NCBI GenBank assembly: GCA_031404135.1 | Contig: JANNHA010000071.1 | Coordinates: 6,198-70,197, forward strand | Direction: 5' to 3' | Source of the DNA: Verrucomicrobiota bacterium | Lineage (GTDB): Bacteria > Verrucomicrobiota > Verrucomicrobiia > Opitutales > Opitutaceae | Length of the DNA: 64,000 nt | Shown here: in pieces, positions 1-64,000 of the stretch | How positions within the stretch are numbered: position 1 is the stretch's first letter | How the letters are laid out: each line of letters opens with the position of its first letter | Notes under the pieces: model-generated | Told to the model about the DNA's origin: nothing | Seen by the model: only the letters and a program-made list of their open reading frames with translations | Database searches by the model: none | Program-made: the position numbers and the translations under genes

Positions 1-2
1 GG

Positions 3-191
3 ACTTTTGAGGTAAACGTTTTCGCCCACGTGTTCAACGTGCTCAACAAAACCTATGTTTCCGACGCGACCGACGAGAGCGCGTTTGAAGCCGTTGGCAT
101 CAACCTGGCGGCCAGGCACACGGCCCAGCGCGCCGAAGTGTTTATGGGCCTGCCGATCAACTTCAACACCGGCGTCAAAATTTCGTTCTGA
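3..191 (+). CDS. 3' end of an outer-membrane beta-barrel protein (TonB-dependent-receptor-like C terminus), partial
   Basis: Frame 3 is open from the window edge to TGA at 189-191. Translation ends ...MGLPINFNTGVKISF, with the terminal Phe typical of OM beta-barrels. A hairpin terminator follows. Confidence 0.45.
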   Translation, partial: TFEVNVFAHVFNVLNKTYVSDATDESAFEAVGINLAARHTAQRAEVFMGLPINFNTGVKISF

Positions 192-212
192 GAATAGGTG
201 AATTGATTTTAC

Positions 213-245
213 GAGGCGGCTCTTCTTCGGAGCCGCCTCTTTTGC
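213..245 (+). terminator. Rho-independent terminator
   Basis: Perfect 10-bp stem GAGGCGGCTC / GAGCCGCCTC (213-222 / 230-239), 7-nt loop, then TTTTG. Confidence 0.6.
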
Positions 246-316
246 GCCTCGTGGTTGGGTCGGTATTCTGAACCGGTCGGCGGGCGGGCGAGGCTGCGGG
301 CGGGCCCGCTGCTTGG

Positions 317-1093
317 TTACAACCCGAGCAGGCCGCCGTTTTTCTTAAGCCAGTGTTCGGCCTCGCGCCAGGTGGGGCAGACTTCCTCGACCCGCGCCCA
401 GAAACGTGCCGAGTGGTTCATCTCACGCAGATGCATCAATTCGTGATAAATGATGTAGTCGCGGACTGAATACGGGGTTTGCACCAGCCGCCAGTTGAGC
501 GAAATCACGCCGCTGCTGGAACACGAGCCCCAGCGCGAACGTTGGTTGCGTACGGTGACTTGTTTCACCTCGACGTTGGTTTCGGCTGCAAGTTCCCAGG
601 TGCGGCCGGGCAGTTCGATTTTGGCTTTTCGGCCGAAATGCGCCTCCAGTGTCGGGCGTAGATCGCCGCTGAGTTGAGGCACGCGAAAGACATCGGCTCC
701 GAGGCACACGAGCGGTCGGTCGCCTTCGGCTGCCATCCGCAGTTCGGTCAGCTCGCCACGCCAGAGCACCGGCGTGCCGAGCGTCCAGTGGTCGGCGCCG
801 GTGGGGCGTACTTGCTGGCGGGCGCGCGCGCGGTCGAGCCAGCTGCGGTGTAGTTCAACAAAAGCGTGGGCTTCGCGTTCCGTGCCGCGTGCCGGTATAG
901 TCGCCACCGCCACACCGTCGCGGCGAAGCGTGAGGCGGTAGTGGTGCGCACGGGCGCTGCGCTGGAAAAGGATTTCCGGCGGGGCCTTGTGCACGCCGGC
1001 TTCCGGCGCGAAGGCGTCAAACAGGCTTTGCTGGACTTCGTCGTTCACGAGTTGGGCGGAGTGAATGGATCGTTTGGCGCTGACGCCAGCCAC
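317..1093 (-). CDS. YgjP/DUF45-family (M48-like) metal-dependent hydrolase
   Basis: 258-aa ORF. The C-terminal block WGSCSSSGVISLNWRLVQTP...YIIYHELMHLREMNHSARFW contains the HExxH motif in the context typical of the YgjP family. Confidence 0.85.
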   Translation of the reverse strand: MAGVSAKRSIHSAQLVNDEVQQSLFDAFAPEAGVHKAPPEILFQRSARAHHYRLTLRRDGVAVATIPARGTEREAHAFVELHRSWLDRARARQQVRPTGADHWTLGTPVLWRGELTELRMAAEGDRPLVCLGADVFRVPQLSGDLRPTLEAHFGRKAKIELPGRTWELAAETNVEVKQVTVRNQRSRWGSCSSSGVISLNWRLVQTPYSVRDYIIYHELMHLREMNHSARFWARVEEVCPTWREAEHWLKKNGGLLGL

Positions 1094-1127
1094 TGCAAGC
1101 GCGCCGTTTTGTCAGTGGTGCGCGTGC

Positions 1128-1574
1128 TCAAAGCGGGACAATTTCCCATTCAAAGGTGCGTGTTTCATTCGGGAAATACAGCCAGGCGAAACTGGGTGGC
1201 CAGCCGCGGTTGGGGCGTGAGATACAACCGGGGTTGAGCCAGCGGACACCGCCAAGCATTTCGTTGCGCGGCACATGGGTGTGGCCATGCATGAGCACGT
1301 CGCAATGCAGCGGCGGATGCCGGGGCGGCACATGAACGAGGTGGAAGCGGAGGCCATGGCGCACGAGGTCGAGGCTCTCGGGCCAGGCGGGGTTGTCGTC
1401 GTTATTGCCGAGGACGATGCGAATGGGCCGACGCAACTGCTCGAACATGATCAAGGTCTTCGGATCGCACACGTCACCTAAATGCCAGATTTCGTCGGCT
1501 GGCGTCAGATGGTAGAGCAGTTTTTTGGGATAATGATTGTGCGTATCGGCGATGACACCGATGCGCAGCGACAT
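1128..1574 (-). CDS. Metallophosphoesterase, YfcE/MJ0936 family
   Basis: Motifs IGVIADTHN, HLGDV, GNNDD and HGHTHVP. The ORF is open to 1625, but the ATG at 1574 (MSLRIGVIADTH) gives the canonical N terminus. Confidence 0.8.
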   Translation of the reverse strand: MSLRIGVIADTHNHYPKKLLYHLTPADEIWHLGDVCDPKTLIMFEQLRRPIRIVLGNNDDNPAWPESLDLVRHGLRFHLVHVPPRHPPLHCDVLMHGHTHVPRNEMLGGVRWLNPGCISRPNRGWPPSFAWLYFPNETRTFEWEIVPL

Positions 1575-1681
1575 GTGAGTAAGGAGGCTGATTTTCGCCG
1601 CCGACGCAAAGCAGAATGCGGACATAAAAACCGGCCGCTTGGACAGGCGGCCGGCTGGAGCTGAAAGGATTTTTTCGTGCG

Positions 1682-2191
1682 CTAAACGCTGCGCGCGATG
1701 TGTTCGACGGTTTCGGGTGAGACGACGCGGTCGATGTCGAGGAGGGTTTTCACGGCGCCTTTAATCTTGGCCATGCCGAGGATGTAGGTCGTGTCGATGC
1801 GCGTGCCGAAGTCGGGTGTGGGCTCGATTTCGTTGCTGGCGAGATTTACGACTTCTTCGACGCTGTCGACGATGAGGCCCATCTGAACGTTCTGACCGGA
1901 AGGAAGTTTAACTTGTACGACAACGATACAGGTGCGTTCGGCAAACTCCGCCTTGAGACCGAATTTAACGCGAAGATCGATGATGGGGATAACGCGGCCG
2001 CGCAGGTTGATCACGCCTTTGACGAATTCCGGCATCTGCGGAACCGGCGTAATTTTTTGCATGCGAATAATTTCACGCACCTTGAGCACGGCGACACCAT
2101 ACGACTCGTTGTCGAGTGCAACGGTGAGGTATTTGCCAGCGTTTTGGGCGTCGATGGTCGAAGAAACGGACGAGACGGCAGGAGTGCTCAT
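1682..2191 (-). CDS. cheW: Chemotaxis coupling protein CheW
   Basis: CheW-domain sequence YGVAVLKVREIIRMQKITPVPQMPEFVKGVINLRGRVIPIIDLRVKFG. The ORF is open to 2323. The internal ATG at 2191 gives a typical length of about 170 aa. Confidence 0.85.
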   Translation of the reverse strand: MSTPAVSSVSSTIDAQNAGKYLTVALDNESYGVAVLKVREIIRMQKITPVPQMPEFVKGVINLRGRVIPIIDLRVKFGLKAEFAERTCIVVVQVKLPSGQNVQMGLIVDSVEEVVNLASNEIEPTPDFGTRIDTTYILGMAKIKGAVKTLLDIDRVVSPETVEHIARSV

Positions 2192-2389
2192 AAAAAGGAT
2201 GTCGCTCGCGCAGTTGAGCGCGGTCTGACAGGCCATATTACGGCGCGGACGGGAATATGCTTTAGGGGAAAAGCACGCTGACAGGCTGTCGCAGGCGGCA
2301 TTTTCGCTTTTCGCGCACGTCACAGAGATCGTTCAAGTTTCTGTCGGCTGCGTCGTACTAGAAGGAGGTTAAACAACTCACCCTGCGGT

Positions 2390-4600
2390 ATGTCCATCTC
2401 ACCAGCCTCCTACGCCGCCCTTGACGACGCGATCAGCCGTCTTGCTGGCGAATCTATTCTTGCTCAACCAGGCCGGGACGAAGGTCTCATCCCCGCCTAC
2501 AGCTTGCTCGGCGAACTATGCGAGCTTAGCACGGGCGAGCCCGCATTAAACGGTCCTGCCGCTGCCTTGCGCGCTGATCTCGAAAAACTTCTGGATGCAG
2601 CCAAACCATTCGATGATCCTAGCCTCGCCGCCTTTCGTAGCGCGGTCAATTGGTTGCCCAAGGCGTTTGCTGCGCTGAAGGCGGGCCAGGCGATTCCGCC
2701 GGCGCCCGGTGCTGCCGCAGCCAACACCGTACAGACGGCCTCCCGGGTCAGTGCGCCCGCCGCCGATGATGGCCTCGCGGCCAAGGATACGCTGCTCGAT
2801 CTGAATTTGGAGGAGAACAGTGAACTGCTGACGGAGTTTCACGCCGAAGCCCTGGATCATTTGCAACAGATCGAGGCGGCGTTGCTCGTGCTCGACGAAC
2901 AGCCGGACGATCCGGAGGCGCTCAACTCCATTTTCCGCTCATTTCATACGATCAAAGGCGTGTCGGGCTTCCTGCACCTGACGCCCATGCATACACTCAC
3001 GCATGAAGTGGAGTCGCTGCTCGACCTCGCCCGAAACCGGAAGCTGCGCCTAAATTCCACGATCATCACCGAGATCCTCAAGAGCCGCGATGCCGTGCAG
3101 GCGATGGTGCAGCAAATCACGGCCGCCCTCGAAAACGGCACGCTGCCCTCGCAGGTGATTGCGGTCAGCCATTTGATGCGTGCGGTGAAAATCCTCGCCG
3201 TTCCCGACGCGGAAAAAGCGCCGACCCCAGCCCCGGCCCCAGCCAGCGCTGCGGCTCAAACACCCGCCGAAGCGCCGATTGAAGCACACGAGGAGAACGA
3301 CGGCGACACTCATGCGCCGATCGCGCCCGTGCTTCATTTCAATGACCCGGCTCCTTCGGCCGGCAGCGCCGAACCTGCTGCCATCGCTCATAAATCGCCG
3401 GAGGCCGCCGCTCCCACCGCAGCCACGCAGGGCAAGGCCGGCAGTTCAAGCACCGTACGTGTCAACACCGACAAACTTGATTCGCTCATGGATGTTGTCG
3501 GTGAGCTCGTGATCGTGCAGAGCCAGCTCAGCGAATCGGCGCGCGTTCTCGGCATCGAGAATTCCCCGCTACAGCGCAATATTTCACAATTCGGCCGTCT
3601 CACGAAGGAAATGCAGCACACCGCGATGTCGTTGCGCATGATCCCGATCAAACCAACCTTCCAAAAAATGGAGCGGCTGGCGCGCGATCTCTCGCGTGAT
3701 TTTGGCAAAAAGGTGAATTTCAGCGTGAGTGGAGAAGACACCGAACTGGACCGCACGGTGGTTGAGGACATTGGCGATCCCCTAGTGCACATGGTGCGAA
3801 ATTCCCTCGACCACGGTCTGGAAACCACAGCCCAACGACTCGCCGCCGGTAAATCGGAGCACGGCAAGGTCACATTGAAGGCGTATCACGAAGGTGGAAA
3901 CATTGTGATCGAATTGAGTGATGACGGTCGCGGCATCGACCCCGAAAAGATTCTCACCAAGGCAAGAAAACAAGGCTTGGTGCAACCCAACGCCCAGCTG
4001 ACCAAGGAGGAGACGCTTAACCTCATCTTCCTTCCCGGTTTTTCCACCGCCGAAAAAGTCACCGCCGTTTCTGGGCGCGGCGTCGGCATGGACGTGGTGC
4101 GGCGCAACATCGACAAGCTACGCGGCAAGATCGAGATCCTTTCCGAGGTCGGCCAGGGTTCGACCTTCCGTATCCGTTTACCCCTTACAATGGCCATTAT
4201 CGACGGCCTCGTGGTTCGGGTGGGCGAAGATCGTTTTATCCTGCCGAGCACTTCGGTGCAGATGGCATTGCGCCCGCGAAAGGAAGCGTTTTTCACCGTT
4301 CAAGGCCGGGGCGAAGTCCTCGACCATCGTGGCAAGATCTTGCCTCTGCATCGCCTACACCGTCGCTTCGGCATTGCCGGTGCGATTGAGAATCCGTGGG
4401 AGGCGATCATCGTGATTGTTGAAAGCAACGGCCGCGCCAATGCACTGCTGGTCGACGACATGGTCAGTAAGCAGGAAGTCGTGATCAAGCCGCTGGGCGG
4501 ATTCCTCCAAAGCCTCGCTGGCATCTCCGGCGGTGCCATTCTGGGTGATGGCAACATCGCCCTGATTCTCGATCCAGGTTCGCTGTTTACTGCCGCTTGA
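2390..4600 (+). CDS. cheA: Chemotaxis histidine kinase CheA
   Basis: 736 aa. Contains an Hpt box FRSFHTIKGVSGFLHL, a dimerisation/HATPase region (DPLVHMVRNSLDHG, DDGRGID, GRGVGMDVV) and a C-terminal CheW-like domain. Confidence 0.9.
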   Translation: MSISPASYAALDDAISRLAGESILAQPGRDEGLIPAYSLLGELCELSTGEPALNGPAAALRADLEKLLDAAKPFDDPSLAAFRSAVNWLPKAFAALKAGQAIPPAPGAAAANTVQTASRVSAPAADDGLAAKDTLLDLNLEENSELLTEFHAEALDHLQQIEAALLVLDEQPDDPEALNSIFRSFHTIKGVSGFLHLTPMHTLTHEVESLLDLARNRKLRLNSTIITEILKSRDAVQAMVQQITAALENGTLPSQVIAVSHLMRAVKILAVPDAEKAPTPAPAPASAAAQTPAEAPIEAHEENDGDTHAPIAPVLHFNDPAPSAGSAEPAAIAHKSPEAAAPTAATQGKAGSSSTVRVNTDKLDSLMDVVGELVIVQSQLSESARVLGIENSPLQRNISQFGRLTKEMQHTAMSLRMIPIKPTFQKMERLARDLSRDFGKKVNFSVSGEDTELDRTVVEDIGDPLVHMVRNSLDHGLETTAQRLAAGKSEHGKVTLKAYHEGGNIVIELSDDGRGIDPEKILTKARKQGLVQPNAQLTKEETLNLIFLPGFSTAEKVTAVSGRGVGMDVVRRNIDKLRGKIEILSEVGQGSTFRIRLPLTMAIIDGLVVRVGEDRFILPSTSVQMALRPRKEAFFTVQGRGEVLDHRGKILPLHRLHRRFGIAGAIENPWEAIIVIVESNGRANALLVDDMVSKQEVVIKPLGGFLQSLAGISGGAILGDGNIALILDPGSLFTAA

Positions 4601-4621
4601 TAAATCTTAAATTTAACGAAC

Positions 4622-5500
4622 ATGTCTACAGTACCAACATTCACCGAAGTCTGCGAAAAGGCCACCCGGTTGCCCTGTTCACCCGCTTTGTTGCCACGCC
4701 TGATTGAAGTTTTGGACAAAGAAGATTCGTCGATTGACGAACTCGAGGGCGTCATCCGCATCGATACAGTGCTGGCCAGCTCGACGCTGCGCCTGGCCAA
4801 TTCGGCCTATTTTGCGGCAGGCAGCACTCAGGTGGAAAATTTAAGCGAGGCGATCATGCGCCTCGGTCAGCATGAAGTTTATCGTCTGGCCGCGCTCTCG
4901 CTGGCGAGTCGCTGGATGACACAGAAGATCGACGGCTATCGCTGGGAAGCTGGCGATTTTTGCCGGATGTCGTTGATGGTTGCGGTTGCAGCTGAATATC
5001 TCGCCGCACAAACCGGCCGCGTTGATTCGAAGATCGCATATACGGCGGGTCTGGTGCATGAAGTCGGCAAACTCGCCGTGGCGTATTCGTGTGGCGAATA
5101 CTTTCCCGCAATTCGCGCGTTTCAGACGAGCACGGGCTGCACATGGCTTAACGCTGAAAAAGAGGTGCTTGGTTATAATAATTCCGAAATCGGTGGGGAA
5201 CTGCTCAAGCGTTGGAAATTTCCGGCGTCTCTCGTCGCGCTGGGCATTTACAATCCGCCGACCGCCAGTGCGCCGGCCGACGTTTTACCGCTTTTAGTGC
5301 ATGTGCATGCGGCCAAATATATCGCCGTCACCATCGGCGTGGGTGTGGCCGAAGACGGCTTTTTGTACGACCTCAATGCTCCTCTGCTAATGGAGTGGGG
5401 GTTTTCCCCGAGTGTCCTTGAGGCCGCGATCCCCGAAGTTATGACGCAAGCAAGCAAGCTGTTGCAGGAAAAACTTTCGCACGGTTCACTGAGCTTTTGA
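4622..5500 (+). CDS. HDOD domain signalling protein
   Basis: 292 aa, 22 nt downstream of cheA. HDOD-type layout with LRLANSAYF ... AGLVHEVGKLAV. Confidence 0.75.
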   Translation: MSTVPTFTEVCEKATRLPCSPALLPRLIEVLDKEDSSIDELEGVIRIDTVLASSTLRLANSAYFAAGSTQVENLSEAIMRLGQHEVYRLAALSLASRWMTQKIDGYRWEAGDFCRMSLMVAVAAEYLAAQTGRVDSKIAYTAGLVHEVGKLAVAYSCGEYFPAIRAFQTSTGCTWLNAEKEVLGYNNSEIGGELLKRWKFPASLVALGIYNPPTASAPADVLPLLVHVHAAKYIAVTIGVGVAEDGFLYDLNAPLLMEWGFSPSVLEAAIPEVMTQASKLLQEKLSHGSLSF

Positions 5501-5530
5501 AGCGATGAGCAAGGTGCGTCGTGTGATTCC

Positions 5531-5585
5531 GGGGGCGGAGGTCCGGACGGCTAACCCGGCCGCCGCCCCCACCGGATTTTTTTTA
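5531..5585 (+). terminator. Rho-independent terminator after the cheA-HDOD unit
   Basis: GGGGGCGG (5531-5538) pairs with CCGCCCCC (5563-5570), with an inner CCGG/CCGG stem. A run of 8 T follows at 5577-5584. Confidence 0.6.
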
Positions 5586-5816
5586 GGACCGCACTAAAGT
5601 TCCTTTAAAGCGGTCCGATATGAGAGTAATCGCCAAGTGATGCTGGCGAGTATTTGCAGGTGTTGTGGTCAGCCCGGCCTGGTGCTTATGGCACAGGCCG
5701 GGCGCTATTTTGGCCCTCACAAAATGAAACCTGAAACATTTCGAGCGCGGGCAACGTCTAGGCTTTCGAGAGAGCAGTTGTTTTCTCGCTTCGGTTCGCC
5801 GCTTCCCCCTTCAAAC

Positions 5817-7379
5817 ATGAAAGCCCTGTTTTTTCTCGTCGTCGTGTTGACCGGATTATTGTGCGCGGGAGCGGAGTCCAATCCCTACGAAAGTCCGGGC
5901 ACTTTGCAGTCGCACGGCCGCATCGATGAGCTGATCTTTTCCCGTCTCAAGCAACTCGACGTTCTCCCTGCGCAAAATTGTTCGGACTCAGCCTTCGTGC
6001 GGCGTGTCTTTCTCGACGTGATCGGAACGCTCCCGACCGCTGCCGAGGCCAAAACTTTCCTCACCGACAAAAACCCCGACAAACGCCGGGCCCTGATTGA
6101 CGACCTGCTCACGCGTGACGAGTTTGCCGATTTTTGGGCGATGAAATGGAGCGACCTGCTCCGGGTGAAAGCCGAGTACCCGATCAATCTCTGGCCCAAC
6201 GCCGCCCAAGCATATCATCACTGGATCGAGACCTCGCTTCACGCCAATAAACCATTCGACCAGTTCGCTCGTGAACTCCTCACCTCGAACGGCAGCAATT
6301 TCCGCAACGGCCCAGCCAATTTCTACCGCGCACTGCAAAGTCGCGACGCCCAGTCAATCGCGCGCACGGTCGCGCTGACCTTCATGGGCGTTCGCGCCGA
6401 AAAGTGGCCCGCCGAAAAACAAGCCGGGCTCGCCGCCTTCTTCACCCAGATCGGCTACAAAACCACGGCTGAGTGGAAAGAGGAAATTGTCTTCTACGAT
6501 CCCGCCAAGACGCCGCCGACCGGATTGTCCGCTGCCACCTTTCCCGATGGCACGCCCGCCATACTCACGGCCGACCGGGATCCACGCGAAATCTTCGCCG
6601 ACTGGCTCATCGATCCGAAAAACCCCTGGTTCACGCGCGCGGTTGCCAACCGCGTTTGGTTCTGGCTACTAGGTCGTGGCATCGTGCATGAGCCCGACGA
6701 TTTTCGCCCCGATAATCCACCCGCCAGCCTTGAGCTCCTCGCTTATCTCGAAGAGCAGCTGGTCGCCGCCCGCTACGATTTGAAGGCGCTCTTTCGCCTG
6801 ATCCTCAACTCGCAAACCTACCAGCTCTCCTGCCTGCCGCGCAGCGAAAAGCCCGAGGCCGCCGCCAATTTCGCATTCTATCCGCTGCGCCGCCTTGAGG
6901 CCGAAGTGCTCATCGACGCGCTTAACCAAATCACCGGTTCGACCGAGAAATACACGAGTGCGATTCCCGAACCCTTTACTTATGTGCCCGAGGGCGTGCG
7001 CTCGATTGCGTTGCCCGATGGCAGCATCACCAGCTCATTTTTGGAGATGTTTGGTCGTCCGGCGCGCGACACCGGTCAGGAATTGGAGCGCAACAACCGC
7101 ACCACGCCCACGCAGCGCCTGCACCTGCTCAACTCCAGTCAGGTACGCCGCAAGCTCGAGCAGGGCCCCAACCTGCAGGTCATCTGGCGCGAAAACCAAA
7201 AACGCCCGGCCGAGCTCATCGACACGCTTTACTTAACCATTCTCTCCCGCCATCCGACTCCCGAAGAGCGCAAGACAGTGCAAGCCTACGTCAAGACCTC
7301 CGCGCTGCCCTCGCAACAAGCCGGACTCGATCTTGCCTGGGCGCTCGTTAACAGCGCCGAATTTCTTCATCGCCACTAA
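5817..7379 (+). CDS. DUF1549/DUF1553 domain protein (PSD1-like), secreted
   Basis: Motifs FADFWAMKWSDLLRV (DUF1549) and NRVWFWLLGRGIVHEPDDF (DUF1553). The ATG at 5817 (MKALFFLVVVLTGLLCAGA) gives a signal peptide. The ORF is open from GTG 5637. Confidence 0.8.
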   Translation: MKALFFLVVVLTGLLCAGAESNPYESPGTLQSHGRIDELIFSRLKQLDVLPAQNCSDSAFVRRVFLDVIGTLPTAAEAKTFLTDKNPDKRRALIDDLLTRDEFADFWAMKWSDLLRVKAEYPINLWPNAAQAYHHWIETSLHANKPFDQFARELLTSNGSNFRNGPANFYRALQSRDAQSIARTVALTFMGVRAEKWPAEKQAGLAAFFTQIGYKTTAEWKEEIVFYDPAKTPPTGLSAATFPDGTPAILTADRDPREIFADWLIDPKNPWFTRAVANRVWFWLLGRGIVHEPDDFRPDNPPASLELLAYLEEQLVAARYDLKALFRLILNSQTYQLSCLPRSEKPEAAANFAFYPLRRLEAEVLIDALNQITGSTEKYTSAIPEPFTYVPEGVRSIALPDGSITSSFLEMFGRPARDTGQELERNNRTTPTQRLHLLNSSQVRRKLEQGPNLQVIWRENQKRPAELIDTLYLTILSRHPTPEERKTVQAYVKTSALPSQQAGLDLAWALVNSAEFLHRH

Positions 7380-7410
7380 ACCAACGGCCACCGCCAAACC
7401 CTCTGCCGCC

Positions 7411-8829
7411 ATGCATCCTCCCTACGAATCCGACAACGTCTGGCAGGCCTGCGCGCACGACCAGGCATCTCAGGAAACGCACATCGAGATCCCCGAGATC
7501 ACCCGCCGCGAGATGTTGCGCTGCGGCTTCATCGGTGCCGCCGGCGCGCTCCTCGCCAATAATCTCAGCCTGAGCGCACTCGCCGCGATGCCCTCGGCGA
7601 AACCGCTTAAAACCGCTAACGCGCCCGCCAAGTCCGTCATTCAAATCTGGCTCTGGGGCGGTGCCTGCCACCTCGACACCTTTGATCCAAAGCCCGACGC
7701 CGGCGATATCTACACCGGCCCGTTGAAGACTCCGCTTGTCACAAATGTTGCCGGCGTCCGCATCGGCGAACTCCTGCCGCAACTCGCGAAACAGGCCGAC
7801 AAGTATTCGCTCATCCGCAGCCTCACCCACGGCAGCAACGGTCACGAAACCGCCGCCTACATGGTGCAGACCGGCCGTCCCTCGGGCGACCGCTACGTTT
7901 TTCCGTCGGTCGGTGCCGTGGTGTCGCTGTTTAAAGGTTATGACTCGGGTTACGCCGGTCTCGTGCCGCCCTACATTGTGCTTACCGAGTTGCAGGGCCG
8001 CTTCTCCGAGTCGGGATTTCTTGGTCAACGCTACCGGCCCTTCGCGTCTGGCGGCGACCCGGCGCGCATGCCCTTTGCCGTCGAGGGCGTTGTTGCTCAG
8101 GGCATCTCAGAAGGCCGCCAGCAGGGCCGCCGTGATTTTCTCGGCAACCTCAACACGCTCGCCCGAACCTTGCCCAACGACCCATTGCTCACCGCCTCCG
8201 CACAGGCCGAGACGCAAGCCTACGACCTCATCCTCGGCGACGCCGGCAAAGTCTTTGACGCTTCGAAGGAAACCGATGCGCTCAAAGACCGCTACGGGCG
8301 CAACAGTTTTGGGCAGTCGTGCTTGATGGCGCGTCGTCTCGTCGAACGCGGTGTGCCGTATGTGACAATCAACTACAAGGGCTGGGACACGCACAAACGC
8401 CACTTCGAGATCATGCGAAACAAACTGCCCGAGCTCGACAAAGGCCTTTCCTCGCTCTTGCAGGATCTTTCCGACCGTGGCCTGCTCGACAGCACGATCG
8501 TGTGGTGTGGCGGAGAGTTCGGTCGAACGCCGCGCGTTCAATGGGAAGCGCCATGGAACGGTGGACGTGGCCACCACGGCAAAGTATTTTCCGCGCTGCT
8601 CGCCGGCGGCGGTTTCAAGGGCGGCCAGGTCGTCGGGTCCTCCGATGCCAAAGGCGAAGAAGTGAATGACCGGCCAGTTTACCCAAGCGATTTGATCGGC
8701 AGCATGTACACGAAACTCGGCATCGCACCCGAAGCCAAACTTCCGCATCCTGAAGGCATTGATACCGCTGCGTACCCGCCACCGCTTGAAGGTGTGAAGA
8801 GTGCCGGACTGCTCCGCGAGATTATGTGA
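7411..8829 (+). CDS. DUF1501 (sulfatase-fold) protein with Tat-type signal
   Basis: Twin-arginine-like TRREMLRCGFIGAAGALLA, then IQIWLWGGACHLDTFDPKP, the DUF1501 signature. The likely start MHPPYE at 7411 lies inside the ORF that opens at 7333. Confidence 0.85.
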   Translation: MHPPYESDNVWQACAHDQASQETHIEIPEITRREMLRCGFIGAAGALLANNLSLSALAAMPSAKPLKTANAPAKSVIQIWLWGGACHLDTFDPKPDAGDIYTGPLKTPLVTNVAGVRIGELLPQLAKQADKYSLIRSLTHGSNGHETAAYMVQTGRPSGDRYVFPSVGAVVSLFKGYDSGYAGLVPPYIVLTELQGRFSESGFLGQRYRPFASGGDPARMPFAVEGVVAQGISEGRQQGRRDFLGNLNTLARTLPNDPLLTASAQAETQAYDLILGDAGKVFDASKETDALKDRYGRNSFGQSCLMARRLVERGVPYVTINYKGWDTHKRHFEIMRNKLPELDKGLSSLLQDLSDRGLLDSTIVWCGGEFGRTPRVQWEAPWNGGRGHHGKVFSALLAGGGFKGGQVVGSSDAKGEEVNDRPVYPSDLIGSMYTKLGIAPEAKLPHPEGIDTAAYPPPLEGVKSAGLLREIM

Positions 8830-8843
8830 GGTCATTTCTCTCC

Positions 8844-11171
8844 ATGAAAATCCGCCTAACCCTCATCGTCGTCTTGCTCGCAGCGGGCGTGCCGCTGCTT
8901 CATGCCCAAGCACCGGGCGCACGGCAGACCCCGCCGCGTATCGGTTATGCTTATCCCGCAGGCGGTAAACAGGGCACAACTTTCAGGATGAGCGTGGGGG
9001 GACAATATTTAGAAGGAATCACGGAGGCCCAGTTTTTTGGCGCAGGCATCAGCGCCCGCGTCGTCGACTATCTGCACCCAACCAGTCAAAAGGAGATTGA
9101 TGTTTTAAAAGTTGAGCTCGAAAAGTTACAAGAGAAGCGCAAAGCCATTCGCCAGGGCCTGATGGGGCAGGGCAGTCCGGAAACGCCACGCCCGGTGTGG
9201 ACGCCTGAAGACGAAAAACGCGGCGACGAAATTCGGCAGAAAATGGGATTTCGCATAAACCGGCAGACCGCACCAGCCATCTGCGAGGCGGTTGTTCTTG
9301 AAGTCACGATTGCTCCCAATGCCGAGCCTGGTGATCGCGAGATCCGCCTGCTCAACCCGAATGGTCTGTCTAACCCACTGCTCTTTCAGGTCGGCCAGCT
9401 CGCTGAGTTTTCCGAAACAGCCGCTTTCCCTAATACCATGGCTCCGGAAGGTCGCAATCCTGACAATCCGAAGCCGGTTTCTGTCAGCCCGGAGCGCATC
9501 GTCACGCTGCCGGCCGTGGTCAACGGCCAGATCATGCCGGGAGAGCGCGACCGTATCCGTTTTTCGGCGACAAAGGGTCAAAAGCTCGTCATCGCGGTTT
9601 GTGCACGCGCTCTCATTCCGTATCTCGCCGATGCCGTGCCGGGCTGGTTTCAGGCCACGCTGGCATTGCAGGATGCGAAGGGCCATGAGCTCGCCTACGA
9701 CGATGACTTTCGTTTTAGTCCCGACCCGGTTCTCTATTATGAAATTCGTGCGGATGGCGAATATGTGATCGAGATCAAAGATTCCATCTATCGCGGTCGG
9801 CAGGACTTCATTTACCGCATCTCGGTGGGGGAACTACCGTTTATAACCAATCTATTTCCCCTGGGTGGCCGTGTGGGCGAGAAGACTGCGGTCGAAATTC
9901 ACGGATGGAATTTACCCGCCGCCAAGATGCTCATGGATGCGACCGGCCGGGCGCCTGGCAATTTTCTGCTTTCCGTGCCTCGCAACAACTTGTCTTCAAA
10001 TCAGGTCGCCTTCGCGCTCGATGTCGGCCCGGAGGTGGTGGAAGCCGCGTCCAACGACGATGTTGCTCATGCGCAAAAACTGACACTGTCCGTTATCGCC
10101 AACGGCCGCATCGAAAAGCCGGGTGATCGCGATTTCTTCAGTTTTGAAGGACGTGCCGGTGACGAAATTGTGGCGGAGGTGTTTGCGCGCCGTTTGAATT
10201 CGCCACTTGATTCGATTCTTCAGGTGACCGATGCGCAGGGAAAACAAGTCGCCGTTAACGATGACAATGAGGATAAGGCCGCTGGTCTCACCACGCATCA
10301 CGCCGATTCGCGCATCGCGCTGAAGCTTCCGGCCGATGGTGTTTATTATATCCAATTATCGGATACGCAGCATCAGGGCGGCCCGGAGTTTTCTTATCGG
10401 CTGCATGTCGGGCCGCCGCGTCCCGACTTCGAGCTGCGCGTCGCGCCTTCGAGCATCAACGTCCGCGGTGGTGCGCATGTGCCGGTTACGGTCTTTGCGC
10501 TGCGTAAGGATGGTTTCGCTGGGGAGATTGAGCTGGGGCTGCGCGACAGTTCGCGGGCCTTTGGTTTGAGCGGGGCCCGGATTCCCGCGGGCCAGGACAA
10601 AATTCGTTTTACCTTAACCACGCCGGCGACTCCGCGCGACGAAGCCTATCCCGTTACCTTTGTTGGACGCGCTATGGTGGGAGGAAAAACAGTGGGTCGC
10701 CAAGCCGTGCCGACGGAGGACATGATGCAGGCGTTCGCCTACCGGCATCTGGTGCCGTCGAAAGAAATGAAAGTGCAGGTCATCGGCCGCAGTGGTGGCG
10801 GTGTGCCGAAGTCAGCTCTGCGCCTGGTGGACAGGACACCGCTTAAGATTCCGGTTGGCGGTACGGCAAAGTTCGACGTGGCGGTGCAGCTTGGAAAGAC
10901 GTTTGAAGCCATCCAGGTCGAACTGAGCGAACCGCCCGAAGGCGTTTCGATTCAAGAATCCGACGAAGGTCCGGGAGTGATGACGGTGGTTTTTGCCGCC
11001 GACGCTGCGAAGGTGAAGGCCGGTCAGCAGGGAAATCTGATCTTGATGGCCACAGGCGAACGAGCGAACGCGGCCGAAAAGAAAGAGGACAAGGCCAAGA
11101 AAAAGACGGGCGTACGGCGCATTCCGCTGAGTGCCTTGCCCGCGATTTCTTACGAAATCGTGGCGCCCTGA
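8844..11171 (+). CDS. Secreted multi-domain protein with pre-peptidase C-terminal (PPC)-like domains
   Basis: Signal peptide MKIRLTLIVVLLAAGVPLLHA. PPC-like block GRIEKPGDRDFFSFEGRAGDEIVAEV...LDSILQVTDAQGKQVAVNDD. Its start overlaps the end of the DUF1501 gene. Confidence 0.65.
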   Translation: MKIRLTLIVVLLAAGVPLLHAQAPGARQTPPRIGYAYPAGGKQGTTFRMSVGGQYLEGITEAQFFGAGISARVVDYLHPTSQKEIDVLKVELEKLQEKRKAIRQGLMGQGSPETPRPVWTPEDEKRGDEIRQKMGFRINRQTAPAICEAVVLEVTIAPNAEPGDREIRLLNPNGLSNPLLFQVGQLAEFSETAAFPNTMAPEGRNPDNPKPVSVSPERIVTLPAVVNGQIMPGERDRIRFSATKGQKLVIAVCARALIPYLADAVPGWFQATLALQDAKGHELAYDDDFRFSPDPVLYYEIRADGEYVIEIKDSIYRGRQDFIYRISVGELPFITNLFPLGGRVGEKTAVEIHGWNLPAAKMLMDATGRAPGNFLLSVPRNNLSSNQVAFALDVGPEVVEAASNDDVAHAQKLTLSVIANGRIEKPGDRDFFSFEGRAGDEIVAEVFARRLNSPLDSILQVTDAQGKQVAVNDDNEDKAAGLTTHHADSRIALKLPADGVYYIQLSDTQHQGGPEFSYRLHVGPPRPDFELRVAPSSINVRGGAHVPVTVFALRKDGFAGEIELGLRDSSRAFGLSGARIPAGQDKIRFTLTTPATPRDEAYPVTFVGRAMVGGKTVGRQAVPTEDMMQAFAYRHLVPSKEMKVQVIGRSGGGVPKSALRLVDRTPLKIPVGGTAKFDVAVQLGKTFEAIQVELSEPPEGVSIQESDEGPGVMTVVFAADAAKVKAGQQGNLILMATGERANAAEKKEDKAKKKTGVRRIPLSALPAISYEIVAP

Positions 11172-11236
11172 GTTGGCTATTGAGGTTAGTTTTGGCGGTT
11201 GATCAAAGCGGGTGTTCGCAGAAAACGGATGCCCGG
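11133..11236. repeat. Direct repeat copy A (last 12 codons of the PPC-domain gene plus about 60 nt downstream)
   Basis: GCCTTGCCCGCGATTTCTTACGAAATCGTGGCGCCCTGA ... GCAGAAAACGGATGCC aligns at roughly 70-75% identity with 17977-18068. Confidence 0.55.
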
Positions 11237-11251
11237 TAAAACGGCGTCGGG

Positions 11252-11584
11252 TCAAAATTTAGCTTCGAGGGCTTGGGTGATCTCGGCATCGAGATCGGCA
11301 TCGCGAGGGAGTTGGCGGGAGTGGCCCTGGCGGTCAATGAGCCATTTGGTGGGGAAGCTCGTCACGCCGTAGCGCCGGGCAATGGATTCTTGAGTGCCTA
11401 GGTTGTCGAGGACTTGAAGCCATTTTAGGTTTTTGGCTTCGAGAAATTTTGTGAGGGCGGTGCGCTCGCGATCGTGGGAGATGCCGATCATTTCCAAGCC
11501 CGAGGCGCGGTGTTTTTCGTAGAGTGCGGCGAGTGTTACTATTGGGACGAGAATTTTATTAGCGGATAAAGTGGTGTGGATTGT
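11252..11584 (-). pseudogene. Truncated TlpA/ResA-like thiol-disulfide oxidoreductase (CxxC region missing)
   Basis: Translation ...LAALYEKHRASGLEMIGISHD...YGVTSFPTKWLIDRQGH matches the part of redoxin-fold proteins that follows the CxxC. The frame is open only to 11584, with no WCxxC and no ATG/GTG start (only TTG at 11497). Confidence 0.45.
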
Positions 11585-11771
11585 TTAGTTAGGAAAAGGA
11601 GCGGAATATATATTGACCTCGATGGATTGGTTGGTCACCTACCTGCGCAACGTTTTTATTTCAATGCGGGAGGGGCCTTTTCGGGAGGCCACAAAACACG
11701 GCGAGATGAAATCTCCGGCCAGCATCACTTCAGTACAACGGCTAACCTTTGTTTGCTATATTCGTTACCCC

Positions 11772-14700
11772 ATGAACACCCAACGTCTAACTTCCGCCCG
11801 TACTCCCACGTCGAGTGCCCCTATGCTCGCCCGGGCTCGTCGCTCGGTTGAACATGTCTCCTTTTGGTCACTCCTTTGTCGGGTGTTGCTGATCGGACAA
11901 TTCTTGCTGCCGACGCTGCCGGCGCGGGCGTGCGATTGGGATGAGCCCGACCCCGACCCCGAGCTCGTAGGGAGTGTAGATGTAATGATGGGCACGGATT
12001 ACTTTTTGGGTGCCTATGGTGAATTCTGTGAAGCTGATGTTTACGAAACAACGGAAACGTGGTGTGATTGGTATGAATGTTGGGAAAATGTTTATCAATG
12101 GGAGGACGCAGCATGGTGTGAGCCTATTGACGATGATGGTTGCGAAGGTGTAAATCCGCTCAATCCGGCTACGGGTAGCGTTCACCGAAAAATTAATGAT
12201 TTGGGCGGTCAAGGAGCGCTTAAATTTCAGCGTTATCACAATTCCGTGCCGCGCTTCACGTGGCAGAAGCTGAAATCCAGCGGCTTTGGGGATGGCGGGG
12301 ACTGGCGCCATAACTGGCAGTACGATCTGGTCGCGGACCGAGACAAAGATGGGGCACTCTATTTCCAATTTATCTATCCTTCCGGCCGACGAGTCGGAAT
12401 GAAATCCGACGGTGCCGGAACCTACGTGGGGCTTTATCAGGGCCCAGAACGTGCGCAGGTGTTGCCTTCGGGCCAAGTCGAATTCACGACGGGCGATGGG
12501 TCGCGGATTCTTTTTGCGCCGATACCTCGTATCGATTGGCGCACTTATTATACACCGAAAACGCTCACTCGGATCGGTGACCAAGTTTATACCTTTTCCC
12601 GAGATGGCGCGGGGCGATTGACCCGAGTCACCGATCCCGAGGGGCGCTGGCTAAACTTTGTCTATCGGGATATTGTGAAGCAGGGGTATCCTTGGCAGAA
12701 GGTCGCGACTTTGAGCGCACCTCCGGTGGCTGGTCAGTGGAATGAGATCACGCTGCCCGCAGAGCTGCGCTTACCTGCAACTCAGGTAAGCGTGCTGGTC
12801 CCTGGGGGTGCGGCCGTAGCTGATTTACAGTTTTTGGATGAAAGTGGGGCGGTGATAGCCCGCGATTCCTCTTCTGGAGCTCAGCCCGGAAATTTATTGT
12901 CGGTTGATGTTCCCGGTTCAGGTTTCCGCTTAGGCAAAGTGCGCTTTCTGCCTGCGCCCGGTAAAGAAGCGTTGTTAGTTGGTCTGGTCGTCAACTTGAT
13001 CTTGGTGCAGCCGCCGAGTGAAACGCAGTCGGTGATTTCCAGAGTGGAGACCAGTGATGGTCGTGCGGTGGACTACTATTATGCGATTTCTGCGCAGACG
13101 ATGAACGAACGGGTGATCTTGAGCGCAGCGCGGTATGGTGATGGCACCATGGCGCAGTATGGCTACTCGAAGCCCTCGGATCAGTATGGCAAGCAAGCAT
13201 TGCTGATTTCTGCCGACGATCCGCGTTACTCCGGGCCGGCAAAAAAAATCCGCTATGAGTATTATCAACCTGTCCGAGACAACCAACGGGTGGGCACCAT
13301 CAAGGCCGAGATCAATCCGACCACCGGTCATGCGTGGGCGAAGTTGGAGCTAGATTCCGCCAACCCACTCAAGCGTATCGTCAGCTATTCGGATGATCGC
13401 TTACATGTCTATCAACTGCTGGACAACACGACTAAAGTGAAGTCACGGACCGATTCTCTGGGGCGTAAGAATCAATACGAATATGCTAAAACCGGCGGAT
13501 TGCCTACAGCTGCGGTAGATTATCGTGGTGGACGCATCGAATTGGAACGCGATACCTTCGGGTACCCCATTTCGCGTATTAATGCCAAAGGCGGGGTTGA
13601 CAAGGTTCAGCGTGATGCTCACGGACGCAAACTCCGAACTACCGATAGCCATGGCCGGGTTACCGAAATTGTGCGTGATAGCGCAGGGCGCCCACAGCGC
13701 ATCACTAAACCCGATGGCTCCGTGCATGAATTCAGCCGTGACAGCGCAGGTCGGGTTCTCACCTATTCTGGAAAAAAGGGGCGGATGACGATCGGTCGCG
13801 ATGCGCAAGGTCGTCAAGTCAGCCGTCGAGATGCGCTGGGTAATACTAAATACGCCACCTATGATAATTACGGCCATATCGTTAGCCTTGTCGATTCTCT
13901 TGCGGGCGTCACGCGATACGAGCGCAGTGAGCGCGGGCTCATCAACAAGGTCACGAACCCTGATGGGCGCAGTCATTCATTTACCTATGACGATTACGGC
14001 CGTAAAATAGGCGAAACTAATATGGCTGGGCTCACCGCCAGCTATATGTACGACGATCTCAGTCGGGTGACGAAGAAGGTCGATTTTGCGGGCGGCGTGA
14101 CCACCTATGACTACTCGGAGTTTCCCGGCGGCTGCGGCTCCTGCAGCCTGTCGCAACAGCCCACGCGCGTCGTCGGACCTGATGGCATCGTCACCACTTT
14201 TCTCTATGATACTGAAGGGCGCGTTCTGGCGCGCACGGTCGCCAGCGGCACGCCTGCCGCCGCGACCACGCTGAACGAGTATGATCTCGACGATAACCTG
14301 ACCAGTGTCACCAATCCGTTGGGGCGTATCACCCGTTACACGTATGATGATGAAAAACACCGTCTCACCGCAACCGATCCGCTCGGCCGCGTAACGAAGT
14401 GGACTTATAATGAGTTCGGTAATGCCACTTCCATCACGGCTCCCGATGGCGGCATCACTCACCGCACCTACGACAAAGGCCAGCGCCTACTCTCTGCGAC
14501 CAACGCGGCTGGCGATACCACGCGATTTAAATACGACTTAGCTGGTCGTGTGATTGAAACGACCAATGCCGCCAAAAAGACAACGACCTTCGCGTATGAT
14601 GCCCTTGGCCGCAAGACCGCCACAACCTTTGCCGATGGCAAACGCCAGACTTGGAGCTATGATGTCGTGGGTCGCGTGACCAGCACGGTCTCGCCCGACG

Positions 14701-16973
14701 GTGTCACCACGAGCACGACGTATGATGTCGGCAATCGCCCGCTCACGATCACCAGGAACATCCCCGGTGGTGCGACCGAGACCGTGGCGATGACGTATGA
14801 TGCCCTAGGCAATCGCATCACCACGACCGATGCTCTCGGGCGCACCACGCGCTCGACCTATGATGCGCATGGCCATGTGCTCACGAGCACTCGGCCCGAT
14901 GGCCAGATCGGCGCGCGCAACAGTTACGACGCGCAGGACAATCTCATCAGCACGACCGATGCCGCCGGGGCGACGACGACCTTTACTTACGATGCAGCCC
15001 GTAATCAGACCTCACTCACGGATGCGAAGGGCAGCACCTATCGGTTCACGTATGACGCCCAGCGCCGCAAGACAGCCATGGTTTATCCGGATGATTCGCA
15101 GGAAAAATGGACGTATGATGCCGCCGGGAATCTGATTACCTACACGACCCGCGCCGGAGCGACCAAGACGATCGCCTACAACGGCCTGAACCAACCGGTC
15201 AGCGAAACCTGGAGCGCAGGCAGCGGGATGAACGCGGTCAGCTATGAGTACGATGCCGCCGGAAAACTCCGCTTCGCCGACAACGGCCAGGCCAAGCTCG
15301 GTTACGTTTATGATGAGCTCGGACGCGTGGCCTCCGAAAGCACGAATATTTCTGCGCTCGTGCCCGGACTGCCCCTCGAAAGCATCGACTATCAATACGA
15401 CAAATTGGGCCGCCGCTCGGGTCTGACTTATCCCGACAACACGAAGGTCAACTACGAATACGATGCGCGCAGTCGACTCACCACAATCGACACCCAAGGC
15501 GGTGGTAATAAACCATTGGCAAAGTATGAGTATGACGCGCTGGGCCGCATCGAAAAACTCACGCGTGACAATGCCGTGGGCACGAGCTACACCTACGACA
15601 TGGCCGGGCAACTCATCGACATCGCGCACACCCAGGGCAACCAAACCTTAGCCTCCGCGCACTACGAGCTCGACCCGCTCGGCCGCCGCACCGCGCAGAC
15701 TCGTGAGGACAGCATAACCGAACGCTACACCTACGATGCCACGAGCCAGTTGACCGGCGTGAACTACGGAACTGTAGGAGGGGCTTCACGCCCCGATTTC
15801 CCCACCACCGAAACCTTCGCGTACGATCCAACGGGCAACCGCACACAAGCCATCACCGTGAACCGTGAACCGAGAACCCAAAACTTCTCCTACACCACCA
15901 ACGCCCTGAACCAGTACACGCGGATCGATGTTGCCGACTCCTCGCTCCCTGCTCCCCGCTCCTCGCTTCCGACCTACGACCAGAACGGGAATCTCACGAA
16001 CGATGGCGAACGCAGGTTTAAATATGATTCGCAGAATCGGTTGATCGAAGTCGAAATGCTCGCTCCTCACTCCTCGCTCCTCGCTACTTACCATTACGAT
16101 CCCCGCAACCGCTGCGTCCTGCGCAAATATTATACACTTGGCACACAAGGCCAATGGGTGCTCAACACGACCGACTCCCGCGCCCTCACGTATGACGCGG
16201 GCTGGAACCTCCTCGCCGAGCGCACACTCGATGGCGTCCAATCCGCCAAATACATCCACGGAATCCGCACCGATGAAATCCTCCGTTCTGAAATCACAAA
16301 TCCATCAAATGGAAAATTGGAAAGCACCTACCCATTAGCGGACGGCTTGGGCAGCACAGTTGCGCTCACCAACAAGAACGGCAAAGTCACCGAACGCTAC
16401 CGCTACACCGCCTACGGCCAACCCACGGTTTTAAAATCCGACTACTCGCTCCCCGCTCCTGGCTCCTCGCTCCTGGGTTACCGCCACCTCTTCACCGGCC
16501 GTGAATGGCTCGCTAAAATCCAGCTCAACGATCACCGCAATCGGCATTACTCGCCAAACCTAGGCAGGTGGCTATCGACTGATCCCATTGGGTTCGAGGC
16601 CAAAGATGTCAATTTGTACCGATATGTTGGTGGCGATGTAATTGATCGGTATGATCCGAACGGGTTAAAGGAATTTGGAGATTGTTGGAGTAGTTGCATG
16701 GATGCAAACGGCGCAGACTGGGCGTTGGGGGCTCTTGGGGTTTCATTACCCGCAGTCAGTATTCCAAAACCATTTTATTCGGGTGCGCTTGGAAGCAGTA
16801 GCTGGACCACGGGGTTGAGCCTGCTAGAACATTACACCGGATTAGCTGCGAGACAGGTTGGCAGGCGGTGTAATCCGATTGCTAACGTCGTAGCAGTCGG
16901 TGCATTGAGCTACCTTGTTGGGCTGTCAGGAACTTGTTCCGTATATTGTTATGACGATCCGAATTCGTGGTAA
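11772..16973 (+). CDS. Rhs/YD-repeat polymorphic toxin with a short variable C-terminal tip
   Basis: Dozens of YD repeats (YxYDxxGR). The core-end motif DPIGFEAKDVNLYRYVGGDVIDRYDPNGL finishes at 16667. A 101-aa Cys/Gly-rich tip follows (16668-16970), where GC drops. The ATG at 11772 gives a hydrophobic leader. The ORF is open from 11613. Confidence 0.9.
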   Translation: MNTQRLTSARTPTSSAPMLARARRSVEHVSFWSLLCRVLLIGQFLLPTLPARACDWDEPDPDPELVGSVDVMMGTDYFLGAYGEFCEADVYETTETWCDWYECWENVYQWEDAAWCEPIDDDGCEGVNPLNPATGSVHRKINDLGGQGALKFQRYHNSVPRFTWQKLKSSGFGDGGDWRHNWQYDLVADRDKDGALYFQFIYPSGRRVGMKSDGAGTYVGLYQGPERAQVLPSGQVEFTTGDGSRILFAPIPRIDWRTYYTPKTLTRIGDQVYTFSRDGAGRLTRVTDPEGRWLNFVYRDIVKQGYPWQKVATLSAPPVAGQWNEITLPAELRLPATQVSVLVPGGAAVADLQFLDESGAVIARDSSSGAQPGNLLSVDVPGSGFRLGKVRFLPAPGKEALLVGLVVNLILVQPPSETQSVISRVETSDGRAVDYYYAISAQTMNERVILSAARYGDGTMAQYGYSKPSDQYGKQALLISADDPRYSGPAKKIRYEYYQPVRDNQRVGTIKAEINPTTGHAWAKLELDSANPLKRIVSYSDDRLHVYQLLDNTTKVKSRTDSLGRKNQYEYAKTGGLPTAAVDYRGGRIELERDTFGYPISRINAKGGVDKVQRDAHGRKLRTTDSHGRVTEIVRDSAGRPQRITKPDGSVHEFSRDSAGRVLTYSGKKGRMTIGRDAQGRQVSRRDALGNTKYATYDNYGHIVSLVDSLAGVTRYERSERGLINKVTNPDGRSHSFTYDDYGRKIGETNMAGLTASYMYDDLSRVTKKVDFAGGVTTYDYSEFPGGCGSCSLSQQPTRVVGPDGIVTTFLYDTEGRVLARTVASGTPAAATTLNEYDLDDNLTSVTNPLGRITRYTYDDEKHRLTATDPLGRVTKWTYNEFGNATSITAPDGGITHRTYDKGQRLLSATNAAGDTTRFKYDLAGRVIETTNAAKKTTTFAYDALGRKTATTFADGKRQTWSYDVVGRVTSTVSPDGVTTSTTYDVGNRPLTITRNIPGGATETVAMTYDALGNRITTTDALGRTTRSTYDAHGHVLTSTRPDGQIGARNSYDAQDNLISTTDAAGATTTFTYDAARNQTSLTDAKGSTYRFTYDAQRRKTAMVYPDDSQEKWTYDAAGNLITYTTRAGATKTIAYNGLNQPVSETWSAGSGMNAVSYEYDAAGKLRFADNGQAKLGYVYDELGRVASESTNISALVPGLPLESIDYQYDKLGRRSGLTYPDNTKVNYEYDARSRLTTIDTQGGGNKPLAKYEYDALGRIEKLTRDNAVGTSYTYDMAGQLIDIAHTQGNQTLASAHYELDPLGRRTAQTREDSITERYTYDATSQLTGVNYGTVGGASRPDFPTTETFAYDPTGNRTQAITVNREPRTQNFSYTTNALNQYTRIDVADSSLPAPRSSLPTYDQNGNLTNDGERRFKYDSQNRLIEVEMLAPHSSLLATYHYDPRNRCVLRKYYTLGTQGQWVLNTTDSRALTYDAGWNLLAERTLDGVQSAKYIHGIRTDEILRSEITNPSNGKLESTYPLADGLGSTVALTNKNGKVTERYRYTAYGQPTVLKSDYSLPAPGSSLLGYRHLFTGREWLAKIQLNDHRNRHYSPNLGRWLSTDPIGFEAKDVNLYRYVGGDVIDRYDPNGLKEFGDCWSSCMDANGADWALGALGVSLPAVSIPKPFYSGALGSSSWTTGLSLLEHYTGLAARQVGRRCNPIANVVAVGALSYLVGLSGTCSVYCYDDPNSW
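15936..15970 (+). repeat. In-frame heptamer array (GACTCCT CGCTCCC TGCTCCC CGCTCCT CGCTTCC) inside rhs
   Basis: Five consecutive 7-nt units, encoding DSSLPAPRSSLP. Confidence 0.65.
16059..16088 (+). repeat. In-frame heptamer array (CTCGCTC CTCACTC CTCGCTC CTCGCTA) inside rhs
   Basis: Four 7-nt units, encoding LAPHSSLLAT. Confidence 0.6.
16440..16474 (+). repeat. In-frame heptamer array (GACTACT CGCTCCC CGCTCCT GGCTCCT CGCTCCT) inside rhs
   Basis: Five 7-nt units, encoding DYSLPAPGSSLL. Near-copy of 15936-15970. Confidence 0.65.
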
Positions 16974-16975
16974 AT

Positions 16976-17389
16976 ATGAGCGGATTTCTTATTCTTGTGG
17001 GCGTTGTTATCGCATGGCTTGGATATGCGGCTAGGCAGATTGAAAAACGACGCCTTCCAGAAAAACTATCTAGATTTGCTGATAGAGAGTCGCTCTCTCC
17101 AGACATAATATATCAAAGATACTTCAACTCTAAGATGATGATACGGGTTGAAGAATTTATTCCAGTTTGGCAAGAAATAGGAGCACTTGCTAAACTTGAT
17201 CCAGAAAAGTTACGCCCATCAGATCGCTTCAAGGTAGAGCTGACGCCAGTATCTGGTCATTTGGTGGAAGACGAGCTTATCGATTTAGAGGATATGTTGC
17301 GTCGGAAATTGCGGCGTAAAGGGGCACCATTACCAAAGGAACCGCCGCAAAATCTTGAAGAGTACATCTGTATATTATTGGGGCCCTGA
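16976..17389 (+). CDS. Putative Rhs immunity protein (N-terminal TM helix)
   Basis: The ATG lies 2 nt after the rhs stop. AT-rich like the toxin tip. N terminus MSGFLILVGVVIAWLGYA is hydrophobic. I recognise no family; the call rests on position. Confidence 0.5.
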   Translation: MSGFLILVGVVIAWLGYAARQIEKRRLPEKLSRFADRESLSPDIIYQRYFNSKMMIRVEEFIPVWQEIGALAKLDPEKLRPSDRFKVELTPVSGHLVEDELIDLEDMLRRKLRRKGAPLPKEPPQNLEEYICILLGP

Positions 17390-17415
17390 GCCCCTGAAAA
17401 AGGGTCATGCTGCGA

Positions 17416-17445
17416 GGGCCAATAAAAAAAGGGCCAATAAAAAAA
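17416..17445. repeat. Tandem 15-mer GGGCCAATAAAAAAA x2
   Basis: Two exact adjacent copies just downstream of the immunity gene. Confidence 0.7.
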
Positions 17446-17485
17446 GGGTCGTGTTTTGTAGTTTGTAGTTGTTACCAACTTTTTT

Positions 17486-17850
17486 CTGGTCGTAAGAACT
17501 GCCAAATTGCGGTCGGATGACTTTTGGGCTTTGGGCCGGACTGGTATCGTATTTCGTAGCCAAATTGCCGCGCTGTGGTCGTATTTGTGACGGAAGCGAG
17601 CGGATGGGCAGATAGGAGGATGCAACGGTTACGATCAGACCGTAGCTGGCGCGCGCAGCCGATTTTCCATCGTACGTGTTCTGACCGGAGCGGTCGTAGG
17701 ATTTTGCGCCGAACTGTGGTCGTAGATCGGTTTTCGGGTCCGGCCGTACGCTCAGCGCGCAGCAATTTGGCTCGGCCGCGCTTTCATCGTAAGCGTTTCG
17801 GCCAAGGCGGTCGTACGGTTTTGAACTGCGCTGCCATCGTACGCCCACGT
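17486..17850. repeat. Degenerate repeat field with a periodic YCGTA core
   Basis: TCGTA/CCGTA cores at 17490, 17547, 17554, 17579, 17640, 17670, 17694, 17720, 17744, 17787, 17811 and 17837, many spaced 24-26 nt apart. The 48-nt units 17668-17716 and 17785-17833 are about 75% identical. Confidence 0.6.
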
Positions 17851-17976
17851 TGGTTGGCGGAACGACTTCAACTTGGCGGTTCTGCTACCGTCGGCGGCTA
17901 CTTTCACCATGCAGAACGCGCCAGAAACTAACAAAACACGGCCAAGCCCCTTTTCGGCCCGCCTTTTTCGGCCGCC

Positions 17977-18068
17977 GCGTTACCGGCGATTCCTTACGAG
18001 ATCATTGCGCCGTAGATCGGTAGAGGGTGACTGAAAAGGAAATGTCGGCACAGAAAACGGATGCCGCC
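17977..18068. repeat. Direct repeat copy B (relic ...ALPAIPYEIIAP-stop plus downstream sequence)
   Basis: GCGTTACCGGCGATTCCTTACGAGATCATTGCGCCGTAG ... GCACAGAAAACGGATGCC is homologous to 11133-11236. There is no upstream coding continuation (in-frame stop at 17929). Confidence 0.55.
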
Positions 18069-18087
18069 GGGGTGGGCGACATCCGTT
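18056..18087 (-). terminator. Hairpin terminator downstream of the glutamate-synthase-like gene
   Basis: AACGGATGCCGCC / GGGCGACATCCGTT imperfect stem. On the minus strand it is followed by TTTCTGT. Located 33 nt past the stop at 18120. Confidence 0.5.
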
Positions 18088-18119
18088 GAGGTCAAGCGGA
18101 CTTAGATCTTACGGATAGT

Positions 18120-19754
18120 TCAGCTCTGGAGCACGGCGAGGGCTTTGTCGTGTTCGGCGTCGGTCATGTACGGGATGCTGGTTTCCGCGGCGGTTTCGCG
18201 GTTGGCGGCCATGAGGTCGCTGCGAGCGAGATCGCAAAGGCGCGACTTGCGTGCGCCGGCCATGAATTGTTGCAGGCCGCACGCGAGTTTGTCGGCGTAC
18301 GCGTACATCGCGACGGCACCGAGTGGAATTTTCTTCATTTCGGAGGCACCGACTTTTTTGGAGACAGCTTCCCATGAAACGAAGATTTCCTCTGCTTTGT
18401 CGCCGTAGGCGGTCACGGTAGCTGGCAGATCTTCCCAGTGGCCGTGCACGTTGGCGCGGTTGTCCGGGCGGAGCACGCCTTCGATGTTGCTGCCGAGGAA
18501 CGCCGGGATCATCGGGGCGCGGCCCATGCAAACGAGCTTCACAAAAGGCGCGCCGAGGGTGAGGGCTTTAAAGACGTGATCTTCGCGGGCGAAACCACCA
18601 GCAAAGGACAAATCGGGCACTTTCAGGCCGCGATCGGCGAGCATTTTGGTGTACTCGTAGGCGCGTGAGTGGAGCGAAAGCGAGGGCACGCCCCAGTATT
18701 CCATCATGTTCCACGGGCTCATGCCGGTGCCGCCGCCCGAACCATCGATCGTCAGTAAATCGAGTTCCGCGTCGGTGGAACAACGAATCGCCAGGGCCAA
18801 TGCTTCCATGCCGTAGGAACCGGTTTTGAGCGTGATGCGCTTGTGGCCAATGCCGCGCAGGTAGGTGACGGCCTTCATGAAGTCGTCGCGTACTTGCTGA
18901 GCGGAGTTCAGATTGGTGCCGCCGAGCCGGCTGTGGCGGGCGAAGTGGCGGATGGCGCCGGATTTGAAACCGGCTTCGACGATGGGATCGTAAGGATCGG
19001 GATCGACGATGTAGCCGCGGTCTTTGAGGAAGCGCGCGTACTCGATGTTATCGACCTGAATTTCGCCACCGATGCATTTGGCACCCTGGCCCCATTTGAG
19101 TTCGAGGATGACTTTGTCGCCGTATTTTTCGACGAGGTATTCGGCAACGCCGTTTCGGGTGTCTTCTACGTTCATCTGCACGATCATGGCGCCGTAACCA
19201 TCATAATAGCGCAGGAACATCTCGATGCGGCGGTCGAGCTCCGGGGAGATTTCAATGCGGCCTTTTTTGAGGACAGATTTGCGGTCAACACCGACCACGT
19301 TCTCACCGACAACAATCGGAAATCCGGAGAGCGCGGCACCGATGGCGAAGGAATCCCAGTAGCGGGCGGCTACAAAGGTGGAGCCGAGTGCGCCGGTCAT
19401 GATCGGGACGCGGCATTTGACGGGCATCGAGCGGCCGAACTGGGTCGAGATGTCGACGTTGGGGAAGATGCAGTTGTCGGCGTCGTGGTTCGGGTTATTG
19501 CCGTGCCAACCGTAAGCGTAGCCTTGGATGCGGAGCGATTGATAGCCCACGCCGATGGCGGTGGTGTTGGCCGAACCAGAGGTGATGTAGCCAAATTTGC
19601 GCGGGTAGAGCAATTCGCGTCCGCGCATGGACGAGAGCCAGGTTTCGCATTTACCTTTACAGGCGGAGTCGCAAAGGGTGCAGAGGCCGGATTCACAGGG
19701 ATTGCCTCGGTTTACGGTGCCGAGCGCGTCGTTACTTTTTCTCCATTCGATCAT
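18120..19754 (-). CDS. Glutamate synthase-related FMN-binding protein (GltB domain-2-like, COG0069 type)
   Basis: 544 aa. N-terminal Cys cluster CESGLCTLCDSACKGKCE. FMN/TIM-barrel blocks IDGSGGGTGMSPW and SFAGGF. Confidence 0.8.
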   Translation of the reverse strand: MIEWRKSNDALGTVNRGNPCESGLCTLCDSACKGKCETWLSSMRGRELLYPRKFGYITSGSANTTAIGVGYQSLRIQGYAYGWHGNNPNHDADNCIFPNVDISTQFGRSMPVKCRVPIMTGALGSTFVAARYWDSFAIGAALSGFPIVVGENVVGVDRKSVLKKGRIEISPELDRRIEMFLRYYDGYGAMIVQMNVEDTRNGVAEYLVEKYGDKVILELKWGQGAKCIGGEIQVDNIEYARFLKDRGYIVDPDPYDPIVEAGFKSGAIRHFARHSRLGGTNLNSAQQVRDDFMKAVTYLRGIGHKRITLKTGSYGMEALALAIRCSTDAELDLLTIDGSGGGTGMSPWNMMEYWGVPSLSLHSRAYEYTKMLADRGLKVPDLSFAGGFAREDHVFKALTLGAPFVKLVCMGRAPMIPAFLGSNIEGVLRPDNRANVHGHWEDLPATVTAYGDKAEEIFVSWEAVSKKVGASEMKKIPLGAVAMYAYADKLACGLQQFMAGARKSRLCDLARSDLMAANRETAAETSIPYMTDAEHDKALAVLQS

Positions 19755-19874
19755 TTGATGAGGGGGTTTAAACGGTTAGCGGAAGAAGGCGTTTCGAACG
19801 GTGAGGTACGACAGCGCCATGGGTGATGCGAACAGAGAAATCTTTGCGGAGAAGACGGTGGTTCGGCGAGCGTA

Positions 19875-19897
19875 AACTATGAAAAATATTCATAGTT
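19875..19897. promoter_or_regulatory. Perfect 9-bp inverted repeat AACTATGAA-AAATA-TTCATAGTT (candidate operator)
   Basis: Exact palindrome about 120 nt upstream of the start at 19754, in an otherwise GC-rich spacer. Confidence 0.4.
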
Positions 19898-19980
19898 AGA
19901 GCCTGTTTGGGTTTCCGGGCACAAAAAGGCCCGGGCAAACGACGTTCGCACCGGGCCGAGATTGACGAGGGAGAGAAGTT

Positions 19981-20559
19981 TTATAGCCAGGCTTTGCCGG
20001 CTGGGAGAACTTCGCGGCCGAAGAGGTCGTTGAGGATGATACGGGCCATCATGTACCAAGCGCCGAGCGCGCAGACGATTAACTCGTAACCGGCAATCTT
20101 GTTCCAAATCGGATCGCCGAAGTGGCCGATGTCGAGGAGAACGAAGCCGATTAGGAGAAGCGTGAAAGTCGTCGCCATCGCGCCGTGGACGCGCATCGAA
20201 CCGATCCAGAGGATAACGGTAAAGAGTGTCCACGCGATGAGGAACCAGCCGACATCGGTATGAGTAGCGGTGAAGACGCCGAATTTATTCCCGAGCAGCA
20301 TCAGGCAAAGGCTGATCCAGAAAGCGCCGTACGCGGTAAACGCGCAGTAGCCGAAGTTGTTGCCCATTTTCATTTCCTGGAAGCCGGCGATCATTTGCAC
20401 GAGGCCGCCGAAAACGAGGCCGACCCAGATGACCGGGCCGGTGCCCATCCAGCCCACGTTGTGGAACTGGAGTAGGAGAGTGGTTAGGCCGAAACCGGCG
20501 AGACCGACAACCGCCGGATTTGCGAGTTTAGGTGTGGGAGGAGTGGATGGGTTGGACAT
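19981..20559 (-). CDS. satP: GPR1/FUN34/YaaH-family acetate/succinate transporter
   Basis: 192 aa with six predicted TM segments. N-terminal signature NPAVVGLAGFGLTTLLLQFHN. Confidence 0.85.
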   Translation of the reverse strand: MSNPSTPPTPKLANPAVVGLAGFGLTTLLLQFHNVGWMGTGPVIWVGLVFGGLVQMIAGFQEMKMGNNFGYCAFTAYGAFWISLCLMLLGNKFGVFTATHTDVGWFLIAWTLFTVILWIGSMRVHGAMATTFTLLLIGFVLLDIGHFGDPIWNKIAGYELIVCALGAWYMMARIILNDLFGREVLPAGKAWL

Positions 20560-20570
20560 GGAAAAGTGGT

Positions 20571-20598
20571 GGTAAGTGGTAAGGTGTAAGCGATAAGG
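20571..20598. repeat. Heptamer array GGTAAGT GGTAAGG TGTAAGC GATAAGG in the satP 5' leader
   Basis: TAAG recurs at 20573, 20580, 20587 and 20594 (exact 7-nt phase), 12-40 nt upstream of the minus-strand start codon. Confidence 0.65.
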
Positions 20599-20962
20599 CG
20601 GAGACGCCTCTGTTCGGCCACAAAAGGGTTAAACGCTAGGACGCAGCGCCGCCGGGGTAAGCGCGAAGTGGTGGACGTTCGTAGCTATTAGGCGCGAAGT
20701 GCGGGCCTGAAGGATTTGTGATAGGAGAAGCCGAAAAAGTCCTATTCCACTCGGTGATGGGACGATGCGTATCTCGCCAACTTCCTGCCGCTTTGCCTAG
20801 AGCCGGCGATGTTGACGGAAAAGGATGACGGCGGGGCAGACATTCGTCCTCAAAATTAAATCCATGCACGTCGCAAAAATTGCCAATAATTACCGCCTTA
20901 ACAGTATTAATAGCCTTTTTTTTGATTAGAAATACGGTAAAGGCGCGAAAATATCGGTAAAA

Positions 20963-21050
20963 TACTGCTTTAGAGGTAATATATTATAATATTCGTCAAT
21001 TATCACCTTGCTGGATTCGTTTTTATGAACTAATTACCGCTAAAGCAGCA
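20963..21050. promoter_or_regulatory. Candidate hipBST operator/promoter region
   Basis: TACTGCTTTAGAGGTAAT (20963-20980) is the inverted partner of ATTACCGCTAAAGCAGCA (21033-21050, abutting the hipB ATG). A third half-site ATTACCGCC lies at 20889-20897. The surrounding 180 nt is strongly AT-rich. Confidence 0.4.
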
Positions 21051-21356
21051 ATGACCCCTCTCTCTCAACTCATTCAAAGCCACCGCAAGAAGGCGGGGTT
21101 GGTCCAAGCTCAACTGGCGAAGCTCGCAGGGGTGGGCAAGACCGTCGTCTGGGACCTCGAAAATGGCAAAGAGTCAGTCCAGTGGGACACACTCCAGAAG
21201 ATTTTTCGTGTACTCAACATCACTGTCGAATGGCGCAGTCCCTTGCTTGATCGCATGGCATCGTTGGCCCCGGCCCGTTCCTCGGCGGTGTCTTCGTCCT
21301 CAGCTGAACCTCCTGCCGGTGGCACCTCCGTCGCAGAACCCCTCACGCCGTTATGA
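21051..21356 (+). CDS. hipB: HipB-like XRE-family HTH protein
   Basis: HTH block KKAGLVQAQLAKLAGVGKTVVWDLENGKESVQWDTLQKIFRVLN. First gene of a three-gene operon with overlapping ends. Confidence 0.75.
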   Translation: MTPLSQLIQSHRKKAGLVQAQLAKLAGVGKTVVWDLENGKESVQWDTLQKIFRVLNITVEWRSPLLDRMASLAPARSSAVSSSSAEPPAGGTSVAEPLTPL

Positions 21357-21661
21357 AATCTGCCCGCATCTTTCAAAAGGACCAGTTGGCCGGTATATTC
21401 GAGGCCTGCGATGACGGCAGCTACCGGTTCACCTACGAGCCCGGCTACTGCGGCGAGCCGGTGTCGCTCACCCTGCCGACGCGCCAGCGGGTTTGGGAAT
21501 TCCCGCGCTTTCCCGCGCCGTTCGAGGGCCTTCTTCCTGAGGGCGTGCAGCTCGATGCCCTGCTGCGGATTCGCAAACTCGATCAACACGACCTATTCGG
21601 CCAACTGCTCGCAGTCGGAAACGACGTGGTTGGATCACTTCGCATCCAGGCCGTCAAATGA
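21353..21661 (+). CDS. hipS: HipS-like protein (stand-alone HipA N-terminal subdomain)
   Basis: 102 aa. MKSARIFQKDQLAGIFEA...FEGLLPEGVQLDALL resembles the HipA N-terminal (couple_hipA) domain. ATGA overlaps at both ends. Confidence 0.75.
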   Translation: MKSARIFQKDQLAGIFEACDDGSYRFTYEPGYCGEPVSLTLPTRQRVWEFPRFPAPFEGLLPEGVQLDALLRIRKLDQHDLFGQLLAVGNDVVGSLRIQAVK

Positions 21662-22581
21662 GGTGCTTGATCACGAATGAGCCGTGGGAGGGACCGGGGC
21701 CGTATTCGCCGGTCGGCCTGCGGCAGCTTGACCGGCGGCTCACGTCGCTTGCTCCACTGCCGTACACCCGAGAGCAGCTGATTGAGGAGGCCGCCGCGCG
21801 CGCCGTAAAGATGTCGATCCAGGGTATTCAGGCAAAGGTAAGCACCGTGCTGCGCGTGAACGACGGCCTGATGGAAATCGTGGACAACGGCGGACGTTAT
21901 ATCGTCAAGCCGCCGCACCCCCTCTACGCCGAACTCCCGGAAAATGAAGCGCTCACGATGTCACTTGCAGCGACCCTGGGCATCGAAGTACCCGTGCATG
22001 GACTTTTGCTCAACGGCGACCATACCCGTTCCTATTTTGTCCGGCGCTTCGATCGGGTGGGCTGGAACAAACAGCCGTTGGAGGACTTCGCCCAGTTAAG
22101 CGGTGCCAGCCGCGACACAAAGTATGCTTCCAGCACCGAGCGCCTGATCGAAATCCTCGACCAATTCTGCACCTTCCCGGCTCTCGAGCGCATGAAATTC
22201 TTCGATCGGCTCCTGTGCGCCTATTTGACTGGCAACGAAGACATGCACCTCAAGAACTGGTCGCTCATCACGCGTGACGACAAAGTGGAACTGTCTCCCG
22301 CCTACGACCTGCTGAATTCAACCAGCCCGAATCCCAAGAGCCGGGAGGAACTTGCGCTGCCGTTGCACGGCAAGAAATCCAATCTCTGTGCAAACGACTT
22401 TTGGCGGTATCTCGCTGGCGAGCGGTTAGGTCTTGCGCCCGCTTTAATCGAGCAGACCAAGGCGCGCTTCGTAGCGGTGTGCGCGGGATGGCCCGCCCGG
22501 ATTGAAAACAGTTTTCTCTCCAAAGAGATGAAGGGACGATACCTCGATTTGCTCGGCGAACGGCGAGCTCGGGTCTTGTAA
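21658..22581 (+). CDS. hipT: HipT-like serine/threonine kinase toxin (HipA C-terminal kinase core)
   Basis: 307 aa. Gly-rich loop KMSIQGIQAKVS and catalytic block GNEDMHLKNWSL...SPAYDLLN. It lacks the HipA N-subdomain, which is supplied by the upstream ORF. Confidence 0.8.
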   Translation: MRCLITNEPWEGPGPYSPVGLRQLDRRLTSLAPLPYTREQLIEEAAARAVKMSIQGIQAKVSTVLRVNDGLMEIVDNGGRYIVKPPHPLYAELPENEALTMSLAATLGIEVPVHGLLLNGDHTRSYFVRRFDRVGWNKQPLEDFAQLSGASRDTKYASSTERLIEILDQFCTFPALERMKFFDRLLCAYLTGNEDMHLKNWSLITRDDKVELSPAYDLLNSTSPNPKSREELALPLHGKKSNLCANDFWRYLAGERLGLAPALIEQTKARFVAVCAGWPARIENSFLSKEMKGRYLDLLGERRARVL

Positions 22582-22583
22582 CT

Positions 22584-22922
22584 GATATTTCACTCCATAA
22601 CCACAAACTACAAAACCTGACTCTGTTCGATTATCTCTGGATTGTCGCCGAAGCGATCTACGTGCTGCGCGATGTCTACGGGCTCAAGGACCGCGCCCAA
22701 CTTGCCGGGCTTCTGCGTAAGTTCTGCCAAGCGGCTGGCATCGTTACCGATAGCTACGTGTTCGACGCCCTCACGCGCTACGAAAAAAAGAACGTCGATT
22801 TTGCCGAGGCTTTATTGGCGGACGAAGCTGCGGCTCTTGGCGTGCGCCCGGTTTCTTTCGACCGCGATTTGGATAAGTTTTCCGACGTTAAACGGCTCGA
22901 ACCGGGCGACGTGTTTGCCTGA
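22584..22922 (+). pseudogene. 5'-truncated PIN-domain (VapC-like) toxin gene
   Basis: AEAIYVLRDVYGLK...VDFAEALLADEAAALGVRPVSFDRDLDKFSDVKRLEP matches the C-terminal two-thirds of VapC PIN proteins. The frame has no ATG (first start is GTG 22662). The N-terminal DTN(V/I) acidic motif is absent, and homology fades at the hipT stop. Confidence 0.5.
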
Positions 22923-22946
22923 CACGGCGGCTCATTCTTACGTTGT

Positions 22947-23690
22947 TTAAGTCTGCCGCAGTCGATGTTGCTCACGAAACAGGCGGGCGGCGCGGCGGGA
23001 AAACCTCACTACCGTTCCATCCGTGAGCGTGGCTGTGAGGTTGTTTTCGCGGACCAAATCAGTACGTGCGACATACGCCAGATTCAGAAGCTGACTGCGG
23101 CTGGCGCACACGAAATGTCGCGGATCGAGATGTGCTGCGAGAGCATCCAGCGATGACAATAATAACGGATGATGCGTGTCGAAGTGGATGCGGCAGTAGT
23201 TGCCCACGCATTCGGCGAGCCGAATTTTTTTCACCGGCACGAACCAGCAGCGATCACCATCGCGAATGAAAAGGGTGTCGTCGTCGCCGAGTTTTCCGGG
23301 TGGGGCCGCCTTGTTGGACTGCGTTGTACGGAGGTGGGTGAGTCGCTCGCGCACACGGGCGAGAGCGGCTGCGAGGTGTGCTGGTTCGACGGGTTTGAGC
23401 AGATAATCGAGCGCGTTTACTCGAAATGCCTGCAACGCGTGCCGGTTGTGAGCGGTTATGAAAATGACTTCCGGGACAGGCGGCGGTAGCGCGGCGAGCA
23501 GTGCGAACCCGTCTGGTCCAGGCATCTGAATGTCGAGCAAAAGCACGTCGGGTTTCATTCGGGCGATGAGTTCACGGGCCTCTTCGCTGTGAGCGGCTTC
23601 GCCGACGACTTCAACGTCAGGTGACATACGGAGTAGTTCCCGCAATTCATCTCGCGCAAGACGCTCGTCGTCGATGATGAGAACTTTCAT
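22947..23690 (-). CDS. LytR/AlgR-family response regulator (REC + LytTR)
   Basis: MKVLIIDDERLARDEL...DVLLLDIQMPG receiver domain plus a C-terminal LytTR DNA-binding domain. 4-nt overlap with the upstream kinase gene. Confidence 0.9.
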   Translation of the reverse strand: MKVLIIDDERLARDELRELLRMSPDVEVVGEAAHSEEARELIARMKPDVLLLDIQMPGPDGFALLAALPPPVPEVIFITAHNRHALQAFRVNALDYLLKPVEPAHLAAALARVRERLTHLRTTQSNKAAPPGKLGDDDTLFIRDGDRCWFVPVKKIRLAECVGNYCRIHFDTHHPLLLSSLDALAAHLDPRHFVCASRSQLLNLAYVARTDLVRENNLTATLTDGTVVRFSRRAARLFREQHRLRQT

Positions 23691-25183
23691 GGAAGTGGGA
23701 TCGATATCTCCGCCGTGGTGCAGCCGGATGGTTTGGGATAAAGGCGGAGGGTCGCTCGTTCGCCACAGGCGAGTCGGAGTCGCTCGCGGGCATTGCGGAG
23801 GCCCAGACCATCGGAAGTTTCGGCCGGTGCTGCAGAGTCTGGAGCGACAGGGTTGATCACACGCACGAGGCAGACTCCATCGGCCGTAATGGCTGTTACG
23901 GTGAGTTCGCCCCCGTCCACTCGCCGAGCGATCCCGTGCTTCACTGCATTTTCCACCAAAGTTTGAAGCACCAGCGGCGGCAAAAGCACCTGGGCTGCTT
24001 CGGGTGCCAGGCTGAGTCGTGGGCGCAATCGACCTTCGAAACGAAATTGCTCCAGTGCGAGGTAGTTATCAACGGCAGCAAACTCATCGCTCAAGGGCAC
24101 GGTCGCTGCCTCGCTGGCTTGCATCGATGAGCGAAGAAAGGCTGCGAGACGTGTGGTGAAATCGCGCCCGCCAGCGGGGTCGGCCTGGATCAGGCGGCGC
24201 AAGGTATTGAGGGCGTTGAAGAGAAAATGTGGCTGTACCTGCGCCCGCAGGGCGTTCCATTCGGCTTCACGTGCGAGCGCGTTGCGCGTGCGGGCTTCGC
24301 TGGCAGTCAGCTCGGCGCGTACGGAGGCAAGCAAAAGGGCGGTGGCCGCAGTCAGGGTGTTGTAGGTGACGAGCAGCGCGAGACTGTGGAGCGTGTTGGG
24401 CGCCGCAAACGGGCCGCAGTCAAAAATCGTGGCGAGTGTGCTGGCGAGCGAGACGAGCAGATTGGCGAGTGCCGCGCCACGTACGCCTTGCACGAAGGCG
24501 ATCCACACGACAAACGGGAATGGCAGGTAGGCGAGTGGCCAACCGCCGATGCCGAGAGTGTATTCATGTGAGAAACCGACTACCACCGCCAACGTGAGCG
24601 CTGTGAAAGGCAGAAACGCCAGCTTGCGAATGGCCAACATGCGGTCAGGCCCGACAACCGTGAGCAGCGCGGGCGCGATCATCAGAATGCCCGCGGCATT
24701 GGCCACCCAATAGAGCGTGGCAGAATATAAGAAACGATCCGCTGGAAGAACGCCGCCGAGTGTGAGCCCGGTGATGCCGAGCGCGGCACTGATGAGCGGT
24801 GGCAACGCGACGCCGCCGACGAAGAAGCGTAGCACATCGCGTGCTCTTTCAAAGCTTGGATTGACCGGCCACACGCGGGTGAGCAGCCACCAGGCGGCGA
24901 GCGCTTCGAGCATATTGCCGACCGGGCCGAGCGCGAGGAACGGCCACGGATCGCCCGCAATCACATTGCTCGCCAGTGTGCCGATCCACACGCCAGGTGC
25001 GAGTCGCGGACCGAAGCGCAGCAATGCGGCGACAGCGACGCCTGAAGCAGGCCAGAGTGGACTGACGACAGACGCGTGGCTGAGGGAAAGCCACACCCCG
25101 GCCTTGGAAAAAAGGAGCACGGCAACCGCGAGGACAAAACTAGGCGCAAAAGCCCGGAGAGCGGAGGCAAGGCGCAGCAGCAT
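23687..25183 (-). CDS. LytS/YehU-type sensor histidine kinase with a multi-TM (MASE1-like) sensor
   Basis: About 300 aa of TM helices, then the His_kinase box QVQPHFLFNALNTLRRLI and an HATPase region (LVENAVKHG, GLGLRN). Confidence 0.85.
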   Translation of the reverse strand: MLLRLASALRAFAPSFVLAVAVLLFSKAGVWLSLSHASVVSPLWPASGVAVAALLRFGPRLAPGVWIGTLASNVIAGDPWPFLALGPVGNMLEALAAWWLLTRVWPVNPSFERARDVLRFFVGGVALPPLISAALGITGLTLGGVLPADRFLYSATLYWVANAAGILMIAPALLTVVGPDRMLAIRKLAFLPFTALTLAVVVGFSHEYTLGIGGWPLAYLPFPFVVWIAFVQGVRGAALANLLVSLASTLATIFDCGPFAAPNTLHSLALLVTYNTLTAATALLLASVRAELTASEARTRNALAREAEWNALRAQVQPHFLFNALNTLRRLIQADPAGGRDFTTRLAAFLRSSMQASEAATVPLSDEFAAVDNYLALEQFRFEGRLRPRLSLAPEAAQVLLPPLVLQTLVENAVKHGIARRVDGGELTVTAITADGVCLVRVINPVAPDSAAPAETSDGLGLRNARERLRLACGERATLRLYPKPSGCTTAEISIPLP

Positions 25184-25305
25184 TGTCGGATGTTTTCATG
25201 AAATCGTGTGACCCAAGCGAGCTGAAAACTGCAAGCGTCCAAAAATCACGAGAATCGGCCGAAAATCACAGTGAGCTTTAGATACGGCGAGTTGGTGCGA
25301 AAGTT

Positions 25306-25659
25306 ATGCACATGCACACAGTGCCCTTCGCCGAATTTCTTGTTTGGGTGAGCCGGGAGTTGCGGGAGGCGCGTAAGGAGAAGGCTCGTAAAATTGAAAC
25401 TTTGGGTGGCAGCAATGAGTTTCGCGTGTGTTGGGATTTCGGGAGGCAGCGCCTGCGTTTTTTGGATCGCAAGGCTTCGCCTCAAAGCATCGTTAGCTTG
25501 GCAAAAGTTTGGATGCGGTGGGAGTCCCTATCTCAGGAAGAACGTGGTCATCCTTCAAAATTCCAAGGGCGCACGCTCGACCGGGTCGCAGCTCCATTCG
25601 TGGCGGCGATTGTCCGCGAATATTGCGAATCCCTAAAACTTAAAAGCATCAAATCATAA
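25306..25659 (+). CDS. Hypothetical protein
   Basis: 117-aa ORF at the start of an AT-richer islet. Its last 23 codons lie in repeat copy 25591-25688. No family recognised. Confidence 0.4.
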   Translation: MHMHTVPFAEFLVWVSRELREARKEKARKIETLGGSNEFRVCWDFGRQRLRFLDRKASPQSIVSLAKVWMRWESLSQEERGHPSKFQGRTLDRVAAPFVAAIVREYCESLKLKSIKS

Positions 25660-25688
25660 CCCCAAAATACAACGAATGAAACTCACAC
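25591..25688 (+). repeat. About 95-nt junction repeat, copy 1 (3' end of the 117-aa ORF, spacer, and ATGAAACTCAC start)
   Basis: GCTCCATTCGTGGCGGCGATTGTCCGCGA...CTAAAAC...AAATCATAACCCCAAAA...ATGAAACTCAC aligns with 26129-26222. Confidence 0.7.
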
Positions 25689-26080
25689 TTAAAAACGATG
25701 CCGGACTAGTCCGCGAAGTTCCGACCGGACGCTCATACACAGGTTTTCTCTTCACGGGATTCACGATGATGATCCGTGGCATGGTAACCAAAGGACTGCT
25801 CTTCCTGCTGGTTGCCCTCCCGGTGCAAATGGTCTGTTCTTATTTCATCAGCGCAGGAATCGATAGTGTGGCGCAGGGCACTGATGCACTCACTGATACC
25901 GCTCCCTTGTTTTTTCTGGGGTTCATTGTCACCATTCCAAATCTCATTTTTTGGGAAAAGTTGAACAAGTGGACTGCACGACATTGGTTGGATCGCGGCT
26001 ACAAGCCCTGTGGACCAGGCTGGGAGCAATGGGGGCCTAAATACGGGTTGCAGGTCGATAGAAGCGACTTCGGCAAATAA
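25676..26080 (+). CDS. Small membrane protein (DUF2628-like)
   Basis: 134 aa. SYTGFLFTGFTMMIRGMVTKGLLFLLV plus a second TM segment and NKWTARHWLDRGYKP, resembling the YhaH/DUF2628 layout. Confidence 0.5.
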   Translation: MKLTLKNDAGLVREVPTGRSYTGFLFTGFTMMIRGMVTKGLLFLLVALPVQMVCSYFISAGIDSVAQGTDALTDTAPLFFLGFIVTIPNLIFWEKLNKWTARHWLDRGYKPCGPGWEQWGPKYGLQVDRSDFGK

Positions 26081-26128
26081 CCCAAAAGCTACATGCGCAG
26101 GCGAATCGTTATTGTAATTTCTATCGCG

Positions 26129-26222
26129 GCTCCATTCGTGGCGCGATTGTCCGCGACTATTTTCAACCTCTAAAACAACAGACCGACAAATCATACCCAA
26201 AAAATAATAGATGAAACTCACG
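26129..26222 (+). repeat. About 95-nt junction repeat, copy 2
   Basis: Same sequence family as 25591-25688, with a 1-nt deletion (GCGGCG to GCGCG) that breaks the relic reading frame. Ends in the ATGAAACTCAC start of the 333-aa ORF. Confidence 0.7.
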
Positions 26223-27212
26223 CACATCCTGCTCGCTCTCGGTGCTACTGTTGCCTCTACGCACCTTATTGCTCAAGAGGCCAAGCCCCCGACTGAATCG
26301 GTTTGGGAAATTGCAGTCTCGATTGATAAGGTTGGTTCTTTTCAGAAAACTACACTTGTGGACCTAACAGCTTCGGAACGGGTTCTAGCCGAAAAAATGC
26401 GACCGGCGATCAGTAAACTTACCGTCGATGATATCGATAGATTTGTTCCGCAGGCACAACAGCTTCAAACAATACTAAGTCCAGTAATTAAGTTGTTATC
26501 CACGGAAGGCAGCAGCAGCGAGGAGCGTGAACAAGGCTTCAGGCAAGCAGGTGGACCAGATGGTATAAGAAGTGTAATTATGCTCAGGTGTGCATTCGCT
26601 CTTTGGAATGAAGCTCAAGCAGGAAATCAAACGGTGGCTATCGAGGTTGAATCGCTTTTACAAAAGGCAAAAAAGGCCACGCACAGTTCGCCTATCTTCA
26701 AAGGCCTTTATCTCGGTATGCCTATTGAGGATGCGGCAAAGCTCCTTTCGTTTTATTACAAACGCCCTCTCAAGGTTTCCATCAATGATACACGGGCGCA
26801 GGTAATGATCAAAAATCCGGCGTTGGAGGGGATACCGAATGCGGAGCTCTTGTATCAGATCGATGTTGTGCTCGCTAGCACCCAGCCGAACAGTCGGTCC
26901 GTTTCTGCATTTTGTCTCCCTTCTTACCTCGTGGACTCAATGTTTGAATGCGGTGATCAGGATGCACGCCAGTTTTCGCGTAACTTCTGCGAAGCTTATC
27001 ACATTCCCCAAATGGCTTCTGAGATAATCGATCTGAAAACAATAATCGGGAAAGTCGTTGGGACACAGTCATTCTACTTTTATCGGGATGTCGCTTTCGA
27101 GCTGCGGATTTTCGATGATGCTGCTTTTGAAAAAAATGTTGATCCCGCAGTATTAAAGGCGAAGTCCATCAAACTTATTTCAATTACTACGCAAAAGACG
27201 GGCTTTAATTGA
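26211..27212 (+). CDS. Secreted hypothetical protein
   Basis: 333 aa with signal peptide MKLTHILLALGATVASTHLIA. No family recognised. Confidence 0.55.
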   Translation: MKLTHILLALGATVASTHLIAQEAKPPTESVWEIAVSIDKVGSFQKTTLVDLTASERVLAEKMRPAISKLTVDDIDRFVPQAQQLQTILSPVIKLLSTEGSSSEEREQGFRQAGGPDGIRSVIMLRCAFALWNEAQAGNQTVAIEVESLLQKAKKATHSSPIFKGLYLGMPIEDAAKLLSFYYKRPLKVSINDTRAQVMIKNPALEGIPNAELLYQIDVVLASTQPNSRSVSAFCLPSYLVDSMFECGDQDARQFSRNFCEAYHIPQMASEIIDLKTIIGKVVGTQSFYFYRDVAFELRIFDDAAFEKNVDPAVLKAKSIKLISITTQKTGFN

Positions 27213-27228
27213 GTATATATTAGCTCAT

Positions 27229-27438
27229 ATGATCATTTGGTCTACGTTAATTATTTGCGGGGTAATAGCTGGGGTAATGGCTCTAGCAGTTGCGTTTATT
27301 CCTAGCATAATAGCTTTTATCCGTGAGCATGAATATAAGTGGCCGATATTCCTAATAAACCTACTGCTTGGATGGACGATACTTGGATACGTCGTGGCAC
27401 TTGTCTGGTCGGTGATGCCCAAGGGCAAACTTTCTTGA
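27229..27438 (+). CDS. Superinfection-immunity-family small membrane protein (Imm_superinfect-like)
   Basis: 69 aa, two TM segments. IAFIREHEYKWPIFLINLLLGWTILGYVVALVWSV matches the conserved core of that family. Confidence 0.65.
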   Translation: MIIWSTLIICGVIAGVMALAVAFIPSIIAFIREHEYKWPIFLINLLLGWTILGYVVALVWSVMPKGKLS

Positions 27439-27447
27439 TCCCCCCAT

Positions 27448-28266
27448 ATGAGTGATACAAAAAAATGCCCATTCTGCGGTGAGGATATTCTCGCCGTTGC
27501 GATAAAATGTAAACACTGCGGCTCAGATCTATCTCAAGTGATCGCATCGAACGCCGCTGGAAATCTGGGGAAGGAATTGGTGGCTTCTATAGAAACGGTG
27601 ATCCGAGAAAAGCGACATGAGACAACAGGGAAGCTGTATTTCACTCATGATATTCCTAGCGATAAATTGGAGAAGGCAAAAAATAAATTCGCTGGCAAGT
27701 TATCTTCCCGGGAACGCGTGCTTATATTGGGAGAAAATAAGGCTCTGATGTTTCACCTGAGTGGATTCATTCTAACAGATAGTAATTTTTATTACTATGG
27801 GGTGAATGATTACTACAATGGCTTAGCGGGTTCACGTAAGGGGGTTGTTCCAATTCATCAGATTAAGAGCTTTGTGATTAAGAAAGGCTTCAATAGGAAC
27901 TTGGGCAGTTACGACCATTTCATTCTCAACGGCATGGGCCCCGACGAGTCGGACCTAATCCCTAAGTATTTTGAGTTTGGCGTGGGCGATCTTGAATTTC
28001 TAGGCGAACTGTTCGGAGCGTGTAGCGGCACGTTTATTGAATTGGATAAACAGATTCAAAAAGCTGCAGGGGCACCGACTTTGCAAAACACTTTTGCTTC
28101 AACAGCTCCTAAAAAGGCAGAGAAAACCGATAATCCTATAGAAGCAGGCGAGAAACCCAAGGCAGGCTGTTTCAAGTCGGGGTGCATGTTGATTATATTG
28201 ATTCCACTGTGCGTTGGGTTCTTGGCGCTAGCGTTATGGGCACTATGGTCTGGATTGATGTCATAG
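27448..28266 (+). CDS. Zinc-ribbon / bacterial PH-like / C-terminal TM protein
   Basis: KCPFCGEDILAVAIKCKHCGSDL zinc ribbon. YokE-like block IPSDKLEKAKNKFA...ERVLILGENKALMFHLSGFILTDSNFYYYG. Hydrophobic tail MLIILIPLCVGFLALALWALW. Confidence 0.6.
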   Translation: MSDTKKCPFCGEDILAVAIKCKHCGSDLSQVIASNAAGNLGKELVASIETVIREKRHETTGKLYFTHDIPSDKLEKAKNKFAGKLSSRERVLILGENKALMFHLSGFILTDSNFYYYGVNDYYNGLAGSRKGVVPIHQIKSFVIKKGFNRNLGSYDHFILNGMGPDESDLIPKYFEFGVGDLEFLGELFGACSGTFIELDKQIQKAAGAPTLQNTFASTAPKKAEKTDNPIEAGEKPKAGCFKSGCMLIILIPLCVGFLALALWALWSGLMS

Positions 28267-28404
28267 CGACAACCCGAGCTTAGGCACCTTGCGTTTGGTG
28301 GGTATGTGCGCCCGAAATTAGGCGACGCATTGTAAATGAAGTACCCGACAAAGTTGAGAGCGCAGATCGGTGGCGTGTGTCAGGGAGTGCCCCCCCCAAA
28401 GAGC

Positions 28405-29859
28405 TTACGTCGCCGTGCTTTTCAGGTATTGATCGATCGCCCGGGCGGAGCGTTTGCCGTCGCCCATGGCTAGGATGACTGTCGCGGCGCCGCGGACGAT
28501 GTCGCCGCCGGCGAAAACTCCAGGGAGGCTCGTCATGCCGTCTTCGTCCACTTCGATGTTGCCGCGTTTGTTGAGCTTCAACTCCGGGCACGTGGCGGTA
28601 AGGAGTGGATTGGCACGCGTGCCGATCGACACCACGACCACATCGCAATCGAGAATAAATTCAGAACCGGGAATAGGCGTTGGACTGCGGCGGCCGGAGG
28701 CGTCGGGTTCGCCGAGTTGCATGCGGATGCATTTCAGTCCGGTGACCCATTTCTTGTCGTTGCCGACCACTTCCAACGGAGCGACGAGGAATTCGAATTT
28801 AATGCCTTCTTGTTCGGCGTGGTGGAGTTCCTCAACGCGGGCGGGGAGTTCTTTGCGGGTGCGTCGATAAACAATGCTGGCGACTTCGGCACCGAGGCGT
28901 TTGGCGGTGCGCACGGCGTCCATGGCGACGTTGCCACCACCGACAACGGCGACGCGTTTGCCGACGAGTACTGGCGTGTCAGCCTGGGGAAATTCGTACG
29001 CAGCCATCAAGTTGACGCGCGTCAGGTATTCGTTAGCCGAATACACGCCCTTGAGGTTTTCGCCGGGCACGTTCATGAAGACCGGCAGGCCGGCGCCGTT
29101 GGCGATGAAGATGGCATCAAAACTTTGGCGCAGTTCGGGCAGCGTGTAGGTGCGGCCGATGACGACGTTGCACTCGATCTTCACGCCGGCGTCGACGAGG
29201 CGCTGGACTTCTTTGTCGACGATCTGCTTGGGTAAACGGAATTCTGGAATGCCGTACACGAGTACGCCGCCGGGTTGGTGAAGCGCTTCGTAAACAGTGA
29301 CGTCGTGGCCGGCTTTGGCGAGTTCGCCCGCGGCGGTGAGTCCGGCGGGTCCGCCGCCGACGACGGCGACTTTTTTTGGATTTTCGATTCTCGATTTTGG
29401 ATTTTCGATTTTGAGGCTTTCGGCGTGGTTCATGGCCCAGTCGGCCACAAAGCGTTCGAGATAGCCGATGCCGACTGATTCGCCTTTGAGGGCGCGGACG
29501 CACAGTTCTTCACATTGGGTTTCTTGCGGGCAAACGCGACCGGTGACGCACGGAAGGGCGTTGTCACCGAGCAGACTGTTGGCGGCGCCGGGGAGATCGC
29601 CCTTCGAGAGAAAATCGATGAAGCGTGGGATGTTGACGCGCACCGGGCAGCCTTGAACGCATTTTGGATCTTTGCACTGGATGCAGCGTTGGGCTTCGAG
29701 GACGGCGAGTTGTTCGGTCAGGCCGAGGTTGACCTCGCAGAAATTATGCGAGCGCTCGGTGGCGTCCTGCTCCGGCATACGCTGGCGCTGGATCGCGAGA
29801 CGTTCTTTAGGAGACATCTTTTTGGGTGCGGCGGGTGCGGATTCAGGAAGGTCGGACAT
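28405..29859 (-). CDS. nfnB: NADPH-dependent GltD-like oxidoreductase, large subunit of NfnAB/SudAB-type enzyme
   Basis: 484 aa. Two Cys clusters (CIQCKDPKCVQGCP; CPQETQCEELC), then VAVVGGGPAGLTAA and a second Rossmann motif VAVVGGGNVAMD. Paired with the PyrK-like subunit upstream. Confidence 0.85.
   Translation of the reverse strand: MSDLPESAPAAPKKMSPKERLAIQRQRMPEQDATERSHNFCEVNLGLTEQLAVLEAQRCIQCKDPKCVQGCPVRVNIPRFIDFLSKGDLPGAANSLLGDNALPCVTGRVCPQETQCEELCVRALKGESVGIGYLERFVADWAMNHAESLKIENPKSRIENPKKVAVVGGGPAGLTAAGELAKAGHDVTVYEALHQPGGVLVYGIPEFRLPKQIVDKEVQRLVDAGVKIECNVVIGRTYTLPELRQSFDAIFIANGAGLPVFMNVPGENLKGVYSANEYLTRVNLMAAYEFPQADTPVLVGKRVAVVGGGNVAMDAVRTAKRLGAEVASIVYRRTRKELPARVEELHHAEQEGIKFEFLVAPLEVVGNDKKWVTGLKCIRMQLGEPDASGRRSPTPIPGSEFILDCDVVVVSIGTRANPLLTATCPELKLNKRGNIEVDEDGMTSLPGVFAGGDIVRGAATVILAMGDGKRSARAIDQYLKSTAT
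29372..29413. repeat. In-frame heptamer array (TTTTTTG GATTTTC GATTCTC GATTTTG GATTTTC GATTTTG) inside nfnB
   Basis: Six 7-nt units (42 nt) encode KIENPKSRIENPKK just before the GGGPAG dinucleotide-binding motif. Confidence 0.7.
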
Positions 29860-29870
29860 GGGTGAAGGAA

Positions 29871-29965
29871 AGTAGCGAGGAGTGAGTAGCGGGTAGTGAG
29901 TAGGGGGAGCGGACGGAGTGTTTTGGGTTTGGCTACTCGTTACTCGCTACTGGATGCTCGCTACT
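29871..29965. repeat. Inverted pair of heptamer arrays in the nfnA-nfnB gap
   Basis: Left arm AGTAGCGAGGAGTGAGTAGCGGGTAGTGAGTAGGGGGAGCGG (GTAGNGA-type units). Right arm GGCTACTCGTTACTCGCTACTGGATGCTCGCTACT (CTACTCG-type units), overlapping the nfnA stop. Confidence 0.7.
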
Positions 29966-30803
29966 GTTTGAGCCCTACGCGGCAGGTGCCGTCCTTTTGA
30001 CAGGTGTTGGCTTCCTGCTCGTGGATTTTGTAGGTGGCGAGGCGGTCGGCGAGGAGATCGAAATCGACTTTGTGTCCGTCAAATTCGGGGCCTTCGACGC
30101 AGGCGAACTTGGTTTCGCCGCCGACTTCGACGCGGCAGCCACCGCACATGCCGGTGCCGTCCACCATGACGGGATTGAGCGAGACGATGGTGTGCACGCC
30201 GAAGGGCTTAGTAAGATTGGCGATGGCGCGCATCATCGGCACGGGGCCGACGGCGTAAACGATGTCAATGCCGCCAGCGGTGAGGATTTCTTTCGTGGCG
30301 TCGGTAACGAAACCTTTGCGGCCGTAGCTGCCGTCGTCGGTGCAGACCACGACGTCGCCGAGGCGCTTGAGTTCGTTTTCGAAAATGACCCATTCCTTTG
30401 AACGGCCGCCGATGACGCTGGTGACGTGCACGCCTTTCGCGTGCAGGCCTTGGGCGATCGGGTGAACGACAGCGGTGCCGACGCCGCCGCCGATGCAGAG
30501 GGCGCGACCTTTTTCAATGACCTCGGTGGGCATGCCGAGCGGGCCGGAGATGTCTTGAATCGAATCGCCGACCTCGAGCGCAACCAGTTCCTTGGTACTT
30601 TTACCGACGGCTTGGATTACGAGGGCAATCGTGCCGGCCTGGCGATCTACATCAGCGATCGTGAGCGGAATGCGTTCGGCGCGCGGGCCGCGTCGGACAA
30701 TGACGAACTGGCCAGGTTGGCGAATTTGGGCGATGCGTGCCGCTTCGACGTCGAGGCGGGTGACGTTGGGACTAAGCTGCGCTTTGGAGACGATGCGGTG
30801 CAT
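29961..30803 (-). CDS. nfnA: PyrK-like FAD/[2Fe-2S] subunit of NfnAB/SudAB-type oxidoreductase
   Basis: 280 aa. FAD/NAD-binding fold (RIPLTIAD, LCIGGGVGTA) and C-terminal Cys motif DGTGMCGGCRV...FACVEGPEF. Confidence 0.8.
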   Translation of the reverse strand: MHRIVSKAQLSPNVTRLDVEAARIAQIRQPGQFVIVRRGPRAERIPLTIADVDRQAGTIALVIQAVGKSTKELVALEVGDSIQDISGPLGMPTEVIEKGRALCIGGGVGTAVVHPIAQGLHAKGVHVTSVIGGRSKEWVIFENELKRLGDVVVCTDDGSYGRKGFVTDATKEILTAGGIDIVYAVGPVPMMRAIANLTKPFGVHTIVSLNPVMVDGTGMCGGCRVEVGGETKFACVEGPEFDGHKVDFDLLADRLATYKIHEQEANTCQKDGTCRVGLKQ

Positions 30804-30808
30804 CTTTT

Positions 30809-30842
30809 TAAGTGATAAGTTTTAAGTGGTAAGAGCTGTAAG
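30809..30842. repeat. Heptamer array with phased TAAG in the nfnA 5' leader
   Basis: TAAG at 30809, 30816, 30823 and 30830 (exact 7-nt phase), then 30839. The array starts 6 nt upstream of the minus-strand start codon. Confidence 0.65.
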
Positions 30843-30873
30843 CTTCAAAAGTGGCGCAGCAATTCCGAGGCCA

Positions 30874-31302
30874 TTAGCCGTTGAAGAGATCGACAGCTTT
30901 GAAGACGTTGGTGCCCGCTTTCTGTAGAACGTCGATGGCGCGGTCGAGATCGCTGAAGCGGATGATCATGATGGCGCGGCCGGTGCGGCAGGCAAAGGCG
31001 TACATGTATTCAACGGAGATGTTGTGCCAATCGAGCACGGTGAGGACAGAGGCGAGGCCGCCGGGTTTGTCGGGAATCTGGATGGCGAGGACGTCGCTTG
31101 AGGTAACGGCGTAGCCGGCTTTTTCAACGACGGCGCGGGCCTTGTCGGGCTCCGGTGTGATGACGCGCAATAAGCCGAATTCGCCGGCTTCGGAGAGCAT
31201 GAGGGTGCTGAGGTTCACGCCAGCATCCGCCAAAATCTGGCAGAGTTTGGAGAGGCGCCCGGGTTGGTTTTCGAGAAAGATGGAAATCTGGCGGATTTTC
31301 AT
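30874..31302 (-). CDS. ACT-domain protein (tandem ACT)
   Basis: 142 aa. ISIFLENQPGRLSKLCQILADAGVNL and a second ACT-like half IQIPDKPGGLASVLTVL. This position after paaK is typical. Confidence 0.75.
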   Translation of the reverse strand: MKIRQISIFLENQPGRLSKLCQILADAGVNLSTLMLSEAGEFGLLRVITPEPDKARAVVEKAGYAVTSSDVLAIQIPDKPGGLASVLTVLDWHNISVEYMYAFACRTGRAIMIIRFSDLDRAIDVLQKAGTNVFKAVDLFNG

Positions 31303-31312
31303 GGGGGAAGAA

Positions 31313-31423
31313 AGTAGCGAGTAACGGGTAGTGAGGAGCGAGTAGGTCGGAGTGGCGAGAATGAGCGCTGCGTGTGTGCTTTTTGGTCGATGCTCGCTAC
31401 TCGCTGCTCATTACTCGCTACTA
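31313..31423. repeat. Inverted pair of heptamer arrays in the paaK-ACT gap
   Basis: Left arm AGTAGCGAGTAACGGGTAGTGAGGAGCGAGTAGGTCGGAGTGG. Right arm GATGCTCGCTACTCGCTGCTCATTACTCGCTACTA, overlapping the paaK stop. Same family as 29871-29965. Confidence 0.7.
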
Positions 31424-32761
31424 CGCTTGGTTGCGCTGATCGATGAGGCGTTTGGCTTTGCCTTCGCTGCGTGGGATGCTGCCGGGTTGTGCGAGCGTGA
31501 CGGCGGCGTGCAGGCCGGTGATTTGCTCGATGCTTTTGCAAAAACGTTTTTGCAACTGCTCCATCGCGCCGACGTTGTCGCTGAGCATTTCGCCGGTGAT
31601 TTCGACGCGCACCTCCATCTGGTCCAGGCCACCTTTGCGTGTTAGGACGATCTGATAGTGCGGCAGGCTGGCTTCGGTCTTGAGGAGGGCGACTTCGATC
31701 TGCGATGGGAAAACGTTTACGCCGCGAATGATGAACATGTCGTCGCTGCGACGGCTGATGCGTCGGATACGGCGGCAGGTTCGGCCACAGCTACAAGGAC
31801 GCGTTTCGAAGGCGGTGATGTCGCGCGTGCGATAGCGGATAACTGGCATCGCCTGTTTGCTGAGTGTGGTGATGACGAGTTCGCCTTCGGTGCCGTCGGC
31901 GACGGGCTCGAGCGTTTTTGTGTCCACGATTTCGGCGAGGAAATGATCTTCGAAGATGTGCAGGCCGTCTTGGCATTCGCATTCGGCACCCACGCCGGGG
32001 CCGATGATTTCAGAGAGGCCGTAGATATCGAAAGCCTTCACACCGGAGGCGGATTCGATATATTGGCGCATCTCGTCGGTCCAAGGTTCGGCACCGAAGA
32101 CGCCGCGTTTCACCTTCAGGTCGCGCTTGAAATCGATGCCCATCTTCTGAGCGGTTTCGATTAGGTGGATGAAGTAGCTCGGTGTGCCGCAAATCGCGGT
32201 GACGCCAAAATCTTTCATCACCATGATCTGGCGTTCGCTGTTGCCGCCGGAGATAGGGATGACGGTTGCGCCGATGCCTTCGAGGCCGCCATGCAGGCCG
32301 AGGCCGCCAGTGAAGAGACCGTAGCCGTACATGTTTTGCACGATGTCGCCACGCGAATAGCCGGCGGCGTAGAGGGTGCGCATGATGACCTGTTTCCAGA
32401 CTTCCATGTCCTGCGCGGTATAACCAACGACAATCGGCTTACCCGTGGTGCCGCTCGATGCGTGGAGGCGAACGACCTCGCTCATCGGCACGGCGAAAAG
32501 GCCGTACGGGTAGGTGTCGCGCAGATCGGTTTTCACCATGAACGGCAGCTTGGCGATGTCGGTGAGTGTGTGGACATCGGCGGGCTTGAGGCCATTGGCG
32601 TCCATGCGCTCGCGAAAGAGTTTTACCTTTTCGTAGGAGAGCGTGATGACGGCCTTGAGCCGTTGGAGTTGAACCTCGCGCAAGCGGGATTCGGGCATGT
32701 AGTCGAGCGCGCTCTCGGGGAAGAACGTGCCTTCAAGATCGTTCCAGAGGTGGGGTATCAT
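31421..32761 (-). CDS. paaK: Phenylacetate-CoA ligase family (PaaK / F390-synthetase-like) adenylating enzyme
   Basis: 446 aa. SSGTTGKPIVVGY AMP-binding motif, and a domain order typical of PaaK. Confidence 0.85.
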   Translation of the reverse strand: MIPHLWNDLEGTFFPESALDYMPESRLREVQLQRLKAVITLSYEKVKLFRERMDANGLKPADVHTLTDIAKLPFMVKTDLRDTYPYGLFAVPMSEVVRLHASSGTTGKPIVVGYTAQDMEVWKQVIMRTLYAAGYSRGDIVQNMYGYGLFTGGLGLHGGLEGIGATVIPISGGNSERQIMVMKDFGVTAICGTPSYFIHLIETAQKMGIDFKRDLKVKRGVFGAEPWTDEMRQYIESASGVKAFDIYGLSEIIGPGVGAECECQDGLHIFEDHFLAEIVDTKTLEPVADGTEGELVITTLSKQAMPVIRYRTRDITAFETRPCSCGRTCRRIRRISRRSDDMFIIRGVNVFPSQIEVALLKTEASLPHYQIVLTRKGGLDQMEVRVEITGEMLSDNVGAMEQLQKRFCKSIEQITGLHAAVTLAQPGSIPRSEGKAKRLIDQRNQA

Positions 32762-33240
32762 GGGGTGCGGCCGAGGGTGAAAGCGGCGTCGTTAGCGATG
32801 TGGAGTTTCTCGGGGAAATTTGCGCGGAGGCTTTCACGCCAGGCGCTTTCGGGAAAATCGAAGTGGCGGCTCAGGCGGCCGAGCATGGCGACGTTGAGTG
32901 CTTTGGCCGATGGTAACTTGGTCGTGTCAATATCGGCCGGGACGATCAGCGTGCCGCCTTCGCGCAGGCCGCCACGGACGACGTCGATCTGAGTCGGCTC
33001 CATGACGATGAGAAAATCGCAGGCGCCGTCGGGAATCATCGGACTGTGGACTTCGGAGCCGAAGCGAACATCGGATTGAACTGAGCCGCCGCGTTGACTC
33101 ATGCCATGAACTTCCGCCTTTTTGACGGTGTGGTTTAGGCGAAACACGATATCGGCGAAGATATCGGAGGCTTTGATGACGCCGGTGCCGCCGAGGCCGG
33201 CGAAACGGACGTTGGTGGTTTGGACCTGGTTTGAAGTCAT
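32758..33240 (-). CDS. iorB: Indolepyruvate:ferredoxin oxidoreductase beta subunit
   Basis: NVRFAGLGGTGVIKASDIFA...EVHGMSQRGGSV, typical of IorB / the gamma domain of 2-oxoacid:Fd oxidoreductases. The ATG at 33240 is preferred over the ORF start at 33312. Confidence 0.85.
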   Translation of the reverse strand: MTSNQVQTTNVRFAGLGGTGVIKASDIFADIVFRLNHTVKKAEVHGMSQRGGSVQSDVRFGSEVHSPMIPDGACDFLIVMEPTQIDVVRGGLREGGTLIVPADIDTTKLPSAKALNVAMLGRLSRHFDFPESAWRESLRANFPEKLHIANDAAFTLGRTP

Positions 33241-33253
33241 GGGGCGTGGCTCG

Positions 33254-34951
33254 TTAGGAATTGCAGGCACCACCGCATTCGCACGCACCGGTTTCGGGTG
33301 GGGCGTCGGCATTTTCTTTGGCTTTCAGTTCTTTGTCCCAGGCGGCGATGCGGCCGGCGGCAAGAATGCAGGGGCTGCGCGCGATGATAACGGTCAGTTC
33401 GTCTTTTTGTAGGGAATCGGCCAATACGGCTTTGAGCGTCGCGCGTTCGCGAACTGGATTGATGGTAAAAACGTTTTTTATGCCAGAGGCGCGGGCCATG
33501 GCTTCGAAGCTGACTTTGTGGGTGCCTTCGCCGTCGAGTTGGCGACCGGTGCCGGGGTGTTCCTGCTGGCCGGTCATGGCGGTGGTTCCGTTATCGAGGA
33601 TCATCAACACGTGGCCGGTCTCGGGCGGGTTGTAGGCCATTTCAACGAGGCCGGGCAGACCGCTGTGGAGAAAAGTGCTGTCGCCGATCACGGAGACGAC
33701 GCGCTTGGCTTGCTCGCGCGGGAGCACGTGGCGGAGGCCGAGGCCCATGCCGACCGAAGCGCCCATGTCGATCATCATGTCCATCGTCGCAAGCGGCGGG
33801 AGCGCGGCGAGTGTGTAACAACCGATATCGCCAGAAACGATGCAGTTGAGCTCCTTCATTACTTCAAAACTCGTGGTGTGTGGGCAGCCTTTGCAGAGTT
33901 CGGGTGGTTTGCCGCGGGGCGGGACGGGTTCGGGGCTTGTATCCTTGTTCAGGATACGTATGACGCGATCGACGCTGAGTTCACCGAAGCGGAAAATGGA
34001 ATCGTCCTTGGCCTCGATGCGCAGGTCGGCGGCGCGCAGGGCCGTGGCGAGCCAAGGGTCGTTTTCTTCAATGACGACGCAGCGGTCGACCGTGGCAGCG
34101 AACGCGCGGATCGTCGCCAGCGGGAGCGGATAGGTCATGCCGAGCTTCAGGATACTGGCGGCCGGTTCGGCTTCGCGAATGTGATGGTAGCAGATGCCGG
34201 CGGTGATGATGCCGAGGGATTCGCTGCGTTTTTCGATTTGGTTCGGACCTTGGGAAATGTTCCACAACTCCATCTCGGCCATCTTGGCGCGGAGACGGCG
34301 ATGGGCAGGTTTGGCGTGGCCGGGGACCATGACGCGGCCGGCGATGTTGCGGACAAAATCGGTGGTGGGCGCGCCGGTTTCGGACGCGGTGGGTTTCACT
34401 CCGGAGGCGAAGCGCGGTGTGACGGGCGACTTTGAGTGGCAGACCCGCGTGGTCATGCGGAAGAGAACGGGGATCTTCCAGCGCTCGCTGGTGGCAAACG
34501 CGACTTGGAGCAGATCGTAGGCATCCTGCGAATCGGCGGGCTCGAACATCGGGGCGACGGCGGCCTCGGCGTAGCGGCGGCTGTCTTGTTCGTTTTGCGA
34601 AGACGCCAGGCCGGGATCGTCGGCGACGACGAGTACATAACCACCGTCTACGCCCGAATAGGTCATGGTGAACAAAACGTCGGCGGCGACGTTGAGGCCG
34701 ACATGTTTCATCGTGCAAAGCACGCGGGCTTTGGCGAAGGCGGCACCGAGAGCGACTTCGGCAGCGACTTTTTCGTTGGGTGCCCATTGAGCTTTGCCGC
34801 CGAGTGCGCTGAAAGCCTCGAGGATCTCGGTGGACGGCGTGCCCGGATAACCGGTGCCGAGCGCGACGCCACAGTGCAGTGCGGCGAGGGCAACCGCTTC
34901 GTTGCCGCTTAAAAGGAGACGACCAGACTTATCTTGAGAAGGTTGTGACAC
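33254..34951 (-). CDS. iorA: Indolepyruvate:ferredoxin oxidoreductase alpha subunit (TPP-binding)
   Basis: 565 aa, GTG start. [17 protein letters not shown]...[11 protein letters not shown] terminus and TPP motif [14 protein letters not shown]. Confidence 0.85.
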
Positions 34952-35099
34952 AGACGAGGTTTTGTTTGGGGTAAGTTTAGCTCAACGCGCTTTTGGGCAC
35001 ACCGTAAATCCTGCCGGTTGCAGCGCAGAAATTGCCTACCAACGGAAGGCCCATCACTGCACTTGCTTGATATGGCTGGGAGTGGTCCGATCCGCCGCG

Positions 35100-36023
<924 letters not shown>

Positions 36024-36237
36024 GCGTGCGGCCGCTTGGCCAGGTAAGCCTTCCCGGGGTGGAGCAGCTTGACGCAAGATGCTTTCCGGGTGCCACGAAG
36101 GTCGAACCACCCTGTTTGTCATCCCGAGCGCTACGCGAGGGATCCACTTGGAATCGGTAAACCAGCACGTGCGACCTTACCCACTAAGCATGGGCAAAAC
36201 CTCAAACATTCGGGGGTGACTCCTTTTTCATTCTTAA

Positions 36238-36906
36238 TCAGGGAATGGGAATTAGATTGGCCAGTTGTATGTCGAGCTTTTTGAGTCCCGTCAGTATACG
36301 TGACCTAACGGTATTATATATGTCTTTGGGATTTGCAGCGAAGGTAATCTTGTTTCGTGACATGTGAGCAACATTTCCACGCATACCCCCAAATTCGTTC
36401 ATTGCTAAATTCCATTCATCATCGAGATCCTTATTTAATCGAATCGACAAAGGAACCAATAGCCACTTCAGGTTTTCCTCTTTGATGCCATTATTATTAC
36501 TTACAACTTTCAGATACTCCTGTAATGCCATATTTATCCGAGTTTCGACACCGACTTCATTGCACGGTTTCTTCAAATTCTCGGGTCTCTTCCCAAGTTC
36601 GGACCACTCACTAGCACAAATTGCATATAATGAAAACACAACCCTGCCGACAGACTGTTTTTTAGTGTATGCTTCAACTGAAGCTTTAGCGAGCTCTTGG
36701 CAAACCGTTTCAAGGTAATGCTCTATTTCCGCGTGGACTAGAACGATAAACCCGAGAGTCCTGTCCTCCCATTGCGGGTCAGATATGCCCGCAAATGGAT
36801 CATCTAAGTCTAAGGGCAATAAGTGCTTACGCAGAACAACGATTCTTCGCAGGAGTGAATAATATTGAGCGGAAACACTCATAGGTATTTCACTTCCCAA
36901 CCACAA
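36238..36906 (-). CDS. HEPN-domain protein (putative RNase effector)
   Basis: 222 aa in an AT-rich stretch. RGNVAH (Rx4H) about 40 residues from the C terminus. Overlaps the end of the DUF262 gene (alternative start MSVSAQ at 36882). Confidence 0.6.
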   Translation of the reverse strand: MWLGSEIPMSVSAQYYSLLRRIVVLRKHLLPLDLDDPFAGISDPQWEDRTLGFIVLVHAEIEHYLETVCQELAKASVEAYTKKQSVGRVVFSLYAICASEWSELGKRPENLKKPCNEVGVETRINMALQEYLKVVSNNNGIKEENLKWLLVPLSIRLNKDLDDEWNLAMNEFGGMRGNVAHMSRNKITFAANPKDIYNTVRSRILTGLKKLDIQLANLIPIP

Positions 36907-38113
36907 TTGGAGTAATATTCACACCAACGACCTTACTCAATGACGCTGCCCATGCGTGGAATCGATATCTAGTATTTTCCAGACTTTTCGTAGTGCTCTC
37001 AATAGACTCCATGAATCTCGTATCGTTAGTGCAAAGATCTTTATAGGCAGTCACCACAATTTCGGGTGTATCTGTCCACGCTTTATTAACAACTTGATTA
37101 TCAATATACGCAAGTAATACATCAAAGATCGCTCGATTGAAACGTTGCTCAAATTTTTCTCCGGTCCACTTTCCGTAATTATATTCGCTGTCCGAATCAG
37201 CAAAGGCTTTCCGGATCATTTCATCATTTCGGTCAAGCCGGCTAATTAATTCCAAGCAACGAGGTGCGTATGAAGCCCAATTGGCGTTAAGCTCTTTACA
37301 TGTTGAGTCGAGAAACAATTTCATGTTACCGATGTATCGATTCAGAAACAAATTAAATGCTATGTGCCTGATAACGAGCTCAACATCTCTCATTCTGAAA
37401 TCAGGTTTTGTTGAGTGAAGAATTCGTTTTATAGCTTTACTTGCCGTCGAATTTTCATCTGCAAAATCCACGAATGGTCCCGGATGAAGCGCCTGCCTTA
37501 GCTCCTGTGGCGAAAGTGGTTTGCTCCCCATATTCAGACGAATAAATACGTGAAACAATAGTGCCTCGTCCTTCCAATTCTTAATAATCACAGTCCTTAT
37601 TGGCTGGTTATCAAAAGCAGCGATCACGTCTGTGCAGGTCAGATCTTCACGCAGATCACTATAAGTCCTTCCATTTAAATCCTTCCTGATATCTAGGTTC
37701 CTCAAACTGAATACTGGAAAATCGGACGCTCCGTTATTTGATGTAAATTGCAGCAAGCATAGGAGTCTTTGCTTACCATCTAGCACGATGTACTTTCCAC
37801 GAGCATCCATACGCTCCGCCAAAACAATTTGGGGTACCGGTAAACCCAAAATCAATGATTCAATGAATCTACTTTTTCTGTCTAATTCCCACGCATCGCG
37901 TCGCTGAAATTTCGGGTTAAGTTCGATATTTCCCTTACGTAGTTGAGACAGAACGGTCTCAGTGGTCCAATCGGCACCGCCAACAGTGATGCTAGAAAAA
38001 ACTACGTTTCCCGCCAGAGTTATATCGGACTCTTCTTCAGATGTGCCTGTGATTTCTGAGAACTGTTGAGGATCATTCATTGAATGAATTATTAATGGTG
38101 GCTTTTGCGGCAA
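36890..38113 (-). CDS. DUF262 (ParB/Srx-like nuclease/NTPase fold) protein without a recognisable DUF1524/HNH half
   Basis: LNPKFQRRDAWELDRKSRFIESLILGLPVPQIVL and YIVLDGKQRLLCL (FQR / DGQQR motifs). TTG start at 38113 (alternative ATG at 38080). AT-rich. Confidence 0.8.
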   Translation of the reverse strand: MPQKPPLIIHSMNDPQQFSEITGTSEEESDITLAGNVVFSSITVGGADWTTETVLSQLRKGNIELNPKFQRRDAWELDRKSRFIESLILGLPVPQIVLAERMDARGKYIVLDGKQRLLCLLQFTSNNGASDFPVFSLRNLDIRKDLNGRTYSDLREDLTCTDVIAAFDNQPIRTVIIKNWKDEALLFHVFIRLNMGSKPLSPQELRQALHPGPFVDFADENSTASKAIKRILHSTKPDFRMRDVELVIRHIAFNLFLNRYIGNMKLFLDSTCKELNANWASYAPRCLELISRLDRNDEMIRKAFADSDSEYNYGKWTGEKFEQRFNRAIFDVLLAYIDNQVVNKAWTDTPEIVVTAYKDLCTNDTRFMESIESTTKSLENTRYRFHAWAASLSKVVGVNITPIVVGK

Positions 38114-38350
38114 ACAAAGGGGTGTTCATCTGGCTGGGTGCCAAAATGCAATAGGTGGCATCAAGTTGGAAGGCAAATTGTTCGGCCACGCTGAGGTGGA
38201 CTCCGTGACCAGTACCAGGGGATCGAGAGAGTTAGTTATGAGGTTCAGGTATGATTGGGAAGATAAAATAATTTTTAGGGAGGGGTGCAGGGAAGGGAGC
38301 TAGCTCTTTCCCCGCTCCTCCCGTCGCCGTTAGGCGGCATGTTTGGGGCG

Positions 38351-38395
38351 ATCCAAAAGGGCCAAACTTTGCACTTTGCACAAAGACCCTGCGGA
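38351..38395 (+). repeat. Direct repeat flanking hicBA, left copy
   Basis: ATCCAAAAGGGCCAAACTTTGCACTTTGCACAAAGACCCTGCGGA. Compare 39072-39128. Confidence 0.6.
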
Positions 38396-38606
38396 TGGAG
38401 CATATCTGCAGGAGAACTTGGTGCTCCTGACCAACCCGAGAATCAGGATGCTTAAGGACGTCCACCCCCGTACGGCACCGGCCAGGCTCACGTTCGACGT
38501 GTGCGAGCCGACCCAGCCAGGCGTGGAAAACGTCGAATGAGAGGCAGAACTTACAGAGGAAGAAGTCGAGCTTGCCGAGTAACTCTAGGACGATAGCTTT
38601 TTCCCC

Positions 38607-38825
38607 ATGAAGGAAATTATTTTTGAGGTACGCGAGGACGAGGCCGATGGCGGTTTTACCGCTGCGGCGCTCGGTCATGACATTTTTACTGAGGGCGACA
38701 CGATAGCGGAACTACGCGCCAATGTGCGCGGGGCGGTGCAGTGTCACTTTGGCGATGGCGTGCCCGGACCGTTGCCGCAAATGATCCGGCTGCATTTTGT
38801 GCGTGATGAAGTACTAGCGACATGA
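38607..38825 (+). CDS. hicB: HicB-like antitoxin (RNase-H-fold-only type)
   Basis: 72 aa. MKEIIFEVREDEADGGFTAAALGHDIFTEGDTIAELRANV. 4-nt overlap with hicA. Confidence 0.7.
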   Translation: MKEIIFEVREDEADGGFTAAALGHDIFTEGDTIAELRANVRGAVQCHFGDGVPGPLPQMIRLHFVRDEVLAT

Positions 38826-39064
38826 AAATCCCGCGCGACTTGAGCGGCTCCGATCTGGCGAAGGCGTTGCGTACGCTCGATTATGAGCGCGTGAGGCAGG
38901 ACGGCTCACATATCCGACTGACAACCCAGCGCGGCGGCCAGCATCACATCACGGTGCCCAATCACAATCCGATCAAGCTGGGCACGCTGACGGGCATCCT
39001 CAAAGCCATTGCCGCGCACCACAAGCTGAGCATTCAGGAGTTGGTGCAAACCCTCGGCCTGTAA
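38822..39064 (+). CDS. hicA: HicA-family mRNA interferase toxin
   Basis: 80 aa. LSGSDLAKALRTLDYERVRQDGSHIRLT...HHITVPNHNPIKLGTLTGILK (YcfA/HicA pattern with catalytic GSH). Confidence 0.8.
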   Translation: MKIPRDLSGSDLAKALRTLDYERVRQDGSHIRLTTQRGGQHHITVPNHNPIKLGTLTGILKAIAAHHKLSIQELVQTLGL

Positions 39065-39071
39065 CGAAACC

Positions 39072-39128
39072 AATCAAAAGGGGTTAAGTTTTGCACTTTG
39101 CAGAAAGGCCGATCCAGGCTTCTGCGGA
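39072..39128 (+). repeat. Direct repeat flanking hicBA, right copy
   Basis: AATCAAAAGGGGTTAAGTTTTGCACTTTGCAGAAAGGCC...CTGCGGA. Shares the TTTGCACTTTGCA core with 38351-38395. Confidence 0.6.
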
Positions 39129-39383
39129 CAGTGGTTGTGTTTTGGAGCTTGGGGTCGGTGGTTCCACTCAAACCCACCCGGACCCAACCTCATTGGATTG
39201 CCGCAAGGCTAGAACGAGGAAGCGCACGCAAGCGTGGTTCGGGGCGGACACGAACGTTTGGAGGTTATCCCGGTAACGGGATGCTCGTGCAAAACGAGGA
39301 CACGTTGAACCAACCTTCTTACGGCCATGGTTTCAATATGCGATCAACCGCTCCCCTTGATCGGGGAAAGATCATTAACTGGA

Positions 39384-39460
39384 GAGCCGGATGCGGGAAA
39401 TCCGCCAGTCCGGTTCGGAGGGAGGGGTGGAGCAAATCAATGCTCCGTCCCTACCCCTAT
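39384..39460 (+). mobile_element. Group II intron 3' terminus (domain V plus domain VI with bulged branch-point A), ORF-less remnant
   Basis: 39384-39416 GAGCCGGAUGCGGGAAAUCCGCCAGUCCGGUUC matches the domain V consensus: AGC triad, 9-bp lower stem with G-U pairs, a 2-nt CA bulge and a GAAA-type loop. 39419-39460 folds as domain VI with an unpaired A at 39453, 7 nt before ...CUAU. Confidence 0.7.
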
Positions 39461-39557
39461 CAAGCCGGATCGGGATCGCCGGCAAGCAGGCTTCTGCGAA
39501 AATCTGCGCTGATGACGCGTCGCCCGCCTTTTCCTGATTGAACAATCCCTGCCCGTT

Positions 39558-41009
39558 TCACAGCGGCAGGTTGATGCCGGCGAGCGACGTGGCGATGGCG
39601 TTCATGATCGGTTCAGGTGCGACGCCGAGCCAGATGATACCGATAATCAAGAGAACGCAGAGAATCTTGGTCGAGAGGTCGATGGAAAGGGATTCGGGAG
39701 CGGTGCCGTCGGAGACTTTTTCACCGAAGACGCTTTTGCGGACAACTTGGAGGTAATAATAAATGGCGATCGCGGAGTTGATCACAGTGATGATCACGAG
39801 GGCGAGGTGTCCCTTGGCGAAGGCGGCGGAGAGAAGGCCGAACTTGCCGATAAAGCCAACGAACGGAGGGATGCCCGCGAGGCCGAAGACGGCGACGACG
39901 AGCGTCAGGGCTAACAAGGGCGAGCGGCGGTGCAGGCCGGAGAGTTCTTCGATTTCGACGTTGGTGCCGTCTTTGGAGACTTTGCAGATGACGACGAAAC
40001 AGGCGGTGACCATCAGTAGGTATCCAACAATGTAGTACAGCGCGGCGGTGTAACCAGCGGTGTTCATGGCGGTGAAACCGACGACGGCGTAACCGGCGTG
40101 CGCGATGCCGGAGAAACCGAGCAGGCGTTTGAAATCTTTTTGGACGAGCGCGATCAGGTTGCCGTAGCACATCGAGAGGATGGCGAGGCCGCTGAGCAGC
40201 GTGGCGATCGAGTGATTATCCGGGGTGGCGAGCGAAACGAGGCGGACGAGCACGGCGACGGCGCCGACTTTGGGCAGCGAGGCGATGAAGCCGGCGGTTT
40301 CGTTGGAGGCGCCTTGGTAAACGTCGGGGGTCCAGAAGTGGAAGGGGAAGATGGCGAGTTTGTAGTAGAAACCGCAGAACGCCATCGAGAGGCCGACGAT
40401 CACGAGGGGCGTGCCTGCGATGGGAGCGAGCTTGGTGAACATTTCCGGCAGGTGCGTCGAGCCGGTGAGGCCGAACAGGTAGCTAAAACCAAAGAACATG
40501 ATGCCGTTGGCGGCGACGCCGAACATGACGTACTTGATGGCGGATTCCATTTGCACGCGTTGGCCGTCGCGCTCGCGGCGCATGGCGACCATCAGGTAGA
40601 GCGGGAACGACGAAAGTTCGAGGGCGATGATGAGCGAGAGCACTTCGACGCTGCTGACGAGCATTGTGAGGCCGAGTACGCTGAGGGTGAGGAAGAGGTA
40701 GTACTCGGCTTTGGTTTCTTGCCGGATGTCGGGTAGGTTGCCGCTGAGGAGAAGCACGAACAAGTAGCCAGCGCTCATGACGATCTTGAGCCATTGTGAG
40801 AAGGCATCGATGCGGTACGCGCCGTCAAAGAGGACCTTGCTTTCGGGAAGCGAAACGATGCTGGCACCGAGGGTGACAAGGGCGACGAAGATGGCACCGG
40901 CGCGAGCGGCTTTGCCCTGCTTTTCGCCGAGGGCGACGACGAAGAGGCCGAGTGCTCCGGCGAGGAGCACGAGCTCAGGGAAGAAGGCGAGGGCGGAGAA
41001 GGGAGTCAT
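39558..41009 (-). CDS. nuoN: NADH:quinone oxidoreductase-like complex, subunit N
   Basis: 483 aa, 14-TM antiporter-like. LELSSFPLYLMVAM and ESAIKYVMFGVAANGIMFFG, typical of NuoN. Last gene of the operon. Confidence 0.85.
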   Translation of the reverse strand: MTPFSALAFFPELVLLAGALGLFVVALGEKQGKAARAGAIFVALVTLGASIVSLPESKVLFDGAYRIDAFSQWLKIVMSAGYLFVLLLSGNLPDIRQETKAEYYLFLTLSVLGLTMLVSSVEVLSLIIALELSSFPLYLMVAMRRERDGQRVQMESAIKYVMFGVAANGIMFFGFSYLFGLTGSTHLPEMFTKLAPIAGTPLVIVGLSMAFCGFYYKLAIFPFHFWTPDVYQGASNETAGFIASLPKVGAVAVLVRLVSLATPDNHSIATLLSGLAILSMCYGNLIALVQKDFKRLLGFSGIAHAGYAVVGFTAMNTAGYTAALYYIVGYLLMVTACFVVICKVSKDGTNVEIEELSGLHRRSPLLALTLVVAVFGLAGIPPFVGFIGKFGLLSAAFAKGHLALVIITVINSAIAIYYYLQVVRKSVFGEKVSDGTAPESLSIDLSTKILCVLLIIGIIWLGVAPEPIMNAIATSLAGINLPL

Positions 41010-41015
41010 CTGAAA

Positions 41016-41050
41016 GGAGCGGGTAGCGAGCAGTGAGTAGCGAGTAGTGT
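41016..41050. repeat. Heptamer array (GGAGCGG GTAGCGA GCAGTGA GTAGCGA GTAGTGT) in the nuoM-nuoN gap
   Basis: Same GTAGCGA family as 29871 and 31313, single arm. It fills nearly the whole 43-nt intercistronic spacer. Confidence 0.65.
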
Positions 41051-41052
41051 GA

Positions 41053-42531
41053 TTATTTCCCGACTTGTTGGAGGAGGTGGACGACGGATTCGTGCATGAT
41101 ATTCACGAAGGGCTGCGGGTTCAGGCCGATCCACACAACAAATACAAGCAAGGGTGTGAGCGTGAGGATCTCGCGGACGTTGAGATCGGCTGTGCCGGTG
41201 TGGTCGGGGTTGTCGGTGCCGCCGTAAACGAGGCGCTGGAGCATGCGGAGGTTATACGCTGCTGCGGCGACGACGCCGGGGATGGCGCAGAGCACGATGA
41301 CGGTGGAGGCTTTGAAACCGCCGGCGAGAACGAGGAATTCGCCGATGAAGCTGTTCGTGCCGGGGAAGCCGAGCGACGAGAGGCAGAAGACGCCGAGGAA
41401 CGTGGCGAGGATCGGCATCGTTTTGCCGATACCGGCTGATTTGGCGAGATCGCGGGTGTGTAGGCGTTCGTAGATAATGCCGACACAGATGAACAACGCG
41501 CCGGTGGTGACGCCGTGGTTGATCATGACGAGGGTGGCACCTTCGATGCCCTGGACGTTGAGGGCGAAAATGCCGAGGGTGCAGAAGCCCATGTGGCCTA
41601 CGGAGGAGTAGGCGACGAGTTTCTTCATGTCGCTTTGCGCGAGAGCGGCGAGGCCACCGTAAACGATACCGGCGACGGAGAGCCACATCAGCGCGGGTGA
41701 GAAATGCGTCGCGGCCCAAGGCGTGATCGGCAGCGCGAAACGCAGGAAACCGTAGGTGCCCATCTTCAGCAGCACGGAAGCGAGGATGACCGAACCAGCG
41801 GTTGGAGCCTCAACGTGCGCGGCGGGCAACCACGTGTGGAACGGGAACATCGGGACCTTGATCGCGAAAGAAATGAAGAACGCGGCGAAGACCCAGGTTT
41901 GGAAGCCGTGTGAGAACGCGTGGCCCATGGTCTCAGGCAGGTTGAATCCACCGGTTTGCAGGCGCAGCGCGATGATGGCGACGAGCAGGAAGACCGAGCC
42001 CGACATCGTGTAGATGAAGAACTTGATCGAGGCGTAGATTTTACGCGGGCCGCCCCAGACGCCGATCATGAGCGCCATCGGGATGAGCATCGATTCCCAG
42101 AACACGAAGAAGAGTACGGTATCGAGTGCGCTGAAGACGCCGATCATCGCCGACTCCATGACGAGGAGCGCGATCATGAACTCTTTGACGCGAACCTTGA
42201 TGTAGGTCCAAGAGGCAAGCACGCAGAGAGGCGTGATGAGTGTCGTGAGCAGGATGAGCAGCAGACTGATGCCGTCGATGCCGAGCGTGTAGTTGATTTT
42301 CAACCACGGAATCCACGCGTGGCTTTCACCGAACTGGAAGGCAGCGGTGCTGGCATCGAAGCCGATGTAAAGGTTGACCGAGAAGATCGCGGCGGCGGTG
42401 GTGAAGCCGAGGGTCCACCAGCGGACGAGTTTTTCGTCAGGCAGCAGTGCGCCGATCACGGCGGCGAGGAGCGGGGCGAAGATGAGGGTGCTGAGGAAGG
42501 GCAGGCCCTCGAGGGAGTCGATTATTGGCAT
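41053..42531 (-). CDS. nuoM: NADH:quinone oxidoreductase-like complex, subunit M
   Basis: 492 aa. LGIDGISLLLILLT and FWESMLIPMALMIGVWGGPRKIYASIKFFIYTMSGS, the NuoM signature. Confidence 0.9.
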   Translation of the reverse strand: MPIIDSLEGLPFLSTLIFAPLLAAVIGALLPDEKLVRWWTLGFTTAAAIFSVNLYIGFDASTAAFQFGESHAWIPWLKINYTLGIDGISLLLILLTTLITPLCVLASWTYIKVRVKEFMIALLVMESAMIGVFSALDTVLFFVFWESMLIPMALMIGVWGGPRKIYASIKFFIYTMSGSVFLLVAIIALRLQTGGFNLPETMGHAFSHGFQTWVFAAFFISFAIKVPMFPFHTWLPAAHVEAPTAGSVILASVLLKMGTYGFLRFALPITPWAATHFSPALMWLSVAGIVYGGLAALAQSDMKKLVAYSSVGHMGFCTLGIFALNVQGIEGATLVMINHGVTTGALFICVGIIYERLHTRDLAKSAGIGKTMPILATFLGVFCLSSLGFPGTNSFIGEFLVLAGGFKASTVIVLCAIPGVVAAAAYNLRMLQRLVYGGTDNPDHTGTADLNVREILTLTPLLVFVVWIGLNPQPFVNIMHESVVHLLQQVGK

Positions 42532-42543
42532 GACGCGGGACCG

Positions 42544-44349
42544 TTAGAAAATGAAGAGGTAAGCCAGGAGCAGCAGGGCGCTGAGGCCGAAGGCTGCGGT
42601 GAGATTTTGCTGGAGCGCACCGCGTTGGGCACCGCGCAATCGGGCACCAAAGTTACGAACGCCGGTGGCGAATCCGTCGACGATACCGTCGATCACGGCG
42701 CTGTCGAAAACGCCGACGAGGCGCGAGGTGCGCATGAGCGGGATCAGGCCGCCGGCGTTGTAGATTTCACCGACGAAGGTATCTACGGCTTGGATCGGTT
42801 TTTTGGCGAGCCAGAGGAAAGCGGGGCCGCCTTTGCGCCAGAGGATGTCGAGGTCGAGCGAGATCTTGGCCTCGGGCGTGAGTTTTTTCAGCATCAGGAA
42901 GAAGCCGAGCGCGGTGAAGAGGAGGATCTGCAATGTCTCCATCACGTGGTTCGTGTTGTACGGCTGATACGGATGCGCAAGCGTCTGAGGTAATTTGTCG
43001 TAGAGGTAGGGCGTGTAGCTGCCGATGAAGATACAGAGGAAGGCGGCGATGCCCATGGCCAACGTCATGTTCCAGACCGGGTCTTTGGCTTTCTCCCAAG
43101 TCGCAGGCTTGCAGTTGTTTTTTCCGAAGAAAATGTAGTAAGGAACCTTCAGACCGGTGTGTAGGAAGGTGCCGGCGGAGGCGAGCATGAGGAGGAAGCC
43201 GACCCAGAGCATGTGGCTGTCAAAGCCGGCCTGCACGATCATCGACTTCGAAACGAAACCACTGAAAAGCGGGAAAGCCGAGATGGAGAGACCGCCGATG
43301 AGCGTCAGGATGAACGTCAATGGCATCTTTTTGTAGAGGCCGCCCAGTTCGGTGAATTTGCTTTCGCCGGTCTGGTGGAGGACGGTGCCGCAGCCCATGA
43401 AGAGCAGGCCCTTGTAGAGAATGTGGGCGAAGGCGTGGGCGCAGACGCCGTTGAAGGCGAGGCGGCCGAAGTCGGTGTCGAGTTTGGCGAGGCCAACACC
43501 AGCGACCATGTAACCGACTTGAGAAATAACGTGGTAGGCGAGGAGGCGCCGGCTGTCGTTTTCGAGCACGGCGTAAACGACACCGTAGAGCGCCATGATG
43601 ACGCCGAGCGGGATTAAGATATCGAAACCGGGGACGCCGCGCAGGAGGGCGTACACGGCGGTTTTCGTGGTGAAGGCGCACATGAACACCGAACCATTGA
43701 AAGTCGCTTCACCGTAGGCGTCGGGCAACCAGGCGTGCAGCGGCGGAACAGCGGCGTTGAGGAGAAAGCCGATGGTGATCAACCACGTGCCAGCGGTAGG
43801 GCTGAGGACGTCGAGCGCGTTGAAGGCGAGGCTGCCGGTGGCGCGGTACGTCAGCATGATGCCGGCGAGGAGTGCGACACCCCCTGCCATGTGAACGAGC
43901 AAGTAGCGATAGCCCGCGGCACCGGAGCGGCTGCTTTTGCGGAACCAGATGAGGAACGTCGAGGCGATGGCCATGACTTCCCAGAAGAGGAAGAGCGTGA
44001 TGAAATCGCCGGCGTAGAGCGCGCCAATCGAACCAGCGACATAGGTCCAAGCGGCGATGTGCTCGGCGGCGCGTTTCACGTGCAGGCCGTAGAGCGTGCC
44101 GATAATCGCCATCAGGCCCATGATGTAGCCGAAGACTTGGCTGAGCGGATCGACACGGCCGAAGGTGAGCGCGATTTCCTTGGTGAAATGAATTTCGCCG
44201 AAGGTGCCCGAGTTCATCGTGACGATGCGGGCGAACGCCAGAATCGGGATAAGCAACAGCCAGCCTTTGCGAGCGGCTTGTGGGACAAGCGGGAGGAGAA
44301 CGGCGCCGATCAAAAAAATCAGCGAAGGGTGGATCCAGAGATCACTCAT
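42544..44349 (-). CDS. nuoL: Antiporter-like subunit with a NuoL/MrpA-type C-terminal lateral-helix segment
   Basis: 601 aa. MrpD/NuoN-like core (FLFWEVMAIASTFLIWF) plus C-terminal FDSAVIDGIVDGFATGVRNFGARLRGAQRGALQQNL followed by a final TM, the NuoL transverse-helix pattern. Confidence 0.65.
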   Translation of the reverse strand: MSDLWIHPSLIFLIGAVLLPLVPQAARKGWLLLIPILAFARIVTMNSGTFGEIHFTKEIALTFGRVDPLSQVFGYIMGLMAIIGTLYGLHVKRAAEHIAAWTYVAGSIGALYAGDFITLFLFWEVMAIASTFLIWFRKSSRSGAAGYRYLLVHMAGGVALLAGIMLTYRATGSLAFNALDVLSPTAGTWLITIGFLLNAAVPPLHAWLPDAYGEATFNGSVFMCAFTTKTAVYALLRGVPGFDILIPLGVIMALYGVVYAVLENDSRRLLAYHVISQVGYMVAGVGLAKLDTDFGRLAFNGVCAHAFAHILYKGLLFMGCGTVLHQTGESKFTELGGLYKKMPLTFILTLIGGLSISAFPLFSGFVSKSMIVQAGFDSHMLWVGFLLMLASAGTFLHTGLKVPYYIFFGKNNCKPATWEKAKDPVWNMTLAMGIAAFLCIFIGSYTPYLYDKLPQTLAHPYQPYNTNHVMETLQILLFTALGFFLMLKKLTPEAKISLDLDILWRKGGPAFLWLAKKPIQAVDTFVGEIYNAGGLIPLMRTSRLVGVFDSAVIDGIVDGFATGVRNFGARLRGAQRGALQQNLTAAFGLSALLLLAYLFIF

Positions 44350-44689
44350 TGTAGAAATCCTCCCGGGCCATGATCTCTGTGCGACCGACTTTCAGGTGTC
44401 CGTACCATTTGGATACGTAAACGATGATGGCACAGGCGATGAAACCGAAGACCGACCAGAAGACCGGAATCGTTTCGGCGATATGGTAAAGTTGGGCCCA
44501 GAAACCGTGCGCGGCTTCAGCGGCGTGGGCGGCGGGCGCAGCGTGTTCGGTCGCGGCGGCGGCGTGGCCGTGCGAAAGTAGTACGCGGGCAATGTCGGCG
44601 ACGACGAGGAGCGCGAGCAGGCCGATGCTGACCTTGATCACAAGGCCGAGCCGGTCGCGCAGAAAATCTATAAAGCGTACGAGGTTCAT
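44342..44689 (-). CDS. Small 2-TM protein with a His/Ala-rich loop, embedded in the nuo operon
   Basis: 115 aa. Ends overlap both neighbours (ATGA-type couplings). TM1 VIKVSIGLLALLVVADI, loop HGHAAAATEHAAPAAHAAEAAHG, TM2 IPVFWSVFGFIACAIIVYV. No family recognised. Confidence 0.5.
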   Translation of the reverse strand: MNLVRFIDFLRDRLGLVIKVSIGLLALLVVADIARVLLSHGHAAAATEHAAPAAHAAEAAHGFWAQLYHIAETIPVFWSVFGFIACAIIVYVSKWYGHLKVGRTEIMAREDFYNE

Positions 44690-46167
44690 CAGAATACCGC
44701 TTTCGCGAGGTTAAGGAAAAGGTCGGGCCAGAAACCGATGACGATGGAGATGACGGCCGTGATGCAGAGCGGGATGACCATCGAAGGATGGGCTTCGCCG
44801 TGGAGATGATGTTCGTCTTCGTGCGAGAGTTTACCGAAGAACGCGGTGTAAACGACGGGGGCGAAATACGCGGCGTTGAGGATCGTCGAAACGACGAGGA
44901 TCACGAGGATGCCGATCTGGCCGGCGTCCATCGAGCCGACGAGTAGGTAGATCTTGGATACGAAACCACCGGAGCCGGGCACGCCGATCATCGAGAGCGA
45001 GGCGAGAGCGAAGGCGCCAAAGGTGAACGGCATCACGCGACCGAGGCCGGACATTTCGGAAATGTCTTTTTTGTGGGTGGCGACGAAGATCGCGCCAGCG
45101 CAGAAGAACAGCGTGATCTTGGCGAAAGCGTGCGTGGCGATGTGGAGCAGGCCGCCTTCGACACCGGTCGGCGTGAGCAACGCGACACCGAGGACGATGT
45201 ACGAGAGTTGCGAGACGGTGGAGTAGGCGAGCCGGGCTTTGAGGTTGTCCTTTGAAAGCGCGATGACCGAACCAGCAAGAATCGTGAAGCCGACGAAGTA
45301 GGCGGTCGGGATGCCGAGGTTGAAGGCGTGCATCGTATCGACGCCGAAACCGTAGAGCATGACGCGCGTGGTGGAGAACACGCCGACCTTCACGACGGCG
45401 ACGGCATGGAGCAGCGCGGAGACGGGTGTCGGGGCGACCATGGCGCTCGGGAGCCACGAGTGGAACGGCATGATGCCGTTCTTCGCGAAGCCGAGGATGC
45501 AGGCGGCGTAGGCGCCGGTGACGAGCCAGCGGTTAGCGCCAGCGAGGCCAGCGATTCCGTCATGGACGTTAGTGGGAAAATCGAGCGAGCCAGTCAGTAC
45601 GTAGATGAGCACCATGGCCGGGAGCACGAGGCCCTTGGCGGTGGTGGTCAGGTAGGTCATGTACTTGCGGGCACCTTCGTAGCCCTCGGCGTCCTGATGG
45701 TGTCCAACGAGTGGATACGTGACGATCGAGACGACTTCATAGAAGAAGTACATCGTCAGGAGATTGTCGGAAAAGGCGCAACCGATGGCGCCGAAAAGCG
45801 AGAGCGCGAAGCAGGTGTTGAAGCGCGTCTGGTTCGGCTCGTGGTGACCGCGCATGTAGCCGGCCGAGTAAAACACGGCGAGCACCCAGAGGAGTGAGGC
45901 GGCGCCGGCGAAGATCATCGACATGGCGTCGGCGCGCAGCGTGAGGCTGAGGCCGGGCAGCAACTGGAACAGCGTGAACTTCAGCGTGTGTCCGGCTTTG
46001 ATTGCGGGATACATCGACGCGATGAGGCCGAACATCACCAGCGCGGCAATGACGGAGCAGGCTTCGCGCAGATTGGGTTTCTTGCCGGTCGCCATGACTG
46101 CGGCGGCACCGATGATCGGTGCGAGGATGGCGTAGAGCAGGCGTGGGTCGTGTTGAATCGTTTCCAT
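44689..46167 (-). CDS. Additional antiporter-like (NuoL/MrpA N-terminal-core-like, PF00361-type) subunit without a lateral helix
   Basis: 492 aa. LSLTLRADAMSMIF...FYSAGYMRGHHEPNQTRF...NLLTMYFFYEVVSIVTYPLVG resembles the NuoL/MrpA core (YSxGYM). It stops after about 14 TM helices. Confidence 0.7.
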   Translation of the reverse strand: METIQHDPRLLYAILAPIIGAAAVMATGKKPNLREACSVIAALVMFGLIASMYPAIKAGHTLKFTLFQLLPGLSLTLRADAMSMIFAGAASLLWVLAVFYSAGYMRGHHEPNQTRFNTCFALSLFGAIGCAFSDNLLTMYFFYEVVSIVTYPLVGHHQDAEGYEGARKYMTYLTTTAKGLVLPAMVLIYVLTGSLDFPTNVHDGIAGLAGANRWLVTGAYAACILGFAKNGIMPFHSWLPSAMVAPTPVSALLHAVAVVKVGVFSTTRVMLYGFGVDTMHAFNLGIPTAYFVGFTILAGSVIALSKDNLKARLAYSTVSQLSYIVLGVALLTPTGVEGGLLHIATHAFAKITLFFCAGAIFVATHKKDISEMSGLGRVMPFTFGAFALASLSMIGVPGSGGFVSKIYLLVGSMDAGQIGILVILVVSTILNAAYFAPVVYTAFFGKLSHEDEHHLHGEAHPSMVIPLCITAVISIVIGFWPDLFLNLAKAVF

Positions 46168-46171
46168 TGGC

Positions 46172-46498
46172 TCAGCCCTTCAGTTCGTTAAGATCCTTGG
46201 AGGCAATCGAGCGATAATTGCGGTACACGGCGATGATGATGCTGAGGGTGATGGCCACTTCGGCGGCGGCCAGGCCCATGATAAAGAGAACGGCGATCTG
46301 GCCGACGGATTGGTCGGGCGCGGTGAAACGGTTGAGCGCCATGAAATTCAACGACGCGGCGGCGAAGATGAGTTCGCCGGAGATCAGCATGCCGATGAGT
46401 GTGCGACGGCGAACCAGGCCGTAGATGCCCGTGGCGAGGAGGAAGGCGGCGACCACGAGGTACGCGGCGGGTTGGGTGTAAAGTTGGGCGGGGTTCAT
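46172..46498 (-). CDS. nuoK: NADH:quinone oxidoreductase-like complex, subunit K
   Basis: 108 aa, 3 TM. LISGELIFAAASLNFMAL and GLAAAEVAITLSIIIAVYR, typical of NuoK. Confidence 0.85.
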   Translation of the reverse strand: MNPAQLYTQPAAYLVVAAFLLATGIYGLVRRRTLIGMLISGELIFAAASLNFMALNRFTAPDQSVGQIAVLFIMGLAAAEVAITLSIIIAVYRNYRSIASKDLNELKG

Positions 46499-46512
46499 GG
46501 CGCTTCGCTAAT

Positions 46513-46613
46513 GCAGAATGATGAATGAAGAATGTAGAATGGTTTCGGCAGGCGGAGGGTTTTCGGTGGGTTGGTTTTCATTCTGCCTCCTTCATTCTGC
46601 CTTCTTCATTTTC
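46513..46613. repeat. Inverted pair of GAATG-type heptamer arrays in the nuoJ-nuoK gap
   Basis: Left arm CAGAATG ATGAATG AAGAATG TAGAATG (46514-46541). Right arm TTTTCATTCTGCCTCCTTCATTCTGCCTTCTTCATTTTC, which overlaps the last codons of nuoJ. Confidence 0.7.
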
Positions 46614-47144
46614 TTTAATTCTCCCGGAACGGGCGATCACGAGGGCGCCGAGGATGGCGACGAGGAGCACGAGCGAGATGAGTTCAAAGGGCACGCTGTA
46701 CGTGGTGAGCAGGCGGATGCCGATGTCTTTGACGGAGCCTTCGCTCACGAGGGTGGCGGGGGCCTGCCAGTTGCCGCTGAGGCTGAGTTTGGCGATGCCG
46801 AGAAATACACCAGCACCAATCGCCAGAGAAACGAGCGGCGCGATAACCGGGTACGGTTTGGTGAAGTTCTCGGGAGCGGCTTCGTCAGGTTCGGTGAGCA
46901 TGACACCGAAGATAATGGTCACGCAAACGGCGCCGATATAGATCAGGATTTCCATCAGCGCGAGGAACGGGCTGTTGAGGAAATAGAAAAGGCCGGCGAG
47001 GCCGAGGGAGGCGATGGCGAGGCCGCACACGCTGCGAATAATGCGCTTGGTGCAGGCGGCGATGAGCGCGCCCGTAACTGTGATGGCGATACAACCGATG
47101 AAAATGGCGGCGACGATCCAGTCGGAGAAAGGGAAGGCGTTCAT
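46578..47144 (-). CDS. nuoJ: NADH:quinone oxidoreductase-like complex, subunit J
   Basis: The start MNAFPFSDW at 47144 makes an ATGA overlap with the nuoI stop. FLALMEILIYIGAVCVTIIFGVML is the NuoJ core. The ORF is open to 47321. Confidence 0.8.
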   Translation of the reverse strand: MNAFPFSDWIVAAIFIGCIAITVTGALIAACTKRIIRSVCGLAIASLGLAGLFYFLNSPFLALMEILIYIGAVCVTIIFGVMLTEPDEAAPENFTKPYPVIAPLVSLAIGAGVFLGIAKLSLSGNWQAPATLVSEGSVKDIGIRLLTTYSVPFELISLVLLVAILGALVIARSGRIKENEEGRMKEAE

Positions 47145-47713
47145 GGCTGGGAGCTGGGAGCTGGGAGCGAGGAGCTCGGAGACGGAATGGCTGCGGCTGG
47201 TTCGGCTGCGGGCGAAGCGGCGGGGGCGGCGACTGCGGCGGGGGCGTAAGGATCGTAGGGCGTTTTGCCGACGCGGGTAACCTGGTCTTTGTAGCGTTGG
47301 ACGAGGTCCATGTTGGCCCATTGGTTCGGCAAGCTGGCCAGGTTGTAGCGATTCGAATGTTGGATCGCGTCAAACGGGCAGGCTTCGATGCAGAGTGAAC
47401 AGAGCGAGCAAAGTGTGTAGTCGAGTTTGTAGCTAGTGACGGTTTTGCCTTTTTCGCCGGCGGGCTTGATGCCGTCGAGCACGATGCAGTCGGACGGGCA
47501 GGCTTTGGCGCAGAGGTTGCACGCGGTGCAGTTGGGTTTGCCGGTTTCTTCGTTCCACTTCAGCTCGATGTGGCCACGGAACTTCTTCGCGATCGTCAGC
47601 GTCTGGTGCGGATAGTGCGTGGTTATGGTCGGGCTGAAGAATTGCTTGATCGTGATCGTCAGACCCGTGAGGAGAGACAGGAACCCGGAGAATGTTTCGG
47701 TGACGAGATTCAT
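47141..47713 (-). CDS. nuoI: NADH:quinone oxidoreductase-like complex, subunit I (2x[4Fe-4S])
   Basis: CTACNLCAKACP and CSLCSLCIEACP ferredoxin motifs. Unusual Pro/Ala/Ser-rich C-terminal tail. Confidence 0.9.
   Translation of the reverse strand: MNLVTETFSGFLSLLTGLTITIKQFFSPTITTHYPHQTLTIAKKFRGHIELKWNEETGKPNCTACNLCAKACPSDCIVLDGIKPAGEKGKTVTSYKLDYTLCSLCSLCIEACPFDAIQHSNRYNLASLPNQWANMDLVQRYKDQVTRVGKTPYDPYAPAAVAAPAASPAAEPAAAIPSPSSSLPAPSSQP
47145..47186. repeat. In-frame heptamer array (GGCTGGG AGCTGGG AGCTGGG AGCGAGG AGCTCGG AGACGGA) at the nuoI 3' end
   Basis: Six 7-nt units encode the tail ...SPSSSLPAPSSQP. The reverse complement resembles the CTCGCTCC arrays inside rhs. Confidence 0.65.
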
Positions 47714-47719
47714 GGGCGT

Positions 47720-48826
47720 TTAGAAAAGGCGGGGCAGTTTGAGCGTCACGCTCGTGAGGAGCAGCGTGAGCAGGGAGAGCGGAATCAGGATCTTCCAGGA
47801 AAGGTTGAGCAGGCCGTAGAATTGCGTGCGGGGGAAAGTCCAGCGGACCCAAACCACGCTAAAGATCAGGAAATACATTTTGAAGAAGAAGCAGAGGACG
47901 CCGATCAGCGTGCCCCAGATTCCCAATGAGCTTAGGTGCGTGCCGACCCATGGGCCCAGGCCGCTCTGCCAGCCGCCGAGGAAGAGGAGCGTCGCGAGCG
48001 CGCAACCGACGACGATGTTGGCGTACTCGGCCATGAAGAAAACGCCGAAGCCCATGCCGCCGTATTCGGTGAAGGCACCGGCGACGAGTTCGCTCTCGGC
48101 TTCGGCCATGTCGAAGGGAGCGCGGTTCGTTTCGGCCAGCATGCAGATGTAGAAAATGAGGAACGTGATTGGCGCGAAAATGTTGCCGCCGATATGACCC
48201 CAGCCGCCACCGCTAAAGTCCCAAATGCCACGGAGAATATTCCAGTTCCAGAAACCGCCGCCTTGTTGAACGATGATTTCCTGGAGGTTCAACGTGCCGG
48301 TGACCATGATCATGGTGATCACGACGAGCAGCATGGGGATTTCGTAGGCGACGTTTTGCGAAACGACGCGGGCTGCGGAGATGATCGCGTATTTGTTGCG
48401 CGAGGCCCAGCCACCGAGCATGAGCGCCATCACATTGATAGAGCCAAAAGAGAACACCATCAATAGGCCGATGTTGAGATCGCGAGCGAGGACGTTGTCG
48501 CCAAACGGAATCGCGGCGAGGCACACGAGCGGCGGCGCGATGACCATGAGCGGTGCGGCCCAGAAAAGGATTTTGTCGCTGCCCGGAGGTGCCATCAGCT
48601 GTTTCGAAAGGAGCTTGATGCCGTCGGCGGGCGGCTGGAGCAGGCCTGCCCAACCGGATTCAGTTGGACCGGGGCGGCGTTGGAAACGGCCGGCGCCTTT
48701 GCGCTCGACCCACACGAGGTAGGCAGCGTTGGCGGCGACGAAACCGCAGATGCCTAGGAGGTAGATAAGGCTCCGGCTCAGTACGCCCCAAGGTGTGGCA
48801 AAGAAGTGGGTAAGGCTTTCGATCAT
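47720..48826 (-). CDS. nuoH: NADH:quinone oxidoreductase-like complex, subunit H
   Basis: 368 aa polytopic protein. WVERKGAGRFQRRPGP and NRAPFDMAEAESELVAG, the NuoH signatures. Confidence 0.9.
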   Translation of the reverse strand: MIESLTHFFATPWGVLSRSLIYLLGICGFVAANAAYLVWVERKGAGRFQRRPGPTESGWAGLLQPPADGIKLLSKQLMAPPGSDKILFWAAPLMVIAPPLVCLAAIPFGDNVLARDLNIGLLMVFSFGSINVMALMLGGWASRNKYAIISAARVVSQNVAYEIPMLLVVITMIMVTGTLNLQEIIVQQGGGFWNWNILRGIWDFSGGGWGHIGGNIFAPITFLIFYICMLAETNRAPFDMAEAESELVAGAFTEYGGMGFGVFFMAEYANIVVGCALATLLFLGGWQSGLGPWVGTHLSSLGIWGTLIGVLCFFFKMYFLIFSVVWVRWTFPRTQFYGLLNLSWKILIPLSLLTLLLTSVTLKLPRLF

Positions 48827-48856
48827 CGAAGTGGCGGGAGAGACGGTGGCGAAGGG

Positions 48857-49984
48857 TTAGCGATCGATGTCGGGGATGACGAGGTCGAGGCTGGCCATTA
48901 GGGAAATCGCGTCGGCGAGCATCATGCCTTGCGAGGCTTCCTCGAAGAGCGACAGGTTGGTGAAACACGGTGTGCGCAGGCGGATGCGGTAGGCTTCTTC
49001 TTTGCCGTCGCTGGTGATGCGTATGAGCAGGCGACCACGGCCGCACTCGGTGGCGAAACAAGTGTCACCGACAGGAAGTTTTAGCACGCGCGGCACTTTG
49101 CCCTGGAACGGACCTTCGGGGATCTTCGCGCAGGCTTGCTCGATGATGCGGAGGGATTGCTCAATCTCATCCATGCGGACGAGGTAGCGGGCGAGCGAGT
49201 CGCACTCGTTGTAGACAGGGATGTCGAAGTCGAACTGGTTGTAGATCGAGTACGGTTCGGCTTTGCGGACGTCGTAGTTGACGCCGGAGCCGCGCAGGAC
49301 CGGGCCGCAGGCGCCGTATTTGCGGCACATCTCGGCGCTGATCGGGCCGATGCCTTCGACGCGTTTGCGGAAGATGATATTTCCGGTGACGAGCTTTTTG
49401 TACATTTTCATGCGTTTGCGCATGTAGGGTACAAAGGCTTTGGAGCCGTCGATAAAATCCTGATCAACGTCATCGCACACGCCGCCGAAACGGTAGTAGC
49501 AATACGTCAGGCGCGAGCCGGTGATCGCTTCGAGCAGATCGAGAATTTTCTCGCGATCATCGAATGCGTACAGGATCGGGGTGAAACCGCCGAGATCCAT
49601 GATCCACGCGCCCCAACCGACGAGATGGCTGGAGATACGGTTGAGTTCGGAAGTGATGACGCGGATGTACTCGGCGCGGAGCGGGACTTCGATTTTGGCG
49701 GCTTTTTCCACGGCACCGACGAAGGCGTGCGTGTAAGTCATGGCCGAGAGGTAATCGATGCGGCTCGTGTTAGGCAGGTACTGCGCGTAGGTGCGGTTTT
49801 CGCCCATCTTTTCGTGCATGCGGTGGATGTAGCCGGGCACGGGCTGGGCGTTGACGATGAACTCGCCGTCCATCTCGAGCTTCACGCGCAACACGCCGTG
49901 GGTCGCGGGATGTTGCGGCCCCAGATTGATCGTGAACGTTTCGGCGGAAGGATCGCCGACGGGAATGAGCTTGGGGATGTTCAC
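48857..49984 (-). CDS. nuoD: NADH:quinone oxidoreductase-like complex, subunit D
   Basis: 375 aa. NLGPQHPATHGVLRV near the N terminus and C-terminal DLVIPDIDR. Confidence 0.9.
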   Translation of the reverse strand: MNIPKLIPVGDPSAETFTINLGPQHPATHGVLRVKLEMDGEFIVNAQPVPGYIHRMHEKMGENRTYAQYLPNTSRIDYLSAMTYTHAFVGAVEKAAKIEVPLRAEYIRVITSELNRISSHLVGWGAWIMDLGGFTPILYAFDDREKILDLLEAITGSRLTYCYYRFGGVCDDVDQDFIDGSKAFVPYMRKRMKMYKKLVTGNIIFRKRVEGIGPISAEMCRKYGACGPVLRGSGVNYDVRKAEPYSIYNQFDFDIPVYNECDSLARYLVRMDEIEQSLRIIEQACAKIPEGPFQGKVPRVLKLPVGDTCFATECGRGRLLIRITSDGKEEAYRIRLRTPCFTNLSLFEEASQGMMLADAISLMASLDLVIPDIDR

Positions 49985-50655
49985 GCTTTGAAATCCTTTA
50001 ACAACGGGTGGTAGGTGGCATCGTCAGGCAACATGAAAGGCGAGAGGTCGCGGTGGCCAATGAAGTCGATGCCGAAAAAGTCGTGGGTCTCGCGCTCGTG
50101 CCAGTCAGCGCCGGGGAAAACTTTAGAGATAGTGGCTATCTTTGGATCGTTGCGCGCGATGCGGGCGCGATAGGCGACGCGTTCGCCGGTCTGGAAATGG
50201 AGAAAATCGTAGATGACTTCGAGCAGGCCCTGAGTTGGCCAGTCCATGCCGGTGACGGCGTCGATGGCGTAACCGGCGCGATCCATGATTTCTGCGGCGG
50301 CGACGACGTGGGCGGGTTCGACGGTGACTTCGAGATGCAGCCCCTTGTCCTCGAATTTCCAGATTTGTACTGGTTTTGGAAGAGGCGGAGGTGGCGCGAC
50401 CGGAGCGGGGGCGGGCTTCGCGGCGGCGGGTTTAGGTGCAGGCGCTGGAGCGGCGGGAGCGGCGGACGGCCCGGCAGGGACGGCGACGGAGCGGCTCGAC
50501 GCGAGGTCGAGCCCTACGACGGAGGGCGCAGCGGGAGCGGCGGCGGGTTTTGGCGCTGGCGCAGGTTTCGGGACGAGCGCGGGCGGCAGCTGGACCATCT
50601 CTTTGACGGCCAGCGGCTCGAATTCTTTGGCGAGTTGTTCGATGGAGCTGCTCAT
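49981..50655 (-). CDS. nuoC: NADH:quinone oxidoreductase-like complex, subunit C, with a Pro/Ala-rich N-terminal extension
   Basis: C-terminal 120 aa is NuoC-like ([22 protein letters not shown]). The N-terminal 100 aa or so is low-complexity [11 protein letters not shown]-type sequence. Confidence 0.8.
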
Positions 50656-51152
50656 GGCATTTCGACGGTGGGCCAGCGGCGTTTGCCGGTGAGCTTTTTC
50701 TCAAGTTCAATGATGCCCTCGATCAAGGCTTCGGGGCGGGGCGGGCAGCCGGGGACGTACACGTCGACGGGGAAAAGTTTATCCACGCCTTCGACGACGG
50801 AATATTGGCCAGGATAGACGAACGGGCCACCGGAGATGGCGCAGTTGCCCATGGCGATGACCCATTTTGGCTCTAGCATCTGGTCATAGAGCGTCTTGAT
50901 AGCGGGGGCCATTTTCTTGTTGACCGTGCCGGCGACGATCATGACGTCGGCCTGACGGGGAGAGGGGCGAAAGACTTCGGCGCCGAAGCGCGAGAGGTCG
51001 AAACGGGCCATGCCGGTGGACATCATTTCGATGGCGCAACAGGCGAGACCGAAAGTGAGGGGCCAGAGCGAATTCGCGCGCCCGAGGGCGAGCAGATCGT
51101 CGAGCATCGCAAATTTTACGATTTGCGAGGTGTCGGGTTGCGTCGTGTCCAT
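50652..51152 (-). CDS. nuoB: NADH:quinone oxidoreductase-like complex, subunit B
   Basis: [28 protein letters not shown] and PGCPPRPE (N2 cluster ligands). The ATG at 51152 is preferred. The ORF is open to 51236. Confidence 0.9.
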
Positions 51153-51526
51153 GTGAAGACTCCTTTTTTCCAGGCGTAAATGATTACCAGTGATAACGTC
51201 CCTGTGAACATCGCGACTTCCACGAGATCGCGCCATTCGAAGACGCGGTTGTAGACGAGAGCGACGGGGATAAGATAAAGTACATCAACGGCGAAGGCTA
51301 CGAAGACCAGCGCATAGAGGTAGTAGACGGCGCTATAGCGGATCCAGGCGTCGCCGATCGGTTCGACGCCGCATTCGATGAACTGGCCGGTTTTGTTCGC
51401 CGTCTGACGGGTCGTGTTGCGAGGAGCCAGGAAGAACACGAGTACGAAGGGGCCGGCCGCGAACACCAGTCCGCCTAACGCGAACAATACCACGTAGATG
51501 AGATCTCCTGATAGGGTTTCGTTCAT
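51116..51526 (-). CDS. nuoA: NADH:quinone oxidoreductase-like complex, subunit A
   Basis: 3-TM protein. [13 protein letters not shown] and [18 protein letters not shown]. Start MNETLSG at 51526. The ORF is open to 51634. Confidence 0.85.
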
Positions 51527-52084
51527 CGTGAAGCCCGGGCTGGAGACCCGGGGGAAAGTGAAATCTGCGGCATGTTGCCATAATGCGACACAATCCAGGA
51601 ACCAGCATCGCAGGGGTTGCCGAAGGCTGCGCATTTCTTGCGACGCGTGAATGCACAGGATAAATAAATCTTATCTGCTAGCGACGGAGAATAAGTTTTC
51701 ATGGTGTTAATAAGGTGAAAAGCATTTCAACCCATTCCCCGTGCAGTCTAGAGCTGGCGAAGATACGTGGGCGTTGTTGAACAGCCGGGATGATGAGTGA
51801 TGTAAAGGGATAGACCGCGATTCATCCGGTGGGTTTTGCAGCGGCAAAGGCTCAGTGCAACCCTTGTTTGGGGTTATACATTGGCGAGGGTGCCGTGTTA
51901 TATTGTTTTTAGTGGTCACCCTGCCGAGGTTCCCCAATCCGGATGTTGACACCGTCGGAGGGCTTTCTCGAATATGGTGGCAGTTCCGAGCCCAGCTCAT
52001 CACAGCCTCCACTCCCTAGTCTCCGGTGAACTGAAAGTCTGTTGGGACCGGTCGGACCAACTTCTCCCCCTAATAATTCAGTCC

Positions 52085-53845
52085 ATGAAAATTCCAATCC
52101 ACCTCAGTGCCCTAAGTATTCTGCTCACTTTGGGTGCATTCCTAATTTGCCCTCTGGCCCAAGCAGCTAAAAGTGGCGGCGCTCCAGCGAAGGACGGCTT
52201 TGTCCCGCTGTTTAACGGCACGAACTGGGACGGCTGGTATTTGAAAATCAGAAATGGTGATGCCGAGTTGGCGAAGCGCGTTTTTGCGATAGAAGACGGC
52301 ATGGTTCATGTCTTCAAAGACCTGCCGGATGGTTATCAGCTGAACCTAGGCACCAATGATACCCACGGAATGTTTTACACCCAAAAGAAATTCAGTAAGT
52401 ATATTCTCAAGTTCGACTACAAGTGGGGAAAAAAGAAACTCAGCAACTTTGATCAATTTCAATATGATGCGGGCTGCTACTATCATGTGGTGAACGATAA
52501 GATCTGGCCGAAGGGCATCGAGTATCAAGTGCGTTTCAATCATTTGAAGGACAAGAACCACACGGGTGATTTTTGGGCCGACGGTCTGGAATGGTATTGC
52601 GATCAGAACAAAACCTTTCGCCTGCCGCAGGACGGCGGAACCGCAAAATTGGGCCACAGTGGCGAACACCTAGGGCTGGTCACCGACAACTTCCACGGGT
52701 TGGATGACCGATGGAACGAGTGCGAGGTGATCGTGATGGCAGATCAATATGCTATCCACAAGCTCAACGGGCAGGTCGTCAACTATGCCACCAAGCTACC
52801 GTATAGCGAAGGCATCATCGGCTTTCAGTCGGAGACGGCTGAAATCTTCTATCGCAACATTCGCATCAAGGAGTTGGCGGAAGTGGTTCCAGCTGAGAAA
52901 TTCCTGACGAAAACCGTCCATGATATAGCTTTCCCACAGACATTTAAGTATGAAGGTAATCCTTTATCCCGCTACCATAGCGCGACAGATCCGGACGTTC
53001 AGGTATGGGACGGGGTCGTCTGGATGTATTGCTCTCAGGACAGGAATATGAAATCGGGTGTGCATGAGCATCATTATGATGCCATGGATGGATACCATGT
53101 ATTCTCTTCAACCGATCTGGTGAACTGGACTGATCATGGTGAAATCATACACTCGAAGGATATAAGTTGGGGCAAGGATGGTTGGCTGTGGGCACCAGGA
53201 TCAGCTCGTAAAAATGGTAAGTATTACCTGTATTATCCGCATCAGGATAAAACAGGCACATGGAGGATTGGTGTGGCAATCGGTGATTCACCGAAGGGAC
53301 CGTTTAAGGATACCGGAAAACCTATCGAAGGTATTACCGGAATTGACCCGAAGATTTTTATCGATGACGACGGCGAGGCATATATTTATAATAATAATGG
53401 GGTGGTGGCGAAGCTGAAGCCCAATATGATCGAACTAGCCGAGGAGGTTCGCATGGTTGATTATGCCCCGAAGGAAGTTACCGAAAATGAAAATTTGAAG
53501 TTCCTTGAGGGTTCATACATGCACAAGAAAGATGGCGTGTATTATTATTCCTACAGCAATTGGAAAAACAAAGAGCTTCAGGGTTTCTATGCAATGGGGA
53601 AGAGCCCTTACGGGCCCTTCGAGTGGAAGGGGGCCATGGCACCTCATCCGCAAGGAGCCCAAGATCATCATTCGATCATCGAGTTCAAGGGGAATTGGTA
53701 TTATTTCTATCATATCGCAATTCCCGGGTTTCCTGTATATAAAGAGCAGCAGGGGCGCATCGCTTGTTACGAAAGGTTGTATTACAACGGGGATGGAACC
53801 ATAAAAATGGTGGAGCACACCAGGGGTGGCCCCAAACGCGATTGA
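52085..53845 (+). CDS. Secreted DUF1080 (3-keto-disaccharide-hydrolase-like) + glycoside hydrolase family 43 fusion
   Basis: Signal peptide MKIPIHLSALSILLTLGAFLICPLAQA. DUF1080 block FVPLFNGTNWDGWYL...IGFQSETAEIFYRNIRIKE. GH43 blocks ATDPDVQVWDG, WAPGSARKNGKYYLYY and EGSYMHKKDGVYYYSYS. Confidence 0.8.
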   Translation: MKIPIHLSALSILLTLGAFLICPLAQAAKSGGAPAKDGFVPLFNGTNWDGWYLKIRNGDAELAKRVFAIEDGMVHVFKDLPDGYQLNLGTNDTHGMFYTQKKFSKYILKFDYKWGKKKLSNFDQFQYDAGCYYHVVNDKIWPKGIEYQVRFNHLKDKNHTGDFWADGLEWYCDQNKTFRLPQDGGTAKLGHSGEHLGLVTDNFHGLDDRWNECEVIVMADQYAIHKLNGQVVNYATKLPYSEGIIGFQSETAEIFYRNIRIKELAEVVPAEKFLTKTVHDIAFPQTFKYEGNPLSRYHSATDPDVQVWDGVVWMYCSQDRNMKSGVHEHHYDAMDGYHVFSSTDLVNWTDHGEIIHSKDISWGKDGWLWAPGSARKNGKYYLYYPHQDKTGTWRIGVAIGDSPKGPFKDTGKPIEGITGIDPKIFIDDDGEAYIYNNNGVVAKLKPNMIELAEEVRMVDYAPKEVTENENLKFLEGSYMHKKDGVYYYSYSNWKNKELQGFYAMGKSPYGPFEWKGAMAPHPQGAQDHHSIIEFKGNWYYFYHIAIPGFPVYKEQQGRIACYERLYYNGDGTIKMVEHTRGGPKRD

Positions 53846-54176
53846 TCCGGCCCCCCACGTCTTCGGAACGGCGGACCTGGTGATGGCCGCCTCCGCTGGA
53901 TTGCACATTTATTGCGTTAGTGCAGGGCCTTGATTGGGTGGCCAAGCAAGTACCTGCGCTGATTCCATTCAGGAGCTTGGCGACTACCGCATAAAATGGG
54001 TGCTCCTTTTGATTTACCGTTTTACATCTAAATATTTTTAATAATAGAAATAGGAATCCAGTGCAGGTACGGAAGCCAAGACGAGGCTCGTCGGATCTGA
54101 AGTGATTGAACTCGCTTTCCCCCGACGTCCAAGCCTAGGTGCCGATCAGCAATTATTCAAAAACGAAGGCCTTAAA

Positions 54177-55088
54177 ATGAACGAATCAATTACAAAATAT
54201 GCATCCATCGGATTGGTCCACTTTATGGCCTATCCGTCCACCATCAAGGGCGAGGGCCCAATCGAAGAAACCATCCGGAAAATTGCGGTTGATGATTATT
54301 TCCAAGCTATCGAAATAACCTGGATCAAGGACCCCGCCACGCGCGCCAAGGTTAAGAAGATGCTCGATTCCTCGCACCTCACCGTGGCTTACGGTGCGCA
54401 GCCCCGTCTCCTCACGACCGGTCAGAACATGAACAGCTTGGAGGAAACCAAGCGCCAGGAGGCCGTTGCCAATCTCAAGGCGGGCATTGATGAAGCCTAT
54501 GAAATGGGTGCCGTCGGGTTTGGCTTTCTGGCGGGTAAATATACGGAGGACAAGAAAGAGGAGGCCTACCAAGCGCTGGTAAAGTCCACCAAGGAGATCT
54601 GCACCTACGCCAAGTCGAAGGGTAAAATCAAACTCGCCCTTGAGGTGTTCGACTACGATGTCGATAAGTGCTCTCTCATCGGCCCGGTCGCACTGGTGAA
54701 GCGGTATGCGACGGAGATTTGCGCCGAATTCGACAATTTCGGACTGATGGTGGATCTGAGCCACGTTCCGATTATTCATGAGACGATCAGGGAGTCACTC
54801 GTGCCGGTTAAGGACTTCATCATTCATGCCCACATGGGGAATTGTATGCTGCGTGATAAGAAGGATCCGGCGTATGGTGATGCACATCCCCGTTTCGGCT
54901 ATCCCGGCAGTGAAAACGACGTCAACGAGCTGGTGGAATACCTCAAGGTGCTCTTGGAAATCGGTTACCTGAATCCGGATAAGCGCCGCATCCTCAGTTT
55001 CGAGGTCAAGCCAGTCGGCGATGAGGATCCCGATATCGTCGTGGCCAATGCCAAACGGGTGCTGAATCTCGCATGGGCCCGCGTTTAA
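54177..55088 (+). CDS. Sugar phosphate isomerase/epimerase (xylose-isomerase-like TIM barrel)
   Basis: About 300 aa. The pattern of E/D/H metal-ligand blocks (LALEVFD, MVDLSHV, HAHMGN) fits the AP_endonuc_2 TIM-barrel family. ATG at 54177 preferred. Confidence 0.6.
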   Translation: MNESITKYASIGLVHFMAYPSTIKGEGPIEETIRKIAVDDYFQAIEITWIKDPATRAKVKKMLDSSHLTVAYGAQPRLLTTGQNMNSLEETKRQEAVANLKAGIDEAYEMGAVGFGFLAGKYTEDKKEEAYQALVKSTKEICTYAKSKGKIKLALEVFDYDVDKCSLIGPVALVKRYATEICAEFDNFGLMVDLSHVPIIHETIRESLVPVKDFIIHAHMGNCMLRDKKDPAYGDAHPRFGYPGSENDVNELVEYLKVLLEIGYLNPDKRRILSFEVKPVGDEDPDIVVANAKRVLNLAWARV

Positions 55089-55171
55089 ATCTTTAGCAAA
55101 CTCGAATCTTCAACTCAAGACACGGGGCATCTCAGTATCCGCTCCGTGCACAACCCTAAATCAAAATAGAC

Positions 55172-56137
55172 ATGAAAATCGTTATATTAGATGGTTACAC
55201 TCTTAATCCCGGCGACCTGAGCTGGAGCGCCCTTGAGGCGTATGGAACCTGCACCATTCATGATCGCATCGATCATTCGCCTGAATCAGTGATCGCCGCC
55301 ATCGGCGATGCAGATATCATCTTCACGAATAAGACCCCGCTGCCCAAGGGGGTGCTGGAGAAGGTGCCGTCCGTTAAATATATCGGAGTTCTGGCCACCG
55401 GCTATAATGTAGTCGATGTCGCTGCCGCCACCGAGCGCGGAATCGCCGTCACGAACATCCCGACGTATGGAACCACGGCTGTGTCACAGTTCGCTATAGC
55501 GATGCTACTGGAAATGTGTCATCATGTTTGGGATCACAGCGAAGCCGTAAAGAAGGGCAAATGGACGAGTTGTCCCGATTTCTGTTTTTGGAATTATCCG
55601 CTCATCGAACTGGCGGGTAAGACGATGGGCATCATTGGATTCGGACGAATTGGTCAGGGGACCGCTAAGATCGCTGAGGCGTTGGGAATGACCGTTTTGG
55701 TACATGACCAATATGTTAACCCTGCTCTTGAAACGCCAACATGTAAGTATGTCGCGCTTGATGTATTATTTGCTAAATCGGATGTCATCAGCCTGCACTG
55801 CCCGTTGTTTGACAGCACCAAGGGCATCATCAGCAAGGCCAGTATCGCGAAGATGAAGGATGGAGTCATGATCATCAACACCTCACGCGGTCCACTGATT
55901 GTTGAGCAGGATCTGGCGGACGCCCTTAATAGCGGGAAAGTCGCTGGGGCCGCCGTTGATGTGGTTTCGAAAGAACCTATCTCCAGCGACAATGTATTGT
56001 TGAAAGCCAAGAATTGCATCATCACCCCGCATATTGCATGGGCTCCCAAAGAATCACGTTCACGGCTCCTGAACACCGCTGTGGAGAATCTTGGGGCTTT
56101 CCTCAAGGGCTCGCCAGTCAACCTTGTAAAGGCCTAA
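55172..56137 (+). CDS. D-2-hydroxyacid dehydrogenase (glycerate/hydroxypyruvate reductase-like)
   Basis: GKTMGIIGFGRIGQGTAKIAEALGM NAD-binding motif and TPHIAW catalytic His block. Confidence 0.85.
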   Translation: MKIVILDGYTLNPGDLSWSALEAYGTCTIHDRIDHSPESVIAAIGDADIIFTNKTPLPKGVLEKVPSVKYIGVLATGYNVVDVAAATERGIAVTNIPTYGTTAVSQFAIAMLLEMCHHVWDHSEAVKKGKWTSCPDFCFWNYPLIELAGKTMGIIGFGRIGQGTAKIAEALGMTVLVHDQYVNPALETPTCKYVALDVLFAKSDVISLHCPLFDSTKGIISKASIAKMKDGVMIINTSRGPLIVEQDLADALNSGKVAGAAVDVVSKEPISSDNVLLKAKNCIITPHIAWAPKESRSRLLNTAVENLGAFLKGSPVNLVKA

Positions 56138-56141
56138 TATT

Positions 56142-56522
56142 ATGAACAAGAAAATCGTAAACACTAACAAAGCACCCGCTGTGATCGGCCCGTTTAATCA
56201 GGGTATTATCGCTGGGAATCTGCTGTTCACCTCGGGGCAACTCCCGATGCATCCTGAAACGGGAGCGGTTCCCCAAGGTATCGAGGCCCAGACGATTCAG
56301 GTGCTGAATAACTTGAAGGCCATTATTGAGGCGGGAGGTGCGAGCCTGAACGATGTCGTGAAGACAACGGTCTACCTTCAGCACATCAGCGACTTCGCTG
56401 TGGTGAACAAGATCTACGCGACCTACTTCCCGGAAAACGCACCGGCGCGCGCCTGTGTCGAAGTCTCTAAGATGGCAAAAGATGCTCTTGTCGAAATAGA
56501 TGCGATTGCTGTTCTGAAATGA
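56142..56522 (+). CDS. ridA: RidA/YjgF-family reactive-intermediate deaminase
   Basis: 126 aa. TNKAPAVIGPFNQGIIAGNLLFTSGQLP ... PARACVEVSKMAKDALVEIDAIA. Confidence 0.9.
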   Translation: MNKKIVNTNKAPAVIGPFNQGIIAGNLLFTSGQLPMHPETGAVPQGIEAQTIQVLNNLKAIIEAGGASLNDVVKTTVYLQHISDFAVVNKIYATYFPENAPARACVEVSKMAKDALVEIDAIAVLK

Positions 56523-56601
56523 TACTTCTTCAACACCCCCATCGATCCCTCCCGCCCACAGGGCTGCCCGTTGAGCTTGTTGGCGCAATCAAGAATACCC
56601 C

Positions 56602-57561
56602 ATGAAAATCAAAGCGACAATTGACAGGATTCCGGGAGGGATGATGGTCATCCCGCTCCTCCTTGGAGCAATCATCAAAACATTCTTCCCTGAGTTTTTG
56701 AAGATTGGAGGTTTTACTACGGCGATCGCTACTAATCCCCTAGCGATCTTGGGCGTTTTTCTCGTCTGCATGGGCGCGGGCATGGATACCAAGGCCGCTC
56801 CCAAGGCACTGAAGATCGGTGTCATACAAACACTCACCAAGTACGGCATCGCCGTTGCCATCGGTTTGTTCGTTAGCCATTATTTCGGAGCCGACGGGCT
56901 GTGGGGCATCTCCGCCTTGGCCTTCATCGCAGCCATGTCTAGCACCAACGGTGGATTGTACACCGCCTTGACGGCCGAGTTCGGAACAAAGGAGGAAGTC
57001 GGCGCAATCGCTATTCTCTCCATTAAGGATGGTCCGTTTCTAACCATGATTGCATTAGGTTCGGCCGGGATTGCCTCCATTCCACTAATGACATTGGTCG
57101 GTGTCATTTTGCCGCTGCTCCTGGGTGTTATACTGGGTAACCTTGACCCTGATCTGCGCACCTTCCTGTCAAAGGCAGGCATGGTCATGATTCCATTCTT
57201 TGCCTTCGGCTTGGGCTGTGGTATCAATCTTATGACAATCTATCAGGCAGGTTTTTCTGGAGTGTTATTGGGTTTGTTGACGGTCGTGGTTTGCGGCTTC
57301 TTCACGATCCTCACTGACAAATTATCCGGGGGCACCGGGGTCGCCGGAGCAGCCAATGCGAGCTCAGCCGGTAACGCCGTAGCAACTCCTGCTGCGGTGG
57401 CGATGGTTGATCCTTCGTTAGCTGCCACTGCGGCGGTGGCAACCCCTCAGGTGGCCGCTGCGGTAATCACAACTGCTCTGCTGGTTCCGGTATTAACTGC
57501 CTATGTGGCGAGAATGAATAAAAGAAAATTGGCGGCGGCTGAGCTTGGAACGAACGCGTGA
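56602..57561 (+). CDS. kdgT: 2-keto-3-deoxygluconate permease
   Basis: N terminus MKIKATIDRIPGGMMVIPLLLGAIIKTFFP closely follows the KdgT family start. About 10 TM segments. Confidence 0.85.
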   Translation: MKIKATIDRIPGGMMVIPLLLGAIIKTFFPEFLKIGGFTTAIATNPLAILGVFLVCMGAGMDTKAAPKALKIGVIQTLTKYGIAVAIGLFVSHYFGADGLWGISALAFIAAMSSTNGGLYTALTAEFGTKEEVGAIAILSIKDGPFLTMIALGSAGIASIPLMTLVGVILPLLLGVILGNLDPDLRTFLSKAGMVMIPFFAFGLGCGINLMTIYQAGFSGVLLGLLTVVVCGFFTILTDKLSGGTGVAGAANASSAGNAVATPAAVAMVDPSLAATAAVATPQVAAAVITTALLVPVLTAYVARMNKRKLAAAELGTNA

Positions 57562-57590
57562 CCTGAACTTTTGCTAGCCTGAAATGAGAT

Positions 57591-58520
57591 TTGAATACTA
57601 ATCCCTTAACGAAAAACTTTGTGAATAAAAGAACGTTCCAAGCGCTATTGGCGATGGTCGCCTGTTGTTTGCCTCATCTGATATTCGGACAGCATCTAAA
57701 AGAGAAGCTCCCGCCCGTCCTGTTTGAGCATTTACGCCTGAATGTGGCCGATAAAGAGGCGACCGCAAAATGGTATGTTGAGAATGTCGGTCTTGAAATT
57801 ATTCCGACAGAAAATAAGGAGGTGGTGTATGTGGCCGATAAAGATCGGCATTTCATGTTTGAATTCAGCTCCATCCCCGGACTGAAGTCCAATTACGCTG
57901 ATATTGATATCGACGGTTTTCATTGCGCGTTCGAAGGACACAAGACGATTGAAGCCGTTGCCGAACGGATGTTGAAAAATGGTGCCACGCAGCTAGGTGA
58001 AATTTATCGAAACAAGGTCGGTGATTTTGTACTCAATCTGAAAGATATAAATGGGCTAAGTGCCCAATTGATTCACCGGATCGACCCCTTTTATCCCAAG
58101 CCGGTAAAGAGCTCCATCCGCTTTGAACATTTTGCGTTCAATACCACTAATCAGATGGTGTCGGCCCTCTGGTATGTGGAGTTCATGGATCTCACTATTC
58201 CGTGGTCAAAGGATATTGATAAAACAAACAATATGTTCCGCAACTATCGCGTTCCGTATGTCGGTGATGTCGCGCAGCGCATGTCGATGGAACTGTTTGG
58301 CAAAGAAATCCCGTGCTCCTTCTATAATCTGCCGCATAACGTCATTCACCTGGCCTTCAATACCGACGAACCGGAGAAATTGGCGAAACAGATGATCTTT
58401 GGCGGTGCCAAACAGGTGGGTGAAAAACGAATCGAGGCCAATGGGGACGTGGTAGTTGATCTATATGATCCACGGGGTGCTCCGTTCCGATTGATCAAGC
58501 GCATGAAGCCGATATTATAG
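57591..58520 (+). CDS. Tandem VOC/glyoxalase-fold protein, possibly secreted
   Basis: Two halves each begin with a VOC-like beta-alpha-beta unit (FEHLRLNVADKEATAKWYVENVGLEI; FEHFAFNTTNQMVSALWYVEFMDLTI). TTG start at 57591 is uncertain (ATG at 57654). Confidence 0.55.
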   Translation: MNTNPLTKNFVNKRTFQALLAMVACCLPHLIFGQHLKEKLPPVLFEHLRLNVADKEATAKWYVENVGLEIIPTENKEVVYVADKDRHFMFEFSSIPGLKSNYADIDIDGFHCAFEGHKTIEAVAERMLKNGATQLGEIYRNKVGDFVLNLKDINGLSAQLIHRIDPFYPKPVKSSIRFEHFAFNTTNQMVSALWYVEFMDLTIPWSKDIDKTNNMFRNYRVPYVGDVAQRMSMELFGKEIPCSFYNLPHNVIHLAFNTDEPEKLAKQMIFGGAKQVGEKRIEANGDVVVDLYDPRGAPFRLIKRMKPIL

Positions 58521-58613
58521 GCCCAAGGATTTTTTTGAAATCGCGTTTGTTATTTGGCGACCGCGCACGAATCAACCGCAGTATACAATTATCGAAAAGA
58601 AACACCGCAAATT

Positions 58614-59945
58614 ATGGAAACAAAATACCGCAAATTGGCCCATGAGATGATCATGACCGGCGTAAATACCGCCGATCCCCGTCAATCGATCAAAAGCAAT
58701 GTCCGCGTGGAGGGTGACACCCTCACTGTGCGGACCGACACCTACTCCCTAAAGGACTACGACCGCGTCCTGCTTTTTGGTATCGGCAAGGCGGCGACGC
58801 CTATGTGCCAGGCCTTTGAAGAGATCTTGAAGCCTGACGGCGGGCTCGTGATCACGAAGATCGGCGCAGAAATCGGCATCGCGGAGGTGAAGTCCATCCC
58901 CGTCATGCGCGCCTACCACCCCGAACCCCGCAAGGAGAATGCAGAATACAGCCGGGTTATTTTGGACATGATCGATGCCATTGGTGCCAACGAACGCGTT
59001 CTGGTTTTCCTGATGGTGTCCGGCGGCGGCTCGGCCCTGTTCTCCTGCGCCCCAGCCACGGTCAGCATCGAAGACAAATTCACGCTCAACCAGCTGCTCA
59101 TGAAATGCGGCGCGAACATCCATGATATCAATACCATCCGGAAACACTGTTCCGATGTGAAAGGCGGCAAGTTTGGCCAGCGGGTGGCGGCCAAGGGCGC
59201 CACGCTGATCTCCCTGATCCTTTCCGATGTGGTCGGTGACGACTTGAGCGTCATTGCGTCCGGACCCAGTTACAAAGATGTCAGTACCTTTGCGGACGCG
59301 GTCCGTTTGCTGAAACAATATAACATTTGGGAAGAGACGCCCAAGTCGATCCAGGACCACATGCAGCGCGGCTTGGAACATCCCGAAATGGAACCTCCGC
59401 GCGAGGTGCCGAAGAAGGTGCATAATTATCTGATCGGAAATAATCTGGCCGCCCTGCATGCGGTGAAAGCCATCGCCGTGAGGGAGGGCTTTAACACGAT
59501 GATCTTGACCAGTCAGAATACCGGCGAGGCCAAGATTTCCGCCAAAGCGTATATGGGCATCGCCAAGGAAATTCAGGATTCAAACACCCCGTTGCAGCCA
59601 CCGGCCTGCCTGATCGTCGGCGGGGAAATGATTGTGACTTTCAAGTGGGAAGATCGCGATGGTTTTGGTCCGACGCGTGAGTTTGTTCTGAGCTCGGCCA
59701 TCGAAATCCAAGGGCGCAAAAACATCGTGATCGCCGCCTGCGACTCCGACGGAGTGGATGGCGATGGTAAGTCCGGGGCGATTGCCGATGGTCAGACCGT
59801 GGCCCGGGCGACCTTGGACGCGAAGCACTACTTGGACACGCATGATGCGGAAGCGTTCTTCGACAGCCTAAACGATTCCATCGAGTTCAAGAGCATGACC
59901 AACGTGAACGACATCATCGTCATCTTCGTTGGCCCGAAAGAGTAA
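58614..59945 (+). CDS. Glycerate 2-kinase (DUF4147 + MOFRL family)
   Basis: LLFGIGKAATPM, VSGGGSALF, INTIRKHCSDVKGG, and a C-terminal MOFRL-like AACDSDGVDG. ATG at 58614 preferred over TTG at 58554. Confidence 0.8.
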   Translation: METKYRKLAHEMIMTGVNTADPRQSIKSNVRVEGDTLTVRTDTYSLKDYDRVLLFGIGKAATPMCQAFEEILKPDGGLVITKIGAEIGIAEVKSIPVMRAYHPEPRKENAEYSRVILDMIDAIGANERVLVFLMVSGGGSALFSCAPATVSIEDKFTLNQLLMKCGANIHDINTIRKHCSDVKGGKFGQRVAAKGATLISLILSDVVGDDLSVIASGPSYKDVSTFADAVRLLKQYNIWEETPKSIQDHMQRGLEHPEMEPPREVPKKVHNYLIGNNLAALHAVKAIAVREGFNTMILTSQNTGEAKISAKAYMGIAKEIQDSNTPLQPPACLIVGGEMIVTFKWEDRDGFGPTREFVLSSAIEIQGRKNIVIAACDSDGVDGDGKSGAIADGQTVARATLDAKHYLDTHDAEAFFDSLNDSIEFKSMTNVNDIIVIFVGPKE

Positions 59946-60263
59946 TTCCATTCGGCAGCGCGGGCCATCACGGCCCGCAGCTGCTCAGTCAGGCCCGATC
60001 GCAAGATCGAAATGTTCCCATGACGCCCACGCCGCTGGTTCTGCTGCCTTCGCCCTCGATCACTCTGAACCCCTCTGGGGAGAAGAACGGTCGGGTCGCA
60101 TTGAGGCGGATGCGGCCAACTCTGCCTGAAAGTGCCTACCGTCAAAGAACACACGATCCCAATCCGCAGGCGCGAGGGTGGTTTTGAGTGGGATAAATTC
60201 TTTCTCACCACCGATGCACGCATCCGCCGCGCAATAGATCCGAAAACTCAGCCTTCATCCCCC

Positions 60264-62663
60264 ATGAAATTATACCGACATCTCCTACTCATCGTCGCGC
60301 TCAGTGGATTCGGTGTTGCCAGCACGAGTGCCGCCCCCACGCCCCCCGTTGCCGCCGCCGCCAACGATTCAAACGCCGTCAAGGCCTCCGACCTAAAACT
60401 CGACGGTACCGGCTTCTATCTCGATCAGGGTAAATGGGCCGCGATTGACCCCGACCAGCGCAAGGAAGCCTCCATCAAGTTCATCGCGCCCGCCGCCAAC
60501 GGCCGCTATCGCGTTACCCTCCACGCCGTCGGCGAGAACGACGGCGATTCCACCTACGAGGTCATCCTCGGGAGCCACAGCCTCAGCCCGTTCACCTGCC
60601 CACCGAGCAAGGAGATGTTCGAGGAGGGCCCCGCGTTTACCAAGACTTGGGGCGATGTTGCCGTAAACCAGGGCGAAACGGTCGAAGTGCGCGCCCGCGT
60701 CGCCTCCAACGACGGCAAGGAATACAGTCGCGCCCGCTGGTCAAAAATCGTGTTCACCTCTGTCCAAGACGATCCCGGCCATGAGGCCGCCCGCGTCGAT
60801 ATCGCCGCCGCCCAGCGCGTCGCTGCGATGCAGCCCGTTGCTCGCCAGCCCAGCGGCAACGGATCCGTCAAGGTCACCGGCGAGCTCAAGCAATGGCACA
60901 AAGTCACCGTCGAAATCGCCGGCCCCTTCGCCGCCGAGAGCGACACTTCGCCCAATCCCTTTACCGACCTCGCGCTCAACGTCACCTTTGCCCACGAGTC
61001 CGGCAACCCGCGCTACGTCGTGCCCGGCTATTTCGCCGCCGATGGCAATGCCGCAAATTCCTCCGCGCGCTCCGGCACCGTCTGGCGCGCCCATCTCTCC
61101 CCCGATAAGGCCGGCAAGTGGACCTATCGCGTCGCCTTCACCCAGGGCAAGCACGCCGCGATGAACGGCGACGGCGCGCCGCTCGCCCCCTTCGATGGCC
61201 AATCCGGCACCTTCACTGTCGCGCCCACCGATAAGACCGGCCGCGATTTCCGCGCGCAAGGCCGGCTCATGTACAACGGCACCCACTACCTGCACTACGC
61301 CGGCAGCGGCGCTCCCTTCCTCAAGGCCGGAGCCGATGCCCCCGAGACCCTCCTCGCTTACACCGAATTCGACGACACCATTGCCCTCAAGAAAGGCGTG
61401 CCGCTCAAGACCTGGGCTCGCCACGCCGGCGACTGGCGCACGGGCGATCCGACTTGGAGCTCCGCGCAGAAGGGCAAGGGCTTAATCGGCGCGCTCAACT
61501 ACCTCGCAGGCAAGGGCGCGAACTCGTTTTCGTACCTTACCTACAATGCCGCAGGCGACGGCGACAACGTTTGGCCCTTCATCGCCCGCGACGAGAAGTT
61601 CCACTACGACTGCTCGAAGCTCGACCAGTGGGGCATCGTCTTCGACCACGCGAACAAGCTGGGCCTCTTCCTGCACTTCAAGCTTCAGGAAAATGAAAAC
61701 GACGACAACCGCCTCGGTGCCCAGCGCAAACCCGGCCTTGTGCCCGAATCGCTCGACGGCGGCACCATGGGCCCCGAGCGCAAGCTCTACTTCCGCGAAC
61801 TCATCGCGCGCTTCGGTCATGCCCTCGCCCTTAATTGGAATCTCGGTGAGGAAAACACGCAGACGCCCGAAGAACACCGTGCGATGGCCCAGTTCCTCTA
61901 CGACACCGATCCCTACCATCACCTGATCGTCATCCACAGCTTCCCCGGAGCCGCCCATCAGGATCCGATGTACGAAGCGCTGATTGGCAAGCAGTCGCAG
62001 CTCACCGGCGCCTCAGCGCAGAATAAATGGATGGATACCCACAAGCTAACCCTCAAATGGGTCAGCGCCTCCGCTGCCGCCGGCCGTCCGTGGGTCGTTT
62101 GCAACGACGAACAAGGCCCCGCCAGCGCCGGCATCCCGCCCGACCCCGGGTACCCAGGCTTCACCGGCAAGGATAAGAGCGGTAAGGACATCGGCTACGA
62201 TCTCCACGACATCCGCAAGGCTACCCTCTGGGGTAACTTCATGGCTGGCGGAGCCGGCGTGGAGTATTATTTCGGATATCAGCTGCCCGAGAACGATCTC
62301 CTCTGCGAAGATTTCCGCAGCCGCGACCAGTCATGGGACTACTGCCGCATCGCCCTCGAGTTCTTCCGCGATCAAAAGATCCCGCTCGGGAAAATGGCCA
62401 ACGCCGACGAACTCGTTGGCAATCCCACCCACGACAACTCCGCCTACTGCCTCGCCCAGCCCGGCCAGCTCTACCTCGTCTACCTGCCCTCCGGTCGCGC
62501 CGCCACACTCGACCTCACGGCCGTAGCAGGTAAATTCTCCGTCGCGTGGTTCAACCCGCGCACTGGCGGCGCGCTCCAACCCGGCGCCGAAATCAAGGCT
62601 GGAGCCCCTGCTGCGCTCACCGCTCCCGACGCGAACGACTGGCTCGCCGTCGTCCGCCGCTAG
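60264..62663 (+). CDS. Secreted glycoside-hydrolase-like protein (CBM-like N-domain + DUF5060 + DUF4038/GH-like TIM barrel)
   Basis: Signal peptide MKLYRHLLLIVALSGFGVASTSA. DUF5060-like block WHKVTVEIAGPFAAESDTSPNPFTD. Catalytic-barrel-like WNLGEENTQ. ATG at 60264 lies inside the ORF from 60132. Confidence 0.6.
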   Translation: MKLYRHLLLIVALSGFGVASTSAAPTPPVAAAANDSNAVKASDLKLDGTGFYLDQGKWAAIDPDQRKEASIKFIAPAANGRYRVTLHAVGENDGDSTYEVILGSHSLSPFTCPPSKEMFEEGPAFTKTWGDVAVNQGETVEVRARVASNDGKEYSRARWSKIVFTSVQDDPGHEAARVDIAAAQRVAAMQPVARQPSGNGSVKVTGELKQWHKVTVEIAGPFAAESDTSPNPFTDLALNVTFAHESGNPRYVVPGYFAADGNAANSSARSGTVWRAHLSPDKAGKWTYRVAFTQGKHAAMNGDGAPLAPFDGQSGTFTVAPTDKTGRDFRAQGRLMYNGTHYLHYAGSGAPFLKAGADAPETLLAYTEFDDTIALKKGVPLKTWARHAGDWRTGDPTWSSAQKGKGLIGALNYLAGKGANSFSYLTYNAAGDGDNVWPFIARDEKFHYDCSKLDQWGIVFDHANKLGLFLHFKLQENENDDNRLGAQRKPGLVPESLDGGTMGPERKLYFRELIARFGHALALNWNLGEENTQTPEEHRAMAQFLYDTDPYHHLIVIHSFPGAAHQDPMYEALIGKQSQLTGASAQNKWMDTHKLTLKWVSASAAAGRPWVVCNDEQGPASAGIPPDPGYPGFTGKDKSGKDIGYDLHDIRKATLWGNFMAGGAGVEYYFGYQLPENDLLCEDFRSRDQSWDYCRIALEFFRDQKIPLGKMANADELVGNPTHDNSAYCLAQPGQLYLVYLPSGRAATLDLTAVAGKFSVAWFNPRTGGALQPGAEIKAGAPAALTAPDANDWLAVVRR

Positions 62664-62703
62664 TCACCTCGCAACCACTTTTCCGCAACCTCCGCTTTCC
62701 CCC

Positions 62704-63540
62704 ATGAAAACATCGCACCTGCTGCTCGCTCTATCGCTTCTCGCCACGCTCAGCGCCCACGGCGCGACCGCCGCTGCCCCCGTCACTCCACCCGCCGTCG
62801 AAAAAACCGCCAAGCCCGAGCGCCTACCAATGGACGAAGCCGAGCGCCAATTTCATCTCCCGCCGCTGCCACCTGCCGACACGCCCCTCGTCACCGCCGA
62901 CACCACCTTCGAAGAACAAGACGGCCAAGTCGTCATCGAGGCAGAGCACTTCACCAAACAAAGCCGCGATTACATCCGCCGTTGGTATCTCAACAGCGCG
63001 ACGCATACCCCGACAGCCAAGCCGGATCCCGACCCCGTCATGGTCACCGACGCCAGCAACGGCACCTACGTCGAAGTCCTGCCCGATACGTTTGTCCACA
63101 AGGGCGAACGCGCCGTCGACGGCCTCAACATCGGCGTCGCCCCCGGTTCGGTGGCCGTGCTCCATTACCCGGTCAACTTCACGCTCCCGGGCCGCTATTA
63201 CCTCTGGACCCGCATGCGCTCCAACGACGACGAGGACAACACCCTCAACGCCGGCGTGAACGACGACTGGCCCGCCTCCGCCCGCTGCCTTCAATTCCCC
63301 AAGCTCAAGAAAGTCTGGTGGTGGGGCGGCGTCATCCGCGATGCCCGCGGTCCTAGTTTTCCCCATCATCGCGCCTACATCGATATTCCTGCCGCCGGCA
63401 TCCACACGATCATGTACTCGTTCCGCGAAGACGGCATGGAATTCGACAAATTTCTCCTCACCATGGATGGCCGCATGAAAGCCCCCGAAGCCGCTGGTCC
63501 CGCCATCTCGCCTTTCAAAACAGGCGGTCTGCGCAAATAA
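62704..63540 (+). CDS. Secreted protein with a CBM-like beta-sandwich module
   Basis: Signal peptide. GQVVIEAEHFTKQS...PGRYYLWTRMRSNDDEDNTLNAGVND. Paralogous to the next ORF and to the N-domain of the previous protein. Confidence 0.6.
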   Translation: MKTSHLLLALSLLATLSAHGATAAAPVTPPAVEKTAKPERLPMDEAERQFHLPPLPPADTPLVTADTTFEEQDGQVVIEAEHFTKQSRDYIRRWYLNSATHTPTAKPDPDPVMVTDASNGTYVEVLPDTFVHKGERAVDGLNIGVAPGSVAVLHYPVNFTLPGRYYLWTRMRSNDDEDNTLNAGVNDDWPASARCLQFPKLKKVWWWGGVIRDARGPSFPHHRAYIDIPAAGIHTIMYSFREDGMEFDKFLLTMDGRMKAPEAAGPAISPFKTGGLRK

Positions 63541-63550
63541 TTTTCGCTTC

Positions 63551-64000
63551 ATGAGCCCGCACTCCATTCTCGCCGCCGCGCTTCTCCTCGCACTCCCGCT
63601 CGCTGCCACCGCCGCAACCGAGGTCCGCACCGATCAGCCCCGCGTCGCCCCCGACGCCATCGTCGCGGAGGAGCGCGCCGGCTTCGTCATCGTTGAAGGC
63701 GAGGATTTTTTCCAACAAACCAACACCAAGCTACGCGCCTGGCACCTCACCGACGCCACGCACCTCCCTTCGGTCGGCAACGACATCGATCCGCCGAACT
63801 TTGCCACCGCCAGCGGCGCCGCCTACATAGAAGTACTCCCCGATGAAGGCGTCGACGGCGCTCCCGTGATCAAGAGTGTGACGCTCAGCGACGTCCCCGG
63901 CGAAATGGCGGTGGCCTCTTATCGCGTAAAGTTCAACACACCCGGTCGCTACACCATTTGGACGCGCGCCTTCGGCACCGATGGCGACGATAACACCCTC
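63551..64000 (+). CDS. Secreted paralog of the 62704 protein, 5' partial (runs off the window)
   Basis: Signal peptide MSPHSILAAALLLALPLAATAA. GFVIVEGEDFFQQTN...PGRYTIWTRAFGTDGDDNTL. Frame is open to the window edge. Confidence 0.6.
   Translation, partial: MSPHSILAAALLLALPLAATAATEVRTDQPRVAPDAIVAEERAGFVIVEGEDFFQQTNTKLRAWHLTDATHLPSVGNDIDPPNFATASGAAYIEVLPDEGVDGAPVIKSVTLSDVPGEMAVASYRVKFNTPGRYTIWTRAFGTDGDDNTL

Follow-up and report, generated by a model that had tools for sequence, protein, structure and literature searches.

In the HipBST system of Legionella pneumophila, binding of HipS leads to ejection of the HipT P-loop or to a loop-to-helix shift (PMC9325769, PMC10653801). HipT autophosphorylates at Ser54 without inactivation of the kinase (PMC9325769, PMC10653801), and growth of cells carrying HipT(Lp) is rescued by overexpression of neither TrpS nor GltX (PMC10653801). 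The P-loop of Legionella-type HipT contains a single serine in an S-psi-Q motif (PMC10653801), a class that has also been named the 'SIQ group' (PMC10627512); both papers on the single-serine loop date from 2023. HipB(Lp) binds three 18-nt operators separated by 53-bp gaps in EMSA, and Legionella HipT-HipB-DNA complexes form as well (PMC10653801). A reading of Lpg2370 as a secreted effector was set aside, translocation of HipT(Lp) being no higher than that of the untranslocated control according to Lin et al. (PMC10653801).

Here we describe a hipBST locus in a 64-kb window, by which we mean the whole stretch of DNA analyzed (64,000 nt), from an uncultured Opitutaceae bacterium of freshwater sediment. 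Judged by homology to the systems above, the locus is very probably a complete and apparently functional type II tripartite toxin-antitoxin (TA) module of the Legionella-type HipBST subclade.

Gene organization and domain content

Three overlapping + strand ORFs, found in the ORF list of the window, make up the operon (21051-22581):

21051-21356, + strand: hipB, 101-aa XRE-type HTH repressor, with the HTH at residues ~4-62
21353-21661, + strand: hipS, 102-aa antitoxin by homology, corresponding to HipA N-subdomain 1
21658-22581, + strand: hipT, 307-aa Ser/Thr kinase toxin by homology

An ATGA overlap is present at both gene junctions (21353-21356 and 21658-21661). An earlier note on this DNA had described three translationally coupled genes, and their coordinates, lengths (101, 102 and 307 aa) and overlaps are exactly as it gave them; the motifs it singled out, GNEDMHLKNWSL and SPAYDLLN, can likewise be found in the window, as can the P-loop sequence KMSIQGIQAK. 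What was observed directly comprises the order of the genes, the domains they encode, the conservation of residues, and the sequences and spacing of the operators. In related loci, hipB, hipS and hipT are colinear in 86 of 86 cases. A 12.4-kb contig (34.5x depth) covers 19800-23800 with zero differences, which rules out chimeric assembly as the source of the junctions. An exact-sequence look-up of the window HipT returned no contig on record, and relatives were compared instead. No RNA-seq runs containing the sequence were found.

HipB matches the Pfam models HTH_31 (7.6e-9) and HTH_3 (1.6e-8), both above cut-off, and its best PDB match is HipB(Lp) (8ezt, 3.5e-16), all in agreement with the XRE-HTH protein originally proposed. 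Its match to TIGR03070 couple_hipB (1.3e-17, 63.5 bits) lies under the cut-off of 71.65. The C-terminal ~35 aa of HipB form a low-complexity Ser/Ala/Pro tail that is variable in sequence and confined to the Opitutaceae clade; the protein is 101 aa long here, compared to 73-86 aa in loci outside this clade. The Opitutaceae-specific disordered tail could represent an added degron or HipT-binding element.

HipS matches Couple_hipA (PF13657; 1.4e-17), covering positions 2-98 of the 99 in the model, and TIGR03071 (2.5e-18), in both cases above cut-off. Its PDB matches are HipS(Lp) (5.3e-28), HI_0666 (3.9e-9) and O127 HipS (5.1e-8), and it aligns with residues 7-103 of E. coli K-12 HipA (BLASTP, E 5e-6). 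The profile, the solved HipS structures and the K-12 alignment thus agree that this protein resembles the N-subdomain of HipA, as had been suspected. A single-sequence AlphaFold2 model of HipS (pLDDT 51) was too poor for fold comparison.

HipT matches HipA_C (PF07804; 1.4e-42) over residues 52-270, such that the HMM searches suggested as a check place Couple_hipA in HipS and HipA_C in HipT. A Pfam search found no Couple_hipA match within HipT, in line with the earlier description of a kinase core that lacks the N-subdomain. HipT also aligns with residues 201-336 of K-12 HipA, catalytic motifs included. The family matches of all three proteins lie well outside what chance would give. Overall, the assignment as a tripartite HipBST with a split HipA proved right on every sequence-level test run. 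On the sequence evidence, the locus is an intact Legionella-type HipBST cassette and an ordinary new member of a characterized family.

Kinase loop, HipS interface and choice of reference

The earlier note had matched the operon to HipBST of E. coli O127:H6. While the three-gene split-HipA organization is indeed common to both, the closest characterized trio is that of Legionella. Among PDB matches, HipT(Lp) scores 8.8e-95 (52% identity) versus 1.6e-26 for O127 HipT, and HipS shows a similar gap (5.3e-28 versus 5.1e-8). Because of these values, the proper reference, as far as sequence can tell, is the L. pneumophila HipBST subclade rather than O127:H6.

The P-loop of the window HipT reads K51-M-S53-I-Q55-G-I-Q-A-K60, and further key residues are K84, D195, H197, N200 and D217. 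On proper alignment, the ATP-binding and catalytic set of the kinase is intact, and K60, K84, D195, H197, N200, D217, S53 and R152 are invariant across 84 relatives. In the HMMER alignment to O127 HipT, S53 corresponds to Ser57 and Q55 to Ser59. This confirms the substitution of S-I-Q for S-I-S on which the note had remarked. All 86 readable loops of the subclade contain S-[IVL]-Q (SIQ, SVQ or SLQ), making S-psi-Q the rule for the group. Since Gln occupies the second-serine position in every one of them, nothing has been lost locally.

HipS residues 65 and 66 are Val65 and Gln66, whereas E. coli HipS has Trp65. Among 87 HipS proteins, position 65 is Ile in 33 and Val in 30, followed by Gly, Met and Ala; Trp is absent from these five commonest residues. 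HipS residues E58, P62 and G64 are conserved among relatives.

Could the locus nonetheless work as in E. coli O127:H6, with HipT phosphorylating TrpS, HipS providing a Trp plug, and a two-site phospho-switch reduced by one site? The tripartite architecture is the same, the O127 HipT and HipS matches are significant, and characterized HipA-family toxins mostly target aminoacyl-tRNA synthetases (PMC10653801). However, the Legionella trio is far closer for both HipT and HipS, Gln is found at the second-serine position throughout the subclade, and HipS has Val65/Gln66 in place of Trp65. Moreover, HipT(Lp) is rescued by neither TrpS nor GltX, and the operators (see below) are of the Legionella type. 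We consider an O127-like mode of action very unlikely. Neither the expectation of TrpS as target nor the notion of a lost regulatory serine is transferable to this locus, given what holds for the Legionella subclade, namely the S-psi-Q rule, HipS without Trp65, and the failure of TrpS and GltX to rescue.

We turn to a Legionella-type mechanism. Carried over from the Legionella work, and for toxicity and its neutralization from E. coli experiments as well, HipT would be toxic and autophosphorylating, HipS would neutralize it, and HipB would bind DNA. The detached HipA N-subdomain 1, now HipS, would bind HipT and drive the P-loop from the active site, such that ATP binding is blocked. Displacement of the loop by HipS would take the form of a loop-to-helix shift or ejection, without the Trp65 plug of E. 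coli. Ser53 in the P-loop would be the single autophosphorylation site, and its phosphorylation probably leaves the kinase on in the Legionella-type subclade. By analogy to HipT(Lp), the target of HipT here is probably neither TrpS nor GltX. At only 52% identity, target and regulation could differ from those of HipT(Lp).

Predicted upstream operators and genomic surroundings

The satP-hipB intergenic region is unusually long. Upstream of hipB, three predicted operators and a candidate promoter element can be recognized:

20889-20908: distal operator (O3-like), predicted; ATTACCGCCTTAACAGTATT, 20-bp imperfect palindrome, -162 from the hipB ATG
20961-20980: middle operator (O2-like), predicted; AATACTGCTTTAGAGGTAAT, -90 from the hipB ATG, 72 bp to each neighboring site
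21008-21013, + strand: candidate -35-like element TTGCTG; clade consensus CCTTGAAA
21033-21052: proximal operator (O1-like), predicted; ATTACCGCTAAAGCAGCAAT, -18 from the hipB ATG, reaching up to and into the start codon of hipB

The three predicted operators (-18, -90 and -162), each made of inverted-repeat arms, follow a 72-bp period with 52-nt gaps between sites, a layout like that of O1-O3, the Legionella operators bound in EMSA. The proximal operator is the best conserved site: most loci of the Opitutaceae clade carry it with 0-3 mismatches, it shows invariant columns in an alignment of Opitutaceae upstream regions, and here it matches the clade consensus perfectly. The distal position is occupied in most loci of the Opitutaceae clade and in other phyla. 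The same palindrome, with a ~71-bp period, occurs in loci of Legionella, other Verrucomicrobiota, Bacteroidota, Desulfobacterales and Actinomycetes, and its density across those loci is 2.70 sites per 260 nt, compared to 0.013 in shuffles.

In an alignment of 16 Opitutaceae upstream regions, the TTG of the -35-like element is invariant or nearly so. This element would put the -10 box and transcription start within the proximal operator. A sigma-70 consensus scan of 20870-21050 yielded no + strand promoter, and an Rfam scan of 19500-23500 gave no match at E<=0.1. The operon had been said to sit in an AT-rich pocket. GC content of the operon (0.55-0.64) is like that of the flanks (0.54-0.62), and only the ~180-bp intergenic stretch upstream of hipB (20870-21050) is AT-rich, with a GC content of 0.42-0.44 in 300-nt windows. 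This AT-rich stretch is the predicted promoter/operator region.

In the mechanism that we propose, HipB dimers would repress the operon by occupying the three palindromes (TTACYGC-N4-GCRGTAA), 72 bp apart, with the proximal operator overlapping both promoter and start codon. Repression would probably involve a larger HipB-HipT-HipS-DNA complex. A more general proposal, to which we give a little less than an even chance, is that Legionella-type HipTs, the window HipT among them, poison via a substrate unlike all known HipA/HipT targets (GltX, TrpS and LysS), and that the invariant features could reflect control by HipS and HipB occupancy only. The features in question are the S-psi-Q loop without phospho-inactivation and the three-operator, ~71-bp-phased promoter seen from Legionella to Verrucomicrobiota, Bacteroidota and Desulfobacterales, and they could be explained in this way.

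Two further features lie downstream of hipT:

22582-22637: 56-nt spacer from the hipT stop to the vapC relic, without homology to relatives of either neighbor
22638-22922, + strand: vapC relic, a PIN-domain gene of which the 3' two-thirds survive (codons 46-139 of 139)

The earlier note had called this vapC decapitated, and only codons 46-139 are indeed left. The relic is without a start codon, the first catalytic Asp and vapB, and it is 90% (nt) and 95% (aa) identical to 139-aa PIN genes (P0121 and similar; PF01850). DNA homology begins abruptly at 22638 and stops at the stop codon; a Pfam search of the relic gave no PIN match at E<0.1. Simple insertion of hipBST into an intact vapBC is ruled out, as neither vapB nor codons 1-45 of vapC occur anywhere in the 64-kb window. 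A low-depth contig in run X2 parts from the window at 22635, and neither the divergent flank of this contig nor its duplicated 20-mer was found in the window or in 93 loci.

With a truncated PIN gene adjoining the operon, one might ask whether hipBST is also a decaying, non-functional remnant. Decay does occur within the clade, as in a MAG relative (P0111) in which a frameshifted hipS is fused to hipT. Here, however, all three ORFs are full-length, both ATGA couplings are kept, and the catalytic and ATP-binding residues are all intact. The three operators are also present, with the proximal one identical to the clade consensus. Relatives are also more alike at the protein level (76-90% identity) than at the DNA level (72-79%), a pattern suggestive of purifying selection. 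That the operon is a remnant is extremely improbable.

DNA homology to relatives is limited to ~20935-22575, and the neighbors are different in every genome, as expected of a mobile TA cassette. The cassette is chromosomal, ~1.7 kb and self-contained, consisting of the operators and hipB-hipS-hipT. No tRNA or integrase that would define an island was found nearby. Such patchy, context-independent placement is also what leads one to consider a different role for the same biochemistry, namely anti-phage abortive infection as opposed to stabilization of a genomic region or persistence. Conflict genes are found nearby (an RHS toxin at 11613-16973 and the vapC relic), and HipT weakly matches the PADLOC candidate-defence model PDC-M03A (1.6e-7, only ~60 residues). 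However, this match is limited to the catalytic-loop region common to HipA-like kinases, HipS has no match in PADLOC, and the PADLOC models hit by HipB are all of generic HTH, regulator or candidate-system type. The cited HipBST literature, furthermore, contains no phage phenotype for any HipBST. We regard a role in abortive infection as unlikely.

Distribution and comparison with known systems

The subclade to which we assign the locus is large: >5,800 database proteins match at E<=1e-20, and species-representative genomes contain 552 confirmed stretches. The single-serine loop, Trp-less HipS and triple-operator promoter of Legionella are invariant hallmarks of a large multi-phylum clade, and the target of HipT(Lp), whatever its identity, is probably common to environmental Verrucomicrobia. 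The locus alone adds little, being a typical representative of a TA subclade already in the literature, and has modest value as comparative data. A warning for annotation is that public Opitutaceae gene calls often miss hipB and over-extend hipS.

Of the systems with known structures, HipST of Haemophilus influenzae (HI_0666/HI_0665; PDB 7CZO) shares the split HipA and a homologous HipS (3.9e-9). It belongs, however, to the E. coli-like gammaproteobacterial group, and E. coli TrpS relieves the toxicity of HipT from that group (PMC10653801).

E. coli K-12 HipBA (HipA b1507, HipB b1508) resembles the window operon in that HipS and HipT together equal one HipA chain, the P-loop serine of HipT is equivalent to HipA Ser150, and an HTH HipB represses, by prediction in the window, via multiple palindromic operators. 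It differs in that the kinase of the window is split over two genes and the predicted antitoxin is the N-subdomain rather than HipB. Operator sequences are unlike those of hipBA promoters (PMC10653801), and K-12 HipA targets GltX.

HipBST of E. coli O127:H6 (PDB 7AB3/7AB4/7AB5) is likewise tripartite with a split HipA, and there the antitoxin role falls to HipS, with HipB as HTH regulator. O127 residues K64, K86, D210, H212, N215 and D233 correspond to K60, K84, D195, H197, N200 and D217 in the window. By contrast, O127 HipT has the dual phosphosite S57-I-S59 (S53-I-Q55 here), O127 HipS has the Trp65 plug (Val65 here), and TrpS, the established target in O127, is unlikely to be the target here.

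The closest likeness is to L. pneumophila HipBST (Lpg2368-Lpg2369-Lpg2370; PDB 8EZR/8EZS/8EZT, 7VKB/7VKC, 7WCF). Gene order is identical, and both P-loops contain a single-serine S-psi-Q (SIQ here, SVQ in L. pneumophila). Both HipS proteins have a small residue rather than Trp at position 65 (Val65/Gln66 here, I65/M66 in L. pneumophila), and HipT R152 together with HipS E58/P62 matches the R154-E58/P62 contact of L. pneumophila. Both systems have three palindromic operators of near-equal sequence with a period of ~71-72 bp. The host, on the other hand, belongs to the Verrucomicrobiota (Opitutaceae, freshwater sediment), and the ~35-aa HipB tail has no counterpart in Legionella HipB. The hipS/hipT ATGA overlap also sets the window apart from the Legionella loci, in which hipT does not start within an ATGA overlap with hipS. 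Finally, the Legionella proximal operator ends 24 nt upstream of the start codon, while the one in the window lies directly against it, and for this reason promoter geometry may differ between the two.

The operon and its nearest relatives

The three open reading frames that we recovered coincide exactly with the positions claimed for hipB, hipS and hipT in the earlier note, and the ATGA start/stop overlap that it described is visible in the raw sequence at both the hipB/hipS and the hipS/hipT junction.

Features of the hipBST locus and its flanks (window coordinates; strand; description)
19981-20559; -; GPR1/FUN34/YaaH-family channel gene, upstream flank
20889-20908; none; distal palindrome, 20 bp, imperfect, ATTACCGCCTTAACAGTATT
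20961-20980; none; middle palindrome, 20 bp, imperfect, AATACTGCTTTAGAGGTAAT
21033-21052; none; proximal palindrome (like O1, the proximal HipB operator), 20 bp, imperfect, ATTACCGCTAAAGCAGCAAT
21051-21356; +; hipB, 101 aa; HTH_31 7.6e-9, HTH_3 1.6e-8 (profile search)
21353-21661; +; hipS, 102 aa; Couple_hipA 1.4e-17, essentially whole model covered
21658-22581; +; hipT, 307 aa; HipA_C 1.4e-42, residues 52-270
22638-22922; +; vapC relic, 3' 285 nt; 90% DNA and 95% protein identity to 139-aa PIN genes
22947-25183; -; LytTR/MASE1 two-component pair, downstream flank

HipS also exceeds the cut-off of NCBIfam TIGR03071 (couple_hipA), and HipB falls slightly under that of TIGR03070 (couple_hipB; 1.3e-17). 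A single 12.4-kb contig from a freshwater-sediment metagenome (34.5x depth) agrees with the window at every position of 19800-23800, so that an assembly artefact can be dismissed. The AT-rich pocket said to hold the operon is confined to the ~180 bp 5' of hipB (20870-21050; GC 0.42-0.44), whereas the GC of the coding region (0.55-0.64) is like that of its flanks.

We compared the proteins with all solved structures and, for the split-HipA test, with annotated hipA of E. coli K-12. The best structural match of each was its Legionella pneumophila (Lp) counterpart: 8.8e-95 for HipT (residues 2-305; 52% identity), 5.3e-28 for HipS and 3.5e-16 for HipB. Matches to E. coli O127:H6 were far weaker (HipT, 1.6e-26; HipS, 5.1e-8). 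HipS aligns with K-12 HipA residues 7-103, i.e. N-subdomain 1 (E 5e-6), and HipT with residues 201-336 (E 3e-10), spanning GATDGHAKN / GNEDMHLKN and FYD / AYD. These two alignments therefore give no ground for refuting the claim of a tripartite HipBST with a split HipA, which was right in outline.

HipB residues ~64-101 (21240-21353) form a low-complexity, Ser/Ala/Pro-rich C-terminal tail, perhaps a disordered degron or linker. The tail is 20-55 aa long in the Opitutaceae clade (L001-L024), often ends in RSPRRKRSS in relatives, and is missing from the loci collected outside the clade, where HipB has 73-86 aa. Public gene calls at two Opitutaceae loci (L001, 5364-6004; L005, 4512-5152) miss hipB altogether and make hipS too long, at 153-169 aa, by reading from an out-of-frame upstream start through the tail; hipB (111 aa) is intact in both. 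P0111, a protein of 399 aa from one MAG, is a frameshifted or fused HipS-HipT: HipS breaks off at ~residue 75, and the reading then shifts frame into a complete HipT, 79% identical to that of the window. It reflects either decay of this copy or an error in sequencing.

Active-site residues and a predicted mechanism

We collected 80 hipBST loci from species-representative genomes and six more via exact-protein look-ups; hipB-hipS-hipT order is the same in all. All P-loops that could be read have the form S-[IVL]-Q, with SIQ in 69, SVQ in 16 and SLQ in one. HMMER alignments equate HipT S53 with Lp Ser54, O127 Ser57 and HipA Ser150, and Q55 with Lp Gln56 and O127 Ser59, in agreement with the earlier reading of the loop as S-I-Q rather than S-I-S. 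This single-serine twist is, however, already published: an 'SIQ group' of HipT kinases has been defined, in a study that also records Gln or Pro as the residue in second place (Baerentsen et al. 2023, PMC10627512), and SVQ/SIQ is typical of HipT(Lp) homologues (Lin et al. 2023, PMC10653801). Autophosphorylation of HipT(Lp) maps to Ser54, and the phosphorylated protein still binds an ATP analogue (Zhen et al. 2022, PMC9325769); neither S54A nor S54D abolishes toxicity (PMC10653801).

The ATP-binding and catalytic residues found essential by mutagenesis (PMC9325769) are retained in HipT (K60, K84, H197, N200 and D217), as is the catalytic D195, and all are invariant in 84 relatives. In HipS, Val65/Gln66 occupies the site of the E. 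coli Trp65 plug, much as I65/M66 does in Legionella. HipS also retains E58 and P62, which in Legionella touch HipT R154; the equivalent here, R152, is invariant.

Architecture, residues and operator sequences are established at the level of sequence; the biochemistry is extrapolated from homology at 52% identity. By that homology, HipT would be a HipA-like kinase toxin, and HipS binding would eject or re-fold its P-loop, excluding ATP without a Trp plug. Ser53 would be the sole autophosphorylation site, and its modification probably does not inactivate the kinase. HipB would repress transcription via three operators and may join HipT and HipS in higher-order complexes on DNA.

Candidate operators, mobility and flanks

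The three palindromes are separated by 52-nt gaps, giving a 72-bp period, and recur in Opitutaceae-clade loci at -18, -89/-90 and -160/-162 from the hipB ATG. Taking the window together with the hipB upstream regions of L001-L086 (the related loci), the pattern TTACYGC-N4-GCRGTAA and its three-site, ~71-72-bp spacing are conserved between phyla: they are also found in Legionella (Legionellales), which carries TTTACTGCTATAACAGTAAT, and in loci or MAGs of other Verrucomicrobiota, Bacteroidota, Desulfobacterales and Actinomycetes. Palindromes number 2.70 per 260-nt upstream region versus 0.013 in shuffled controls. When 16 upstream regions from Opitutaceae were aligned, a conserved CCTTGAAA element emerged ~40 nt 5' of the ATG, represented here by TTG at 21008-21010. 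If this is a -35 box, the -10 box and transcription start would lie within O1. The ~310 non-coding bp between the channel gene start and the first operator (20560-20870; normal GC, 0.54-0.56) resemble neither an Rfam family (E<=0.1) nor any part of relatives' hipBST loci.

Opitutaceae relatives resemble the window in DNA (72-79%) only over ~20935-22575, which runs from the operators through hipT, and the neighbours differ in each genome examined (IS21 upstream in one, a downstream Fic gene in a second, PIN and UPF0158 genes in a third). Given this, the module behaves as a ~1.7-kb mobile cassette. No integrase matched among the scanned ORFs neighbouring hipBST, and the window holds no tRNA. Farther upstream lies an RHS-repeat toxin gene (11613-16973; 1786 aa; PF05593 2e-97, plus DUF6531). 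A 140-aa ORF that follows and overlaps it, the pair spanning 11613-17389, has no family hit and could be an immunity gene; GC falls to 0.42-0.47 at 17000-17500.

The 'decapitated vapC' just downstream is indeed one: its match to the PIN genes sets in sharply at codon 46 and ends with the stop codon (codons 46-139). The first catalytic Asp of a PIN domain lies in its N-terminal part, which the relic lacks, and the relic has no Pfam PIN match. Simple splitting of a retained vapBC by hipBST insertion is out, as neither vapB nor vapC codons 1-45 occur anywhere in the 64-kb window. The 139-aa PIN relatives, on other metagenome contigs, accompany a MazE/AbrB-type vapB within an integrase-primase-relaxase element; the closest full-length one, P0121, sits with such a vapB (4744-5420 on four contigs, L087-L090) in an element encoding a tyrosine integrase, DnaG-like primase and TrwC relaxase, which suggests a mobile-element origin for the relic. 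A 376-nt contig from a sister sample (X2; 2.9x) tracks the window to 22634, repeats CCTGACTCTGTTCGATTATC (22616-22635) once and continues for 82 nt without counterpart in the window or fetched loci. It diverges exactly at the relic breakpoint, and represents either a variant strain whose right flank differs or a low-depth chimera.

Comparison with known HipBST systems

Verrucomicrobia go unmentioned in the main text of Lin et al. (PMC10653801), yet the family is highly abundant there: database homologues exceed 5,800 at E<=1e-20, and the nearest are 76-90% identical and, if named, carry the label Opitutaceae, Opitutus or Verrucomicrobia. The finding is real but ordinary. It bears on the target of the Legionella-type kinase: neither TrpS nor GltX rescues growth from HipT(Lp), and phosphoproteomics and library screens gave no validated target (PMC10653801).

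Judged from its sequence, the operon is a member of the Legionella-type subclade, with all testable defining features present; the E. coli-subclade S-psi-S and Trp65 are both missing. The three-palindrome layout is that demonstrated for HipB(Lp), for which EMSA showed three 18-nt operators with 53-bp gaps, O1 overlapping the promoter, and for which operator conservation was reported in 28 Legionella species only (PMC10653801). Differences from the prototype are minor: HipB adds an Opitutaceae-specific tail of variable length and sequence, hipS and hipT overlap by ATGA, and the proximal operator abuts the start codon.

Follow-up and report, generated by a model that had tools for sequence, protein, structure and literature searches.

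Does the pair of co-oriented genes in an AT-rich stretch of a Verrucomicrobiota contig represent a new kind of defence system, or a variant of one that is already known? The pair lies in a window of 64,000 nucleotides (contig JANNHA010000071.1, assembly GCA_031404135.1), by which we mean the whole stretch of DNA that was analysed, and a sequence-only reading had proposed it as a candidate uncharacterised defence system composed of a DUF262 protein (hereafter A) and a stand-alone HEPN protein (hereafter B). The maximal open reading frames are as described in that reading (36890-38113, 407 aa, and 36238-36906, 222 aa, both on the minus strand and both starting with TTG). Database gene calls and the N-terminal consensus of the families favour ATG starts at 38080 for A (396 aa) and at 36882 for B (214 aa), and the previously described overlap at 36890-36906 is gone with these starts; a gap of 7 nt separates the TGA of A (36892-36890) from the ATG of B. 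The 396-aa database gene call is 100% identical to A. The islet itself is indeed AT-richer than its surroundings, with a GC content of 0.40-0.46 over 36200-38000 compared with 0.57-0.64 in the flanks. The two genes are as follows.

36890..38080, minus strand: gene A, a ParB-DUF262 protein with a helical C-terminal domain (ParBDB/NsnA-C-like), 396 aa, stop included; the maximal ORF reaches TTG 38113.
36238..36882, minus strand: gene B, a stand-alone RiboL-PSP-type HEPN protein, 214 aa, stop included; the maximal ORF reaches TTG 36906.

The assignment of A to the DUF262/ParB-like proteins held up in the profile search (PF03235, 8.5e-23); the segments LNPKFQRRDAW, GLPVPQIVL and VLDGKQRL are present, and the protein has a ParB/Srx fold. 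Motifs I-III, following the DUF262 motif definition of PMC12065111, show no variation across 37 A-family members. In SspE and GmrSD, DUF262 works as an NTPase sensor (PMC12065111). Foldseek placed KorB, ParB, Noc, PadC, SspE and sulfiredoxin among the top matches of A (probability up to 0.96; AF2 model with pLDDT 86), while a PDB sequence-profile search with the A family returned zero matches. The parts of A are arranged along the gene as listed here.

37481..37993, minus strand: DUF262 NTPase domain of ParB/Srx fold (approximately residues 30-200 of A; Pfam match at residues 58-210 of the 407-aa ORF).
37889..37906, minus strand: DUF262 motif I, QRRDAW (Q59-W64), invariant in the 37 family members.
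37766..37780, minus strand: DUF262 motif II, DGKQR (D101-R105), the predicted NTP-binding centre, invariant in the 37 family members.
36893..37480, minus strand: all-helical C-terminal domain of A (approximately residues 201-396), NsnA-C/ParBDB-like; the NsnA model aligns up to its position 383 of 385, and the AF2 secondary structure shows helices only.

The C-terminal half of A had been described as free of a DUF1524 nuclease, and this was borne out by the searches: no PF07510-type Pfam match was obtained at E <= 1, and that half has neither a beta-beta-alpha element nor any His that is invariant. A cryptic GmrSD was ruled out by the missing DUF1524.

B was found to be HEPN at the family level, as had been proposed from its Rx4H motif. 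Window B scores 19.5 bits against PF18735 (HEPN_RiboL-PSP), which is under the Pfam gathering threshold of 28.4, and the same model matches 61 of the 62 syntenic B homologues (best 5.5e-16). A lone Rx4H is expected about 0.2 times by chance in a protein of this size (rough estimate), and a chance occurrence had been named as the main weakness of the original call. This worry can be set aside, because R-G-x-x-[A/V]-H is kept at the same aligned position in 62/62 homologues. A second conserved element, an N-terminal helix, putatively forms the other half of the HEPN active site.

36364..36381, minus strand: HEPN catalytic motif RGNVAH (R168-H173 of the 214-aa B); R168, G169 and H173 are the same in all 62 sequences.
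36709..36735, minus strand: N-terminal helix H50-A51-E52-x-E54...E58 of B; A51, E52, E54 and E58 never vary, and H50 almost never does.

The AF2 model of B, for which the alignment was built from database proteins, is all-alpha with eight helices (pLDDT 87.5, pTM 0.86), and the catalytic motif ends helix H155-173. Foldseek detected no significant match of B in the PDB, where the HEPN toxins 7ae8, 7ae2 and 7ae6 were retrieved at E 1-2.5 and TM 0.3-0.44, and none in BFVD, where the top entry was an MAE-28990-like HEPN protein (E 0.29, probability 0.75). Overall, the best HEPN-type matches had E values of 0.3-2.5 and TM scores of 0.3-0.45, and a structure match was not used as proof that B is HEPN. 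A PDB sequence-profile search with the B family gave zero matches.

These domain identities bear on which of the two proteins would act on a target. DUF262 proteins are best known from GmrSD and BrxU (type IV enzymes) and from SspE, the last of which is among the top structural matches of A; A also gives a weak PADLOC REase_II match, and the 2013 HEPN survey terms the ParB partners 'nucleases' (PMC3710099). Taken in this direction, the pair would be a type IV-restriction-like system in which A, as a ParB-like nuclease/NTPase, cuts or nicks modified phage DNA and B is an accessory or regulatory HEPN protein. However, cleavage in the characterised DUF262 enzymes sits in DUF1524, which is absent here, and B keeps its invariant Rx4H and acidic helix in 62 sequences, which implies that B is catalytically active. 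We therefore regard a restriction-like role of A as quite improbable.

We then examined whether the two genes belong together. The sequence-only reading had left synteny as a point to be checked, and the A-B operon was found in approximately 75 metagenome, genome, plasmid and viral loci. The metagenome scan for loci was performed with the A alignment as query; a scan of genome contigs with the single A sequence gave one weak, irrelevant match only. Where the available DNA is long enough, A is trailed in practically all cases by an ORF of ~185-236 aa, at a spacing of about -60 to +30 nt, and all of these ORFs are homologous to window B. Gene order and spacing are as in the window at ~60 metagenome loci and 13 viral loci, the pair being present at 13 of the 14 viral-contig loci, and plasmid copies also exist. 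The loci come from diverse metagenomes, two verrucomicrobial genomes, actinobacterial and rhizobial plasmids, and prophage-type contigs. A and B co-evolve (mirror-tree Pearson 0.78; 0 of 2,000 Mantel permutations reach that value). A third conserved gene was not found: among the 106 flanking ORFs at 27 flanked loci, each family is seen at most 3 times. Nor is B a rare or hypervariable partner: a word-indexed search with B alone gave 5 relatives, and this notion was rejected after synteny extraction and an exhaustive profile search had raised the number to ~1,800 clusters (1,813 clusters at 50% identity).

The strict pairing is informative for the interpretation of the PADLOC results. The best match of A is NsnA of the Menshen system (2e-62, model positions 39-383 of 385), followed by a partial match to PD-T4-2_A (5.9e-31, model positions 48-262 of 363), and both models match 37/37 A-family members. 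The full-length NsnA match could be read as a degenerate Menshen system (NsnABC) that has lost NsnB and NsnC and is followed by an unrelated gene. However, an NsnB-type ABC ATPase (AAA_15 + DUF3696) is absent between and beside the two genes, and no ATPase recurs in the 27 flanked loci. Nor is there an NsnC, which would combine an inPIN domain at its N terminus with a C-terminal nuclease domain; the downstream gene encodes a single-domain all-alpha HEPN protein. Moreover, B accompanies A at more than 70 loci and co-evolves with it, and HEPN effectors are never mentioned in the Menshen survey. On compact DUF262+HEPN pairs from E. coli plasmids, too, NsnA outscores PD-T4-2_A, and the NsnA match thus reflects a broad model rather than Menshen membership. 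The missing NsnB and NsnC, together with the conservation of B with A, effectively refute a degenerate Menshen system, which we consider extremely improbable.

For B, no PADLOC match was obtained in the window, including none to PD-T4-2_B or NsnC. The PD-T4-2_B model matches 4 of the 62 B proteins at <= 0.01 (best 5.8e-5), and thus fails to recognise window B and 58 of the 62 partners examined. The PD-T4-2_A, PD-T4-2_B and NsnA models give the same picture for other clear DUF262+HEPN pairs. Because A scores best as NsnA, such loci are likely skipped or tagged as partial Menshen, and a large and widespread DUF262 + HEPN clade therefore falls into a blind spot of automated annotation, with its loci liable to be overlooked or mislabelled.

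The A+B pair is horizontally acquired. A counterpart in a second genome, L093 (GCA_023269495.1), is 93.6% identical over exactly window positions 38191-36234 (blastn), whereas the flanks of the two copies are unrelated and the genomic context differs; the GC content of the cassette is ~0.41 in both hosts. The borders of the cassette are thereby mapped to the base, and they enclose two genes only plus ~110 bp upstream.

36234..38191, minus strand: whole transferable cassette, 1,958 bp, consisting of the ~110-bp upstream region, gene A and gene B; AT-rich islet.
38081..38191, minus strand: conserved upstream non-coding region, a putative promoter or 5' UTR, within the stretch that both genomes share.

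A promoter role of this upstream region is one that we infer: a consensus scan of 38081..38191 detected no sigma-70 site above chance, and the promoter/terminator scan gave nothing above shuffle expectation. A search at both cassette ends found no TSD or TIR of at least 8 nt, and there is no tRNA within the window that could serve as an integration site. The cassette offers a minimal clonable unit in which the control of a HEPN RNase by a ParB-like NTPase could be studied.

As for the surroundings of the cassette, the sequence-only reading had noted hicBA and a group II intron relic as neighbours. The relic was recovered as an RF00029 match at 39382-39460. As for hicBA, hicA is present (PF07927), and the supposed hicB is a 72-aa ORF with no Pfam match. 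Otherwise the cassette is surrounded by nuo, an oxidoreductase gene and a DUF1186/SEC-C gene. The window locus thus does not lie in a defence island, and the flanks of homologous loci, which carry sporadic defence or mobility genes only and are mostly housekeeping, lend no support to enrichment in such islands.

The setting and the mobility of the pair do raise the possibility of a toxin-antitoxin (TA) or addiction module, in which A would neutralise B, a toxin of the HEPN RNase type, and the main role would be stabilising the mobile DNA that carries it rather than phage defence. The two small, tightly coupled genes adjoin the TA gene hicA, the pair is found on plasmids and proviral contigs, and on conjugative IncX1 plasmids compact relatives come immediately after the gene for the replication initiator. 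In the PDB, the folds that match B best, if only weakly, are those of HEPN toxins from HEPN-MNT TA systems. The cassette contains no MNT ORF, the partner being a DUF262 protein. Against an addiction module, A is an NTPase of ~400 aa with invariant catalytic motifs, a much more complex protein than antitoxins usually are, and many copies of the cassette are chromosomal, amid housekeeping genes. Furthermore, the homologous architecture PD-T4-2 guards against phage T4 both natively and when transferred, and its deletion from E. coli ECOR65 restores T4 plaquing (Vassallo et al. 2022). We consider a purely stabilising role unlikely, and note that TA behaviour and abortive defence can coexist.

A defence role is the best reading of the pair. 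Taken together, the domain identities, the intact motifs, the strict order of A then B and their co-evolution, the lack of a third conserved gene, the mobility and the PD-T4-2 architecture make it likely that the two genes form a complete anti-phage cassette of the PD-T4-2 type that moves by horizontal transfer, with A as the proposed sensor and B as HEPN RNase. In the mechanism we propose, A would serve as sensor and switch, with the ParB-DUF262 NTPase fused to a helical domain of DNA-binding type. A would bind DNA and, by binding or hydrolysing NTP in its QRxxxW/DGxQR/FxxxN pocket, sense a sign of infection on the DNA of the phage, which may be modified or in replication. A may contact B directly and would then release or activate it. 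B, probably a dimer with a composite Rx4H active site, would cut RNA (tRNA, rRNA or mRNA), and this cleavage would stop translation and phage production, with abortive infection as the most likely outcome. For PD-T4-2 itself, no mechanism has been published in the literature searched.

The initial question can be answered by comparison with systems that have been described. The pair was originally held to be unnamed and uncharacterised, and this part of the proposal has to be abandoned: because DUF262 + RiboL-PSP HEPN is the architecture of PD-T4-2, the pair maps to a named system, and the combination was also listed by Anantharaman et al. (2013). In that survey, 'Ribo L-PSP-HEPN ... operon with ParB' was tabulated in Table 1 (PMC3710099), so a ParB-fold protein neighbouring this HEPN family is shared with the present pair; the entry is purely computational and has no subfamily resolution. 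The same survey lists a 'MAE_28990 HEPN in operon with ParB nuclease and methylase', whereas the window pair has no methylase. An MAE-28990-like HEPN protein is also the best viral-library fold match for B.

Compared with the better-studied DUF262 systems, the difference lies mainly in the effector. The pair shares with GmrSD and BrxU (type IV restriction) and with the PT-sensing nickase SspE an N-terminal DUF262 NTPase with QR/DGxQR motifs followed by a helical domain, but those proteins carry a DUF1524 His-Me nuclease, whereas here a HEPN RNase encoded by its own gene takes the place of the effector. With Menshen NsnA (NsnABC; Millman 2022; Li et al. 2025), A has in common the ParB-DUF262 domain and a helical ParBDB-type C-terminal domain; in contrast to Menshen, the pair has neither the NsnB ABC-ATPase nor the inPIN-nuclease NsnC, and its effector is of HEPN type.

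Closer relatives are the compact DUF262+HEPN pairs of IncX1-type E. coli and Salmonella plasmids and of a Kocuria plasmid, which have the same gene order and the same Pfam families (A, PF03235; B, PF18735 at 47-51 bits). Their A proteins are 35% identical to the window A family (hhalign probability 99.9). Their B proteins are shorter (175-180 aa), and the pairs are plasmid-borne and adjoin rep. An hhalign comparison of the B-family profile with single compact HEPN partners from the E. coli and Kocuria plasmids was not significant, and the B subfamilies are therefore linked through their shared Pfam family and the weak PD-T4-2_B matches. The window pair falls within a 'long-B' clade of ~1,500 clusters, in which RiboL-PSP HEPN proteins of ~200-235 aa are always paired with an NsnA-like DUF262 protein. 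This clade could conceivably be a sister of PD-T4-2 that differs from it in function, responding to another trigger and attacking another RNA, which we regard as a rather doubtful possibility; if true, it would provide a tractable model for how a DNA-reading ParB-type NTPase licenses a separate HEPN RNase.

The nearest named system remains PD-T4-2 of E. coli ECOR65, described as 'DUF262, HEPN' (Vassallo et al. 2022; HHpred: A, PF03235 99.7%; B, PF18735 97.8%). Both are two-gene operons of co-oriented, tightly coupled genes, with DUF262 (PF03235) first and 5' of a stand-alone RiboL-PSP HEPN (PF18735), and without DUF1524, a likeness drawn from architecture, Pfam families and PADLOC models. On the PADLOC models, window A matches PD-T4-2_A and four B-family members match PD-T4-2_B, whereas the alignment of window A is partial, NsnA scores higher and window B goes unrecognised. 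PD-T4-2 is also more compact (both ORFs in 1,540 bp, QOYX01000002:338334-339873, compared with 396 + 214 aa here), and the hosts and GC contexts differ. In ECOR65, PD-T4-2A is the protein RCO39066.1, and the B gene carries no annotation. Thus, the window pair is a divergent member of the already known DUF262 + HEPN architecture and no new kind of system.

The two genes flagged in the window form a real, intact and mobile two-gene module. The sequence-only reading had drawn both ORFs at exactly the positions of the maximal ORFs, every motif that it quoted was found, and the AT-rich islet that it described is evident (GC 0.40-0.46 at about 36200-38000 vs 0.57-0.64 in both flanks).

36890-38113, minus strand: gene A, the DUF262 (ParB-like) gene; maximal ORF, 407 aa
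36238-36906, minus strand: gene B, its HEPN partner; maximal ORF, 222 aa
34962-36023, plus strand: DUF1186 protein with a SEC-C metal-binding motif at its end (PF06685 + PF02810), just downstream of the cassette and unrelated to the A/B pair
38607-38825 and 38822-39064, plus strand: ORF pair, a presumed hicB followed by hicA

Independent database gene calls (100% and 96% identical) have lengths of 396 aa and 214 aa, and an internal ATG of gene B fits the partner-family N-terminal consensus MxxSxRY, so that the likely starts are ATG 38080 for gene A and ATG 36882 for gene B. The proposed overlap of the ORFs holds for the maximal ORFs and disappears with these starts: 7 nt separate the gene A TGA (36892-36890) from the gene B ATG. 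Despite the lack of overlap, A and B are still one operon.

The surroundings had been described as hicBA and a group II intron relic. HicA was recovered (80-aa ORF, PF07927, 4.2e-12), whereas the presumed HicB, a 72-aa ORF upstream of and overlapping hicA, had no Pfam match at 1e-3. The hicA cassette (38607-39064) is flanked by a direct repeat of 38 nt (window 38351-38388 and 39073-39110; 79% identical, ATCCAAAAGGGCCAAACTTTGCACTTTGCACAAAGACC), which may mark the borders of a further small insertion or be an operator that was duplicated. The intron relic was matched by Rfam RF00029 domain V/VI (39382-39460, plus strand, 54.8 bits, full model); since the overlapping ORF 39098-39541 had no Pfam match and no reverse-transcriptase ORF was seen, we consider it an orphan relic adjoining nuoN.

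The DUF262 identity of gene A was confirmed by its sole Pfam match, PF03235 (GmrSD_N/DUF262, 8.5e-23), and by the three DUF262 motifs, defined as QRxxxW, DGxQR and FxxxN (PMC12065111), which are invariant in an alignment of 37 relatives (Q59-W64, D101-R105 and F179/N183). The closest structural neighbours of its AlphaFold2 model (pLDDT 86) were the ParB-fold NTPases KorB, ParB, Noc and PadC, together with SspE and sulfiredoxin (probability up to 0.96). Residues ~190-385 are modelled as helices only, with no invariant histidine in the 37-relative alignment and no DUF1524 profile match, which excludes a cryptic His-Me nuclease and agrees with the earlier view that this half lacks a His-Me/HNH (DUF1524) motif. 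The counterpart of this C-terminal half is the NsnA-C/ParBDB domain, for which DNA binding was proposed by Li et al. 2025.

Taken alone, window B scored 19.5 bits against PF18735 HEPN_RiboL-PSP (gathering score 28.4) and had no PADLOC or NCBIfam match, and a word-indexed homologue search with it returned just five relatives, the word index itself causing this low count. We draw on a family set built from the ORFs that lie 3' of A homologues in 80 metagenome loci, plus the window and genome/metagenome contigs from an exact protein look-up, which comprised 62 distinct proteins (168-236 aa), all homologous to window B over their full length (25-47% identity). The Rx4H motif, as R-G-x-x-[A/V]-H, was kept in all 62 about 40 residues from the C-terminus; R168, G169, H173, A51, E52, E54 and E58 were invariant and H50, N130 and G132 nearly so, and PF18735 matched 61 of the 62 (best 5.5e-16). 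An exhaustive profile search expanded the family to 1,813 clusters (E <= 1e-3), nearly all stand-alone proteins of ~190-235 aa, some carrying the source name 'RiboL-PSP-HEPN domain-containing protein'. The AlphaFold2 model of window B (pLDDT 87.5, pTM 0.86) is all-helical; fold searches with it gave no significant match, and the weak top matches include a MAE-28990-like HEPN protein from a phage and the HEPN toxins known from HEPN-MNT systems. B is assigned to HEPN, as in the reading, on the profile matches of its family together with the two invariant motifs.

Synteny of the pair, a check which that reading had proposed, was found: wherever enough sequence is available, B almost without exception lies 3' of A at a distance of about -60 to +30 nt, and 13 of 14 IMG/VR loci have the pair, the 14th ending at a contig border. 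Pairwise distances of A and B were correlated (Pearson 0.78; none of 2,000 Mantel permutations as high), with B evolving faster (mean distance 0.67 vs 0.50 for A). In 27 loci with 106 flanking ORFs, no family was seen more than 3 times, indicating a pair without a third component, the NsnB ATPase included; in the flanks, a few genes of defence or mobility (Mrr, mads, PDC candidates, integrases) were interspersed among ordinary housekeeping genes. One copy, on ENA contig ERZ1426850, has a clear defence-island-like context, with a 1,982-aa DEAD/helicase protein, a PD-(D/E)XK protein and a DNA methylase upstream, and a 1,267-aa reverse-transcriptase-domain protein and a PIF1/UvrD-type helicase downstream.

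The cassette (window 36234-38191, minus strand) is mobile. GCA_023269495.1 carries the same pair with 95% protein identity and other neighbours, and the match to window 38191 to 36234 covers 1,958 bp at 93.6% DNA identity and stops abruptly at both ends.

GCA_023269495.1 contig JAHFTF010000061.1, 3791-5748: cassette copy, with a 2-hydroxyacid dehydrogenase gene on one side and an unrelated gene downstream

In both hosts it is a ~41% GC islet amid ~60% GC DNA. The junctions showed no target-site duplication and no terminal inverted repeat of at least 8 nt, and no tRNA was found at the cassette or in the window. Plasmids are also among the pair carriers, e.g., Rhodococcus pWB1. On this plasmid of Rhodococcus sp. 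WB1, a 228-aa B-family HEPN ORF (6126-6812; ...NNGVK...RGDTAH...) directly 3' of the DUF262 gene is unannotated and missing from the PLSDB gene table.

HEPN dimers build composite Rx4H sites. In SspE and GmrSD, a linked nuclease is turned on by the NTPase cycle of DUF262, the domain that senses a DNA feature. By analogy with these two systems and with general HEPN biology, A would act as a DNA-reading NTPase switch and B as an RNase effector, which on activation would cleave RNA and probably bring about abortive infection. The data directly show which domains are present, that their motifs are intact, that the operon is conserved and that its genes co-evolve, and all steps downstream of this are ones that we infer.

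The DUF262 + HEPN architecture is already named and validated. PD-T4-2, an anti-T4 system, is listed as 'DUF262, HEPN', with HHpred tables giving PF03235 for PD-T4-2A (99.7%) and PF18735 HEPN_RiboL-PSP for PD-T4-2B (97.8%; HEPN_MAE_28990 second) (Vassallo et al. 2022), and 'Ribo L-PSP-HEPN ... operon with ParB' was tabulated earlier (Anantharaman et al. 2013). The sequence-only reading had recognised no named, characterised system while accepting that a match to one would remove novelty, and PD-T4-2 is that match. PD-T4-2 protected E. coli K-12 from T4, and the native strain ECOR65 regained T4 plaquing without it (Vassallo et al. 2022); no mechanism was reported in the literature searched. This phage phenotype speaks against the main rival, a toxin-antitoxin or addiction module, which fits the plasmid and prophage locations and is less likely than defence as the primary function.

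With the PADLOC-DB v2 models, gene A matched NsnA of Menshen (PDLC03877) over the full length (model positions 39-383 of 385, 2e-62), and PD-T4-2_A with 5.9e-31 (PDLC04027/04028 being PD-T4-2_A/B). NsnA outscored PD-T4-2_A in all DUF262 + HEPN pairs tested (37/37 family members and the plasmid pairs), from which 'partial Menshen' mis-annotations are likely to arise, and PD-T4-2_B matched 4 of the 62 B relatives (best 5.8e-5). Such weak PD-T4-2_B recognition is not peculiar to the window clade and recurs in a compact IncX1 plasmid pair.

E. coli plasmid p573-5, NZ_CP102858.1, 3953-5593: compact pair, DUF262 of 365 aa and HEPN of 180 aa

Its DUF262 scores 3.5e-68 with NsnA vs 7.1e-42 with PD-T4-2_A, and its HEPN has no PADLOC match and reaches 50.6 bits with PF18735. 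This compact pair occurs on about 19 other E. coli/Salmonella plasmids, and in conjugative IncX1 plasmid p573-5, the one context inspected, directly follows the replication-initiator gene. The NsnA model is broad and the PD-T4-2 models are narrow. The value of the window pair is modest: it represents a large clade that present defence-finder models mostly miss or mislabel, and offers a minimal, precisely bounded cassette with which to study how a ParB NTPase is coupled to HEPN.

The pair does not qualify as Menshen, as it lacks two defining features of that system (NsnB and the inPIN-nuclease NsnC), nor as GmrSD, BrxU or SspE, as it lacks DUF1524. Like PD-T4-2, the window pair has the DUF262 gene first and the HEPN gene second, belongs to the two Pfam families concerned and has no DUF1524; its A matches PD-T4-2_A solidly, but its B is missed by the PD-T4-2_B model. 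Compared through Pfam and PADLOC models and published tables, it belongs to the PD-T4-2 kind as a divergent member with a longer B.

Follow-up and report, generated by a model that had tools for sequence, protein, structure and literature searches.

A probable non-functional 3' remnant of a mobile group II intron in a variable islet beside nuoN in a Verrucomicrobiota genome

The window analyzed here is a 64-kb stretch of DNA from a 3.87-Mb, 149-contig Verrucomicrobiota assembly. The element of interest lies in a small, variable accessory islet where the nuo operon ends, directly against the convergent end of nuoN; in each of the four same-genus genomes, synteny breaks off at the nuoN stop codon. 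The islet encodes a pair of defence proteins (DUF262/GmrSD-N and HEPN), followed by a toxin gene, hicA, and an ORF in front of it that we presume to be hicB from its position (Table 1). This 72-aa ORF has no Pfam match at E<=0.01 and may encode a short, divergent HicB-like antitoxin. The element points in the same direction as hicBA, and terminator prediction gives no intrinsic terminator either between the two or after the element.

Table 1. Features of the islet and of the intron-derived element (window coordinates)
Feature	Position	Strand	Basis or remark
DUF262/GmrSD-N and HEPN pair (defence)	36238-38113		Pfam
Dispersed ~38-nt repeat module, second copy, upstream of hicBA	38351-38388	+	Repeat search
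72-aa ORF, presumed hicB	38607-38825		Overlaps hicA start by 4 nt; position expected for HicB
hicA toxin gene	38822-39064	+	PF07927 HicA_toxin, E=4e-12
Dispersed ~38-nt repeat module, core TTTGCACTTTGCA	39073-39110	+	Repeat search, family D1
147-aa ORF, judged spurious	39098-39541	+	No Pfam family; indels in G003 copy
DNA between repeat module and recognizable intron part	39111-39344	+	No profile match; fold; G003 comparison
19-nt patch AUUGCCGCAAGGCUAGAAC, GNRA-capped mini-hairpin	39197-39215	+	blastn match to L086
3' closing segment of DIV: hairpin CUCCCC/GGGGA and linker ...AACUGGA	39345-39383	+	Alignment
Group II intron domain V, 33 nt, GAGCCGGAUGCGGGAAAUCCGCCAGUCCGGUUC	39384-39416	+	RF00029 alignment
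DV features: AGC triad, 2-nt bulge, GAAA-containing loop	39384-39416	+	Sequence, RF00029
J5/6 and domain VI; branch-point A 39453; intron 3' end ...CCCCUAU at 39460	39417-39460	+	RF00029, covariation

Repetitive DNA surrounds these genes. Two copies of the ~38-nt module (layout GATCCRAAGGGGYCAAAC-TTTGCACTTTGCA-CAAG) flank hicBA as direct repeats 722 nt apart. The 13-mer core of the module occurs seven times in the genome, against ~0.1 expected, and the module is also present on contigs C2, C32, C45, C70 and C124 of G000 (L032-L036). It heads a ~400-nt non-coding mosaic repeat, here termed X, that is restricted to the genus and has at least 11 copies in G000; sub-modules of X (30-50 nt) are dispersed separately, many times, in the genomes G002, G003 and G007. 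The module and X could represent a REP/MITE-like element or a regulatory site. A fragment of X (X positions 230-295, 88% identical) also occurs at ~36103-36168 (- strand), just past the HEPN gene, on the islet's left margin, and thus repeat pieces both bracket and subdivide the islet. Because the 38-nt module is dispersed and unrelated to introns, the copy that follows hicA marks the 5' limit of the element and not the 5' end of an intron.

We also considered X as an intron-derived sister element, given a tail that resembles the upper helix of domain V (DV) and a ...GUCCCUACCUC resembling domain VI (DVI). This was rejected: the Rfam Intron_gpII model (RF00029) has no match to X at E<=1, similarity is limited to a 19-nt hairpin, with a score that 1 of 300 shuffles attained, and the middle parts show none, the fold equals that of shuffled sequences (z=-0.48), and X is a mosaic of short repeats that disperse independently in related genomes. 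An exact 12-nt direct repeat (CAGGCTTCTGCG, 39115-39126 and 39487-39498) brackets the element together with 27 nt of downstream DNA. It could be due to chance (~0.1 expected per 2 kb), or could be a junction or duplication from the arrival of the segment. We do not regard it as a target-site duplication, as it is roughly at chance level and group II mobility makes no duplications.

RF00029 matches the window at 39382-39460 (+ strand) end to end, over all 77 model positions, scoring 54.8 bits where the gathering threshold is 40 (whole-window E=5e-8; E=1.5e-9 in a local scan). This is the only above-threshold match, both in the window and in the whole assembly. The first-pass annotation, made from the sequence alone, had placed a DV at 39384-39416 and a DVI with a bulged A at 39453 that ends at 39460, and had proposed this search; the significant match bears out both coordinates and features. 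The DV has the catalytic triad, the 2-nt bulge and a GNRA-type loop, and the DVI has the bulged branch-point A 7-8 nt from an AY 3' end that is seen in group II introns, here exactly 7 nt before the ...CUAU end at 39460. The upper helix of DV is one nucleotide short, as had been noted at first; this is a family trait, common to multi-copy relatives and to relatives that bear an intron-encoded protein (IEP). The DV is identical to that of one other locus (L109, a member of the panel described below) and to the family consensus. Homology with the copies in G003, G013, G040 and the panel stops exactly at 39460.

The pairings are supported by homologous copies, as proposed. Searching species genomes with an exact 22-nt DV pattern gave more than 120 loci, most of them in Acidobacteriota, Planctomycetota and Verrucomicrobiota. 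From these, 39 relatives with a short DVI were aligned with the window sequence, and RNAalifold recovered both DV and DVI. Since DV was fixed by the search pattern it cannot show covariation (12 of 12 DV pairs are kept in the alignment, which is uninformative for that reason), and DVI is free to vary. Compensatory double changes are found in 7 of the 12 DVI pairs, one of which appears as UA in 12 sequences, GC in 12, CG in 7 and AU in 6, and the UA bulge bearing the branch A is conserved among the 39 relatives. The segment 39384-39460 is a genuine group II intron DV/DVI. A chance resemblance of GC-rich hairpins has the high GC of the region in its favour and nothing beyond; it is hardly credible against 54.8 bits (E=5e-8) over the full model, 85-98% identity to the DV/DVI of bona fide introns with IEPs, and homology that ends precisely at the intron 3' end.

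All of the most similar DV/DVI sequences belong to one type, represented by two copies of a 2.0-kb full-length intron in G013 (for example L018:1077-3073). This intron has a GUGCGA start, a 555-nt DI-DIII, a 448-aa IEP with RVT_1 and GIIM domains, and the 3' end CCUACCUCUAU. At least four copies of the intron, at contig ends, are present in G040. The G013 IEP stops 11 nt short of DV; the full-length copies have their IEP ORF stop within the pre-DV closing segment that is equivalent to 39345-39383. By blastn, the window shares only 39378-39462 with the full-length copies (85-89% identity). Alignment extends this homology back to ~39345, and 39345-39383 can be aligned to the pre-DV segment of the G013-type L109, L129 and L132 and of G040; recognizable homology to the closest intron subfamily thus begins only ~40 nt before DV. 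In G013 itself, one full-length copy (L019, G013:C1:497900-501500, reverse strand) has the intron's first 257 nt repeated in tandem ahead of it, with 98% identity, which suggests a nested or partial re-insertion.

A panel of 41 family DV loci from other genomes, each with at least 700 nt upstream of DV, indicates what such loci commonly look like. An IEP lies directly before DV in 25 of the 41. About nine are complete ORF-less introns, in which the 580-690 nt before DV are collinear with the DI-DIII of full-length copies, and about seven are stubs with homology that sets in 0-130 nt ahead of DV. By sequence comparison, the window element behaves like the panel stubs.

The rest of an intron is absent from the window. 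A nhmmer profile of the G013-type DI-DIII (E<=10, filters off, --max) finds no DI-DIII in the entire 64 kb. In controls, the same profile recovers the degenerate L129 (4e-60), L086 (1e-55) and nine ORF-less metagenome copies (~1e-50), and it detects even the DIII of other subfamilies. A search with the Rfam group II D1-D4 models, which had been suggested at first, was run over 37800-39700 and gave no match; these models reach only 22.5 bits (E=0.86) on a full-length G013 control and are weak for this family, so we gave the result no weight and replaced them with the family-specific profile and its working controls. DI-DIII from a very different, unsampled intron class might escape such sequence profiles, though the element offers no room for them. 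The DI-DIII of the G013-type family span ~450-555 nt. From the hicA stop (39064) to the 19-nt patch (39197) there are ~130 nt, 38 of which are the dispersed repeat, which leaves too little space between hicA or the repeat and the intron part for DI-DIII. There is no GUGYG 5' end in 39065-39383, and DI, which would carry EBS1/2 and the DV receptor, was not found, nor were DII-DIII.

The lack of an IEP ORF, also claimed in the first-pass annotation, holds: no RVT_1 or GIIM domain occurs in the local ORFs (Pfam), and neither tblastn of the family IEP against the window nor comparison of three-frame translations of 39065-39383 with the panel reveals an IEP remnant. DIV is therefore without an intron-encoded RT/maturase. 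The 147-aa ORF runs from the dispersed repeat module through DV/DVI. It belongs to no Pfam family, its frame is broken in the G003 copy by a 2-nt insertion and a 1-nt deletion, and DVI lengths differ among relatives by non-multiples of three, all of which favours the original view that it is merely intron RNA being translated.

Little can be recognized in the DNA just upstream of the closing segment. The 234 nt at 39111-39344 fold like shuffled sequence (z=-0.09; 97 of 200 shuffles are as good). Taken over the full 401 nt, folding is better than in shuffled sequence (z=-3.64), an effect of DV/DVI. The GNRA-capped hairpins reported upstream of DV do exist, but given this fold and the lack of a DI-DIII profile match they do not stand as ribozyme domains. 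Beyond the partial copy in G003 described below, no further copies of 39100-39385 occur in 400 genomes of the order, and a 24-nt conserved stretch of it was not found in metagenomes. From ~39197 onward, 39111-39344 is probably a decayed, non-coding DIV remnant.

This assignment involves the 19-nt patch, which lies at -187 relative to DV in the window and at -189 in L086, a Thermoanaerobaculia MAG. A gapped-pattern search identified nine metagenome contigs that carry the patch 155-185 nt before DV. Each of these (L179-L187), as well as L086, is a complete ORF-less intron: DI-DIII are full, an IEP is lacking, and DIV is non-coding and ~215 nt long. They have a conserved motif ATTGCCGNAAGGCTAGAAC ~187 nt before DV, and their conserved DIV motif is written AUUGCCGNAAGGCUAGAAC. 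The DV region of the window is 94-98% identical to this lineage over 51 nt. The DIV motif common to the window element and the ORF-less lineage hints at a parent that had perhaps already become ORF-less. By eye, the whole DIV of the lineage seemed collinear with 39216-39376; this was discarded, as a profile of that DIV core, built without the patch and DV, has no match there or elsewhere in the window. Elsewhere in the family, the ORF-less L075, L106 and L138+ share a single Bryobacterales chromosome with the IEP-bearing L121 and L138-.

The same-genus genome G003 encodes a 90% identical copy of 39250-39461 only, located between an ORF without identity and a radical-SAM gene, 16 kb from nuoN. 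The two copies are cut at different 5' points, with the G003 copy being shorter, and their similarity stops exactly at the intron 3' end. Thus, the shared unit is bounded by the intron terminus, as for intron-derived copies. Upstream, 39250-39344 is 88% identical to the G003 copy, and DV/DVI (92%) does not differ significantly from this adjoining stretch (88%; Fisher p=0.48). The G003 copy also has a broken DV pair and a deletion at its 3' end. Given that DV/DVI is no better conserved than the adjoining DNA and that a pair is broken, we see no sign of selection.

A search for full-length copies with an RT ORF elsewhere in the genome, as had been recommended, yields none related to the element. 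The sole IEP-bearing intron, on contig C93 (L037:674-2485, - strand), is complete and of another class (RF02001 D1D4-3, 128 bits; RF01998, 46 bits). Its 603-aa product is the only IEP in the genome, at 39% identity. The C93 intron has its own divergent DV/DVI-like end (...GGCUACCCGAU) after the ORF stop, which RF00029 does not match at E<=1; a scan with RF00029 only will therefore undercount introns. We considered a split or trans arrangement of the window element with the C93 intron and rejected it, since that intron, being of another class and having its own DV/DVI, makes such an arrangement unnecessary. Contig C4 (L003:1422-1535, - strand) carries a sub-threshold DV/DVI-like element (RF00029, 25.2 bits, E=0.04) with an alteration at the foot of the DV helix (CCGCC versus AGCC in the family) and a long DVI, which is probably another decayed intron 3' end. 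An element similar to this one is present in G033 (L008).

Overall, ~39197/39345-39460 is most likely the 3' end left over from a mobile G013-family group II intron, with no remaining function. It had been described at first as a truncated or ORF-less intron. Both terms apply, as it is without an ORF and lacks DI-DIII; on the sequence evidence it is 5'-truncated and not a complete ORF-less intron. Homology is confined to one end (~39345-39460), the 3' boundary is exact and other truncated copies exist. An ORF-less intron that only splices should have a complete DI-DVI and a related IEP elsewhere, and neither was found in the window and the genome, respectively. The surviving parts are the end of DIV, an intact DV, and an intact DVI with its branch A and 3' splice boundary, and the lost parts are the IEP gene and domains I-III. 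It is DI-DIII that provide the scaffold, the exon-binding sites and the DV-docking receptors. With no DI-DIII and no ORF the element cannot be a working intron, and from established group II biology we infer that, lacking DI, it would be incapable of ribozyme folding, exon recognition, splicing or movement. The truncation probably arose by aborted reverse transcription of a reverse-spliced intron, which starts at the intron 3' end, or by later deletion, and the remnant would now be drifting neutrally. Two observations count against a dead stub: DV and DVI are perfectly intact, with DV equal to the family consensus, and ~80 nt (39118-39196) have no assigned origin. The intact DV/DVI could reflect a recent insertion, though selection would give the same picture.

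The orphan DIV-DV-DVI might have been domesticated as a structured RNA, for example by forming a stable 3' end that shields hicBA mRNA reading through into it, or by serving as decoy or partner of an intron RNA or protein made elsewhere. The orientation of the element relative to hicBA, with no intrinsic terminator predicted between or after them, would fit this idea, as would the intact DV and DVI, the fold of the 401-nt stretch (z=-3.64, driven by DV/DVI) and the existence of one intact IEP-bearing intron in the genome. We nevertheless consider domestication unlikely, because other genomes of the genus do not share the locus, the one further copy (in G003) is shorter, lies in an unrelated context and carries a disrupted DV pair, and DV/DVI is no better conserved than its surroundings. 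The potential partner on C93 is of a different class (D1D4-3, IEP 39% identical) with its own DV/DVI, and the high-affinity IEP site (DIVa, at the start of DIV) falls in the part that is missing here. That the element is kept for a function, for example as a catalytic module or decoy acting in trans, or as a structure that shields the 3' end of the hicBA transcript, is quite unlikely in turn.

The element might instead be a complete, compact ORF-less intron or ribozyme of ~350-390 nt (39073/39111-39460), with DI-DIII too divergent for sequence tools. Complete ORF-less relatives do exist in the family, and a GNRA-capped hairpin upstream of DV (AUCCCG-GUAA-CGGGAU) is kept in G003 as AUCUUG-GAAA-CGGGAU. 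However, those relatives retain ~580-690 nt before DV that are easily found by the DI-DIII profile, whereas the 273 nt available here must house DIV too, have no GUGYG 5' end (39065-39383) and, in their upstream part, fold no better than shuffles. G003 lacks everything upstream of 39250, and the genome has no related IEP, which leaves this reading very improbable. Scarcely more can be said for an intact intron that was interrupted by insertion of hicBA or of 38389-39064, with the 5' half of the ribozyme now upstream of hicB. The two 38-nt repeat copies that flank hicBA (38351-38388 and 39073-39110) and a GUGCG pentamer at 38502 are compatible with such an event, but the DI-DIII profile has no match in 37500-39600 or anywhere in the window, the Rfam D1-D4 models (weak for this family) have none in 37800-39700, and the flanking repeat is a module dispersed throughout the genome and unrelated to introns; we judge an interrupted intron to be more improbable still. 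Jointly, domestication, a compact ribozyme and an interrupted intron retain a small but appreciable probability next to a dead intron remnant.

Read as a dead remnant, the element can be set beside several known systems. The full-length G013-type introns (with an RT and maturase, En-less IEP) have 85-89% identical DV/DVI, the same 33-nt DV, the ...AACUGGA linker and the CCUACCYCUAU 3' end; unlike them, the window has no GUGCG 5' end, no 555-nt DI-DIII and no 448-aa IEP. Like the complete ORF-less introns (L086, L179-L187 and the Bryobacterales L075, L106 and L138) it has no IEP, and it shares with the L086 lineage the 19-nt DIV patch at the same distance from DV. In contrast to the window element, these introns have a full DI-DIII (~1e-50) and could splice with an IEP provided in trans, and the DIV core of the window is not detectably similar to that of the L086 lineage. 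Group II catalysis needs DI together with DV, and the window element is without DI. In this it differs from HYER and other protein-free group II-derived ribozymes (bioRxiv 10.1101/2024.08.31.610620), with which it has in common that it is ORF-less and derived from group II introns. The closest counterparts are the 5'-truncated intron fragments of bacteria (Zimmerly & Semper 2015, PMC4424553): like these, the element retains only the end of DIV, DV and DVI, is without an IEP and lies outside genes amid mobile or accessory DNA. It also has a differently truncated copy in a related genome, and nothing essential differs. Most bacterial group II intron copies are truncated and found among other mobile DNA (PMC4424553), and the element is thus a further instance of a known and common thing.

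For the annotation of this genome, the 147-aa ORF at 39098-39541 should not be called a gene. The remnant marks the nuoN-distal islet, with its defence pair, hicAB, repeats and stub, as accreted mobile DNA. Biologically the finding is routine, as truncation is the commonest state of bacterial group II intron copies. The parent family has been little studied and, with its 33-nt DV, is widespread in Acidobacteriota, Planctomycetota and Verrucomicrobiota. Bacterial ORF-less introns were called rare in a 2015 review, which cites cyanobacterial examples (PMC4424553). In the 33-nt-DV family ~9 of the 41 sampled DV loci, roughly a fifth, are complete ORF-less introns, and the ORF-less lineage with a conserved non-coding DIV, a by-product of this analysis, may be worth more than the stub itself.
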